This document shows positions 1 through 64,000 of a stretch of DNA of 64,000 bases, piece after piece. Source of the DNA: Macrostomum hystrix. Lineage: Eukaryota > Animalia > Platyhelminthes. Below the pieces are notes generated by a model, which did not search any database, was not told where the DNA came from, and saw nothing but the letters and a program-made list of their open reading frames with translations. The translations under genes were made by a program, and so were the position numbers. The stretch lies in assembly GCA_950097015.1 (NCBI GenBank), contig CATNEN010000030.1, positions 1,922,001 to 1,986,000 on the forward strand. The letters run 5' to 3'. Position 1 is the stretch's first letter. Every line of letters begins with the position of its first letter.

Positions 1-2135
1 GCGGTGGTGGAACTCGTAAATTCAAGGCTGAACAGGTAAAGAAAATTCACATTGTTTATGCTGCTTTGAATATGTTCGCAATTCCAAAGTCAGAGTGTCG
101 CCGTTTTCAGATGCCAATGGAATTAAAATCCCATCCAAATAGGGGCAGGATCCTCGGTTGTTAAATAACTGATCTGAGTATTGAAATCCTGACATCTTGA
201 GTTTGAGATCCCCAGGTCTGGGATATGAGATCCATATATCTCGGATATGGGATATGAGATCTGGGATATCCACGCCAGTCACACTCCCCCCAATTCCACG
301 CCAGTCACACTCCCCCCTATTCCACGCCAGTCACACTCCCCCAAATTCTACGCCAGTCACACTCTCCCCAATTCCACGCCACTCACACTCCCCCCAATTC
401 CACGCCAGTCACACTCCCCCCCCAATTCCACCCCAGTCACACTCCCCCCCAATTCCACGCCAGTCACACTCCCCCCAATTCCACGCCAGTCACACTCCCT
501 CCCCCAATTCCACCCCAGTCACACTCCCCCCCAATTCCACGCCAGTCACACTCCCTCCCAATTCCACGCCAGTCACACTCCCCCCAATTCCACGCCAGTC
601 ACACTCCCCCCCAATTCCACGCCAGTCACACTCCCCCCCAATTCCACGCCAGTCACACTCCCCCCAATTCCACGCCAGTCACACTCCCCCAAATTCTACG
701 CCAGTCACACTCCCCCAATTCCACGCCACTCACACTCCCCCCAATTCCACGCCAGTCACACTCCCTCCCCCAATTCCACCCCAGTCACACTCCCCCCCAA
801 TTCCACGCCAGTCACACTCCCTCCCAATTCCACGCCAGTCACACTCCCCCCAATTCCACGCCAGTCACACTCCCCCCAATTCCACGCCAGTCACACTCCC
901 TCCCCCAATTCCACCCCAGTCACACTCCCCCCCAATTCCACGCCAGTCACACTCCCTCCCAATTCCACGCCAGTCACACTCCCCCCAATTCCACGCCAGT
1001 CACACTCCCCCCAATTCCACGCCACTCACACTCCCCCCAATTCCACGCCACTCACACTCCCCCCAATTCTACGCCAGTCACACTCCCCCCAATTCTACGC
1101 CACTCACACTCCCCCCAATTCTACGCCAGTCACACTCCCCCCAATTCTACGCCACTCACACTCCCCCCCAATTCCACGCCAGTCACACTCCCCCCAATTC
1201 TACGCCAGTTACACTCCCCCCAATTCTACGCCAGTCACACTCCCCCCAATTCTACGCCAGTCACACTCCCCCCCAATTCTACGCCAGTCACACTCCCCCC
1301 AATTCCACGCCAGTCAGATTCCCCCCAATTCCACGCCAGTCAGACTCCGGGAATTCCACGCCAGTCACACTCCCCCCAATTCCACGCCACTCACACTCCC
1401 CCCAATTCCACGCCACTCACACTCCCCCCAATTCCACGCCAGTCACACTCCCCCCCCCAATTCTACGCCAGTCACACTACCCCCAATTCTACGCCAGTCA
1501 CACTCCCCCCAATTCCACTCCAGTCAGATTCCCCCCCCCCCAATTCTACGCCAGTCACACTCCCCCCAATTCCACGCCAGTCACACTCCCCCCAAATTCT
1601 ACGCCAGGCGCACCCGGAGGAGTCGCAGCGTCGCGAGAAGCGCCGAGAGCGCAACCGCGTTGCCGCCGCCAAGTGCCGCAAGAAACGGCAGGACCGTATC
1701 GAGTGCCTGACGGAGGCTGTGCGCGACCTGGAAACCGACAATGCCCAGTTGGAGGCGACCGTCTCGCAGCTGATTGGTCGCCGCAGTCAGCTCATTAGCG
1801 AGGTTCGCGCGCACCAGCTTCGCTGTCACGATTCTGGCAAACTACTTGCTGAAGCAGCCGCCGCCGCTGCCGCCGCCGCCGCCGTCACAACTGAGCTGCC
1901 GCAGGCGCCGTTATCGTCAATCGGCGACGAGCTAGACGAAGGTAGCGAGTCCTGTCCGAGTTCGTCTAGCCGCTGCGGAGTCGGGGCGCCGCCTAGTCTA
2001 GGCTCGTCCTTTAGCAACGGCCTGCTGACAGCCGCTGTGCCGTCTGAGCTGAACCAGCAGCAGCAGCAGCAGCAGGGTATGGCCGCTGAATTCCCTGTTG
2101 ATGAAGCTGTCTCCTCCGATTTTATGCCACTGTAA
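1..2135 (+). CDS. ATF3/Fos-family bZIP transcription factor, paralog 1 (5' partial; exons <1-35 and 1608-2135)
   Basis: Exon 3-35 reads GGGTRKFKAEQ, then donor gtaaag (phase 0). Acceptor ag at 1606-1607, then AHPEESQRREKRRERNRVAAAKCRKKRQDRIECLTEAVRDLETDNAQLEATVSQLIGRRSQLISEVRAHQLRCH: a basic region, leucine heptads and the HxxxC motif typical of Fos/ATF3. Intron position matches Fos KVEQ|LSPEE. Stop at 2133-2135. Confidence 0.92.
270..1607. repeat. Intronic minisatellite, ~26-29 bp unit (ccccccaattccacgccagtcacact)
   Basis: Roughly 50 direct tandem units; the last unit ends at the splice acceptor of the bZIP exon. Confidence 0.97.
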
Positions 2136-3381
2136 GCCATGAAAGTGACATCAGAAATGATTATGCAAGGCTTGTCCAGCCTACTGTACTAAGCACTAGT
2201 TGCTAATCGGTTTGCATGAGTTAATTATGCTGCCGGGCGTATATCTTGAGCTCTTCTTTTATTGACTTTTTTATCATATTTGTTAAGCAGCGTCAGCATG
2301 CCCGAGTTTGTGAGTCTTTTTACTTTTGATTTTCCGTAGTGCTTTTTACCTATTAAAGCAGTTTTTTAACGAAGACAAATCTGATGAGTACATTTTGATT
2401 TATGATTCATTTTCTCACCTTTTTTGGCCGCCTCTTGCGGTCTTCTTTGAGCAGACTTTACCTGCGTCAGCTTTGTAAATCTCTGCTTTTAGTGTCATAC
2501 TTTTTTCTGCTCAATTAATCCGGTTCTCTTGATGCAATGGCTGCCTGTAGCATTGTGAGCAGCTGCTTCCCAGTTCAGTCCCTGAGCTCAACTATTGTGG
2601 GACAAAAGTGAATTGAAACAAAGTTTTCCGCTAAAGGAATCAGTAAATAAATTCCACCTTCATTTTTTAGTCAGTTCACAAAGCTAAAACTGTATTTATG
2701 CTATTAAACGCGCCAAGCTGTTTGTTCTGTGCGTTTATAAATAATTAACGCTTTATTATGTAGCTAATTCTTTTGTTTCATTCTGTTTTTATGTCAGTCA
2801 GTTTTAGCCAAATATTGTGTGTGCTTTTACATTAAGTCTGCAATTATAAACTAGCTTTTTGTAAATGTGAAAATGCTAGCAATCAATCCTGTTTGTTGCT
2901 TTTCTATTCTTTGCTTCAATTGGGGTAAACGAATTTGTTAATCTCGCCAGTTTTTTGTTTCTGTTAGCCAAACCGTTTTCTGTAATCTTGTCTTGTATGA
3001 AATAGCTTTGATTTAATTCCGTCTGCAGCACTGCTCCCTTACTACTCATAGTACTGCACACGACACTTTTTATAATCATCATGACGCCACGTTTTATTGT
3101 GCCAGCCGGTATCCATAATATTTACTCATTGTTTTGTTATAATTACTTAATAGTTTAATTAAACTCCAGGTGCTTTTTTAATCAAATTAAATGCCACTAT
3201 GTTTATCTATTGTTCTAGTTTATTTATATGCTAAATAAACTGTACAAAAAATAAAGAAATCAATAAAACGTAAATGGCAGACATGTTTGTGTTTCCTCTG
3301 GGGGCATTTTTAATGATGGCAGATAGTTTAAGTTTCTTTGAAGCTCGTCTAACTGATTCAGTGATTTTATTAAATAACAGA

Positions 3382-3500
3382 GGGTTGTAGCCTAGCCAGT
3401 CGTTAGAGCGTCGGACTATAACGACTTAAAGGTCGAGGGTTCCTTCCCGAATCCACAGGAACAATCCTTTAGCATTTAGCAAGACACTTAACTTTGCATT
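3382..3500 (+). mobile_element. tRNA-derived SINE fragment, family B (CORE-like segment)
   Basis: A-box-like tagcctagccagtcgttagagc, B-box-like ggttccttcccgaatcc, then agcaagacacttaact; similar to copies at 46921 and 55085. Confidence 0.65.
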
Positions 3501-3834
3501 TCTTCTGTTGTGACGCAGCCCTCACCTCTGCCCTATCATTTTCATCTCTTTCCCATTCCCTGCCCCGCCAGTCGGCTAGCGTGCCCCCCACCCCAGTTCA
3601 TATGTATCGATCGCCCCAGCCTACCCCTAATTGTTGAATGTACATCTCACCCGCCTTGCCCTCTTACCCCACCCCCTGTTTGTTTTGTCGCTAAAGCCCG
3701 GAGTTCTGTGGTTCTGTGGTTCTGTGGCGTCCCCCTAGTCCATGGGTCGGCAACCTCCGGCCCGCGGGCCAGATGCGGCCTTCGAAGCTCCCAAATCCGG
3801 CCCTTACCTCCTAACACCTACTCTACACAGTACA

Positions 3835-4590
3835 CCATATCTCACCTCTCCCCTGTCTCACCTCTCCCCTGTCTTATCTCTCCCCTGTCTTATCTCTCCC
3901 CTGTCTCATCTCTCCCCTGTCTCACCTCTCCCCTGTCTCATCTCTCCCCTGTCTCACCTCTCCCCTGTCTCACCTCTCCCCTGTCTTATCTCTCCCCTGT
4001 CTCATCTCTTCCCTGTCTCATCCCTCCCTATCTCATCCCTCCCCTGTCTCATCTCTCCCCTGTCTCACCTCTCCCCTGTCTCATCTCTCCCCTGTCTCAC
4101 CTCTCCCCTGTCTTATCTCTCCCCTGTCTCATCTCTTCCCTGTCTCATCCCTCCCTATCTCATCCCTCCCCTGTCTCATCTCTCCCCTGTCTCACCTCTC
4201 CCCTGTCTCATCTCTCCCCTGTCTCACCTCTCCCCTGTCTTACCTCTCCCCTGTCTCAACTCTCCCCTGTCTCACCTCTCCCCTGTCTCACCTCTCCCCT
4301 GTCTTATCTCTCCCCTGTCTCATCTCTTCCCTGTCTCATCCCTCCCTATCTCATCCCTCCCCTGTCTCATCTCTCCCGTCTCATCTCTCCCCACCTGTCT
4401 TATCTCTCCCCTTTTTCATCGCTCCCCTGTCTCATCTCTCCCAGCCTGTCTCATCTCTCCCAGCCTGTCTTATCTCTCCCCTGTCTTATCTCTCTTGCGT
4501 CTTATCTCCCCCGTCTCATCTCTCTTGCGTCTTATCTCCCCCGTCTCATCTCTCACCTGTCTGATCTCTCCTGTGTCTCATCTCTCCCAT
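3835..4590. repeat. CT-rich minisatellite (tctcatctctcccctg-type units)
   Basis: Tandem 16-20 bp pyrimidine-rich units; same family as the array at 30325-31935. Confidence 0.95.
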
Positions 4591-4779
4591 TTCTTCATGC
4601 GGCCCGCCGTCGTCTTTAAGATCCTCTCTTTAGCCCGCTATAAATTGCCGACCCCTGCCCTAGTCCATGGACTGAACAGCTGTACACAGCCTTTAGATAG
4701 CCGCGATAGCTGTCGGCTGCACATGTGGTCCAATTAGGGCGAGTATAATTAATTATTCTTAGTTTTTAAGTGGGGGCTA

Positions 4780-4950
4780 ACCCCCAAGGCACAGTGAGAG
4801 TGTACACTGCCTGAAGATGAAAAATACCCCGGCAGGTGTACACACCTGTTGGAGAATGTTGCCTGCTTGCGGTATCTGTGTGCGTGCGTCTGCTTGGGGG
4901 TCAGCTGAATAGGCAGAACTGCCTGTCTCACTGACTGCTGACTGACTGTC
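4780..4950 (+). mobile_element. SINE family A, 3' fragment
   Basis: ccaaggcacagtgagagtgtacactgcctga...gtgtacacac...gtatctgtgtgcg is shared with copies at 10111, 12395, 15627 and 62135. Confidence 0.7.
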
Positions 4951-5427
4951 GCTGAATGTTGCACCAAGTTACCCACAGTCGAAGCTCTGATTATTATAAT
5001 TTATTAATGTCCTTAGCAACTAACACGTTTACTAGGCGGGGCCGCGTGTTATCTAATAGGCGCAACAAAGATATTAATCTCAAGGCCCATGGTCTAAAAC
5101 CCAGATGTGCCATTTATCTATACTTGGTCAATTGTACATGTACTTAAAGCAGGTCAACTCTCGGAGCATATTATTTTTCAGTTTTCAGTTATGTTCTTAT
5201 TATTTGTTAAATAGAGAAATTTATTTATATTCCCGATTTTATCTACTTCTAAAATTAGCTGCCAAGCTGACTGCCTTGCACAGTGTAAACCTGGACTGTC
5301 ACGTGTCTATGAGCTCTCCGCAGCACAAATCTGAAAGTTCCCAGTAAAGCTAGCTGTATCAGCATGAATAGTTTTTTTACTATCTAAAAAAGGAAGACTA
5401 TGTGGGGCCATATTTCAGAACTACATG

Positions 5428-6405
5428 CTTTCAAACTGTGACAGACATGCTTTCAAACTGTGACAGACATGCTTTGAAACAGTGACAGACATGCTTTCAA
5501 ACTGTGACAGACAGGCTTTCAAACTGTGACAGACATGCTTTGAAACTGTGACAGACATGCTTTCAAACTGTGACAGACATGCTTTCAAACTGTGACAGAC
5601 ATGCTTTCAAACTGTGACAGACATGCTTTCAAACTGTGACAGACATGCTTTCAAACTGTGGCAGACAGGCTTTGAAACTGTGACAGACAGGCTTTGAAAC
5701 TGTGACAGACATGCTTTGAAACAGTGACAGACATGCTTTGAAACTGTGACAGACAGGCTTTGAAACAGTGACAGACATGCTTTGAAACTGTGACAGACAT
5801 GCTTTGAAACTGTGACAGACATGCTTTGAAACTGTGACAGACATGCTTTGAAACTGTGACAGACATGCTTTGAAACTGTGACAGACAGGCTTTGAAACTG
5901 TGACAGACATGCTTTGAAACTGTGACAGACAGGCTTTGAAACTGTGACAGACATGCTTTGAAACAGTGACAGACATGCTTTCAAACTGTGACAGACATGC
6001 TTTCAAACTGTGACAGACATGCTTTCAAACTGTGGCAGACAGGCTTTCAAACTGTGACAGACATGCTTTCAAACTGTGACAGACATGCTTTCAAACTGTG
6101 ACAGACATGCTTTGAAACAGTGACAGACATGCTTTGAAACTGTGACAGACATGCTTTGAAACTGTGACAGACATGCTTTGAAACTGTGACAGACATGCTT
6201 TGAAACTGTGACAGACATGCTTTGAAACTGTGACAGACAGGCTTTGAAACTGTGACAGACATGCTTTGAAACTGTGACAGACATGCTTTGAAACTGTGAC
6301 AGACATGCTTTGAAACAGTGACAGACATGCTTTGAAACTGTGACAGACAGGCTTTGAAACTGTGACAGACATGCTTTGAAACTGTGACAGACATGCTTTG
6401 TGACA
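5428..6405. repeat. 22-bp minisatellite (tttgaaactgtgacagacatgc)
   Basis: About 44 near-identical tandem units. Confidence 0.97.
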
Positions 6406-7104
6406 TAATCCTACGACTCGTTTCTCAACTATTTTTAAGCGTACAGTAATTGAGTCTCAATCTGTTTCGGTAATTCGCGCACTGTCATCATCAAGGCCAA
6501 GTTAAGCTTAGTTTTTTTCAAAGCTTCCAGAAACCATTGGCGGGAAGCCCTGCCGCCGGCCCAGGGCTTTGCAAGATTTTCGTGGACCTTTGGCCGCCTC
6601 CCTCGCCTCCCTGGAAGGAAAATGTTCACTCCGCGTGAGCCACTAGGAATGAGCCGTAGACCATAATGTACGCGAGAAAAAAGCAGCGAGTGACGAAATG
6701 TCTAAAAATAGCCACAGCCAGGGCTTGCTCCGCCGTTTAACTGGCATGCGGTCACACGCGGCCCAGCATTTAGTTTTCTCCTTGCAGGAGCCGCTGAAAA
6801 TTATTAAAGAAGGTGCGCAGGCCTTGTCTGTTCCGGTCATCGAAGAGGGAGCTGTGTCGAAACGCTTGACATTGAATTTTCTGCGACACTGCTAAGTCGG
6901 CTTTGCCTAGGCAAAGGTAAGATGAGGCTATGCTTTTCAACTATAGTAACAGCACCGCTTGCCAGTTTCAGTATACATTTGCTCAATAGTCTAGGTTTAT
7001 GGGAAATCTACTCGCAACTTATCAATATCCGATAATTGGATACAGTATTCAACTCCTCAAAAAAAAAACCAAAATTGAGTATTTCAACAATTCTTTTCTG
7101 TCAT

Positions 7105-7856
7105 TCATTCTGTCTGTTCTGTCAATCAGTCTGTTCTGTCAATCAGTCTGTTCTGTCAATCAGTCTGTTCTGTCAATCTGTCTGTTCTGTCAATCAGTCT
7201 GTTCTGTCAATCTGTCTGTTCTGTCAATCAGTCTGTTCTCTCAATCAGTCTGTTCTGTCAATCAGTCTGTTCTGTCAATCTGTCTGTTCTGTCAATCAGT
7301 CTGTTCTCTCAAACAGTCTGTTCTCTCAAACAGTCTGTTCTGTCAATCAGTCTGTTCTGTCAATCAGTCTGTTCTGTCAATCTGTCTGTTCTGTCAATCT
7401 GTCTGTTTTGTCAATCAGTCTGTTCTGTCAATCTGTCTGTTTTGTCAATCAGTCTGTTCTGTCAATCAGTCTGTTCTGTCAATCAGTCTGTTCTGTCAAT
7501 CAGTCTGTTCTGTCAATCAGTCTGTTCTGTCAATCTGTCTGTTCTCTCAAACAGTCTGTTCTGTCAATCAGTCTGTTCTGTCAATCAGTCTGTTCTGTCA
7601 ATCTGTCTGTTCTGTCAATCTGTCTGTTTTGTCAATCAGTCTGTTCTGTCAATCTGTCTGTTTTGTCAATCTGTCTGTTCTGTCAATCAGTCTGTTCTGT
7701 CAATCAGTCTGTTCTGTCAATCAGTCTGTTCTGTCAATCTGTCTGTTCTGTCAATCTGTCTGTTTTGTCAATCAGTCTGTTCTGTCAATCTGTCTGTTTT
7801 GTCAATCTGTCTGTTCTGTCAATCAGTCTGTTCTGTCAATCAGTCTGTTCTGTCGA
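7105..7856. repeat. 17-bp minisatellite (ctgttctgtcaatcagt)
   Basis: Direct tandem units ending ~100 bp before the bZIP paralog 2 exon. Confidence 0.97.
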
Positions 7857-7962
7857 TCTGAACTCATTACTCACACGTTATTCATTAGGCTAATTTAAGG
7901 TCTTCTTAGACCCTCAAATTAAGTTTTCTGACGACATTTCCTGCCCCTTGTTTCGACCTCAG

Positions 7963-10692
7963 TCAGCAACAGCGCGACAGTCACGTGCCGCAGAGCTGGC
8001 GAGTGGCAGCGGAGGCGGTCGCGGCGGCGGCAGCGGTGGCAGCCGGAGGCCCATCGAGGCTCCGGAAGAGGGCCAGCTGCTCGGCTGGCTGGTGCGCGAG
8101 GAGCTGAGCTGCCAGATTCAGCTGAAGCTCATTCGAGAAGGTCGCTCACTCTCGACATCGGCGACAGAAGAGAGCGAGCGGCGCGCCGAGTCCCCTGTGA
8201 GCTGAGAGACAGAGAGTGACAGGGAGACAGATTGACAGGGAGACAGAGATCGACAGGGAGACAGAGATTGACAGGGAGACAGAGATTGACAGGGAGACAG
8301 AGATCGACAGGGAGACAGGGAGACAGAGATAGAGAGACATAGACAGGGAGACAGAGATAGACAGGGAGACAGAGATTGACAGGGAGACAGAGATCGACAG
8401 GGAGACAGAGATAGAGAGACAGAGATTGATAAGGAGACAGATTGATAGGGAGACAGATTGATAAGGAGACAGAGATTGATAACGAGACAGAGATCGACAG
8501 GGAGACAGAGATAGAGAGACAGAGATTGATAGGGAGACAGAGATTGATAGGGAGACAGAGATTGATAAGGAGACAGAGATTGATAACGAGACAGAGATTG
8601 ATAGGGAGACAGAGATTGATAGGGAGACAGAGATTGATAGGGAGACAGATTGACAGGGAGACAGAGATTGATCGGGAGACAGAGATTGATAGGGAGACAG
8701 ATTGACAGGGAGACAGAGAGATTGATAAGGAGACAGACATTGATAGGGAGACAGAGATTGATAGGGAGACAGAGTTTGATAGGGAGACAGATTGACAGGG
8801 AGACAGAGAGATTGATAAGGAGACAGACATTGATAGGGAGACAGAGATTGATCGGGAGACAGAGATTGATCGGGAGACAGAGATTGATAGGGAGACAGAT
8901 TGACAGGGAGACAGAGAGATTGATAAGGAGACAGACATTGATAGGGAGACAGAGATTGATCGGGAGACAGAGATTGATCGGGAGACAGAGATTGATAGGG
9001 AGACAGATTGACAGGGAGACAGAGAGATTGATAAGGAGACAGACATTGATAGGGAGACAGAGATTGATAGGGAGACAGAGATTGATAGGGAGACAGATTG
9101 ACAGGGAGACAGAGAGATTGATAAGGAGACAGACATTGATAGGGAGACAGAGATTGATCGGGAGACAGAGATTGATAGGGAGACAGATTGACAGGGAGAC
9201 AGAGAGGTTGATAAGGAGACAGACATTGATAGGGAGACAGAGATTGATCGGGAGACAGAGATTGATCGGGAGACAGAGATTGATAGGGAGACAGATTGAC
9301 AGGGAGACAGAGAGATTGATAAGGAGACAGACATTGATAGGGAGACAGAGATTGATAGGGAGACAGAGATTGATAGGGAGACAGATATTGATAGGGAGAC
9401 AGAGATTGATAGGGAGACAGAGATTGATAGGGAGACAGATATTGATAGGGAGACAGAGATTGATCGGGAGACAGAGATTGATAGGGAGACAGATTGACAG
9501 GGAGACGGAGAGATTGATAAGGAGACAGACATTGATAGGGAGACAGAGATTGACAGGCAGGCAGTTACAGCAATTGAGTCAGCATTTGGATGAAGACAAA
9601 AAGTTGGGAGTTGGGGCTGGAAATGAATGCAATAATTTATAATACTTTTAACACTAGTCTTTTGATTGTGATTGGTCGGAAAAATCTGATTCGATGAAAC
9701 CATATGACTAGGTCCAGACAGCCAGCATAACACTATAGTCACAATCCCCATTCTTTAACCCGCTGAACTCTAAAGTCCATTGAACTGTACTAAACCATGC
9801 GTCGCATGACGCATTCGTTCCACGTCAGAACAAAATTGGGAAGGGATATACAGTGGGCACACTTTCAGTAGTGTAGAAAGCATTTTTATATACTTTTCTT
9901 TTACTCATTGACTGAGTTATTTACCGATGATTCGATGCGCAGTTAAGCGCGGAGACGCTGCAGATGCAGGCGAGGCGGCGGGCCGGAAACCGACTGGCTG
10001 CCCGGCGGTGCCGGACGAAACGGCGGATCGAGCTGGCCCAACTCAACGAGGTGAGTCCAGCTTGTGAGGCTATCTTTCTCGATCCCCATCTCTCACAATC
10101 CCATCTCTCGGGGGGAGGGTAAGTGGCAGACGCATTTGCCTCTGAGCTCCTGAGTCCTGAGCTCGATTCCGCGGCGAGGCCACATTCATTTTGGGCGCAA
10201 CCGCGGAGAGAAGGCTTGGGGGCTTGTCGTGTAATTTAGGCCCTTGAGGGCCAACCTCCAAGGCACAGTGAAAGTGCACACTGCGTGCCTCCTGTGGGTC
10301 TCATGTCACCGAATGATGTACCATAGCCCACAGCCATGCTGCCAATATTTCTACTAATATTACTATATATTATTATTTACAAAATCAATTTCTCTTACAA
10401 TATCCATATACAATTTTATCGGCAGCGAATCCGACAGAACGAACTTGAGCTCAGACGGCTTGGCCGCTGCCTCGAGCAAGCCAGGCAGGAGTTCGCTGAA
10501 CTTCTAGGCGACTTCCAGTCGATCGGCTGCCTACACAGCTTCCTAGCCTGGCGGCTGGACCCTGCCCAGCCCGAGCTGCAAGACCCTTGGCTAGCCCGCC
10601 TGCTGCTGAACATTCGTCAGCTTCTGGAGGCTTCTCCACACCTCGTCACAGCCTGTTGTATAGGCTCTCCGACTCAAGCGCAACAACAATGA
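7963..10692 (+). CDS. ATF3/Fos-family bZIP, paralog 2 (exons ~7963/7967-8196, 9943-10050, 10426-10692; start exon unresolved, possibly 6698-6812)
   Basis: Exon 1 has LVREELSCQIQLKL, resembling ATF3 FVKEELRFAIQNK. The 108-nt phase-0 exon LSAETLQMQARRRAGNRLAARRCRTKRRIELAQLNE has the same length as the Fos basic-region exon. The zipper exon starts RIRQNELELRRLGRCLEQARQEFAELL. All introns are GT-AG; stop at 10690-10692. Confidence 0.85.
8205..9560. repeat. 18-bp GA-rich intronic minisatellite (gggagacagagattgata)
   Basis: Tandem units begin ~10 bp after the donor at 8197. Confidence 0.97.
10111..10290 (+). mobile_element. tRNA-derived SINE family A
   Basis: ggtaagtggcaga (A-box-like), gagctcgattcc (B-box-like) and body shared with four other copies in the window. 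Confidence 0.8.
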
Positions 10693-10740
10693 CCTTTCTA
10701 CCATAGACGGCGCGACTAGCATTGTTACGTTGTTGTGAGG

Positions 10741-11470
10741 CTCAGTTCAGTAACAGAAACTGTAGCAAACAGAGTTCACTGTGGGTCTCCTCAGTTCAGT
10801 AACAGAAACTGTTGCAAACAGAGTTCACTGTGGGTCTCCTCAGTTCAGTAACAGAAACTGTTGCAAACAGAGTTCACTGTGGGTCTCCTCAGTTCAGTAA
10901 CAGAAACTGTAGCAAACAGAGTTCACTGTGGGTCTCCTCAGTTCAGTAACAGAAACTGTTGCAAACAGAGTTCATTGTGAGTCTCCTCAGTTCAGTAACA
11001 GAAACTGTTGCAAACAGAGTTCACTGTGGGTCTCCTCAGTTCAGTAACAGAAACTGTTGCAAACAGAGTTCAATGACCTTTCTACCATAGACGGCGCGAC
11101 TAGCATTGTTACGTTGTTGTGAGGCTCAGTTCAGTAACAGAAACTGTTAGCAAACAGAGTTCACTGTGGGTCTCCTCAGTTCAGTAACAGAAACTGTTGC
11201 AAACAGAGTTCACTGTGAGTCTCCTCAGTTCAGTAACAGAAACTGTAGCAAACAGAGTTCACTGTGGGTCTCCTCAGTTCAGTAACAGAAACTGTAGCAA
11301 ACAGAGTTCACTGTGAGTCTCCTCAGTTCAGTAACAGAAACTGTAGCAAACAGAGTTCACTGTGGGTCTCCTCAGTTCAGTAACAGAAACTGTTGCAAAC
11401 AGAGTTCACTGTGAGTCTCCTCAGTTCAGTAACAGAAACTGTAGCAAACAGAGCTCACTGTGAGTCTACC
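10741..11470. repeat. 49-bp minisatellite just downstream of the paralog 2 stop codon, with a ~384-bp higher-order duplication
   Basis: Unit ctcagttcagtaacagaaactgttgcaaacagagttcactgtgggtctc; the unique segment caatgacctttctaccatag...gtgagg occurs at both 10687 and 11071. Confidence 0.95.
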
Positions 11471-12394
11471 TAGCTCAGTAACAAAGATCGCGGGGAACTC
11501 AGCATGAGGGATTTTCCATGATCCAGTGCTAAATTGTCGCTTATGTGTACACTCGACTGTAAGCATTCCTGCATTTCCGCCATGAATCGTGTTTTTAATA
11601 AGGCTTTTGATGTCAATAAGTTTCGCTTCATTTGCTTAAGTTTTAAAAGTTCAGACGCTTTTTAATGAGGTTACAAAATATTTCAAATATCTTAAATTTA
11701 TGGTGCTGGTCTTTCAGTTCGACTGTACAGATGGCTAGCCTATGTACAATTAAAGTTTTGTCAAATTATTTGTGTATATAAGCTTTGTATATAGACTTCC
11801 TATTTGAGCTGTAATATTTTTTCGAATTTTGTGATATTTTGATTCCTTTTTGTGTATGAGAATTAGCTATTAAATACTGCATGTTTTTTCTAGTTAGTTC
11901 AGCAAGTCATATTTTCGTTGCCTTAATTTATTTAAGGGTTTATTTGTCTCAGTTTTCTTGTTTTAATAGATACATATTAATTTTGCAAAGTATGATTATT
12001 TGATATAATTTCTTTTAACATATGTGCTTAATTGCCCTCCGTGACAAACAGTCTATACCTTTCGCGTGTTGTACGAGTGTAAAGTGACAGATTTCACAGT
12101 GTTGGCTGTGAAGTGGATAAAAAATATTGGCATTTTTTTCATTATGCGAACTAACTGCATTTCATATCTTAGAACAAGTGCATTCGGCCTGACATACGGG
12201 CTGTAACTGATTCGCTTGTCGTTTGTGTTTTTATTTTCAAAATAAAGTTCTTCGATATTTTAGCTGTCGAATAGCAGAAGTGTTTTCTAGGAAATTCAAT
12301 TCATTATTGAAAACGCTGTGAAACACTGAATCATTACTTAGGCGACAGTGAACCCACAGCTAGAAATGAGATGATTCTGCCCATTCTACGACCC

Positions 12395-12625
12395 ATGAGC
12401 ACACACTCACACAGGGTGTGTGTACATCTGCCCTGACTTTCTCATCGTACACTGTACACATCGGCACTGTACACTCTCTGCACTACACTTTGACGTTAGG
12501 TCCTCAGAATCGCAATTTGCACGACAGGCGCGACAAATTAATGTGGCCTCAACGCGGATTGCAGCTCATGAGACCTTGGTTCGAGACTCCGACAAGTCAA
12601 CTTGTCGACCACTCAACCCACTCAC
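12395..12625 (-). mobile_element. tRNA-derived SINE family A (degenerate)
   Basis: Reverse complement matches the copy at 15627 (gaggccacatt...gtcgtgcaa...gggcagatgtacacac). Confidence 0.72.
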
Positions 12626-12949
12626 CCCTGCTCAATATGCATTTTCTAGGAAATAAAGCAGAATGGAATTTGCCGAATGGAAAGTAGATTTCTCTATAAG
12701 ATTACTTTCATTAGAACGTGAACAGTGACTTTAAAAGTACAATTTTTCAATTCAGGTTCAGTAATTGATAGTACACTCGAATATCCAATATCGATTTATG
12801 TTTTTCTAGTTCTTGCAACGTTTTGTTGTACTTTATTTTAACACAGTTTACAAATTGGACAAACAATTTCCGCTCTATCCGATGGCACAGCTTCCAGAAT
12901 CACAACAAAATCTGTATAGTCGAGATATTCAACGATTCATCGTCGGGGT

Positions 12950-13795
12950 GATATAGCGTGGGGGATTCCCCTGGGGGATATAGCGTGGTCTTTCCCCTGG
13001 GGGATATAGCGTGGTCTTTCCCCTAGGGGATTAAGCGTGGTCATTCCCCTGGGGGATATAGCGTGGTCATTCCCCTGGGGGATATAGCGTGGTCTTTCCC
13101 CTGGGGGATATAGCGTGGTCTTTCCCCTGGGGGGATATAGCGTGGTCTTTCCCCTGGGGGATATAGCGTGGTCTTCCCCTGAAGGATATAGCGTGGTCTT
13201 TCCCCTGGGGGATTTAGCGTGGTCTTTCCCCTGGGGGATATAGCGTGGTCTTTCCCCTGAAGGATATAGCGTGGTCTTTCCCCTGGGGGATATAGCGTGG
13301 TCTTTCCCTGGGGGGATATAGCGTGGTCTTTCCCTGGGGGGATATAGCGTGGTCTTTCCCCTGAAGGATATAGCGTGGTCTTTCCCCTGGGGGATATAAC
13401 GTGGTCTTTCCCCTGAAGGATATAGCGTGGTCTTTCCCCTGGGGGATATAGCGTGGTCTTTCCCCTGGGGGATATAGCGTGGTCTTTCCCCTGAAGGATA
13501 TAGCGTGGTCTTTCCCCTGAAGGATATAGCGTGGTCTTTCCCCTGAAGGATATAGCGTGGTCTTCCCATGAAGAATATAGCGTGGTCTTTCCCTGGGGGA
13601 TATAGCGTGGTCTTCCCATGAAGAATATAGCGTGGTCTTTCCCTGGGGAATATAGCGTGGTCTTTCCCCTGGGGGATATAGCGTGGTCTTTCCCCTGGGG
13701 GATATAGCGTGGTCTTTCCCCTGGGATGATATAGCGTGGTCTTTCCCCTAGGGGATAAAGCGTGGTCTTTCCCCTGGGGGATATAGCGTGGTCCT
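12950..13795. repeat. ~26-bp minisatellite (gggatatagcgtggtctttcccctgg)
   Basis: Direct tandem units. Confidence 0.97.
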
Positions 13796-14414
13796 TCTAC
13801 TGTTAATGAAATCCGGTTGGAAACTGCAAAGACTGCAGTTTAGCTATATAGCCACATTCGCAACTTCCTTGTTCTAATGAAGACCAGTTGTTGAACCTGA
13901 TTATCTCAAAGCTGATGCGAGAAAATCAGACGAGATGGACTGTTGCTAATTGCAAGGCTTGCATGACATGAGCTTTAGATAATTTGTATGTATCTAAGTC
14001 GCAACGTCATCTCTAAAATTCCGCCGGCCCTCTTATCAAAACCGGCCCTGTCCCCAGCACCCAGGGCCTCGTGCAGGCTCCAAGACGAGACAAGACCAAA
14101 TTATTATTGATATGGAGAGCCTTTACAGCTCATCACATCCGCGTACTGTTTTCTCCAGTGTTACCGGGCGGAGGTTGCTGTTTCTGAAATCATCTCCCCC
14201 AGTTGCAACTGCGGGCCTGGACCTTCATAGGGCTGAGTCTATTTAAGTGGACACCGTGAGTACCGTTTCCAGTTTCCAGTGTTTTTTTACTAAAAAATAC
14301 AAGTCTTCCAAGCTTTTTCTCTCCTAAATCTGCTAATGGTAAGTCTTTGTGTTTGCTTCTTTCAAATCTGGACCCCAGATTCTAAATCCAGCTGGAGAAA
14401 ATAAAACAAAAGAC

Positions 14415-15105
14415 ACATAGGACTTGGAAAATACACACTATAAAGGACTGGGAATAGACAAATAGGACTTGGAATAGACAAATAGGACTTGGAATAGACA
14501 AATAGGACTTGGAAAATACACACTACAAAGGACTGGGAATAGACAAATAGGACTTGGAAAAGACAAATAGGACTTGGAATAGACAAATAGGACTTGGAAA
14601 ATACACACTACAAAGGACTGGGAATAGACAAATAGGACTTGGAAAAGACAAATAGGACTTGGAATAGACAAATAGGACTTGGAAAATACACACTACAAAG
14701 GACTGGGAATAGACAAATAGGACTTGGAAAAGACAAATAGGACTTGGAATAGACAAATAGGACTTGGAAAATACACACTACAAAGGACTGGGAATAGACA
14801 AATAGGACTTGGAAAAGACAAATAGGACTTGGAATAGACAAATAGGACTTGGAATAGACAAATAGGACTTGGAATAGACAAATAGGACTTGGAATAGACA
14901 AATAGGACTTGGAAAATACACACTATAAAGGACTGGGAATAGACAAATAGGACTGGGAATAGACAAATAGGACTGGGAATAGACAAATAGGACTGGGAAT
15001 AGACAAATAGGACTGGGAATAGACAAATAGGACTGGGAATAGACAAATAGGACTGGGAATAGACAAATAGGACTGGGAATAGACAAATAGGACTGGGAAT
15101 AGAAA
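14415..15105. repeat. 20-bp minisatellite (aaataggacttggaatagac) with 85-bp higher-order period
   Basis: Variant unit aaaatacacactacaaaggactggg recurs every 85 bp between ~14430 and 14790. Confidence 0.95.
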
Positions 15106-15285
15106 CTACAAAGGACTCGGAATGGAACTTGGGGAGAGACAAAGTAAAATGTGGTATTCTAAACATGACACGCGTCTTATACTCTAAATCGACCTTATAA
15201 ATTGTGTTTGTTGGTATCACATGTGAAAATACAACAAGCTATATATAATTACCTTTACTCACTAAAAAATCAGCAGGTAACAAAC

Positions 15286-15351
15286 ATGCATTCTCAGAAC
15301 GCAAGATGTCAATCAAGAGGTGATGTTTCTTCCGATTTCCAAAAAATAACT

Positions 15352-15384
<33 letters not shown>

Positions 15385-16534
15385 CAGCAGCAGCAGCCGG
15401 AGCACCAGCAGCATGATATGTATCGTCGCCTGATAATGGAAGAACTCAAGTGCAAAATTCTTATCAACCGGATGCAGAGCGGCAAGGAGGAAATTGATTT
15501 GTCAAACTTGTCAACAGCCCGGCCCGAACCAAGACCGGTAAATCGGGGGGGCATAAATTGCATATTTTTCCTGATATTGGGTAGGGCAAATTTCACTTAC
15601 GCCTCCAAATAGAAATCACATAATATGGGGGGTAAGTGGCAGAGCGGTCTAACGCGTTTGCCTCCCGCACCAAGGTTCCTGAGCTCGATTCCGCGGCGAG
15701 GCCACATTCATTTGGGGCGCAGCCGCGGTGACAAGGCTTGGGGGCTTGTCGTGCAATTTACGCCCTTGAGGGCTAACCTCCAAGTCACAGTGAGACTGCC
15801 TGACGATTAGTAAGTCAGAGCAGATGTACACACCTGTGTGAGCGTGTGCCTGCGTCCAGTATCTGTGTGCGAGTGTACTCAGTTAGGCAGAACAGCCTCC
15901 TCACTGGCTGCGGTTCTAGTGTCCCCAAATGATGCACCATTTCCCGCAGCCCTCCAGCAATTATTATTATTATTAATCGGCAAATAATTTTCGACCTCCA
16001 CAAACCCTTCGGAGTCCGAAATAATTTGAAAAGGTCCAAAAGTATTCGAAAGGAAGACCCGATTGATTGCAAAAGAGACATGATTGATTGCAAATTAGAC
16101 TTGATTGATTGCAAATGAGACTTGATTGATTGCAAAGGATACCAATTTATTGGATAGGGAGACCCCAAAGGACCCTGTGACACACGTGTACGCTCATACA
16201 TGCATGTTACATGTTTTCTATCCAAATAGAAAACTTAAATGATTATTGAATTAATAAACATTTGTTTCACAGATGAGCGATGAGGCTCGCCGGAAGATGG
16301 AGGACCGCCGGAAGCGCAACAAGTTATCCGCCAGGAAGTGTCGCGAGAACAAGAAATTCAAAGAGATCAACTTGAAATCTGTGAGTCGATTGCATATCGA
16401 GGTTTGTGCATGGGGACTTCTTCAAACCCATTATATTTAAAATTATTTCAGAGACTAAAAGATCTGGAGCAGGAAAACTCTCGGCTTAGAAAATTTCTTA
16501 ATCAGTATCAGCAGATGTTTGGTCAGACATCCAC

Positions 16535-16587
<53 letters not shown>

Positions 16588-16721
16588 TCCATCGGTTCCA
16601 TCATCAGCAGGTGCTTAATCTTTGTCATCAGTGTCACAGGCCGCGGCTGCATCAGCCGGCGGTGTCGGAACTGCCATCCGCGCCAAGCGTCGCAGTAAAC
16701 CCTCACTACATTGTCTGCTAA
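15286..16721 (+). CDS. ATF3/Fos-family bZIP, paralog 3 (exons 15286-15537, 16273-16380, 16452-16721)
   Basis: ATG at 15286; polyQ; LIMEELKCKILINR (ATF3-like N-terminal motif); 108-nt phase-0 exon MSDEARRKMEDRRKRNKLSARKCRENKKFKEINLKS; zipper exon RLKDLEQENSRLRKFLNQY followed by polyQ; GT-AG introns. Confidence 0.9.
15627..15915 (+). mobile_element. tRNA-derived SINE family A (most complete copy)
   Basis: A box gtggcagagcggtctaacgcg, B box ggttcctgagctcgattcc, ~290 bp; lies in intron 1 of paralog 3. Confidence 0.82.
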
Positions 16722-19086
16722 AGCGGTGTCTGCTGACTGCTGACCATTTTGAGAACATAAAAATGATTCGACCTTATTATATAAAAAAGAGTGAACAAAA
16801 GCCTTGGCAGATAGAAATGCTCTAGATTTGTTTATTAACATAGAATCGTAGCAATAGGTCAGTATTTTTCTGCTATTAGTGATTTATGAAATTCTGCTCT
16901 ACAAATACAGCAACAACAGGTTTTGTTTTCATCAATTTATGATTAACTTCCAGCAAGGATTATCGTCTGTATACATTCAAAAAATCATTAATCATTTTAT
17001 AAGCCTCGCGTATTCAGGATAGACATCAAAGGTCATGCATGACATTCATACCAGCTCGGCATTATCGATTTCGATGACTACTTACTTTGGTTTATTTTCG
17101 TTTTTATTCATGGTTATGCAATAAAATATAATAAATGCGCAATAGAAGAAACTGCTTATACGGCAATTATGTACGGCCGAATTGCATGGATTGTGCCCAA
17201 AGAGAGTGTACTAATTTTCTGTCCATGGACACCAAACCATATTTCGACCACAGCTAATGCTTGTATCCACTCTATAGCACTATGATCTGAACTGCACTAT
17301 AGAGACAGATGACGTGAAAGTGTCTACGAAGTATTTTGCTGGCGGAGCCACCGACCGAACGAAATTCAGTTGTGGCGGTGTCGGGCGCCCCGGTGTCGCT
17401 CAAAATGCAGTTCGATCGCTGGCTCCGCCTGAAAGTTCCGTGCAGAGTCCATCTCGACAGCAGCAAGACGTCCTGAACAGGGTGGGGGGCAGTAGCTCTC
17501 GGCCCGGATCACGTACGGCCCGCCAGTTAAAGTCGCGCCGTCGGCGCACAATGCACCGAGGAAGGAATTGCCTTAGTAGGCGCATCTCTAGCAAAAAAAA
17601 GTGTATCCCATTTCGGCCGACCTCTGGGTAAGAATTCCAAAGCGCTATAAAGGCTGGGCTGCAGTCAGTGCTTTAGCTTTAGTCATTAGCATTTTAAGTA
17701 ATGGGTGCATTGTAATTCTAATGGTGTTTTATTATTGCAGGTAAAAACGGTTTGAGCGTAGAGGTTGACCTGTAAGTGTGTGTGCTCGCCGGGTGCGGAA
17801 GCCCCGGGGTGTTCTGGCGAAGGCTGGGACGCTTGTGTCTCCTTTTGGGGGCATTAGAGCAGCTGTCCTAAGATGGCGCACCTGGGTCCTCCTCCCTCCA
17901 TTTGAGTCCAGACACAAGGGTCGTCCGGCCCGTCCTTCCGACGTGCACCGGTCCTTCGGGGCTGGGCCGCCGCGCTTATGCGCGGCGGGCACGTTAGGGG
18001 GCGGAGTCCGCCGCCCCCCAAACCCCCCACGGAACTAAAGCCATCGCAGCTGCTTAAAACTTTATTTTGATAATTTTGGAAATGGGAACAATTCACATAG
18101 ACTTTTTAACCAGGCTAAGAAAGAAGTACATGAAATTCTAAAATGCGTTACCCGTGCTTCTTTTGTCCTAATCCAGGCGGAGAGAAAAAATATTTTTAGA
18201 CTGTGTCAGCCTTTTTGTTGCTTTTTATACTTTTTGGATATGCTTTACAGTTATTCTTGCAGGGCAAAAGTTCCAAAGCGCGCTCGTATCCTGACATAAT
18301 CCCAACCCTAGCTGTTTTGCCGACAAAATATGGTATTTGCCATAAACTGTGATAGAATGTGCATTGTGCTAATGATGTTAGGACTAAGAAAAAAATTTAG
18401 ACAGATTTGGTGACAAAGATTACATCATTACATCATTATTTTTATGTGAACCGTAAGATTTTTTCACCGTTATTGCTTTTTGTTTAATTCAGTTGTTTTC
18501 GTTCTAGTTTAAATTCAAAATTGCACTTCTTCGACATTTGCACAAGGACGACTCAGGCGTTCATACACACTGCCGTCAAATGACTCGTGTTTGGCGTGCA
18601 TTTATTTAATATAAAAAATATATGACGTAGGCCTAACGTACAATAACGTACAATCGTGTGTTCCAGTCTCGTTTTATGGCAGCGTGAATGAGACTTGTAG
18701 CTGCCTTCTAGTTGTACACATTGTACAGTCGATGCTCTCATTATCTTTGTGATGTCTAGCTATATAATTTTTTTAATGCAAACATGTATTTACTAAACAG
18801 GCGTCTTGCCTGATCCAAAGTATCTAATATAATCCATCATTTTTGTTATTCAATCTCAGTTTACTGTATTTATTTTTTATTCTGGCTTTAAGAATGATTG
18901 TATATAGTGCCAATGGGTTCTAGCTTTTTGTCTCCTAGGGAGCAAAAATACAAATAGTTACAATTTTTCTATGTTAGCTAGTCTAACCAAACCATGCTAC
19001 CAACACATGAGAGTGAGACTGAAGAGTAAGACTTATAGCCAAGTAAAATAGTCTATAGGTAGCTATAGCAAATCCTCTAGTAGCTA

Positions 19087-20779
19087 GGTGTTGCAAAAGT
19101 TTCTAGATGGTGGTTGCTGTGCAGTAATAAAATGTTCAAATGAGCTAAAATTTAACACACTACCCCTTAGACATCTGCTCTATTCAATGGTCAAGTGGCA
19201 TAACAATTAAACATACTGAAAAAACTTATAGCCTTTTTTGTAACTTATAAGTTATATGGATTTGATTTTTAATACTATTTGAAAAACCTCTTGATTAACA
19301 CAAATAATTAAAAAAGAACAAGGGTTCCAGACTTGTTGATTAGGGAAAAGTCTTTTTAGTTTTATTCCAAAGAAAGATAGAGTAGCTTAGCATGAGCTAT
19401 AGATATTTTCTTTTAGAATGTAATTTGGGGAGTGCAAGAAATCAAACAAAGCACAAAGTGAGGCAATGTTTTACTTCTGTTTGTTATATTATTTCTTTGT
19501 TTGCAAACGACATAACAACAAAAAAAGTTTAACAGTAACAAAAAGTCAGTAGTTTGGTCAGACACATACATGCGCAACCTCCCAAATCTTAGCCGGCCGT
19601 GCGACTTAGTTTTTGCTCTCATTTGCGACTTAGTTCATTTCATTGCTCTATTTACGACTTAGTGTGCTCTCATTTGCTCTCTTTTTCTCTCCCCTTTTTC
19701 CTTTTTTTCACGCCTTCCTTTTTTGTCCCTTGGTCCCCCCTTTGATTTTTTTGCGCTTGGTTGATTGGTTTTTGTGACTTACCTTGCTGACTCAGACAGT
19801 TCTGAAAAGTCTTGGTCAGTCTTTCTTCTTTCAAACTGGGTAAGTGCCTAATCCAGTAGAGGATGGCACTGAAGCTATTCTTCGGGTATAGAAGGTGCCA
19901 TAAGAATTCTTCGAGGTGGCTTTCAAATAGAGCAGCACTTGTGCCATGCATTTGACGTAGCTTGGCCTTCGCGAAATCTTCAGCTGCAGAATTTCTGTGC
20001 CTTAGCTTCCTGTTCCCCCATATTTGCCAGATTTTGCCATAAGCCCATAAACATAGATCCAAGTGTCAAGTCACAGCAAAGCCATGTCAGCACAACTTTT
20101 TCAAACTCAAAATGCACAGTGTGGCATGAATTCAAACAAAAAAATAATATAACAAACGGAAGTAGAACATTGCCCAAAGTGACTTACAATTTATCAATCT
20201 AACATTTTTCACTCACTGAAATAAGTAGACAAATCAGCCAAAAAATATGTTTGAATTTGGATTGTGGCATTTTTTATTGCATGCCTCACTTTAAACAACT
20301 GAAGCACCTAGCCTATAGTCCAGACATTGCTATTGCTAACTTCCATCTGTTTGGCCCAATAAAGATGTCAATGCCAATGAATATGCTAAGTTTTCACCAT
20401 GCATGAGCAGGTGAAATCAGCTGGACTTATTATGGCAACATTCTGGGAGACTGGCTTTAAGAAACTTATTGAGTGCTAGCAAAAGTGCATTGCCATGGAC
20501 AGCAAATATGTGGAGCAAGCCAGTCCAAACCCAGGTGGCACTTTGGAGAATGACAGCAACAGTGGTAGGAAATGAAAGTTTGAACTTCCAAAAATCCTAA
20601 CAGTATAAAAAAGCAAGTATACACATTTTAAGTGGCTATTAGTCTTGTTTAGTGTGTTAAATTGCTATGCTGCTTTACCATTTAATAGAACAGATATGTA
20701 AATTATAGTAAGTAAAATTTCTGCTCTTTTGGACATTCTGTTCCTCCACAGCAACCAGTCCAGAAACTTTTGCAACACC
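19087..20779 (+). mobile_element. Decayed, internally deleted mariner-like transposon
   Basis: Degenerate TIRs ggtgttgcaaaagtttct (19087) and agaaacttttgcaacacc (20762-20779). Relic C-terminal peptides HLAYSPDIAIANFHLFGPIK (~20305-20365) and C*QKCIAMDSKYVE (~20474-20515) correspond to the mariner motifs HPPYSPDLAPSDYHLF and RWQKC...YVE. Confidence 0.78.
19462..20174 (-). mobile_element. Merlin (IS1595/ISXO2-like) non-autonomous element nested in the mariner relic
   Basis: ~45-bp TIRs ggcaatgtt...; exact 8-bp TSD caaagtga (19454-19461 and 20175-20182); subterminal gcgacttag repeats; relic transposase C-terminus AKAKLRQMHGTSAALFESHLEEFLW. Confidence 0.85.
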
Positions 20780-21245
20780 CCTTGTTCTTTATTCTATTAT
20801 AGACCTACTATTAGTTATTGCTTCGAAATTTGCCATGATATCTATTAAAAGATAAGCCTATTTAGTATAGTTGTATAAAGCTTTTATAAAATAAGTTAGT
20901 TTCTAAACTGGCTAAACCCTATATGGTTTTTAATAGGCAATTTAGAATTGGCAAGTGCTTTATTAGGTCGCTAAGCCTCTTAGATGCTAAAAGACTGGTT
21001 AATATATGTTTATCAGATTTTCCTTGCCTAATCCTACCCATGTCTACCTTAATTTGCCATGTCTTAATTAAAAACTGGCTGAAAGTGATTTTGGGATAGT
21101 GATAAAAGAGTGAAACATATTTACATTTTTTTCAATTTGACTGCAACCTCTTGTAATTCTGAAAAACTACCCTGATGACTAGATTCACACTATCTAATTA
21201 ATGTCCTTGAAGCCAATACTGAGTCACAATCGTATCTTATAAAAA

Positions 21246-22413
21246 ATGCAGCGGGTCCAATTTAAGTCAGCCAAAGCGAATGGGGCAGCAGGTGGCAGTG
21301 GTGGCCTTGTGTCCCGAATGTTGGTCCTAGCCAATCGCTTGCGGGATCCAGCCAGCCGCATGGCTCGCCTCTATGGAATTACATGTGTAACTGCACCACT
21401 GCTGGTGGCGTTGAGTGGCCACCGGTCAGCTAAGCAACAGCTAGCTGATGCGGAACATGATTGGCGCAACTCGCCTGAGAAGCTTAGCGAGCTAACTGCG
21501 GCTCAAACAGCTGCTGCCAACTTTCTGATTGGTCTATACCGCTCTGGTGAAGACTTTCATGCCGCTAAGGTATCTGGCGAATTCAATCGACTTGTTAGTG
21601 AACAGGCCAGCTATGCTGATCCCAGCAAGCAGTTAAACGGCCGGCGCAGCTGGGAAAAGTACCTAGGTCACGTGATCAGGATTCAGGTGAGTAATTGTAA
21701 TTTGTGTGTTATCATTGTTTTCAGGACTCTCAGATTCCCAGCCTCCCAGATCCTCAGGCTGAGCACCTAACGTCTCAGACCCTCAGGTAAAATACCCACC
21801 CAGATCCTCAGGTTAACTACCACCTCCCAGATCGCCAGGTTAATAACCCCCCTCCAGATTCTCAGGTAATTACCACCTCTGAGATCCTCAGGTTAATTAC
21901 CACCCAGATCCTCAGGTTAAGTATCCCCGTCCCAGATCCACAGGTTAATTATCCCCTCCTAGATCCTCACGTTAAGTTGAGCTTCCCGACCTGTGAAAGA
22001 TAGATCTAGATCGATCGACAATAAATCCTCTTCTAGATTGGACTGAAATGGGATAAATGAGCTTCAATCCCTATCTTCTCCCTCCGAAGGGCTTATGGAC
22101 TATCGACTCAGGTCGGCAGGTCCGCGTCCTGGCTTTGGACTCGCAGCGCCTCTGTCTGGTTCTGGACGGCTTAGTTGACAATCGAATTCCGGGCTTCGGC
22201 GAAACCCTCAGCAATGACGGCATCACGCTGAACGTTCGATTAGACGCCGAGGGTCGCATCGAGCAGCTGACATCGCAGCCATTTGGCTGGCGAGTCCTAG
22301 ATAAGGCGAACAATCCGGTGGCCTATTACGGACTGCTGACACCGTTGATTAGAGGCTTTTTTACTCTTTGGTTTGTTGTACTGCCCGATTTGCTCACCAA
22401 CAACCGGTCTTAG
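21246..22413 (+). CDS. SnoaL/NTF2-like domain protein A (exons 21246-21686, 22090-22413; ~254 aa)
   Basis: Phase-0 GT-AG intron joins two ORFs; motifs LVSEQASYADPSKQLNGRRSW and VRLDAEGRIEQL; hydrophobic segments at both ends. Fold call is from pattern only. Confidence 0.7.
21720..21975. repeat. Degenerate intronic repeat (cccagatcctcaggttaa)
   Basis: Imperfect tandem units carrying donor-like cag|gt, starting ~30 bp after the real donor attcag|gtgagt. Confidence 0.8.
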
Positions 22414-22469
22414 TGCCGCATCACTCATATCTATGTACTTTTAGTTCAGACACAACGCCCTTCCGCCCG

Positions 22470-22772
22470 CCTCTGTTCCAATCACAATGCCCCCCAGTGT
22501 TTTCGCCTCTTGTCGAATTATAATACACCCCAGTTCTTCCGCCTCTAGTCCAATCACAATGCCCCCAGTGTTTCCGTCTCTGGTCCAATCACAATGCCCC
22601 CAGTATTTCCGTCTCTGGTCCAATCACAATGCCCCCAGTGTTTCCGTCTCTGGTCCAATCACAATGCCCCCAGTGTTTCCGTCTCTGGTCCAATCACAAT
22701 GCCCCCAGTGTTTCCGTCTCTGGTCCAATCACAATGCCCCCAGTGTTTCCGTCTCTGGTCCAATCACAATGT
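22470..22772. repeat. 35-bp minisatellite (ccaatcacaatgcccccagtgtttccgtctctggt)
   Basis: Tandem units starting ~60 bp after the SnoaL-like A stop codon. Confidence 0.93.
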
Positions 22773-23241
22773 AATAAATAGTGTTGTAATAAACACTATC
22801 CTGAATGTCCTTATTTGCTAACCTTGTTCTATTAATATTAAATTAAAACTGCGTCTTGCTTGTGGATTTGTGCATTTGTTTGAAAGATGAAGAAACTAAT
22901 TGGACGGTACCTGTCCCACTGTTCGAAAAATGTAGTTTTTTGTCAAATCAAAGCGTGTGTTTTGTGTGTATAAAGACCTAAAATTAATAGTGTAATAGAA
23001 AGGGTCCGTTGTGTAGTTGATTAATCAAGACGTCTGATACACAACAAGACACAATTAGTTTACTGTAGTAATGATTTGTTTCTTGAATTTAAGTAAGAAA
23101 GAAATATACTAGAAAAAAAATATTGATCGTGACTTTCTTGTTTTTTGAAGAAAATAGTTTTTATGGATGGTTCATACAATAAATATTACACTAAAAAATA
23201 TAACTAATTTCAGTCCTTAATAGTCCGAGCATTGAGCAGTG

Positions 23242-24330
23242 ATGTCGCACTTTCGCAGCCTATTATTCTTTTCGCCAGCCATTGTCGGCGGCTACATCAG
23301 TTTGGGCTTGGCTGTCAGCACTGTGCCTACCTATCTCAATGGAAGAAGTTACGCTGAGCAGGTTTACCTGCTGCAGAATCTAACTCAGGTTTGTTTTAGA
23401 GTTTTCTACAACATTTTCTCCTAGGCACTCAGTTTGACCACATTTTGACAGTTTGACCAGAAGACCCCTACTTTTAGCACCCACTCTCCCAGACAACCAG
23501 TTTGAACACATATTCTCCCAGATCCTAGCTTGAGCACTTATTCACCCAGATCCCCGATTTGAGCACATATTCTCTCAGACCACCAGTTTGAGCACTTATT
23601 CACCCAGATCCCTAGTTTGAGCACACATTCACCCAGATCCCCATTTTGAGCACATTCTCCCTGGCCCGGCCAGTTTGAGCACATATTCTCCCAGACCACC
23701 AGTTGGAGCACTTATTCACCCAGATCCCCAGTTTGAGCACACATTCACCAGATCCCCAGTTTGAGCACACATTCACCCAGATCCCCATTTTGAGCGCATA
23801 TTCTCCCATGCCCGGCAACTATGAGAAAACACACCCCCATGCCGTCCCAATTCCGCCAGCGGGAGCCCAGCCAACATCAGCTGGCCGCCAAGCGCTACCT
23901 TGACCAGCTGTTCACCATGCGCGAGATGCGCGACTCTGAGCCGGATCCGAGCTGCCTAGCCGACGACGTTGTGTACGAGGAGGCCTCCGTCCGAGCCGTC
24001 GGTCGTCGTCAGGTTTCTCGCTTGGTTGAATGGGCCAGCCGGCATCATCCGATGGGCCACACGGCCCAATCTGTCGCCTATCCGTCAGCGGACGAGCTTG
24101 TGGCAGTCTACGATCTCACCTGGCGAGGTAGTATCAGCGGAAGCTCCATTGTGCGCTGTCCGACCACTGTCAGGGCGCGCCTACAGCCAGACGGCCGGAT
24201 TCAGTCAATACTGTTAGATCTATATGGCGCCGAGACTGTCACTAAGGACAGGAATCCTTTCATTTACCAGCTTCTCGGCCTTGGACCCATTCGTTCGTCT
24301 ATGCGCTTCATTACTTACGTGATGCCCTGA
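23242..24330 (+). CDS. SnoaL/NTF2-like domain protein B (exons 23242-23388, 23860-24330; ~205 aa)
   Basis: Phase-0 GT-AG intron; motifs CLADDVVYEEASVRAVGRRQV and ARLQPDGRIQSI; C-terminal NPFIYQLL parallels NPVAYYGLL in gene A. Confidence 0.75.
23440..23815. repeat. Degenerate intronic minisatellite (ttgagcacattcacccagatccccagt-like)
   Basis: Imperfect tandem units filling the gene B intron. Confidence 0.85.
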
Positions 24331-24455
24331 TTGGCATCGGCATTGGGCTGCACTTTTACAGTGACGCGATTGGGTGCCATTGTCATGGGTTTAACGCTGC
24401 AGCTTAAAGTGGGAAATCTTTAGTATGGTCCTAATCCTGTATGGTAACACCAGAC

Positions 24456-24716
24456 CCTCATTGAGCAGTGTAATAAACACTACCACATCCTCATTGAGCA
24501 GTGTAATAAACACTACCACATCCTCATTGAGCAGTGTAATAAACACTACCACATCCTCATTGAGCAGTGTAATAAACACTACCACATCCTCATTGAGCAG
24601 TGTAATAAACACTACCACATCCTCATTGAGCAGTGTAATAAACACTACCACATCCTCATTGAGCAGTGTAATAAACACTACCACATCCTCATTGAGCAGT
24701 GTAATAAACACTACCA
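24456..24716. repeat. 33-bp perfect minisatellite, ~8 copies
   Basis: Unit cctcattgagcagtgtaataaacactaccacat. Confidence 0.97.
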
Positions 24717-26652
24717 GATTCTCATAAGACAACTCGTACCTTCAGATACTCGCCTTATCTCGGGTCGTGTTAGTTACAATGGCTTTGAAGCTTGCAGTTT
24801 GACTGCGTTGTTGTTCTCTGTGCATGTTAGGCCTAGTTCTATTACTTTAATAGTCATCCTTCCTTTTCGTTGAGTGATATGCCTTTTGTCTCCTGCTCAT
24901 CTATTTGTATGATTTGCGTCAAATACATTTTAGCGAGTTTTGCGAATTTCGATATATATTTTATATTTGTACTTTCTCTGGCACACAACACTAACAGCGT
25001 ACTTTTCGCTATGCCTACATAGTTTTCTGTAATCATCAGATTGTGGTCACGAATTATATAATACAAGCCATGAAAATACGAAGTAGTTCCGATTTTGTGA
25101 AAAAAATGTTTTTTTGAATGCATCAACCATGGCAGCAGCTTAGAAATTTAGCGCCAGTCTATTCTAGTCTATTCTGTTATGAGAATAGACTAGAAACAGA
25201 AACAGAAAATCTAAAATAAGTCTTAAATTTCCATTCAGCTTTAAAATGTGGCAGCGCGGACATGCCAAAAGCAATATTTTTTGTTTTATTCGGCAATTTT
25301 TCTGTCACAAACTGGTATGTACGACTTATAATAGTTCTGATTGTGGGACAATTTGGACAATGCACCAAGGCTAAACAAAGATCATTGCTTTATTGCACCT
25401 AAGAGAAATTGCACTGATCAGCAACGGGTGAGCTGATTCCAATATCCTAACGATTGTTAAGGATTTTCTCAGCCGCCATCAACCCATCCAAGGTAGGCGA
25501 CAATAAAGGGTGACAGCCACCTCGGTACGTCATTCACAGAGAAACAATTCAGCATTGCTAGCTTAGGACTAAGGATAATGGAGAAAAGTAGCAAAAAAGT
25601 AAACCGATTAAGCGCAAAGCCGGTGGCCAAAGAAGACAAAAAGAAGCAGTACAGAAGTAAAGTAAAGGTTATGATGTACCTGGACTGCACATTGACATTT
25701 AACACCAATATTTTTGGCTTTAACTTAGACACAAAACAACAGTTACAGAAGAACAACAAGTGTGTTATTACTAAACACATCCCCTGTTTAGCAATAGGAA
25801 AGAATATGATGGACACCTTATAGTCAGAAGTTTTAAAACTTAGATAACAATCTCCTATCTATAATAATTTGAGCACGTGACGCTTCTCATCCAATAAAGT
25901 TCAGAGATTAGGATTAGTAGTTTAGATTCAAAGCCCTAAATTTGTTAAAAGGAATTCATTTTAATTTCCAAAAAAGACAAGAAAAGCTGATTAGATATAA
26001 CAGCTGCGTGACAATTCCCCAAATCTAGCATTTCGTTGTAAAATAATTTTTTTTTCTCAAACATTTGCCAAAAAGGAGCGACGAATTAAAAATTGAGGAA
26101 AAATTCAGTTGGGAGAATAATTGTGTTCACGTTTGTGTAATCCGAGATGGGCCTCTAGAAGACCAATCAAATCGACAACAACAAGGCTAGGCAAAATGCG
26201 TAACTACTCAATAACAGCAAGAGTACACATTTTTGGGAGAGAAATAGAGAATAGAGAAGGTATTGATTGCGCAATACACGGTGGCCTATTGAAGCAAAAA
26301 TGTGGGTTAAGCGGACAGACACTTCTAAATCAGTAAAAGAACATATCGAATTAACGACAGACAATTCACACAGTGACCTAACTGTAAAATGTTAATGAGT
26401 GCTTTGGTGGCTACTGCATTAGTAGTAGTAGTAGGATAGACGATTTGCAATATTTTTTGCTAGTTTTTTTAATAAAAGTGTGAAATATTTACGTTTCCTC
26501 TGAGTGTTTGCCACATATTGCTTTCCTCACCAACGTGCGCTATAGCACTCACTAGACCATGGGCTGACGGACTGCAATCGTACGCTCGTAATATCGATTA
26601 AATGATCACTAACTTTCTCACTGACGTCACTTTCAACAAACCAGATAGCTGA

Positions 26653-29600
26653 TTAGGCGGCCGCCTTGTTGGACTCCATCGCCACCATGACGACATCGTT
26701 TCCAACCTTCTCTGACGACTTCTCTCCGTTGGCGTCGGCTGACGCGGCAGCGGCAGCGGCGCCGTCGACACCGCCTTCGACCGCCAGCTGCTTCTGCTGC
26801 TTCAGATCGTCGGCGCACATGAAGTGCGTGAAGGCGGCGCAGTACAGGTGCGACAGGCCGATCGAGCCCGAGCGCATGCGGTCGCTGAAGTTTGTGAGTT
26901 GAAAAATTTGCAAATATTCAAGAAATAAATAAACTACACTGTCTATGGTTAAATTGCCATTCTTTTAATGCATTAACTAATTTCGCGCCCGCTGTCTGCT
27001 TTTGCAGAGTTGCTTTTGCTTTTTCTGTGGACGAAGGAGCGAAGCCCCCTCATTTCAACCATAGACAAAATGGCTCGAGTAAAAGAACAGACAATCTAAT
27101 ATAGCTTTTTTCAGCCTATTTGGGCTTACGCGCATTTAATTTAATCCGGGATATGTTTGTCAATGTAACTGAGCTTTAGTCTGTGGTCACAAGGGTGGCG
27201 CAGCAGCATTTAATTTAGTCCAAGAAGCATCAATTTGGTCCATAGCGGCTCTCTAACTTCAGTCCTAGATTTTTAATCGATTTAGAATTAACATGACGGA
27301 CACAAGCAGTGAGGACGAAAGCAATTCTTCATTTGCAACTGCTGCGGAGGAACAAGATCAGCCCCAGAATCGTGGACCATATGCTAGACTATCGAATGAG
27401 CGCCACGGACTTGTGATCGAAGCACTCGACAGAGGTGAACACCCAAATGACATTGCAAGGTTGCTGAATGTCAAAGAAAAGACTATTTATAGCATCCGTC
27501 AGCGGGTTGAAACTACTGGCAGAAGAGATCGTCTGCGAAGGGGCGGCAACCGCCAAAGCAAGTTGTTGGAGCCTCAGGTCCAACTGCTACTAGATGCAAT
27601 TGAAGCAAACCCTCTGTTGACGTTGCAGCAAATGCAGCAGAAGTTGAACCAACAGTTTCAGTTGGTTGTCAGCATTTCGACTATCAGCAGAGCTCTGGAA
27701 AAGCGACTGATAACACTGAAAATTCTTGGAAGAGACGCTGACATTCCAATGGTACGCAACAGCCATCAGACGGTTGCGAGAAGGCAGGAATTTGCTGAAT
27801 GGCTAACGGCTCTTGACCCTGCGGTTCATCTGGTTTATCTAGACGAGACTGGATTCAACATTTGGACTCGAAGAACGCAAGGTCGTGGTCGCCGAGGTCA
27901 GCGCATACGGCGCACCGTTCATTCTCAGCGGGGTCATCAAGTGAATGTACTGCAAGCAATTTCACCAACCATCGGACTTGTCTACCACAAAGTTGTGAGC
28001 CAGACTATGACCGCAGATCTGTTTCAGCAGTGCATTAATGAGCTGGTGCAGTCTCTACTTGAAGTTCATGGACTGGATGCCCAACAGCAGGTGCGCATCA
28101 TTATGGATGGTGCGCGGTTTCATAATGGAGCCCGGATGCCAGAAGTACATCAGGACAGGATCCAGCTCATTCAATTGCCACCATACTCTCCGTTTCTGAA
28201 TCCCGTTGAGGCTGCCCATTCCTGCCTGAAGTCTGTAATCAAGCAGGAGCTCAGTGACCCGACCACCCAACTAGAGCTGGACCAACCGCCTCCTAACACC
28301 ACCCTTGGCCAATGGCGAGTACTGGTACTACACCGCATTGCCGAGGCCGCTACAGCCTCCATCACACCTTTGAAGTGTGCGGGTTGGTACCGGCAGATGC
28401 TGCGCTTCATGCCTGCTTGCATGACAGGAGAAAATGTAAATTAAACTCGCTTTCGTCTTCTTCAGCGATGTTTTGACAATTAGAAAATTATTGTTTGTTC
28501 TTGCAATATTTCAGCAAATTCCAGTTGTTATTTTTCCTGGCGTTTTTAAATGGAAAGTTGCTTAAATAAACTGCATTACAAAGTTGTAACTCGTGATTAG
28601 GTTTCGTTGGACCTATGGACCAAATTGATGCTTGTTGGACTAAATTAAATGCTGCTGCGCCACCCTTGTGACCACAGACTAAAGCTCAGTTACTTTGAAA
28701 AACATATCCCGGATTAAATTGAATGCACGTAAGCCCAAATGGGCTGAAAAAAGCTATATATAATATATAAGCTTGCATGCTGAGAATTTTCTGCGCAATC
28801 TTGGGCTATAAAGGTATCGTACAAGCCATAGACATCTTGGAGTTGGATAACTCACAGCAGCCAGTCCACAGCGTAGAGCAGCCCAACCTCAGTCTCGGAG
28901 ATGCCAACCGATGTCAGAATGGTGACTAGGATCACCAGACTAGCCGAGGGGATGTTTGGCAGGGCTAGCATTGCGGACGACACCAGCAGGACGATGACAA
29001 CGATGGTGCCGACGGTAACATTGTAGCTAGTCATCTGGGCGAGGAACACGGCGGCCACAGCGATGAAGCAAGCGCTGCCGTCGCCTTTGATCGCGGCGGC
29101 GAACGGGATGACGAAGCGCGAGACCTCCTGCCTGAGGCCGTAGCGGTCGCAGCATTCGATCATCTCCGGGATGGCGACGACACTGAGGAGGGGTGAATTT
29201 TGTTAAGCGTTTTTTTCGATTTCGATTTCTTGATTTGCCAACCAGTTAAGCACGTGTGCTTGATTTTCACTCACGGCGCTGTGGTGGCAAACGAGATGAA
29301 CCAGGAGCGCACGGTATTGGGCAGGAAGTAGATCGGATTCTTCCTGGACACCACAATGAACACCACCTGCAGCAGGATGAAGTGCACGCCCAGCCCGACT
29401 GTCACGCTCAGGATGAAGAGGCTCAGCTTCATGAAGGTGCCCCAGGGATCCACGATGGACACCACCGAAGCGGCGATCATGAAACAGACGCCAGGCGGCG
29501 TCAGCCTTGAATTGCGGGGGACGGAACCGCTATACAATCTGCGTTGACAAACTTATACGGATTGCGGGCCAGGTTTATATAGACAATAGCGGATGGATGA

Positions 29601-32600
29601 CCAGTAATGATAAGACGAGAGATGAGACAGGGGAGAGACGAAACAGGAGAATGATGAGACACAGGAGAGATGAGACTCGGAGAGATAAGTCATGAGAAGA
29701 TAAGAAATTTTGGAGACAAAACATTGGAGTGTTTGAAGGGTCCAGTAGGTTAGATTTAGGGTTGGCGAGTTGGCGAGTGTTTATGGAAATTACCTAAATT
29801 GCTAAAACATGCTACTGGCTTCACTAATCAGTAGAGAAGTTAGAATACGACGAACTAAATAAGTCAAGCCTCACCAGATGAACCAGCGCATCACTTTGAT
29901 CACCACGTGGGACAACGACTGGAAGAAGGCGATGAAAGGCTTGCCCTGCTCGCCAGTGGTGCGGGCAGCCATGCCGAACACGGCAGCGCAGAAGATCACG
30001 CCAATCATGTTCACAGAGGAAGAATTCGTCATGATTCTTTCGTCGATAATGCTAGTAGAATTGTCCAGCAGGCCCAGTTCGGCTAGCTTGCCCTTCAGCG
30101 GCACGCTGTACACAGTCTGAGTTTTGTACAGGGCCACGCCCACCAGATTGTCCGGGAAGATATTGAACAGTAGATCGGCGAACACGTCCGACGAAGTCAG
30201 CTTGGCAATCTTGGGCCCAACTGTGCCGTTGCCGGCTTGCGTTGGGGCTCGGTTGATGCCTGGCAACACGGCCGAGATGCAAGCAATGTGTTTGGCTCAG
30301 CACTCACTTTGCATGGCCCGTTCCGAAAATATCTTCCGTGTCTTATATCTCCTGTGTGTCATCTCTTCCGTGTCTCATCTCTCCTGTGTCTCATCTCTCC
30401 TGTCTCAGCTCTCCCGTGTCTCATCTCTCCCGTGTCTCATCTCTTCTTTGTCTCATCTCTCCCGTGTCTCATCTCTTCTGTGTCTCATCTCTCCTGTGTC
30501 TCATCTCTCCTGTCTCATCTCTTCTGTGTCTCATCTCTCGTGTCTTATCTCTGCTGTGTCTCATCTCTCCCGTGTCTCATCTCTCCTGTGTCTCATCTCT
30601 CCTGTCTCAGCTCTCCCCTGTCTCATCTCTTCTTTGTCTCATCTCTCCCGTGTCTCATCTCTTCTGTGTCTCATCTCTCCCGTGTCTCATCTCTCCTGTC
30701 TCTCATCTCTCCCGTGTCTCAGCTCTCCCGTGTCTCTTCTCTCCTGTCTCAGCTCTCCTTGTCTCATCTCTCCCGTGTCTCATCTCTCCTGTCTCATCTC
30801 TCCCGTGTCTCATCTCTCCTGTCTCATCTCTCCCGTGTCTCATCTCTCCCGTGTCTCATCTCTTCTTTGTCTCATCTCTCCCGTGTCTCATCTCTCCTGT
30901 GTCTCATCTCTCCTGTGTCTCATCTCTTCTGTGTCTCATCTCTCGTGTCTTATCTCTGCTGTGTCTCATCTCTCCCGTGTCTCATCTCTCCTGTCTCAGC
31001 TCTCCCCTGTCTCATCTCTTCTTTGTCTCATCTCTCCCGTGTCTCATCTCTTCTGTGTCTCATCTCTCCCGTGTCTCATCTCTCCTGTCTCTCATCTCTC
31101 CCGTGTCTCATATCTCCCGTGTCTCAGCTCTCCCGTGTCTCTTCTCTCCTGTCTCAGCTCTCCTTGTCTCATCTCTCCCGTGTCTCATCTCTCCTGTCTC
31201 ATCTCTCCTGTGTCTCATCTCTTCTTTGTCTCATCTCTCCCGTGTCTCATCTCTCCTGTCTCATCTCTCCCGTGTCTCATCTCTCCTGTTTCGCATCTCT
31301 CCAGTGTCTCATCTCTCCCGTGTCTCATCTCTTCTTTGTCTCATCTCTCCCGTGTCTCATCTCTCCTGTGTCTCATCTCTCCTGTGTCTCATCTCTTCTG
31401 TGTCTCATCTCTCGTGTCTTATCTCTGCTGTGTCTCATCTCTCCTGTGTCTCATCTCTCCTGTCTCATCTCTTCTGTGTCTCATCTCTCGTGTCTTATCT
31501 CTCCTGTGTCTCATCTCTCCTGTGTCTCATCTCTTCTGTGTCTCATCTCTCGTGTCTTATCTCTGCTGTGTCTCATCTCTCCCGTGTCTCATCTCTCCTG
31601 TCTCATCTCTTCTGTGTCTCATCTCTCGTGTCTTATCTCTCCTGTGTCTCATCTCTCCTGTGTCTCATCTCTTCTGTGTCTCATCTCTCGTGTCTTATCT
31701 CTGCTGTGTCTCATCTCTCCTGTGTCTCATCTCTCCCGTGTCTCATCTCTCCTGTCTCTCATCTCTTCCGTGTCTCATCTCTTCCGTGTCTCATCTCTTC
31801 CGTGTCTCAGTTCTCCCTTTCTCAGCTCTCCCCTGTCTCATCTCTCCCGTGTCTCATCTCTCCTGTGTCTCATCTCTCCCGTGTCTCATCTCTCCCGTGT
31901 CTTATCTCTTCTGTGTCTCATCTCTCCAATGTCTAATCTCTATCGTATCTTTTTCCCCATCTCTACCTTGTTTCATCGCTCCTGTGTCATCACACATGTG
32001 TCTCATCTCTCCACATGTACTATGTGCGTGCATTGTTAGCATTTTACATAGAGTTATTTGTTATTTTCTAGTCCCCAGTTTAAAGTCGCAAGGGTCGCCT
32101 TTAGCCCCTGCAAAAGACCCTGGGTGAACATAGTTCAGAATTAGGCACCTCGACACTTCCTAACCCAACTGGAAATTCTTTTAGTCCTGATAAGAGAACC
32201 GGTTTATCTGACCCGAACACAGCTCTCTGTCTAATATTAGCTGGCACTGAGAATATGACAGCCGCACCGGAACAGGACAAGCGGTCTGGCGGGTTTTTAA
32301 CACTTTTTATCATTTCGCTAATAACTTTTGGCATGCAAGGGCATCGTGCTACTGTGAACACAGTTGTAATGGTAGCGCTAAATAATTAACCACCTCTTCT
32401 CACCTGCAGCTTAATTATGAGTGCCAGAATGCAACCCTACCCGCCTCTTTACACCTGACTTACTTAGCTGAGTGCTAGAAGGCAACCCTATCCCACCCCT
32501 TCTCACCTGACTTAATTAGCTGAGTGGTAGAAGGCAACATATGCCGCCTCTTCACACCTGGATTAAATATGAGTGCCAGAATGCAACCCTACCCCGCCTC

Positions 32601-33370
32601 TTTACACCTGACTTAATTATGAGTGCCAGAATGCAACCCTACCCCGCCTCTTTACACCTGGCTTAATTAGCTGAGTGGTAGAAGGCAACCTATCCCGCCT
32701 CTTCACACCTGGATTAAATATGAGCGCTAGAAGGCAACCCTAACCCACCCCTTTTCCCCTCACCTGGCCTAATGATGAGCGCTGTCAGGCAGCCAATCAG
32801 AGCCGATCCAACGTTGGCCACGATGATGTAGCCAAATGAGACCAGGCTGATCTTGCCATTCACCTTGGGATCCAGGTTCGCTGAGACTGCAAAAAATAGT
32901 AGGGGTTTCCGAATTTGTTTTTCTTGCCACTATCCTAGAAATTGAATGTCTATAATATGCTTCAAATCAACTTACCAACAACAACATTGGCGGCAATCAG
33001 TGGCAAAATGGTCAGTTTTAGCAGTCGGATAAATATTTCACCTGGCATGCCTGGAATGAGAATCAGCCAATGGCGTCACAAGTGCGTCGTCTTGTTCTAG
33101 AGCGTGAATAAATCAAGCTCGCTAAAAGGACTCACTCAGCCAAAGCAGGAACTGTGAGGTCCTGTCCTCTTCGGCGACTGCCAGCCGGATGATCAGGCCG
33201 ATAAAGAAGCCTAGAAGTACGCCACCGATGGTGCCAATCATGAACATGTTGTCCTTTACGAACTTGACCGCCTTCTGGCACCTGGTGAGCTGAACTATCT
33301 GCATCTCCGGCTCCAGGAGACCCTCGGCCTCCTTTGTTTCAGCATTCTTCTTCTCGTCGGTTGTTGACAT
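26653..33370 (-). CDS. Divergent SLC1 (EAAT/ASCT/GltP-fold) transporter; exons 33370-33136, 33050-32976, 32886-32764, 30259-29875, 29505-29275, 29182-28856, 26884-26653
   Basis: All six introns are GT-AG with consistent phases. SLC1 hallmarks: MPGEIFIRLLKLTILPL, LIIRPG, DLLFNIFPDNLV, NMIGVIFCAAVFG, VSRFVIPFAAAIKGDGSA, IPSASLV, VDWLLDRMRS. Confidence 0.95.
27102..28756 (+). mobile_element. Full-length IS630-Tc1-mariner superfamily DNA transposon in SLC1 intron 6
   Basis: 144-bp TIRs (27102-27245 and 28613-28756) with 6 mismatches, flanked by TA; encloses one intact ORF. Confidence 0.95.
27293..28444 (+). CDS. DDE transposase (IS630/Tc1-like, DD33E spacing), 383 aa
   Basis: Two HTH-like N-terminal segments; catalytic motifs YLDETG, IMDGARFH and LPPYSPFLNPVE; 33 residues between the second D and the E. 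Confidence 0.95.
   Translation: MTDTSSEDESNSSFATAAEEQDQPQNRGPYARLSNERHGLVIEALDRGEHPNDIARLLNVKEKTIYSIRQRVETTGRRDRLRRGGNRQSKLLEPQVQLLLDAIEANPLLTLQQMQQKLNQQFQLVVSISTISRALEKRLITLKILGRDADIPMVRNSHQTVARRQEFAEWLTALDPAVHLVYLDETGFNIWTRRTQGRGRRGQRIRRTVHSQRGHQVNVLQAISPTIGLVYHKVVSQTMTADLFQQCINELVQSLLEVHGLDAQQQVRIIMDGARFHNGARMPEVHQDRIQLIQLPPYSPFLNPVEAAHSCLKSVIKQELSDPTTQLELDQPPPNTTLGQWRVLVLHRIAEAATASITPLKCAGWYRQMLRFMPACMTGENVN
30325..31935. repeat. CT-rich minisatellite (gtctcatctctcc(c/t)gt) in SLC1 intron 3
   Basis: Tandem 14-18 bp units; source of the spurious 500-670 aa ORFs. Confidence 0.97.
32395..32765. repeat. ~50-bp minisatellite overlapping the SLC1 exon 3 donor
   Basis: On the - strand each unit carries (c/t)cag|gtg and resembles the exon end ctcatcattaggccag|gtgagg. 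Confidence 0.88.
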
Positions 33371-33415
33371 TGTTGCAGGCGCGGGCTGCGGGACGAGGTC
33401 GAAGTTGTCGGTGGG

Positions 33416-35345
33416 GACCGACATGTTAGACAGGCAACGGACATGTCTGATAGGAGACCGACATGTTTGAAAGGAGAGACCGACATGTTTGATAGGAGAG
33501 ACCGACATGTTTGATAGGAGAGACCGGCATGTCTGATAGGAGAGACCGACATGTCTGATAGGAGAACGACATTTTTGATAGGAGAGACCGACATGTTTGA
33601 TAGGAGAGACCGACATGTTTGATAGGAGACCGACATGTCTGATAGGAGAGACCGACATGTTTGATAGGAGACCGACATGTCTGATAGGAGAGACCGACAT
33701 GTCTGATAGGAGACCGACATGTCTGATAGGAGACCGAAATGTCTGATAGGAGACCGACATGTCTGATAGGAGAGACCGACATGTCTGATAGGAGACCGAC
33801 ATGTCTGATAGGAGACCGACATGTTTGATAGGAGAGACCGACATGTTTGATAGGAGAGACCGACATGTTTGATAGGAGAGACCGACATGTTTGATAGGAG
33901 ACCGACATGTTTGATAGGAGAGACCGACATGTTTGATAGGAGAGACCGACATGTCTGATAGGAGAGACCGATATGTCTGATAGGAGAGACCGACATGTTT
34001 GATAGTAGAGACCGACATGTCTGATAGGAGAGACCGATATGTCTGATAGGAGAGACCGACATGTCTGATAGGAGAGACCGACATGTTTGATAGGAGACCG
34101 ACATGTCCGATAGGAGACCGACATGTCTGATAGGAGAGACCGACATGTCTGATAGGAGACCGACATGTCTGATAGGAGAGACCGACATGTCTGATAGGAG
34201 ACCGACATGTCTGATAGGAGACCGACATGTTTGATAGGAGAGACCGACATGTTTGATAGGAGAGACCGACATGTTTAATAGGAGACCGACATGTTTGATA
34301 GGAGAGACCGACATGTTTGATAGGAGAGACCGACATGTCTGATAGGAGAGACCGATATGTCTGATAGGAGACCGACATGTCTGATAGGAGATCGACATGT
34401 CTGATAGGAGACCGACATGTCTGATAGGAGACCGACATGTTTGATAGGAGAGACCGACATGTCTGATAGGAGAGACCGACATGTCTGATAGGAGAGACCG
34501 ACATGTCTGATAGGAGACCGACATGTTTGATAGGAGACCGACATGTCTGATAGGAGACCGATATGTTTGATAGGAGACCGACATGTTTGATAGGAGAGAC
34601 CGACATGTCTGATAGGAGACCGACATGTTTGATAGGAGACCGACATGTCTGATAGGAGAGACCGACATGTCTGATAGGAGACCGACATGTCTGATAGGAG
34701 AGACCGACATGTTTGATAGGAGAGACCGACATGTTTGATAGGAGAGACCGACATGTCTGATAGGAGACCGACATGTTTGATAGGAGACCGACATGTCTGA
34801 TGGGAGACCGACATGTCTGATAGGAGACCGACATGTTTGATAGGAGAGACCGACATGTCTGATAGGAGAGACCGACATGTCTGATAGGAGACCGACATGT
34901 CTGATAGGAGACCGACATGTTTGATAGGAGAGACCGACATGTCTGATAGGAGAGACCGACATGTTTGATAGTAGAGACCGACATGTTTGATAGTAGACCG
35001 ACATGTCTTAATGGAGAGACCGACATGTCTGATAGGAGAGACCGACATGTTTGATAGGAGAGACCGACATGTTTGATAGGAGACCGACATGTCTGATAGG
35101 AGAGACCGACATGTTTGATAGGAGAGACCGACATGTCTGATAGGAGAGACCGACATGTTTGATAGGAGAGACCGACATGTTTGATAGGAGAGACCGACAT
35201 GTTTGATAGGAGACCGACATGTCTGATAGGAGACCGGCATGTCTGATAGGAGACCGACATGTTTGATAGGAGACCGACATGTCTGATAGGAGACCGGCAT
35301 GTCTGATAGGAGACCGACATGTCTGATAGGAGACCGACATGTTCG
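33416..35345. repeat. 20/22-bp minisatellite (gaccgacatgtctgataggaga)
   Basis: About 90 units; ends ~30 bp before the putative acceptor (33387-33386) preceding the SLC1 ATG. Confidence 0.97.
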
Positions 35346-37214
35346 AATAGAAGGAGATAAGAGATAAGAGAATGTTAGAATTTCTGAGATCAGAAAGACC
35401 GACCACATGTTAGATTAGACACCTGCCTTGTCATTCAGAGTATATCAAGAACTAATCACTTGTACTTTGGCTGATAGGATATAACTAAGGTAAGACGCAG
35501 TCTTTCTATTTCACTGCAGTACACAACGTTGCGTAGATAAAAAATGCTAGAAATAAGATTTTCTAGCATATAAAATATAAATAGTCTAAAACAGACTCTA
35601 GAAGATAAGGATCCAAGTGAATGTTATGTTATTGTAAACATAAATTATTATCCTGTTGACCTGTGCTACTATTTGTTAAACCTAGTAGCAACATCGTTTG
35701 CTTAAAAAGCTCAATGTAAGATAGCCCCCCTTGACCCTGTTAATTAAGCAAGCTGTTTTAAAATATAGAAATGCTTAATTTGAAATCTGACTTTGACAGA
35801 AAATTGACAGACATTTTCCTGTAACCAGTGTCTTACAAGAATCAGAAAGGAAATATCTATAGACTAGTGTAGCTGCTGTGCTGTGTGACACCGCTTTCCT
35901 CGACACAAGAGGCGCCGGCAAAGCTGAAGAACTCGTTTGAACCGGAATCTCTTTCGGGGGGGTATAGTTGCTGGGGTGGGTGGAGACGGCCAGAGTGCCA
36001 ATGTCCCCGCGCGTGTGTCGACGACAGCAATGAGAAACACAGAAATTTGAAAGCTTTGCTTTTAGAACACTCAAAAGATAAGTTTCTTTCGGTGAAGAAA
36101 GTCACGGAGAATAACGTTAATATAAAGTATTGTTGGATTTACCTCAACAATTTTTTTTCCCACGAGGCACGAAGAGGGACGAACGATCCTTAAGCGGCTC
36201 TGTTTTTGTCTTATTTTCTACACAGCCTGGCCACATGCGTTGAATTGTGGAATATAAAGGCAGTGTGAATTTGGGAAGCGGGGTTGGGGTTGAGGATCTT
36301 TCCTAGGGCGTACAGGGCTGCGCGTGAGAACCGATTGGGGGTGGCCTGGCCACTGCGCCCTTTCATTTCTTCTCTTCCCTCTCCCTTCACGTTAGTTTGA
36401 ATGTACGCAGTCGGCTGGCCGGCGATTTTCATTGGCTAGCTGAGCGTGTGTGTGTGCGCCGGCCCTCAAGTCGTCAAGGCCAACAGAATTTCATAGCCGG
36501 GTGGAAGCTAGCGTGCCCTCAAATTGCATTTCGTCATCTTTAAAAAACACCATCTCCCATTAGCTGTACCTTTCTTCCCCACTCTAAATTTGTGTTGTTT
36601 TTTGTTTCTAAGCCTGTACTTTCAAGGCCAAGTCACGCTGGTTAGGCATGCAAAATTCGTCTGAGCTAAAATCACCGCCCACGCTTAAGATCTGATCTTC
36701 TTCCGGTCTAGAGTGAGAAATCAATCATCAATTTTTATAGATTTCCAAAATAAATCTTAAGAGACAGCTACCAAGGACGAATTAATCGAAACTGTTTTTA
36801 GCGGGCCAAACAGTACAGGCCGCGAGCACGAGGGTCCCTGCTGACTGATGCAATCTAACAGACTGGCATAAACACACGGAGTGAGAGACAGGAGGGCCCG
36901 CTGGCAATGGAAGTTGGTTCACATTTCGTCGGCTATAGGCAGATTCCGTTAAAAAATAATATGATCTGTTAAGGCGTTCTGTTTCTGGAAAATTTATCGT
37001 GAGAATCTTCAAAAGCCGAGTCTTTGATGATATTGCATTGGATTGATATTCATAAATGTACATTTTCCCAGACACAGACACAGAACTGTGCGCGAAGAGC
37101 ATGGCTAAAGATGAGAGATTTGGAACATTTCAGAATAAAAAAAGTTTACACTTTACCAATCAGCGTTTAGTGGTAAGCGTTCAGCATCGATAATTTTGCA
37201 ACGATTATTTAGTG

Positions 37215-38215
37215 ATTATAATTTAGCGATGATCATTTAGCGATGATCATTTAGCGATGATCATTTAGCGATGATCATTCAGCGATGATCATTCAGCGAT
37301 GATCATTTAGCGATGATCATTCAGCGATGATCATTTAGCGATGATCATTTAGCGATGATCATTTAGTGATGATCATTTAGCGATGATCATTTAGCGATGA
37401 TCATTTAGCGATGATCATTTAGCGATGATCATTCAGCGATGATCATTTAGCGATGATCATTTAGCGATGATCAGTTAGCGATGATCATTTAGCGATGATC
37501 ATTTAGCGATGATCATTTAGCGATGATCATTCAGCTATGATCATTTAGCGATGATCATTCAGCGATGATCATTTAGCGATGATCATTTAGCGATGATCAT
37601 TTAGCGATGATCATTTAGCGATGATCATTTAGCGATGATCATTTAGCGATGATCATTTAGCGATGATCATTTAGCGATGATCATTTAGCGATGATCATTT
37701 AGCGATGATCATTTAGCGATGATCATTTAGCGATGATCATTTAGCGATGATCATTTAGCGATGATCATTTAGCGATGATCATTCAGCGATGATCATTTAG
37801 CGATGATCATTTAGCGATGATCATTTAGCGATGATCATTTAGCGATGATCATTTAGCGATGATCATTCAGCGATGATCATTCAGCGATGATCATTCAGCG
37901 ATGATCATTCAGCGATGATCATTCAACGATGATCATTTAGCGATGATCATTTAGCGATGATCATTTAGCGATGATCATTTAGCGATGATCATTCAGCGAT
38001 GATCATTTAGCGATGATCATTTAGCGATGATCATTTAGCGATGATCAGTTAGCGATGATCATTTAGCGATGATCAGTTAGCGATGATCATTTAGCGATGA
38101 TCATTTAGCGATGATCATTTAGCGATGATCATTTAGCGATGATCATTTAGCGATGATCATTTAGCGATGATCAGTTAGCGATGATCATCTAGCGATGATC
38201 AGTTAGCGATGAGCT
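37215..38215. repeat. 14-bp minisatellite (gatcatttagcgat)
   Basis: About 70 units with a palindromic atgatcat junction. Confidence 0.97.
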
Positions 38216-38654
38216 ATTTAGAGCACAGTGACCTTTCTCATCGGATTGTACCATCCAAAGTTACCCAATTAAATTAAAAAAATCACACCCTATAGACAAG
38301 ATAAGTCACGAATGGGACCGAGAAGATCTGGCTGCTTACTACAATACAACGTGTTTATGTATTATGACAGACAATAATACACCAAGTCATATTGGTTTTG
38401 TCGGTGGGTAAGATATGACTACTGGCTGTGCGTGCAATGGACTGCTTTTTGAGTTCATTTTTGAGTTAGTTATTGGAGAAGCATGCGTGGCCATATACCA
38501 TTTGTGTCCTTCGTACACATGATATTATTTGTAATTACTGTATCTTAGTGCCTTAGCTAATTTACTAAGTGCTGTGAACGCATAGCTTTATACGTTCTTG
38601 TATCAGAGTACTTTCTTGGGCCAAAACGTTGTTAGAAAAAGCGAGTATCAGGCC

Positions 38655-39470
38655 GTGATCAAATAGTGTAAAAAAATAGAATGAGTGTCAGACAGTGGGG
38701 CAAAAAGTGTCAGAAAAACCGACTGAGTGTCACAGGGTCGAACAGTGTTAGAAAAAAGTGACTGAGTGTCAGACTGCTGGTCAAAAAGTGTCAGAAAAAA
38801 GCGAGCGAGCGTCAGATTGTAAGTCAGTGTCAGAAAAAGCCGAGTGAGTGTCAGACTGTGGGCCAAAAAGTTTTGGAAAAAACGAGTGTGTCAGACTGTG
38901 GGTCAAAAAGTGTCAGAAAAAAGCGAGTGAGTGTCAGACTTTAGTCACACTGTGTCAGAAAAAGCCGAGTGAGTGTCAGACTGTGGGCAAAAAAGTTTTG
39001 GAAAAAACGAGTGTGTCAGACTGTGGGTCAAAAAGTGTCAGAAAAAAGCGAGTGAGTGTCAGACTGAGAGCCAAAAAGTGTCAGAAAAAAAGCGAGTGAG
39101 TGTCAGACTGTGGGCCAAAAAGTGTCAGAAAAAAGCCGAGTCAGTGTCAGACTGTGAGTCACACAGTGTCAGAAAAAAGCTAGTAAGTGTCAGACTGTGG
39201 GTCAAACAGTGTCGGAAAAAGCTAGTAAGTGTCAGACTGCAAGTCAAAAAGTGTCAGAAAAAAGCCGAGTGAGTGTCAGACTGCGGGGTCACACAGTGTC
39301 AGAAAAAAGCGAGTGAGTGTCAGACTGTGGGTCACACAGTGTCAGAAAAAAGCGAGTGAGTGTCAGACTGTGGGTCACACAGTGTCAGAAAAAAGCGAGT
39401 GAGTGTCAGACCGTGGCTCAAGAAGTGTCAGAAAAAAAGCTAGTAAGTGTCAGACCGTGGGTCAAGAAGT
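38655..39470. repeat. Degenerate ~40-bp minisatellite (gtgtcagaaaaaagcgagtgagtgtcagactgtggg...)
   Basis: Tandem units beginning ~35 bp downstream of the GPCR stop codon. Confidence 0.92.
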
Positions 39471-39503
39471 ATCGTTCGTTGAAACTCGCTTGTCACTGTC
39501 GCT

Positions 39504-42500
39504 TTAGATTCCGTCTGCGGACTGCTGACCGATGGAATTTACCGAGTTGATGGTGCCGGCGATGCTGAATGCAGCCTGTTGATCTGCCACTTGAGTCCCA
39601 GGCCGAAGGATGGCGTAAATCTGCCAAATTGAGTTTGAGGCTTTGAGTTTCTAGTCAACCAAATCGATCAGAACCATCCGGCAATGCGAATACATAAAAT
39701 AGAAGTTCTGTAATATTTGTTGTCCGGAATCGATCCTGAATTATCAATCCCACTAGATCAATCCCACTAGATCAATCCCACTAGATCCCACTAGATCCCA
39801 CTAGATCAATCCCACTAGATCAATCCCACTAGATCAATCCCACTAGATCAATCTGAAAATACAATCCCACAAGATCAATCTGAAAATACAATCCCACTAG
39901 ATCAATCTGAAAATACAATCCCACAAGAGCAATCCCACAGGATTAATCGGTAAACACAATACTTCCAAGATCAATCCCAGAATATTAATCCCGAAGATCG
40001 ATTCTGCTCGCCAAAATCTTACAAAATCGAAAGTCCAAACAATATCTCTCCCACGTGGCTAATCCCACAAGATCAATCCCGCAAAGCTAATCCCACCTTG
40101 CTGCCGAACACCAGCACAACGGTGGTAGCGGCGCAGGCCAGAATGCACACGGACACCAGGCCGAACTTCAGGTCCAGCTCAGTGTCCGGCAGCACGAACA
40201 GCAGGGCCACCCCAGCCACGCCCATCACCACAGTGTTGTAGACGCAGATGCCGATTGTCTTGGAGTCGTTCAGCTCTTCAATGTAGATGTTCCGAGTCTC
40301 CCAGGCGAACATGATACCCACGGCGAGAAGCAGGCCTGTGTGTCAGTGTCTTGGATAATCAGTGAGACTGCGAGTCAAACTGCACTTCACTTTGATTGCT
40401 TAACCGCTTACCATTCAGTCCGATCAGGCAGCCCTCCCAGATTCGATGATAGGTTGAACGGCAGACCAGCACACTTCGCTTCGTGATTAACGTGTTCAGC
40501 GCGTTTGGCTAGAATGTTTGAGAGCGATCGGAGGGAGCGAGGTGGGTGTCGGGAGGTAAGAATATTTTGAGGGAGTGAGGTGGGTGTCAAAGGATGTGGA
40601 CTGTTTGAGGGAGTGAGGTGGGTGTCAAAGGATGTGGACTGTTTGAGGGAGTGAGGTGGGTGTCTTGAGTTGAGAATAGTTTTAGGGAGTGAGGTGGGTA
40701 GAGTTCAAGGTATTAGGACTAAGGATATTCAGACACCTCGGAGGACTTAGTAAGAAAAATTAATTCAGTCAAGAGCCCCATTCTGCACCGAGTCGGGCAG
40801 GCTGATCTGGCGAAGTTGAAGCGGATCGGCGCTGGCCCAGATTCCAATGAAGAGCGCATCGGCCAGCACCACGGAGAATGCGATGGCAATCAGCTGATAG
40901 TCGCGAATCACCTGGCATTACAAATGAGGGGCACTGATTGGTTAAAAAAGTTGCCGAAAAAGCTCACCAAATGCAACTCATGGGGCTTCAGGCACTCCGC
41001 CAGCCAATCAGGCACTCGGCCAGCCAATCAGTCACTTAGCCAGCAAATCAGGAGTGTCAGCCAATAGGCGCACCACACGTCGCATCTGGCGATTGCTGAA
41101 TACGCGGTGCACTCGCCAGGTCTTGGCCAGCAGGGCGCCGTAGGCCAGCGAGTAGCCGGAGCTGAGCAGGCAGAGCTCCAGCCAGCAGAGACCAGTGGTG
41201 AGCTGCAGCTCAGCGTTGGCGGCCCTGGCCAGGCAGGAGCAGAAGCAAAGCAGGCAGCCGGTGCCAATGAGGTTGTTGATGTTGGGGCTGCTCATGCGAA
41301 TTAGGCGAGCCTCGCGGTGCCTCACGTTGAATGCCACGCAGGCGAGCGAGCACAGGATAGACAGTGAGGACAGGCAGGCGATGAGCACAGCCCAGGACTG
41401 CGACACGCGCTCTGTCTGCCATTCCACAGCTGGCTGATCCAGTGTAGGCGTGCCGTCTGTGGGAGTTGGTAAATGGCGCCTTGTAAATATTTTGAGCTAG
41501 TAGATCTCATATCCTATGGGATGTGGAGTACAAAAGTTTACCAGCGAACCAGACTTCAGTAAGCCAGGCAATGCTGTCGGTGGACGGGTCAAAGCGTGCC
41601 ACTAGCATGCGAGTGAGATCTGCCAGATGCATTTGGTTTAGCGTGTTCAGCGAGAGAAAAATGGTAAATATTTCACAATGAAAATATACTTCACAATTGA
41701 TTTCAGAATAGAATTCAGAATATATTTCAGGATAGAACTCAGAATAGACTTCAGGATAGAACTCAGAATATATTTCAGGATAGAACTCAGAATATATTTC
41801 AGGATAGAACTCAGGATATACTTCAGGATAGTACTCAGAATAGATTTCAGGATAGAACTCAGAATAGACTTCTGGATAGAACTCAGAATCATTTGAAAAG
41901 TCCTCGAAATTCAACTCACTCCGTATCTGGTAGACATTCACCCGCACAATCCGATCGCCCTCCGGGTTAAATCGGATGCGACCCTGTATGATCGTTAAAA
42001 AAATTGGACGAACAGTTGCGAACTATCCTACTCACAGTAGACATTCGAAAATAAGCAACCAAAATATTGTAGTAATTTCACCTTATTTTCTATCCCCAGA
42101 ACTCACCGTAATTCCAAAGTAGTCCACCCGGCGCAGGCTATCATATAGGGCAGTTTTAAATGACGTATCGTTCAGCCGCAGTCTCGGGTTGTAGGTCTGA
42201 GTGTCCAGGGTGCTGTTGATTGCCACGGCTGAGGTCAGCACCGAGTCCATGTGCATACTCAGACCGGTCAGACCGTACATCTGGCCTAGCACTTCCGGGT
42301 AGTGATTCCGGAAGCTGGCGAATATGTCGTCACCTGACTGCCGACAGGAGGTTGGATCACTAATTGAAGGCAACCCTCTGACTCAGTTAAGTCACGCAAT
42401 CAAGATACTCTCTGACTCGGTTGAGTCACGCAATCAAGATACTCTCTGACCCACCCTGGTCACACACTCTTGTCACTCTCTGACCCACCCTGGTCACACA

Positions 42501-45500
42501 CTCTTGTCACTCTCTGACCCACCCTGGTCACACACTCTTGTCACTCTCTGACCCACCCTGGTCACACACTCTTGTCACTCTCTGACCCACCCTGGTCACA
42601 CACTCTTGTCACTCTCTGACCCACCCTGGTCACACACTCTTGTCACTCTCTGACCCACCCTGGTCACACACTCTTGTCACTCTCTGACCCACCCTGGTCA
42701 CACACTCTTGTCACTCTCTGACCCACCCTGGTCACACACTCTTGTCACTCTCTGACCCACCCTTGTCACGGCTCGACCTGGGAACTCACAGCGTTTAGAA
42801 TGCATCGCGGATTCGGCGCTCTAGTCTCTTCCACCACATTGTCGAATTCGATCGCGCCCTCCATGGCCAGGGCGCGGTTGCCTCGCTGGCAGGAATCCGG
42901 CACGTCGTATTCAGTGAAGACATAGCCCAGCTGTATAAACATGTACTTTTGACCATAGGCAGACATGCTATGGATCTGGAAAGTTAAGTTTGCGCTAATA
43001 AAAGCCTGAACATATCTGTCATGTGTGGTTTTCATTTCATCGAAAATTTTTGTGCTTTCGCGAGACCTTCTTTTAACGAGGCTAATTTAGAGTTAACTAG
43101 AAGTAGCTAAAAAGTGGCAAACACGCACAGTAAGACCTTTTAAGGTCTGAAACTGTTAGACTTTTCCTAATCAAACAATTAGGCATCAGAATAGGCTCAC
43201 GAAACCAGCTAGGATGACTGAATCTCTTCTTATTTGAAAGGAAGTCAAACAAGTCACTTCCCCTTTGATTTTTTTATACTCGTAAAAGTTTTCTAAGAAG
43301 CACAGATTTTCCTTACCAAGCAGTCCAGCCTAGATCTGAATTTTTCATAGGGTAGTGCGCGAAATACCACAAAGACTCGAATGTCCATTTTCTGAAATTT
43401 TTATTTATTTAAAGGCTGGGTACAGGGGTCGAAGCCTAGTGGTTAGAGTGGCTGACCAAATCTAGCAGCTGTTATTATGACCAAATCTACCAGCTGTTAT
43501 TATGACCAAATCTACCAGCTGTTATTATGACCAAATCTACCAGCTGTTATTATGACCAAATCTACCAGCTGTTATTATGACCAAATCTACCAGCTGTTAT
43601 TATGACCAAATCTACCAGCTGTTATTATGACCAAATCTACCAGCTGTTATTATGACCAAATCTACCAGCTGTTATTATGACCAAATCTACCAGCTGTTAT
43701 TATGACCAAATCTACCAGCTGTTATTATGACCAAATCTACCAGCTGTTATTATGACCAAATCTACCAGCTGTTATTATGACCAAATCTACCAGCTGTTAT
43801 TATGACCAAATCTACCAGCTGTTATTATGACCAAATCTACCAGCTGTTATTATGACCAAATCTACCAGCTGTTATTATGACCAAATCTACCAGCTGTTAT
43901 TATGACCAAATCTACCAGCTGTTATTATGACCAAATCTACCAGCTGTTATTATGACCAAATCTACCAGCTGTTATTATGACCAAATCTACCAGCTGTTAT
44001 TATGACCAAATCTACCAGCTGTTATTATGACCAAATCTACCAGCTGTTATTATGACCAAATCTACCAGCTGTTATTATGACCAAATCTACCAGCTGTTAT
44101 TATGACCAAATCTACCAGCTGTTATTATGACCAAATCTACCAGCTGTTATTATGACCAAATCTACCAGCTGTTATTATGACCAAATCTACCAGCTGTTAT
44201 TATGACCAAATCTACCAGCTGTTATTATGACCAAATCTACCAGCTGTTATTATGACCAAATCTACCAGCTGTTATTATGACCAAATCTACCAGCTGTTAT
44301 TATGACCAAATCTACCAGCTGTTATTATGACCAAATCTACCAGCTGTTATTATGACCAAATCTACCAGCTGTTATTATGACCAAATCTACCAGCTGTTAT
44401 TATGACTAAATCTACCAGCTGTTATTATGACTAAATCTACCAGCTGTTATTATGACCAAATCTAGCAGCTGTTATTATGACCAAATCTACCAGCTGTTAT
44501 TATGACCAAATCTAGCAGCTGTTATTATGACCAAATCTACCAGCTGTTATTATGACCAAATCTACCAGCTGTTATTATGACCAAATCTACCAGCTGTTAT
44601 TATGACCAAATCTAGCAGCTGTTATTATGACCAAATCTACCAGCTGTTATTATGACCAAATCTACCAGCTGTTATTATGACCAAATCTACCAGCTGTTAT
44701 TATGACCAAATCTACCAGCTGTTATTATGACCAAATCTACCTGCTGTTATTATGACCAAATTTACCTGCTGTTATTATGACCATATCTAACAGTTTGTCT
44801 TGTATGACCAAATCTACCAGCTGTTATTATGACCAAATCTACCAGCTGTTATTATGACCAAATCTACCAGCTGTTATTATGACCAAATCTACCTGCTGTT
44901 ATTATGACCAAATCTACCAGCTGTTATTATGACCAAATCTACCAGCTGTTATTATGACCAAATCTACCAGCTGTTATTATGACCAAATCTACCAGCTGTT
45001 ATTATGACCAAATCTACCAGCAGTAATGAACTGTACAGTCACGTTACAATTTCTTGACTTTAATAGAGTGACGTCAGCTTACAAGTAGTGAAGTTAGGCT
45101 GTCGGTTGGGTCGTCGTGATAAATAGCTTTGCCAGCAATGCTGATGTTGTTAGCTTTAAGCTTCTGCTCCACTTCTAAGCAAAGCTGCGGATTCAGGAGT
45201 GAAGGCATTTTATCATATGTTTCCTATTTTTCCTGCTGCTTGTGGTCACAAAAATCGGGTTGCATTAGTTCACTCTAAGTGGTTCACTTTTTACACTGTG
45301 AAACTATCGGGTGTCATCACAGGCAGTGGTGTGTCATCACAGGCAGTGGGGTGTCATCACAGGCAGTGGGGTGTCATCACAGGCAGTGGGGTGTCATGAC
45401 AGGCAGTGGGGTGTCATGACAGACAGTGGGGTGTCATCACAGGCAGTGGGGTGTCATGACAGACAGTGGGGTGTCATCACAGGCAGTGGGGTGTCATGAC

Positions 45501-48500
45501 AGACAGTGGGGTGTCATCACAGGCAGTGGGGTGTCATCACAGGCAGTGGGGTGTCATCACAGGCAGTGGGGTGTCATCACAGGCAGTGGGGTGTCATCAC
45601 AGGCAGTGGGGTGTCATCACAGGCAGTGGGGTGTCATCACAGGCAGTGGGGTGTCATCACAGGCAGTGGGGTGTCATGACAGACAGTGGGGTGTCATCAC
45701 AGACAGTGGGGTGTCATCACAGGCAGTGGGGTGTCATCACAGACAGTGGGGTGTCATGACAGACAGTGGGGTGTCATCACAGGCAGTGGGGTGTCATGAC
45801 AGACAGTGGGGTGTCATCACAGGCAGTGGGGTGTCATGACAGACAGTGGGGTGTCATCACAGGCAGTGGGGTGTCATGACAGACAGTGGGGTGTCATCAC
45901 AGGCAGTGGGGTGTCATGACAGACAGTGGGGTGTCATCACAGGCAGTGGGGTGTCATCACAGGCAGTGGGGTGTCATCACAGACAGTGGGGTGTCATCAC
46001 AGGCAGTGGGGTGTCATCACAGGCAGTGGGGTGTCATGACAGACAGTGGGGTGTCATCACAGACAGAGGTGACTCACGGCATAGATGGAGTTGTAGTCCA
46101 CTGTTAAGATTCCAATCTTGTCCCACCGGAATCTCTTAAGAATGCCCATCACAGCAGTGACGTAAATCTCGTCAGTCACACTCATCCGAAAATAGTACGG
46201 ATACAGCGCCTTGTTGCTGAGGGTCGGCGTGAAGTCCAGAAAGCCCATCTAGATTTTGAGAAGTTGTTTGTCACATTTTTAATTTATTAGTCTTGCATAG
46301 TAGAATCGATAACTAGATAGATTATTTTAGACATCTTTTTCTGTCTTGCTACTAATTAAAAGACACCCGGCAAAGGCAACACCTGGACGCGACAGCAAAG
46401 CTATATTGACAGAATTTGGTCATCAAAATAAAACAAAAGCAACAAGGAAGCAATCGAGTCTACGATCTGACACCTGAGATTCTAGAATAGATTGACATGG
46501 GAAGGTGAAGTCGCAGGTGTCATAGGCTCAAGGGAGCTGTAGATTACTGCTAATCGCTTTGCATTCCATGTGGCTGTTGAATGCCGCAGTCACATCAGTA
46601 TTGTTTCATCCCTTTCGGTATTCTATGTCATGAATCAGGTGGCTTAATTAGTCTACAGGTAGCTTAAGTCACTTGATTTGTCTATGGTCCAACTCCATGA
46701 TCGTCGTCCGGGCTAAAGAAAATATTTCAAGATTGACGTCGATGAGACAGAAAATGTTCAGTTGCTTTATTTTATTATCGGCTATCTGCGAAAAAAAGTA
46801 TATCAATTTCTGTATTTTTTTAATTATTGCTGATTTTAAGATTCGATATTAAAGACAATCGAAAAGTGATTTGTAACTTGTGCGCAAGAAATAGTTTTTT
46901 TCGGAACTTAAAAACTTGTTTTGTGGTAAGAGCAGCGAACTCACGACTTCAAGGTCAGGGGTTCGATTCCCGAATCCACTAGAGCAATTTGTGCCAATTA
47001 GCAGGACACTTAACTCTGCATTGCTTCAATTCACTTAGCTGTTTAATAAGTGGCAGCAAGGAAGCTTGAAAAAATCGGTAAGGTCTTCTCAACGTTAACT
47101 ACAGATTGTTTTGTGACACGCTTTATTCCCTCCGTATAAAGATCTGCCCCAGGGTTGTCTTCGTCCCAAAAGCCGCTTAATGTGACTTGACTAATGCGAC
47201 CCCTTTTCGGCCCATCAGCTTGTCTTCCTTTTGTGCTAAGCTTATGGTACGACCCATTCTCTAGTGGCTTAGAGATTGCGACCTCCATACCGCCCCGATC
47301 AGCGAATTTCAGTTCCAGTCTTAACGCCCAACTGAAACTCCCCCTCACGGCTGCTTACCCCTATACCCCCTGCCTCAACACCCTGCTGAAACTCCCTCTC
47401 ACGGCTGCTTACCCCTTTACCCCCTGCCTCAACACCCTGCTGAACCCCCCCATCACTGCTGCTAACCCCTCTACCCCCTGCCTCAACACCCTGCTGAAAC
47501 TCCCTCTCACGGCTGCTTACCCCTTTACCCCCTGCCTCAACACCCTGCTGAAACTCCCTCTCACGGCTGCTAACCCCTCTACCCCCTGCCTCAACACCCT
47601 GCTGAAACTCCCTCTCACGGCTGCTTACCCCTCTACCCCCTGCCTCAACACCCTGCTGAAACTCCCTCTCACGGCTGCTTACCCCTCTACCTTGGCTCAC
47701 CTGGGGCAGGCTGTAGAACCTGCAGATCTGTGCGAGAGCCTCAGTCTCAGACGGATATGTGGAGCCAAACAGCAGCACGATGTTGTCGCTTTGAAAGAAC
47801 CCGTCGATGAAATTTTTTATAGCCTGGCCTGAGTTCTCGCTCTGCGTTTGTTGTTTGATAATGTTTGCAATTTTGAAGATTGGGATTGGAAACTGTTGGG
47901 GTTGGAAAAATGGGGATTGAAAAATATTTGGTGGGAGGAGGAAGGTGGGAGTGTGAAAGTTGGGAGTGTGAAGGTGGGAGTGTGAAGGTAGGAGTGTGAA
48001 GGTGGGAGTATGAAAGGTGGGAGTGTCAAGGTGGGAGTGTGAAGGTGGGAGTATGAAAGGTGGGAGTGTGAAGGTGGGAGTGTGAAGGTGGGAGTGCGAA
48101 GGTGGGAGTGTGAAGGTGGGAGTGTGAAAGGCGGGAGTGTGAAAGTTGCGAGTGTGAAGGTGGGATTGTGAAGGTGGGATTGTGAAGGTGGGGTGTGAAG
48201 GTGGGAGTATGAAAGGTGGGAGTGTGAAGGTGGGAGTGTGAAGGTGGGAGTGTGAAGGTCGGAGTGTGAAGGTGGGAGTGTGAAGGTGGGAGTGTGAAGG
48301 TGGGAGTGTGAAGGTGGGAGTGTGAAATGCGGGAGTGTGAAAGTTGGGAGTGTGAAGGTGGGAGTGTGAAGGTAGGAGTGTGAAGGTGGGAGTATGAAAG
48401 GTGGGAGTGTGAAGGTGGGAGTGTGAAGGTGGGAGTATGAAAGGTGGGAGTGTGAAGGTGGGAGTGTGAAGGTGGGAGTGTGAAGGTGGGGTGTGAAGGT

Positions 48501-49081
48501 GGGAGTATGAAAGGTGGGAGTGTGAAGGTGGGAGTGTGAAGGTGGGAGTGTGAAGGTCGGAGTGTGAAGGTGGGAGTGTGAAGGTAGGAGCGTGAAGGTG
48601 GGAGTGTGAAGGTGGGAGTGTGAAGGTGGGAGTGTGAAGGTGGGAGTGTGAAGGTGGGAGTGTGAAATGCGGGAGTGTGAAAGTTGGGAGTGTGAAGGTG
48701 GGAGTGTGAAGGTAGGAGTGTGAAGGTGGGAGTATGAAAGGTGGGAGTGTGAAGGTGGGAGTGTGAAGGTGGGAGTGTGAAGGTGGGAGTATGAAAGGTG
48801 GGAGTGTGAAGGCGTCACCTCACCCCGTTGGTTCCATGCCGGTGTAGCTGAATGCGGAAGCCGGGGAACAGATCGGTCCGGTTGTTGATGTAGTCGACAC
48901 TGAACTGAAGCATCTGCTCATTGGGCAGGAATAGGTGAGCAGAGCAGATGGCAAGGGTGTGAACCACTGTGCGGTTGTCGTCCAGTGGAGCCAAGTCAAA
49001 TTCCTCTGCTGCAGAAGCCACGTAGATGAAGTCAACCCCAAGACACAGGGACAATGCGACCAGAACAATCAGAGGCTGCAT
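39504..49081 (-). CDS. GABA-B-receptor-like class C GPCR, ~754 aa; exons 49081-48824, 47841-47701, 46248-46078, 45184-45083, 43391-43317, 42975-42790, 42337-42107, 41983-41920, 41619-41542, 41456-41074, 40911-40789, 40508-40412, 40335-40097, 39620-39504
   Basis: Signal peptide; Venus-flytrap motifs (TPTLSNKALYPYYFR, RFRWDKIGIL, FGIT|GRIRFNPEGDR); no cysteine-rich domain; 7TM motifs RLIRMSSPNINNLI, LLAKTWRVHRVF, FAWETRN...LNDSKTIGICVYN. All 13 introns are GT-AG and phase-consistent. Confidence 0.93.
39750..39950. repeat. Intronic repeat (atcaatcccactag)
   Basis: The - strand unit ctagtgggattgat resembles the exon 13 donor aag|gtgggattag. Confidence 0.85.
40545..40700. repeat. Short intronic tandem repeat (gagggagtgaggtgggtgtc...)
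   Basis: About 5 imperfect units next to the exon 12 acceptor. Confidence 0.8.
41700..41890. repeat. 24-bp intronic minisatellite (aactcagaatatatttcaggatag)
   Basis: About 8 units. Confidence 0.92.
42420..42770. repeat. 34-bp intronic minisatellite (ctctgacccaccctggtcacacactcttgtcact)
   Basis: About 10 perfect units abutting the exon 6 donor. Confidence 0.96.
43449..45020. repeat. 25-bp minisatellite (tgaccaaatctaccagctgttatta), GPCR intron 4
   Basis: About 63 units, immediately preceded by a tRNA A-box-like head gcctagtggttagagtggc. Confidence 0.97.
45311..46070. repeat. 20-bp minisatellite (gtgtcatcacaggcagtggg)
   Basis: About 38 units abutting the exon 3 donor; the - strand unit gtgatgacacc resembles the donor gtgagtcacc. 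Confidence 0.97.
46921..47060 (+). mobile_element. tRNA-derived SINE family B
   Basis: gtggtaagagc (A box), ggttcgattcc (B box), agcaggacacttaact; duplicate at 55085-55225. Confidence 0.75.
47332..47690. repeat. 54-bp minisatellite abutting the GPCR exon 2 donor
   Basis: About 6.5 units; duplicate at 55498-55856. Confidence 0.95.
47935..48812. repeat. 14-bp G-rich minisatellite (gaaggtgggagtgt) filling GPCR intron 1
   Basis: Starts ~10 bp after the exon 1 donor; duplicate at ~56100-56890. Confidence 0.97.
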
Positions 49082-49252
49082 TATGTGCAAGCGAGTGTGA
49101 GCACATGTGAGCACAACGGAAAATTGAATTTTTGCATAGATTCGTTTTTAAAAGCACTGCTTAGATCTGATCAGAAACTGATTTGATTGGTTCTGAATTA
49201 TGATTGGAGAAAATACAAGTGCGTTGCTTGCATCATGTCGAAATCAGTGTGA

Positions 49253-51400
49253 CCAAATCTACCAGCTGCATTATGACCAAATCTACCAGCTGTTATTATG
49301 ACCAAATCTACCAGCTGTTATTATGAACAAATCTACCAGCTGTTATTATGACCAAATCTAGCAGCTGTTATTATGACCAAATCTACCAGCTGTTATTATG
49401 ACCAAATCTACCAGCTGTTATTATGATCAAATCTACCAGCTGTTATTGTGACAAAATCTACCAGCTGTTATTATGACCAAATCTACCAGCTGTTATTATG
49501 ATCAAATCTACCAGCTGTTATTATGAACAAATCTAGCAGCTGTTATTATGACCAAATCTAGCAGCTGTTATTATGACCAAATCTAGCAGCTGTTATTATG
49601 ATCAAATCTACCAGCTGTTATTATGATCAAATCTACCAGCTATTATTATGATAAAATCTACCAGTTGTTATTATGACCAAATCTACCAGCTGCATTATGA
49701 CCAAATCTACCAGCTGCATTATGACCATATCTACCTGCTGTTATTATGACCATATCTACCAGCTGCATTATGACCAAATCTACCAGCTGCATTATGACCA
49801 AATCTACCAGCTGTTATTATGACCAAATCTACCAGCTGCATTATGACCAAATCTACCAGCTGTTATTATGATCAAATCTACCAGCTGCATTATGACCATA
49901 TCTACCAGCTGCATTATGACCAAATCTACCAGCTGCATTATGACCAAATCTACCAGCTGTTATTATGACCAAATCTACCAGCTGCATTATGACCAAATCT
50001 ACCAGCTGCATTATGACCATATCTACCTGCTGTTATTATGACCATATCTACCAGCTGCATTATGACCAAATCTACCAGCTGCATTATGACCAAATCTACC
50101 AGCTGTTATTATGACCAAATCTACCAGCTGCATTATGACCAAATCTACCAGCTGTTATTATGATCAAATCTACCAGCTGCATTATGACCATATCTACCAG
50201 CTGCATTATGACCAAATCTACCAGCTGCATTATGACCAAATCTACCAGCTGTTATTATGACCAAATCTACCAGCTGCATTATGACCAAATCTACCAGCTG
50301 TTATTATGACCAAATCTACCAGCTGCATTATGACCAAATCTACCAGCTGTTATTATGATCAAATCTACCAGCTGTTATTATGACCAAATCTACCAGCTGT
50401 TATTATGACCAAATCTACCAGCTGTTATTATGATAAAATCTACCAGCTGTTATTATGACCAAATCTAGCAGCTGTTATTATGACCAAATCTACCAGCTGT
50501 TATTATGATAAAATCTACCAGCTGTTATTATGACCAAATCTACCAGCTGTTATTATGACCAAATCTACCAGCTGTTATTATGATAAAATCTACCAGCTGT
50601 TATTATGACCAAATCTACCAGCTGTTATTATGACCAAATCTACCAGCTGTTATTATGACCAAATCTACCAGCTGTTATTATGACCAAATCTACCAGCTGT
50701 TATTATGACCAAATCTACCAGCTGTTATTATGACCAAATCTACCAGCTGTTATTATGACCAAATCTACCAGCTGTTTTTATGATCAAATCTACCAGCTGT
50801 TGTTATGACCAAATCTACCAGCTGTTATTATGACCAAATCTACCAGCTGTTATTATGACCAAATCTACCAGCTGTTATTATGACCAAATCTACCAGCTGT
50901 TATTATGACCAAATCTACCAGCTGTTATTATGACCAAATCTACCAGCTGTTATTATGACCAAATCTAGCTGCTGTTATTATGACCAAATCTACCAGCTGT
51001 TATTATGACCAAATCTACCAGCTGTTATTATGACCAAATCTACCAGCTGTTATTATGACCAAATCTACCAGCTGTTATTATGACCAAATCTACCAGCTGT
51101 TATTATGACCGAATCTACCAGCTGTTATTATGACTAAATCTACCAGCTGTTATTATGACTAAATCTACCAGCTGTTATTATGACCAAATCTACCAGCTGT
51201 TATTATGACCAAATCTACCAGCGGTTATTATGACCAAATCTACCAGCTGTTATTATGACCGAATCTACCAGCTGTTATTATGACCAAATCTACCAGCTGT
51301 TATTATGACTAAATCTACCAGCTGTTATTATGACCAAATCTACCAGCTGTTATTATGACCAAATCTACCAGCTGTTATTATGATCAAATCTACCAGCTGT
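49253..51400. repeat. 25-bp minisatellite, same family as 43449-45020, upstream of the GPCR ATG
   Basis: Same unit plus shorter ctgcattatg variants; duplicate at 57326-58960. Confidence 0.97.
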
Positions 51401-51924
51401 ACGAGTAATTATGACTATAGCTATTGAGTTTTATTTGTGTACAGGTGGATGAACACGCTCGCAACTATTTAAAACTAAATTTACCGATCGTGACTTTGAG
51501 GCGAGCATTTTTAGTTCTGCGAGGACGCCTAATGCCCCTCTTTTTAATTTTGTGTGAACTGAAACAAACGTTTGATCTTCCCGGCTATCACGCTTTCAGT
51601 CTTTGATCAATGCCGAAATCCACTCTGGTCATTGCCTAATTGCTTGTCGATGATAAAATTTGACTACTACAAATGAAAGACAACCTTTGATGAGTCCTCA
51701 GGTCGGTCTTGTCGAATGGTAAGTACATGTATTTACAGGGTTAATTAGCTATAAATTCACACTAATTATTATCATTAAATTGATAAGATCATCGATTTCT
51801 GACATCGATAACAACTTAATGTTTCAGATATCCATAACAAATCAGAAAATGTTTTTCTCGGAAGTTTTGCACTGAAAAAAACTTATTTTTCATGAGACCA
51901 AACTACTTTAGGTCCACTGATTTA

Positions 51925-52220
51925 GATCTGTAAGGTCTTGTCAATCTAGATCTGTCACTCTAAGTCTTGTCAATCTAGATCTGTCACTCTAAGTCTTGTC
52001 AATCTAGATCTGTCACTCTTGGTCCTTTCACTCTAGATCTGTCACTCTAGATCGGTCACTCTAGATCCTGTCACTCTAGATCCTGTCACTCTAGATCTTG
52101 TAACTCTAGATCCTGTCACTCTAGATCCTGTCACTCTAGATCCTGTCACTCTAGATCCTGTCACTCTAGATCTGTCACTCTAGATCTGTCACTCTAGATC
52201 TGTCACTCTAGATCGTTCAC
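51925..52220. repeat. 14/15-bp minisatellite (tctagatc(c)tgtcac)
   Basis: Tandem units; longer duplicate at 59485-59905. Confidence 0.95.
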
Positions 52221-53587
52221 TCGAGATTTGCCACTGGAGCTTGTAGATTACAAAATACTTGATTCGAATACAAAAAATAGATTAAAATGTTTATACGATT
52301 TTACATAAGCGTGCACGTGTAAATATTTTTATTTATTCTGCTCGCTAGCGCGAACTGAGTAGGTAACACTAAGAATTATTAATTTGTATTTGGAGCAGCA
52401 ATTTTCTACATGATTAAGAGCGGCCGAAATGAATGACTGATAAGCAAACTGGAGCATGAAAAACATGAATCTTGACATGACACATGAAACACGACAACTA
52501 CACGAAGTACTTCTATTGTTTTTAATTTAAAAAAACGAATAGCATGCAGTGAAACAAAGCAGGGCACAAATTATATGAACAGACAAAATAAAATTGTAAC
52601 AAGCTCAAATAGATATAATACCAAGCTGAAGCAGTCAAATTAAATATCAATGAGTGAAAAGTTACAGTAAGTTCTTGTCAGAACCGAGCAGTGTTGGGCA
52701 AACTGGTAGCATAATTTATTTAACGGATCCAATTTAAAACAAACCATTTTGCCCAACACTGCTGTTAAAAACTATATATTTGAAGCAATTCAAATTGAAT
52801 TATTGTTCAAATGTTTAAATAAGCAGACAAAACAGAGGATACAACACTGAAGCGCAACAGTGAACTTTTGTGAATAGAGTAAAACCAAACAAAAGGGATT
52901 AAAATCTACCGTTTACAAATGTTCTTAGTGGCAGTTAGTTTAACCATGCACGTAAAAAGTTTTAAGTTCGATATAACTTTTAGAATGCGAAAGAAAATTG
53001 ATTACTGGTAATCTATATTAATTTAAGTAGTTTAAGGGGCTATCTGTATTACTATACGTAGCCAAAAGACATTTGTGAAAAAAAATTAAGCTGAAAAAAA
53101 TCATTTTTTTGAAAGCTTGATTTTCAGTCTTGGTTAGTCGATTTTTTAGTCGAATCGCTGGAGGCAAAAGGGAAATATGATTTCTAAGAACCGCGCATTC
53201 TTTTATAGCGAGAGACAAGCAGGGGAGTTCGGCTGTTACTAAGGAACACTAGCGTTGCTAGGGGAATCTACCTGCTGTTATTATGACCATATCTAACAGT
53301 TTGTCTTGTATGACCAAATCTACCAGCTATTATTTTGACCAAATCTACCTGCTGTTATTATGACCAAATCTACTGCTGTTATTATGACCAAATCTACCTG
53401 CTGTTATTATGATCAAATCTACCAGCTGTTATTATGATCAAATGTACCAGCTGTTATTATGACCAAATCTACCAGCTGTTATTATGACCAAATCTACCAG
53501 CTGTTATTATGACCAAATCTACCAGCAGTAATGAACTGTACAGTCACGTTACAATTTCTTGACTTTAATAGAGTGACGTCAGCTTAC

Positions 53588-56500
53588 CAGTAGTGAAGTT
53601 AGGCTGTCGGTTGGGTCGTCGTGATAAATAGCTTTGCCAGCAATGCTGATGTTGTTAGCTTTAAGCTTCTGCTCCACTTCTAAGCAAAGCTGCGGATTCA
53701 GGAGTGAAGGCATTTTATCATATGTTTCCTATTTTTCCTGCTGCTTGTGGTCACAAAAATCGGGTTGCATTAGTTCACTCTAAGTGGTTCACTTTTTACA
53801 CTGTGAAACTATCGGGTGTCATGACAGACAGTGGGGTGTCATGACATGCAGTGGGGTGTTATCACAGACAGTGGGGTGTCATGACAGGCAGTGGGGTGTC
53901 ATCACAGGCAGTGGGGTGTCATCACAGGCAGTGGGATGTCATCACAGGCAGTGGGGTGTCATCACAGGCAGTGGGGTGTCATCACAGGCAGTGGGGTGTC
54001 ATCACAGGCAGTGGGGTGTCATCACAGGCAGTGGGGTGTCATGACAGGCAGTGGGGTGTCATCACAGGCAGTGGGGTGTCATCACAGGCAGTGGGGTGTC
54101 ATCACAGGCAGTGGGGTGTCATGACAGACAGTGGGGTGTCATCACAGACAGTGGGGTGTCATCACAGGCAGTGGGGTGTCATCACAGGCAGTGGGGTGTC
54201 ATGACAGACAGTGGGGTGTCATCACAGACAGAGGTGACTCACGGCATAGATGGAGTTGTAGTCCACTGTTAAGATTCCAATCTTGTCCCACCGGAATCTC
54301 TTAAGAATGCCCATCACAGCAGTGACGTAAATCTCGTCAGTCACACTCATCCGAAAATAGTACGGATACAGCGCCTTGTTGCTGAGGGTCGGCGTGAAGT
54401 CCAGAAAGCCCATCTAGATTTTGAGAAGTTGTTTGTCACATTTTTAATTTATTAGTCTTGCATAGTAGAATCGATAACTAGATAGATTATTTTAGACATC
54501 TTTTTCTGTCTTGCTACTAATTAAAAGACACCCGGCAAAGGCAACACCTGGACGCGACAGCAAAGCTATATTGACAGAATTTGGTCATCAAAATAAAACA
54601 AAAGCAACAAGGAAGCAATCGATTCTACGATCTGACACCTGAGATTCTAGAATAGATTGACATGGGAAGGTGAAGTCGCAGGTGTCATAGGCTCAAGGGA
54701 GCTGTAGATTACTGCTAATCGCTTTGCATTCCATGTGGCTGTTGAATGCCGCAGTCACATCAGTATTGTTTCATCCCTTTCGGTATTCTATGTCATGAAT
54801 CAGGTGGCTTAATTAGTCTACAGGTAGCTTAAGTCACTTGATTTGTCTATGGTCCAACTCCATGATCGTCGTCCGGGCTAAAGAAAATATTTCAAGATTG
54901 ACGTCGATGAGACAGAAAATGTTCAGTTGCTTTATTTTATTATCGGCTATCTGCGAAAAAAAGTAGATCAATTTCTGTATTTTTTTAATTATTGCTGATT
55001 TTAAGATTCGATATTAATGACAATCGAAAAGTGATTTGTAACTTGTGCGCAAGAAATAGTTTTTTTCGGAACTTAAAAACTTGTTTTGTGGTAAGAGCAG
55101 CGAACTCACGACTTCAAGGTCGGGGGTTCGATTCCCGAATCCACTAGAGCAATTTGTGCCAATTAGCAGGACACTTAACTCTGCAATGCTTCAATTCACT
55201 CAGCTGTTTAATAAGTGGCAGCAAGGAAGCTTGAAAATAATCGGTAAGGTCTTCTCAACGTTAACTACAGATTGTTTTGTGAAGCGCTATATTCCCTCCG
55301 TATAAAGATCTGCCCCAGGGTTGTCTTCGTCCCAAAAACCGCTTAATGTGACTTGACTAATGCGACCCCTTTTCGGCCCATCAGCTTGTCTTCCTTTTGT
55401 GCTAAGCTTATGGTACGACCCATTCTCTAGTGGCTTAGAGATTGCGACCTCCATACCGCCCCGATCAGCGAATTTCAGTTCCAGTCTTAACGCCCAACTG
55501 AAACTCCCCCTCACGGCTGCTTACCCCTATACCCCCTGCCTCAGCACCCTGCTGAAACTCCCTCTCACGGCTGCTTACCCCTTTACCCCCTGCCTCAACA
55601 CCCTGCTGAACCCCCCCATCACTGCTGCTAACCCCTCTACCCCCTGCCTCAACACCCTGCTGAAACTCCCTCTCACGGCTGCTTACCCCTTTACCCCCTG
55701 CCTCAACACCCTGCTGAAACTCCCTCTCACGGCTGCTAACCCCTCTACCCCCTGCCTCAACACCCTGCTGAAACTCCCTCTCACGGCTGCTTACCCCTCT
55801 ACCCCCTGCCTCAACACCCTGCTGAAACTCCCTCTCACGGCTGCTTACCCCTCTACCTTGGCTCACCTGGGGCAGGCTGTAGAACCTGCAGATCTGTGCG
55901 AGAGCCTCAGTCTCAGACGGATATGTGGAGCCAAACAGCAGCACGATGTTGTCGCTTTGAAAGAACCCGTCGATGAAATTTTTTATAGCCTGGCCTGAGT
56001 TCTCGCTCTGCGTTTGTTGTTTGATAATGTTTGCAATTTTGAAGATTGGGATTGGAAACTGTTGGGGTTGGAAAAATGGGGATTGAAAAATATTTGGTGG
56101 GAGGAGGAAGGTGGGAGTGTGAAAGTTGGGAGTGTGAAGGTGGGAGTGTGAAGGTAGGAGTGTGAAGGTGGGAGTATGAAAGGTGGGAGTGTCAAGGTGG
56201 GAGTGTGAAGGTGGGAGTATGAAAGGTGGGAGTGTGAAGGTGGGAGTGTGAAGGTGGGAGTGCGAAGGTGGGAGTGTGAAGGTGGGAGTGTGAAAGGCGG
56301 GAGTGTGAAAGTTGCGAGTGTGAAGGTGGGATTGTGAAGGTGGGGTGTGAAGGTGGGAGTATGAAAGGTGGGAGTGTGAAGGTGGGAGTGTGAAGGTGGG
56401 AGTGTGAAGGTCGGAGTGTGAAGGTGGGAGTGTGAAGGTGGGAGTGTGAAGGTGGGAGTGTGAAGGTGGGAGTGTGAAGGTGGGAGTGTGAAATGCGGGA

Positions 56501-57159
56501 GTGTGAAAGTTGGGAGTGTGAAGGTGGGAGTGTGAAGGTGGGAGTGTGAAGGTGGGAGTGTGAAGGTGGGGTGTGAAGGTGGGAGTATGAAAGGTGGGAG
56601 TGTGAAGGTGGGAGTGTGAAGGTGGGAGTGTGAAGGTCGGAGTGTGAAGGTGGGAGTGTGAAGGTAGGAGCGTGAAGGTGGGAGTGTGAAGGTGGGAGTG
56701 TGAAGGTGGGAGTGTGAAGGTCGGAGTGTGAAGGTGGGAGTGTGAAGGTAGGAGCGTGAAGGTGGGAGTGTGAAGGTGGGAGTGTGAAGGTAGGAGTGTG
56801 AAGGTGGGAGTATGAAAGGTGGGAGTGTGAAGGTGGGAGTGTGAAGGTGGGAGTGTGAAGGTGGGAGTATGAAAGGTGGGAGTGTGAAGGCGTCACCTCA
56901 CCCCGTTGGTTCCATGCCGGTGTAGCTGAATGCGGAAGCCGGGGAACAGATCGGTCCGGTTGTTGATGTAGTCGACACTGAACTGAAGCATCTGCTCATT
57001 GGGCAGGAATAGGTGAGCAGAGCAGATGGCAAGGGTGTGAACCACTGTGCGGTTGTCGTCCAGTGGAGCCAAGTCAAATTCCTCTGCGGCAGAAGCCACG
57101 TAGATGAAGTCAACCCCAAGACACAGGGACAATGCGACCAGAACAATCAGAGGCTGCAT
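53588..57159 (-). pseudogene. Partial duplicate of the GABA-B-like gene, exons 1-4 only (57159-56902, 56007-55867, 54413-54243, 53689-53588); status unknown
   Basis: Intact exons and splice sites; the two coding differences seen are synonymous (GCA/GCC in exon 1, CTT/CTG at the end of exon 4). No exon 5 follows within the copy. Confidence 0.85.
53815..54235. repeat. 20-bp minisatellite, duplicate copy (~21 units)
   Basis: Same unit as 45311-46070 but shorter. Confidence 0.96.
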
Positions 57160-57325
57160 TATGTGCAAGCGAGTGTGAGCACATGTGAGCACAACGGAAA
57201 ATTGAATTTTTGCATAGATTCGTTTTTAAAAGCACTGCTTAGATCTGATCAGAAACTGATTTGATTGGTTCTGAATTATGATTGGAGAAAATACAAGTGC
57301 GTTGCTTGCATCATGTCGAAATCAG

Positions 57326-58960
57326 TGTGACCAAATCTACCAGCTGCATTATGACCAAATCTACCAGCTGTATTATGACCAAATCTACCAGCTGTTATTA
57401 TGACCAAATCTACCAGCTGTTATTATGAACAAATCTACCAGCTGTTATTATGACCAAATCTAGCAGCTGTTATTATGACCAAATCTACCAGCTGTTATTA
57501 TGACCAAATCTACCAGCTGTTATTATGATCAAATCTACCAGCTGTTATTGTGACAAAATCTACCAGCTGTTATTATGACCAAATCTACCAGCTGTTATTA
57601 TGATCAAATCTACCAGCTGTTATTATGAACAAATCTAGCAGCTGTTATTATGACCAAATCTAGCAGCTGTTATTATGACCAAATCTAGCAGCTGTTATTA
57701 TGATCAAATCTACCAGCTGTTATTATGATCAAATCTACCAGCTATTATTATGATAAAATCTACCAGTTGTTATTATGACCAAATCTACCAGCTGCATTAT
57801 GACCAAATCTACCAGCTGCATTATGACCATATCTACCTGCTGTTATTATGACCATATCTACCAGCTGCATTATGACCAAATCTACCAGCTGCATTATGAC
57901 CAAATCTACCAGCTGTTATTATGACCAAATCTACCAGCTGCATTATGACCAAATCTACCAGCTGTTATTATGATCAAATCTACCAGCTGCATTATGACCA
58001 TATCTACCAGCTGCATTATGACCAAATCTACCAGCTGCATTATGACCAAATCTACCAGCTGTTATTATGACCAAATCTACCAGCTGCATTATGACCAAAT
58101 CTACCAGCTGTTATTATGATCAAATCTACCAGCTGTTATTATGACCAAATCTACCAGCTGTTATAATGACCAAATCTACCAGCTGTTATTATGATAAAAT
58201 CTACCAGCTGTTATTATGACCAAATCTAGCAGCTGTTATTATGACCAAATCTACCAGCTGTTATTATGATAAAATCTACCAGCTGTTATTATGACCAAAT
58301 CTACCAGCTGTTATTATGACCAAATCTACCAGCTGTTATTATGATAAAATCTACCAGCTGTTATTATGACCAAATCTACCAGCTGTTATTATGACCAAAT
58401 CTACCAGCTGTTATTATGACCAAATCTACCAGCTGTTATTATGACCAAATCTACCAGCTGTTATTATGACCAAATCTACCAGCTGTTATTATGACCAAAT
58501 CTGCCAGCTGTTATTATGACCAAATCTACCAGCTGTTATTATGACCAAATCTACCAGCTGTTATTATGACCAAATCTACCAGCTGTTATTATGACCAAAT
58601 CTACCAGCTGTTATTATGACCAAATCTACCAGCTGTTATTATGACCAAATCTACCAGCTGTTATTATGACCGAATCTACCAGCTGTTATTATGACTAAAT
58701 CTACCAGCTGTTATTATGACTAAATCTACCAGCTGTTATTATGACCAAATCTACCAGCTGTTATTATGACCAAATCTACCAGCTGTTATTATGACCAAAT
58801 CTACCAGCTGTTATTATGACCGAATCTACCAGCTGTTATTATGACCAAATCTACCAGCTGTTATTATGACTAAATCTACCAGCTGTTATTATGACCAAAT
58901 CTACCAGCTGTTATTATGACCAAATCTACCAGCTGTTATTATGATCAAATCTACCAGCTG
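57326..58960. repeat. 25-bp minisatellite, duplicate copy
   Basis: Same unit as 49253-51400, ~500 bp shorter. Confidence 0.96.
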
Positions 58961-60991
58961 TACGAGTAATTATGACTATAGCTATTGAGTTTTATTTGTG
59001 TACAGGTGGATGAACACGCTCGCAACTATTTAAAACTAAATTTACCGATCGTGACTTTGAGGCGAGCATTTTTAGTTCTGCGAGGACGCCTAATGCCCCT
59101 CTTTTTAATTTTGTGTGAACTGAAACAAACGTTTGATCTTCCCGGCTATCACGCTTTCAGTCTTTGATCAATGCCGAAATCCACTCTGGTCATTGCCTAA
59201 TTGCTTGTCGATGATAAAATTTGACTACTACAAATGAAAGACAACCTTTGATGAGTCCTCAGGTCGGTCTTGTCGAATGGTAAGTACATGTATTTACAGG
59301 GTTAATTAGCTATAAATTCACACTAATTATTATCATTAAATTGATAAGATCATCGATTTCTGACATCGATAACAACTTAATGTTTCAGATATCCATAACA
59401 AATCAGAAAATGTTTTTCTCGGAAGTTTTGCACTGAAAAAAACTTATTTTTCATGAGACCAAACTACTTTAGGTCCACTGATTTAGATCTGTAAGGTCTT
59501 GTCAATCTAGATCTGTCACTCTAAGTCTTGTCAATCTAGATCTGTCACTCTAAGTCTTGTCAATCTAGATCTGTCACTCTTGGTCCTTTCACTCTAGATC
59601 TGTCACTCTAGATCGGTCACTCTAGATCCTGTCACTCTAGATCCTGTCACTCTAGATCTTGTAACTCTAGATCCTGTCACTCTAGATCCTGTCACTCTAG
59701 ATCCTGTCACTCTAGATCCTGTCACTCTAGATCTGTCACTCTAGATCTGTCACTCTAGATCTGTCACTCTAGATCCTGTCACTCTAGATCCTGTCACTCT
59801 AGATCCTGTCACTCTAGATCTGTCACTCTAGATCTGTCACTCTAGATCTGTCACTCTAGATCTGTCACTCTAGATCTGTCACTCTAGATCTGTCACTCTA
59901 GATCGTTCACTCGAGATTTGCCACTGGAGCTTGTAGATTACAAAATACTTGATTCGAATACAAAAAATAGATTAAAATGTTTATACGATTTTACATAAGC
60001 GTGCACGTGTAAATATTTTTATTTATTCTGCTCGCTAGCGCGAACTGAGTAGGTAACACTAAGAATTATTAATTTGTATTTGGAGCAGCAATTTTCTACA
60101 TGATTAAGAGCGGCCGAAATGAATGACTGATAAGCAAACTGGAGCATGAAAAACATGAATCTTGACATGACACATGAAACACGACAACTACACGAAGTAC
60201 TTCTATTGTTTTTAATTTAAAAAAACGAATAGCATGCAGTGAAACAAAGCAGGGCACAAATTATATGAACAGACAAAATAAAATTGTAACAAGCTCAAAT
60301 AGATATAATACCAAGCTGAAGCAGTCAAATTAAATATCAATGAGTGAAAAGTTACAGTAAGTTCTTGTCAGAACCGAGCAGTGTTGGGCAAACTGGTAGC
60401 ATAATTTATTTAACGGATCCAATTTAAAACAAACCATTTTGCCCAACACTGCTGTTAAAAACTATATATTTGAAGCAATTCAAATTGAATTATTGTTCAA
60501 ATGTTTAAATAAGCAGACAAAACAGAGGATACAACACTGAAGCGCAACAGTGAACTTTTGTGAATAGAGTAAAACCAAACAAAAGGGATTAAAATCTACC
60601 GTTTACAAATGTTCTTAGTGGCAGTTAGTTTAACCATGCACGTAAAAAGTTTTAAGTTCGATATAACTTTTAGAATGCGAAAGAAAATTGATTACTGGTA
60701 ATCTATATTAATTTAAGTAGTTTAAGGGGCTATCTGTATTACTATACGTAGCCAAAAGACATTTGTGAAAAAAAATTAAGCTGAAAAAAATCATTTTTTT
60801 GAAAGCTTGATTTTCAGTCTTGGTTAGTCGATTTTTTAGTCGAATCGCTGGAGGCAAAAGGGAAATATGATTTCTAAGAACCGCGCATTCTTTTATAGCG
60901 AGAGACAAGCAGGGGAGTTCGGCTGTTACTAAGGAACACTAGCGTTGCTAGGGGAATGTTGCCGCAATGCGAGTTGTTGGCATGGGCAGCC

Positions 60992-63312
60992 TTACTTGGC
61001 TCGCTTGATCTGCATAACGAACAGTCCGCTGAGGATGAAGTACACGGAAGTGACTGAGAACAGTATGATGTAGCCGAGACCGACCTCGCAGTTCACCCGT
61101 TCGAATATGTCCAAGATTATCCCACCAACTGGTACGGCCAGAGCCTGCGGTAGCACCAGAGCCTGCAGTGATTTACAAGTTGGGTTTGACTTTTTTTAAG
61201 TTGAAACATCCCATGATGATTTGGCGAAAATTCCCCACGAGATGGCTGAGATTTCTTAAAGATTTTAGTTAAGTGGGTCTCGTGAGATTTCTTGATGACT
61301 GTAGGTAAGATGGTTTTTGGGATTTTAGGTAGGATTTCTTGAAGATTCTAGGCGGGGATTTCTTGAGGATTCTAGGCGGAGATTTCTTGAGGATTTTAGG
61401 TGGGATTTCTTGAGGATTCTAGGTGGGATTTCTTGAGGATTCTAGGTGGGATTTCTTGAGGATTCTAGGCGGGATTTCTTGAGGATTCTAGGCGGGGGTT
61501 TCTTGAGGATTCTAGGCGGGTATTTCTTGAGGATTCTAGGCGGGTATTTCTTGAGGATTCTAGGCGGGGATTTCTTGAGGATTCTAGGCGGGGATTTCTT
61601 GAGGATTCTAGGCGGGTATTTCTTGAGGATTCTAGGCGGGTATTTCTTGAGGATTCTAGGCGGGGGTTTCTTGAGGATTCTAGGCGGGGATTTCTTGAGG
61701 ATTCTAGGTGGGATTTCTTGAGGATTCTAGGCGGGGATTTCTTGAGGATTCTATACGGGGATTTCTTGAGGATTCTAGGCGGGGGTTTCTTGAGGATTCT
61801 AGGCGGGGATTTCTTGAGGATTCTAGGCGGGGATTTCTTGAGGATTCTAGGCGGGGATTTCTTGAGGATTCTAGGCGGGGATTTCTTGAGGATTCTAGGC
61901 GGAGATTTCTTGAGGATTTTAGGTGGGATTTCTTGAGGATTCTAGGGGATTTCTTAAAGATTCTAGGTGGGATTTCTTGAGGATTCTAGGTGGGATTTCT
62001 AGAGGATTCTATGTGGGATTTCTTAAAGACTCTAGGTGGGATTTGTTAAAGATTCTAGGTGGGATTTCTAGAGGATTCTATGTGTGATTTCTTTAAGATT
62101 CTAGCTGGGATTTCTTGAAAGTTCTATGATTTCAGGACAGAGTGGCAGAGCGGTTAACGCGTGTGCTCTCGCACCAAGGTCCGATTAATTTTAGCTCGAG
62201 GCCAGATTAATTTGGGGTGCAGCCGCGGAGTTCAATTTACGCCTTCGAGGGCGAACCTCCAAGGCACAGTGAGAGTGTACACGGCCTGACGATGAGAAAG
62301 CTAGGGCAGATGTACACACTCTGTGTGAGTGTGTAGCTGCGTATGGTATCTGTGTGCGTTTGTGCTCAGGACTTCTAATGTAGGATTTCTAAAGGGTTTT
62401 AGGCGGGACTAATGAAGGATTCCAGGTAATAGAAATCATTTGAGAAAGGGGCCTCACCTGCTGCCACACAGCGATGTCGCGCGATTTGTCGTTCTCGTCT
62501 GGCAGCACGTCCATGAGCAGGGCAAAGTCCACGGCCTGGTAGCCGCCGAATGACAGGCCGAACACCACGGCCACCGCGGTGGCGATGTAAAAGGCCTGCT
62601 GACCCCGAAGGCCGGCTAGGATGGCAGCGCTGAGGCCCATCAGGATGGAGGCGGCGATCACCAGCGGCTTGCGGCGGCCGATCTTGTCCGACAGCAGACC
62701 CGAGCCCACCGAGCTGCGGACGGAGCCGAGGGTGAGATTTGGAGTGGGAGGGTGAGATGGTAGAGGATGAGATTGTGGAATGGGAGGGTGAGATGGTAAA
62801 GGATGAGATTGTGGAGTGGAGAGTGGGAGATGGTTGAGTGGGAGGTGAGATGGTAGAGAATGAGATTGTGGAGTGGAGAGGGGGAGATGGTAGAGTGGAG
62901 AGGGGGAGATGGTAGAGTGGAGAGGGGGAGATGGTAGAGTGGAGAGGGGGAGATGGTAGAGTGGAGAGGGGGAGATGGTAGAGTGGAGAGGGGGAGATGG
63001 TAGAGTGGAGAGAGGGAGATGGTAGAGTGGAGAGGGGGAGATGGTAGAGTGGAGAGGGGGGATGGTAGAGTGGAGAGAGGGAGATGCTAGAGTGGAGAGG
63101 GGGAGATGGTAGAGTGAAAAGTGTATGATCATTAATTTAAGAAATCCTTCAAAATATAGGATCCCAAAATGAGTGCTGTCAAGTGTCAAAAGCGTCAGTC
63201 TTACGACAGAGCAGCGGTGCAAAGCAGTGGAATGAGCAGCAGAGAGACGCCCTTGGCCGGGTTCCAGCAGTTTGGCAGGTTCACCATGTCGCTGAGCCAG
63301 TATTCCAGAAAG
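60992..63312 (-). CDS. Major facilitator superfamily transporter, 3' part (exons 63312-63205, 62713-62458, 61162-60992; 5' exons not identified in the window)
   Basis: MFS motif-A-like GLLSDKIGRRKPLV; FGGYQAVDFALLMDVLP; ALVLPQALAVPVGG; phase-consistent GT-AG introns; stop TAA at 60994-60992. Confidence 0.9.
61330..62115. repeat. 24-bp intronic minisatellite (ggggatttcttgaggattctaggc)
   Basis: Tandem units, degenerate at both ends. Confidence 0.96.
62135..62370 (+). mobile_element. tRNA-derived SINE family A
   Basis: agtggcagagcggttaacgcg head and shared body ccaaggcacagtgagagtgtacac. Confidence 0.78.
62735..63118. repeat. 21-bp intronic minisatellite (ggggagatggtagagtggaga)
   Basis: Its - strand forms the pyrimidine tract before the acceptor at 62715-62714. 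Confidence 0.94.
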
Positions 63313-63499
63313 CTGAGCATTGGTTCAGGATCATAGTGAATGGATAATAGTTTGTTGTTATTCTGCAATAATAATGCACTACTTAAAGTAGATTAGCTCA
63401 CCCAACAACAGTTGACAGGCCCTGCTGCATCAGGAAGCGGGTGACGAAAACCCAGCGAAAATCGTGCTCTAAAAGTTAAGCAGCGGTTGGATGCTGTCT

Positions 63500-64000
63500 T
63501 AGCGGATCTGTCTATTAGGATCTGTCTATTAGGATCTGTCTATGGGGATCTGTCTATTAGGATCTGTCTATGGGGATCTGTCTATGGGAATCTGTCTATG
63601 GGAATCTGTCTATGGGGATCTGTCTATTGGGATCTGTCTATGAGGAATCTGCCTATGGGGATCTGTCTATGGGAATCTGTCTATGGGAATCTGTCTATGG
63701 GGATCTGTCTATGAGGAATCTGCCTATGGGGATCTGTCTATGGCGATCTGTCTATGAGGAATCTGCCTATAGGGGATCTGTCTATGGGGATCTGTCTATT
63801 AGGATCTGTCTATGGGGATCTGTCTATGGGAATCTGTCTATGGGGATCTGTCTATGGGGATCTGTCTATTAGGATCTGTCTATGGGGATCTGTCTATTAG
63901 GATCTGTCTATGGGGATCTGTCTATGGGGATCTGTCTATGAGGAATCTGCCTATAGGGGATCTTTCTATGGAGATCTTTCTATGGTGATCTGTCTATGGG
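63500..64000. repeat. 14-bp minisatellite (gggatctgtctatg), runs off the window
   Basis: Tandem units. Confidence 0.95.

What the first reader, a model, noticed from the sequence alone, without database searches (positions are those of the whole stretch)
26653..33370. SLC1-fold transporter with a rewired ion and substrate core: NMDGT becomes KGDGS
Seen in the spliced protein, using GltPh numbering by motif alignment: TM7 N310-M311-D312-G-T314 reads K-G-D-G-S. The Na3 ligands in TM3 change (Y89->I, T92->A, S93->N). Na1 Asp405 is His and substrate-binding Asn401 is Ile (DRMRSGSIGLSH versus DRLRTTTNVLGD). The HP1 serine motif is TTAPVVA, HP2 AAGIPQAG is LPNIPSAS, and the EAAT proton-accepting Glu (LYEA) is Ile. 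D394 and R397, which recognise the amino group and acidic side chain, are kept, and the ORF and splice sites are intact. Inference: a lysine may act as a built-in cation at the Na3 site, as basic residues do in Na+-independent LeuT-fold carriers such as ApcT and CaiT. That would give a Na+-independent or differently coupled carrier, a new substrate, or a channel/sensor. I know of no functionally characterised SLC1 with this signature; related sequences may exist in other invertebrates.
Basis: partly seen in the sequence, partly recalled or inferred. Interest (0 to 1): 0.78.

Follow-up and report, generated by a model that had tools for sequence, protein, structure and literature searches.

The report
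Flatworm SLC1 transporter with lysine core
An intact, expressed flatworm gene encodes a glutamate-transporter-family protein in which most sodium-binding residues are replaced, including a lysine where a key asparagine should be; a whole flatworm-only branch of the family shares this, so it probably works without sodium, which nobody has tested.

Summary
A 7-exon, 535-aa SLC1 (Pfam SDF) gene lies on the minus strand at 33370-26653, and every intron is GT-AG. Gapless alignments to GltPh and EAAT structures put K-G-D-G-S on N310-M311-D312-G-T314. They also give I/A/N on Y89/T92/S93, and Ile and His on N401 and D405. D394 and R397 are kept.

The gene is not decaying. Spliced contigs in four public runs use exactly the predicted junctions. 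The Macrostomum lignano orthologue (80% identity) has the same exon structure, and dN/dS is 0.13-0.17. An AlphaFold model of that orthologue is a complete inward-facing SLC1 fold, with TM7 still broken at K-G.

Lys310 marks a well-supported flatworm-only clade (Macrostomum, cestodes, a monogenean). In that group D312 is invariant (34/34), T92 is never kept (0/21) and N401 is mostly lost. The clade nests in a wider, uncharacterised subfamily without D405, found in molluscs, a brachiopod, a nemertean, a hemichordate and trematodes.

The likeliest function is a Na+-independent carrier. The idea that the lysine acts as a tethered cation in Na3 is plausible but untested, because no model coordinates were available.

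The scan has also noted another altered SLC1 gene elsewhere in this genome (s1-268124).

The parts
33136..33370 (-). Exon 1: ATG at 33370, N-terminal tail and TM1
   Evidence: gene model. The N-terminus aligns with M. lignano P0152.
32976..33050 (-). Exon 2 (TM2, ...LKLTILPLIAANVVV)
   Evidence: It has the same 75-nt length as the M. lignano exon.
32764..32886 (-). Exon 3 (TM3)
   Evidence: The loose end of the spliced contigs at 30264 reads into this exon's last bases.
32813..32830 (-). Codons Y123-I-I-V-A-N128, equivalent to GltPh Y88-Y89-L-L-T92-S93 (Na3 ligands changed)
   Evidence: Gapless alignment to GltPh 47-111; codons read.
29875..30259 (-). Exon 4 (TM3-4 loop, TM4, TM5)
   Evidence: Pfam SDF 1.3e-11. 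Spliced contigs end and join here.
29275..29505 (-). Exon 5 (TM6 and HP1a; HP1 motif ATTAP)
   Evidence: Pfam SDF. Joints 29504/29874 and 29182/29275 are seen in 3-4 runs.
28856..29182 (-). Exon 6 (HP1b, TM7, HP2)
   Evidence: Pfam SDF 5e-23; EAAT1 1e-18.
29074..29088 (-). Codons K382-G-D-G-S386 in place of N310-M311-D312-G-T314
   Evidence: Gapless alignment to GltPh and EAAT1. The AAA GGC GAC GGC AGC codons were read.
28939..28962 (-). HP2 tip LPNIPSAS (residues 424-431) in place of AAGIPQAG
26653..26884 (-). Exon 7 (TM8, C-terminal tail, TAA stop at 26655-26653)
   Evidence: The joint 26884/28856 is seen in three runs.
26848..26883 (-). Codons D460-R-M-R-S-G-S-I-G-L-S-H471. D394 and R397 are kept, N401 is Ile and D405 is His.
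   Evidence: Gapless alignment to EAAT2 TM8.

Best explanation
This is a functional, transcribed gene of a macrostomid flatworm. It encodes a member of a flatworm-specific branch of the SLC1 (glutamate/neutral amino-acid transporter, Pfam SDF) family.

The elevator fold, both re-entrant hairpins, the unwound break in TM7, and the two residues that recognise the amino group and the acidic side chain of the substrate (the D394 and R397 equivalents) are all kept. The side-chain ligands of Na1 (D405 to His) and Na3 (T92 to Ala, S93 to Asn, N310 to Lys), the Na2 methionine (M311 to Gly) and the EAAT proton-acceptor Glu (to Ile) are replaced.

The most likely consequence, which is inferred and not shown, is a carrier for an amino-acid-like anion whose substrate binding and translocation no longer depend on Na+. 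It would act as an exchanger or facilitator, or be H+-modulated through the His. On this reading Lys382 pairs with the invariant Asp384 and holds the TM7 loop permanently in the 'ion-bound' configuration that Na1 and Na3 normally induce.
For: Shown:
- The gene is an intact 7-exon GT-AG model.
- Spliced contigs with zero mismatches in runs X5 and X6, and also in X1 and X2 (two studies), use the predicted junctions.
- The M. lignano orthologue is 80% identical, has identical internal exon lengths, and gives dN/dS 0.17 overall and 0.13 in the core at dS about 0.7.
- Motif equivalences come from gapless alignments.
- The AF2 model of the orthologue has pLDDT 84 and pTM 0.82, and its TM7 helix breaks at K-G. 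It matches ASCT2 and EAAT3 inward-facing structures with TM-scores up to 0.95.
- The K310 clade has 15 of 15 rows from flatworms, with UFBoot 100 / SH-aLRT 98 with the motif columns dropped.
- Among K310 proteins D312 is kept in 34/34, T92 in 0/21, N401 in 5/23, D405 in 0/22, D394 in 22/24 and R397 in 22/23. Canonical proteins keep all of these in more than 90% of cases.

Literature: the Na+ signature and the existence of a cation-independent SLC1 exchanger that reaches the high-affinity state without Na+ are described in PMC12668577.
Against: There is no functional assay of any member of this clade. No model coordinates were available, so the position of the Lys amine is unknown. Na2 is built mostly from backbone carbonyls and could survive. 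D312 is retained and could still bind a cation. Most of the K310 covariation comes from one ancient origin, so the counts are not independent events. Two further K310 sequences that fall outside the flatworm clade on long branches (Saccoglossus P0022 and the unnamed P0082) keep N401.
Confidence: 0.5

Rival explanations
1. It is still a cation-coupled symporter with a remodelled or reduced set of sites, for example Na2 alone, or a cation held by Asp384, Asn128 and His471. Lys382 would play a structural or pKa-tuning role.
For: D312 is invariant in all 34 K310 proteins and N93 is present in 19/21, so polar ligands remain in the Na3 pocket. Na2 is mainly backbone-coordinated (established knowledge from GltPh and GltTk structures).
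Against: Five of the six signature positions fail the published Na+ signature. The Na2 methionine is Gly/Ala/Ser in 32/34 K310 proteins. A lysine next to the aspartate leaves little room or charge for another cation.
Confidence: 0.2
2. The lysine reshapes the substrate site rather than an ion site. It would compensate for the lost N401 by contacting a substrate carboxylate, so the main novelty would be a new substrate.
For: N401, an alpha-carboxylate ligand, is lost specifically in the K310 group (5/23 keep it, against 23/25 in the sister divergent group and 61/65 in canonical proteins). The HP1 and HP2 tips are also rewritten.
Against: In solved structures the N310 side chain points into the buried Na3 pocket between TM3 and TM7, away from the substrate (established knowledge). 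T92, a pure Na3 ligand, is lost at the same time (0/21), which points to the ion site.
Confidence: 0.15
3. It no longer transports and instead serves as an anion channel, sensor or regulatory subunit.
For: Many core ligands are changed. EAATs have an intrinsic anion conductance (established knowledge).
Against: D394 and R397 are conserved across the subfamily. The transport domain is under strong purifying selection. The complete elevator fold is predicted. Cestodes, which lack a gut, keep several paralogues.
Confidence: 0.12
4. It is a decaying or relaxed paralogue whose odd residues are drift.
For: None beyond the unusual residues themselves.
Against: The ORF and splice sites are intact and the gene is spliced in RNA-derived contigs. 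dN/dS is 0.13-0.17. All motif segments are identical between two Macrostomum species, and the K is conserved as far as cestodes and a monogenean.
Confidence: 0.02

Closest known systems
Macrostomum lignano BOX15_Mlig028619g1 (P0152; UniProt name 'Amino acid transporter', uncharacterised)
   Same: It is 80% identical over 535 aa, has the same 7-exon structure and has identical TM3, HP1, TM7, HP2 and TM8 motifs.
   Different: It comes from a different species or genome record. The tails diverge (dN/dS 0.29 there). It is only an automatic annotation.
Animal EAAT1-5 / ASCT1-2 (SLC1A1-7)
   Same: It shares the Pfam family and the fold (TM-score up to 0.95 to ASCT2 and 0.93 to EAAT3 inward-facing). 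D394 and R397 are kept as in EAATs, and TM7 is broken at the motif.
   Different: NMDGT is KGDGS. T92, S93, N401, D405 and the proton-acceptor Glu are replaced. The HP1 serine motif and the glycine-rich HP2 tip are rewritten. Identity is about 28-30%.
Wider D405-less invertebrate SLC1 subfamily (molluscs, Lingula, Tubulanus, Saccoglossus, trematodes, M. lignano Mlig003570), annotated 'EAAT-like' or 'neutral amino acid transporter A-like'
   Same: The shared hallmarks are N at position 93, [ILV]P.[IV]PS[AS]S in HP2, F-[IV] instead of Y-E, and S-H instead of G-D in TM8. The group is monophyletic with SH-aLRT 100.
   Different: These proteins mostly keep T92 (11/16) and N401 (23/25). At position 310 they have N, S, Q or G, often with Arg or Lys at 311 (15/29), rather than Lys at 310.
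Bacterial H+-coupled GltP/GltT and the cation-independent ancestral exchanger AncInt (PMC12668577)
   Same: They are precedents for SLC1 members that have lost Na+ coupling through changes at positions 92, 311 and 405. Here position 92 is Ala, which matches the H+ signature.
   Different: The H+ signature has L311 and N405; this protein has G311 and H405. None of those proteins has a basic residue at 310. The origin here is eukaryotic and independent.
LeuT-fold ApcT (Lys158) and CaiT (Arg262)
   Same: This is an analogy only: a basic side chain occupies a former Na+ site in a Na+-independent carrier (established knowledge, recalled, not tested here).
   Different: The fold and family are unrelated. 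The analogy is a hypothesis for this protein.

Membership tests
SLC1 / SDF family (Pfam PF00375) | Significant match to the SDF profile | tested here: met
   Exons 4, 5 and 6 score 44.7, 28.2 and 82.1 bits against a cut-off of 27.9. All relatives carry PF00375.
SLC1 / SDF family (Pfam PF00375) | Eight TM helices plus two re-entrant hairpins, forming an elevator fold | tested here: met
   AF2 model of the 80%-identical orthologue: pLDDT 84, with TM-score 0.95 to ASCT2 8oui_B and 0.93 to EAAT3. The window protein itself could not be submitted because it is spliced.
SLC1 / SDF family (Pfam PF00375) | Conserved N-M-D-G-T motif in unwound TM7 | tested here: not met
   The motif reads K-G-D-G-S. The helix break is retained at K-G in the model.
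Na+-coupled glutamate/aspartate transporters (GltPh / EAAT type) | Na+-site signature [S/T]92-93, N310, [M/S]311, [D/E]312, [D/E]405 (PMC12668577) | tested here: not met
   The residues are A92, N93, K310, G311, D312 and H405, so only D312 is kept.
Na+-coupled glutamate/aspartate transporters (GltPh / EAAT type) | Substrate ligands D394, R397, T398 and N401 | tested here: inconclusive
   D and R are kept, T398 is Ser and N401 is Ile.
EAAT subtype (H+ co-transport, K+ counter-transport) | Proton-acceptor Glu (EAAT3 E374) in TM7b | tested here: not met
   It is Ile (CFIA against LYEA). In K310 proteins it is I in 29/34.
Bacterial H+-coupled GltP/GltT type | Signature [A/L/I/V/M/F]92, L311, N405 (PMC12668577) | tested here: not met
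   A92 fits, but position 311 is Gly and 405 is His.
ASCT-type neutral amino-acid exchangers | R397/R447 replaced by Thr or Cys | tested here: not met
   Arg is retained, in 22/23 K310 proteins.
Flatworm K310 SLC1 clade (defined here) | K at 310 with D at 312, non-Thr at 92, N at 93 and no Asp at 405; groups with Macrostomum, cestode and monogenean sequences | tested here: met
Any transporter class | Measured substrate and ion dependence | not testable with these tools
   This needs uptake or electrophysiology assays.

The most novel reading that the evidence does not exclude
Lys382 is a tethered cation that permanently fills the Na3 site by pairing with Asp384. This would make the flatworm clade the first natural SLC1 (elevator-type) carriers in which a protein side chain replaces a coupling ion. 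The clade would then be a eukaryotic, independently evolved Na+-independent glutamate-transporter homologue, absent from vertebrates and present in several copies in tapeworms.
Probability: 0.35. Interest if true: 0.8.

Novelty: new variant of a known kind. Interest (0 to 1): 0.62.

Why it matters
How SLC1 transporters couple substrate to three Na+ ions through the N-M-D loop is a central question in the field. So far, natural uncoupled or re-coupled variants have been analysed only in bacteria (PMC12668577).

This clade is an ancient, selectively maintained animal variant. In it the loop asparagine is a lysine, its aspartate partner is invariant, and the other Na1 and Na3 ligands have been released from constraint. 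That makes it a ready-made natural experiment for testing whether a tethered charge can replace Na1/Na3.

The clade also has several copies in tapeworms, which take up nutrients through their surface. In the look-ups made here it was not found in vertebrates, so it may have parasitological interest.

Tried and rejected
- **Exon 7 against the PDB:** it found only noise because of its short TM8 and low-complexity tail. I used P0152:425-495 instead.
- **Pfam on exons 1, 3 and 7:** no hits, because the pieces are too short.
- **Spliced protein as a query:** the 535-aa protein has no single reference, so it could not be given to the structure or database tools. I used exon 6 for the exhaustive HMMER search and the orthologue P0152 for the fold.
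- **Paper searches:**
  - The first search was too broad, because 'SLC1' also matched SLC10 and higher-numbered families.
  - Searches for flatworm or cestode glutamate transporters, ApGT2, Echinococcus 'neutral amino acid transporter' and Lophotrochozoa SLC1 clades found no description of this clade.
  - A cestode tegument proteomics preprint does not mention such transporters in its main text.
- **Pseudogene reading:** rejected.
- **Tandem paralogue in the window:** none found.
- **Canonical NMDGT paralogues in the same genome:** I did not test whether any exist.
Full report
**Observation.** The minus strand between 33370 and 26653 carries seven exons: 33370-33136, 33050-32976, 32886-32764, 30259-29875, 29505-29275, 29182-28856 and 26884-26653. 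All have canonical GT..AG borders. They join into a 1608-nt CDS that encodes 535 aa with a single terminal stop. Pfam's SDF model (PF00375) matches exons 4, 5 and 6. The window holds no second SLC1 copy.

**Residue equivalences.** I did not rely on recalled motif alignments.
- Exon 6 aligns without gaps to GltPh (query 5-101 against chain 283-379) and to EAAT1. This puts Lys382, Gly383, Asp384 and Ser386 on N310, M311, D312 and T314, and Phe-Ile on the Tyr-Glu that includes the EAAT proton acceptor.
- TM3 aligns without gaps to GltPh 47-111, giving YYLLTS to YIIVAN, i.e. Y89I, T92A and S93N.
- TM8 aligns without gaps to EAAT2, giving DRMRTSVNVVGD to DRMRSGSIGLSH. D394 and R397 are kept, N401 is Ile and D405 is His.
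- The TM3 and TM8 alignments used the orthologue P0152, whose motifs are identical to the window protein.
- HP1 reads ATTAPVVA and HP2 reads LPNIPSAS.

**Is the gene alive?** Contigs from four public runs in two studies were laid on 26640-30300.
- They skip exactly 26885-28855, 29183-29274 and 29505/6-29874. These are CT..AC on the plus strand, i.e. GT..AG on the gene's strand.
- Beyond 30264 they continue into the last bases of exon 3.
- Two of the runs match with no mismatches.
- The runs' library type is not on record, but intron-less joins at the predicted sites are what mRNA-derived contigs give.

The closest database protein is Macrostomum lignano BOX15_Mlig028619g1 (P0152, 535 aa, 80% identity over the full length). 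A paralogue, Mlig022109g1, is 66% identical. I rebuilt the M. lignano CDS from its contig. It has seven exons, and its internal exon lengths (75, 123, 385, 231, 327) are identical to those in the window. Nei-Gojobori dN/dS between the two genes is 0.17 overall and 0.13 for residues 35-480, at dS about 0.7. Every motif segment is identical between them. The decay hypothesis is refuted. The window comes from a macrostomid flatworm that is not identical to the M. lignano record; an earlier scan note on this genome says the same.

**Relatives.** An exhaustive HMMER search with exon 6 against 1.84 billion cluster representatives gave 2073 hits. The top hits carry KGDGS, KADGS, KSDGS or KKDGS. Next come NRDGS, NADGS, QADGS, SANGS and similar forms. 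Canonical NMDGT appears only from about rank 28. The source names are as follows:
- The K310 proteins come from Macrostomum, cestodes (Schistocephalus, Spirometra, Dibothriocephalus, Mesocestoides, Hymenolepis, Rodentolepis, Anoplocephala, Hydatigera, Echinococcus) and a monogenean (Cichlidogyrus).
- The other divergent forms come from gastropods, bivalves, a chiton, Lingula, the nemertean Tubulanus, trematodes (Clonorchis, Opisthorchis), another M. lignano paralogue and the hemichordate Saccoglossus (KKDGS).

All of these are automatic annotations such as 'Amino acid transporter', 'EAAT-like' or 'neutral amino acid transporter A'.

**Phylogeny.** In maximum-likelihood trees rooted on bacterial homologues, all divergent sequences form one clade (SH-aLRT 100, stem 0.7). 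An ostracod NMDGT protein is its sister. Within that clade, 15 of 15 flatworm K310 sequences form a clade with UFBoot 100 / SH-aLRT 98, even when the TM7 motif columns are removed. Two other K310 sequences lie elsewhere on long branches: Saccoglossus P0022 and an unnamed ENA protein, P0082. Lys therefore arose at least once deep in flatworms, before Macrostomorpha and Neodermata split. It may have arisen again elsewhere.

**Site pattern.**

| Position | K310 group (34 sequences) | Other divergent group | Canonical proteins |
|---|---|---|---|
| T92 | Thr in 0/21 (A, S, M, F, Y, I, V, K) | Thr in 11/16 | 36/37 |
| 93 | Asn in 19/21 | Asn in 12/16 | Ser or Thr in 35/37 |
| 311 | Gly/Ala/Ser in 32/34 | Arg or Lys in 15/29 | Met in 82/82 |
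| D312 | 34/34 | 17/29 | 82/82 |
| D394 | 22/24 | 25/25 | 61/70 |
| R397 | 22/23 | 23/25 | 57/69 |
| N401 | 5/23 | 23/25 | 61/65 |
| D405 | 0/22 (His in 10) | 0/25 (His in 17) | 62/64 |

Loss of D405 (Na1), Asn at 93 and loss of the proton-acceptor Glu are therefore hallmarks of the whole subfamily. The flatworm branch adds three things: K310, strict retention of D312, and release of T92 and N401 from constraint. That pattern is what one expects if the Lys-Asp pair took over the role of Na3 and, with it, the ion-dependent shaping of the substrate site. Most of it traces to one origin, however, so the counts are not independent events.

**Fold.** An AlphaFold2 model of P0152, built with a 55-sequence alignment, has mean pLDDT 83.9 and pTM 0.82. 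TM7 is broken at residues 383-384, which are the K-G of that protein, and both hairpins are present. Foldseek places the model on inward-facing ASCT2, EAAT2 and EAAT3 structures, with target TM-scores of 0.95 to 8oui_B and 0.93 to EAAT3 inward-facing entries. The tool returns no coordinates, so the key geometric test, whether the Lys amine sits in Na3, could not be run.

**Mechanism.**
- *Published background:* Na+-site residues are defined as [S/T]92-93, N310, [M/S]311, [D/E]312 and [D/E]405. The signature of bacterial H+-coupled members is [A/L/I/V/M/F]92, L311 and N405. A reconstructed ancestral intermediate (AncInt) is a cation-independent exchanger that reaches the high-affinity, 'NMD flipped-in' state without Na+ (PMC12668577).
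- *This protein:* it keeps one of the six Na+ positions and matches only A92 of the H+ signature.
- *My best reading (confidence about 0.5):* it is a Na+-independent carrier for an amino-acid-like anion, since D394 and R397 are kept. It would act as an exchanger or facilitator, or be modulated by pH through His471. Lys382 paired with Asp384 would hold the TM7 loop in the bound-like state.
- *Rivals:* residual cation coupling through remodelled sites (0.2), Lys acting on the substrate pocket with a new substrate (0.15), and a non-transport role (0.12). Decay is excluded.

**Novelty.** The proteins are already in the databases, but I found no paper that describes or characterises this clade or a Lys at position 310. 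The library lacks most subscription journals, so this absence is weak evidence. I class the finding as a new variant of a known kind. Another note of this scan (s1-268124) reports an SLC1-fold gene with altered coupling residues elsewhere in the same genome. It is probably one of the paralogues seen in M. lignano; I did not examine it.

Noticed in passing
window 27099-28759 (intron 6 of the SLC1 gene): A DNA transposon with 147-nt terminal inverted repeats (96% complementary) flanks an intact 383-aa transposase ORF (27293-28444, plus strand). The ORF has DDE_3 and HTH domains and is Tc1/mariner-like. Contigs in public runs match parts of it with a few differences and indels, so other copies exist.
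   Followed up: partly
window 32393-32800 (exon 3 end and start of intron 3): The last roughly 35 nt of exon 3 plus its donor site form the first unit of a tandem array of about 50-nt units (about 7 copies, 76% mean column identity). Every copy keeps a CAGGTG donor-like site. The spliced contigs use the genuine exon copy. This resembles another note on this genome about an intron made of copies of an exon end plus a donor (s1-258439).
   Followed up: partly
window 30332-31941 and 33440-35342: There are two long satellite arrays. One has a 16-nt unit in about 103 copies inside intron 3. The other has a 22-nt unit in about 90 copies and ends only about 70 nt upstream of the ATG, which leaves very little unique 5' flank. 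An AG about 15 nt upstream of the ATG could be a trans-splice acceptor; this was not tested.
   Followed up: no
window below 26640 (3' of the gene): One spliced contig of run X5 (1721 nt) runs about 1.4 kb beyond the stop-codon region. This suggests a long 3' UTR or read-through into downstream sequence.
   Followed up: no
proteins P0021, P0024, P0027, P0068, P0133 (molluscs and relatives): Many non-flatworm members of the D405-less subfamily have Arg or Lys at the M311 position (N-R-D-G-S; 15 of 29). A basic residue in the TM7 loop therefore recurs at either of two adjacent positions.
   Followed up: partly
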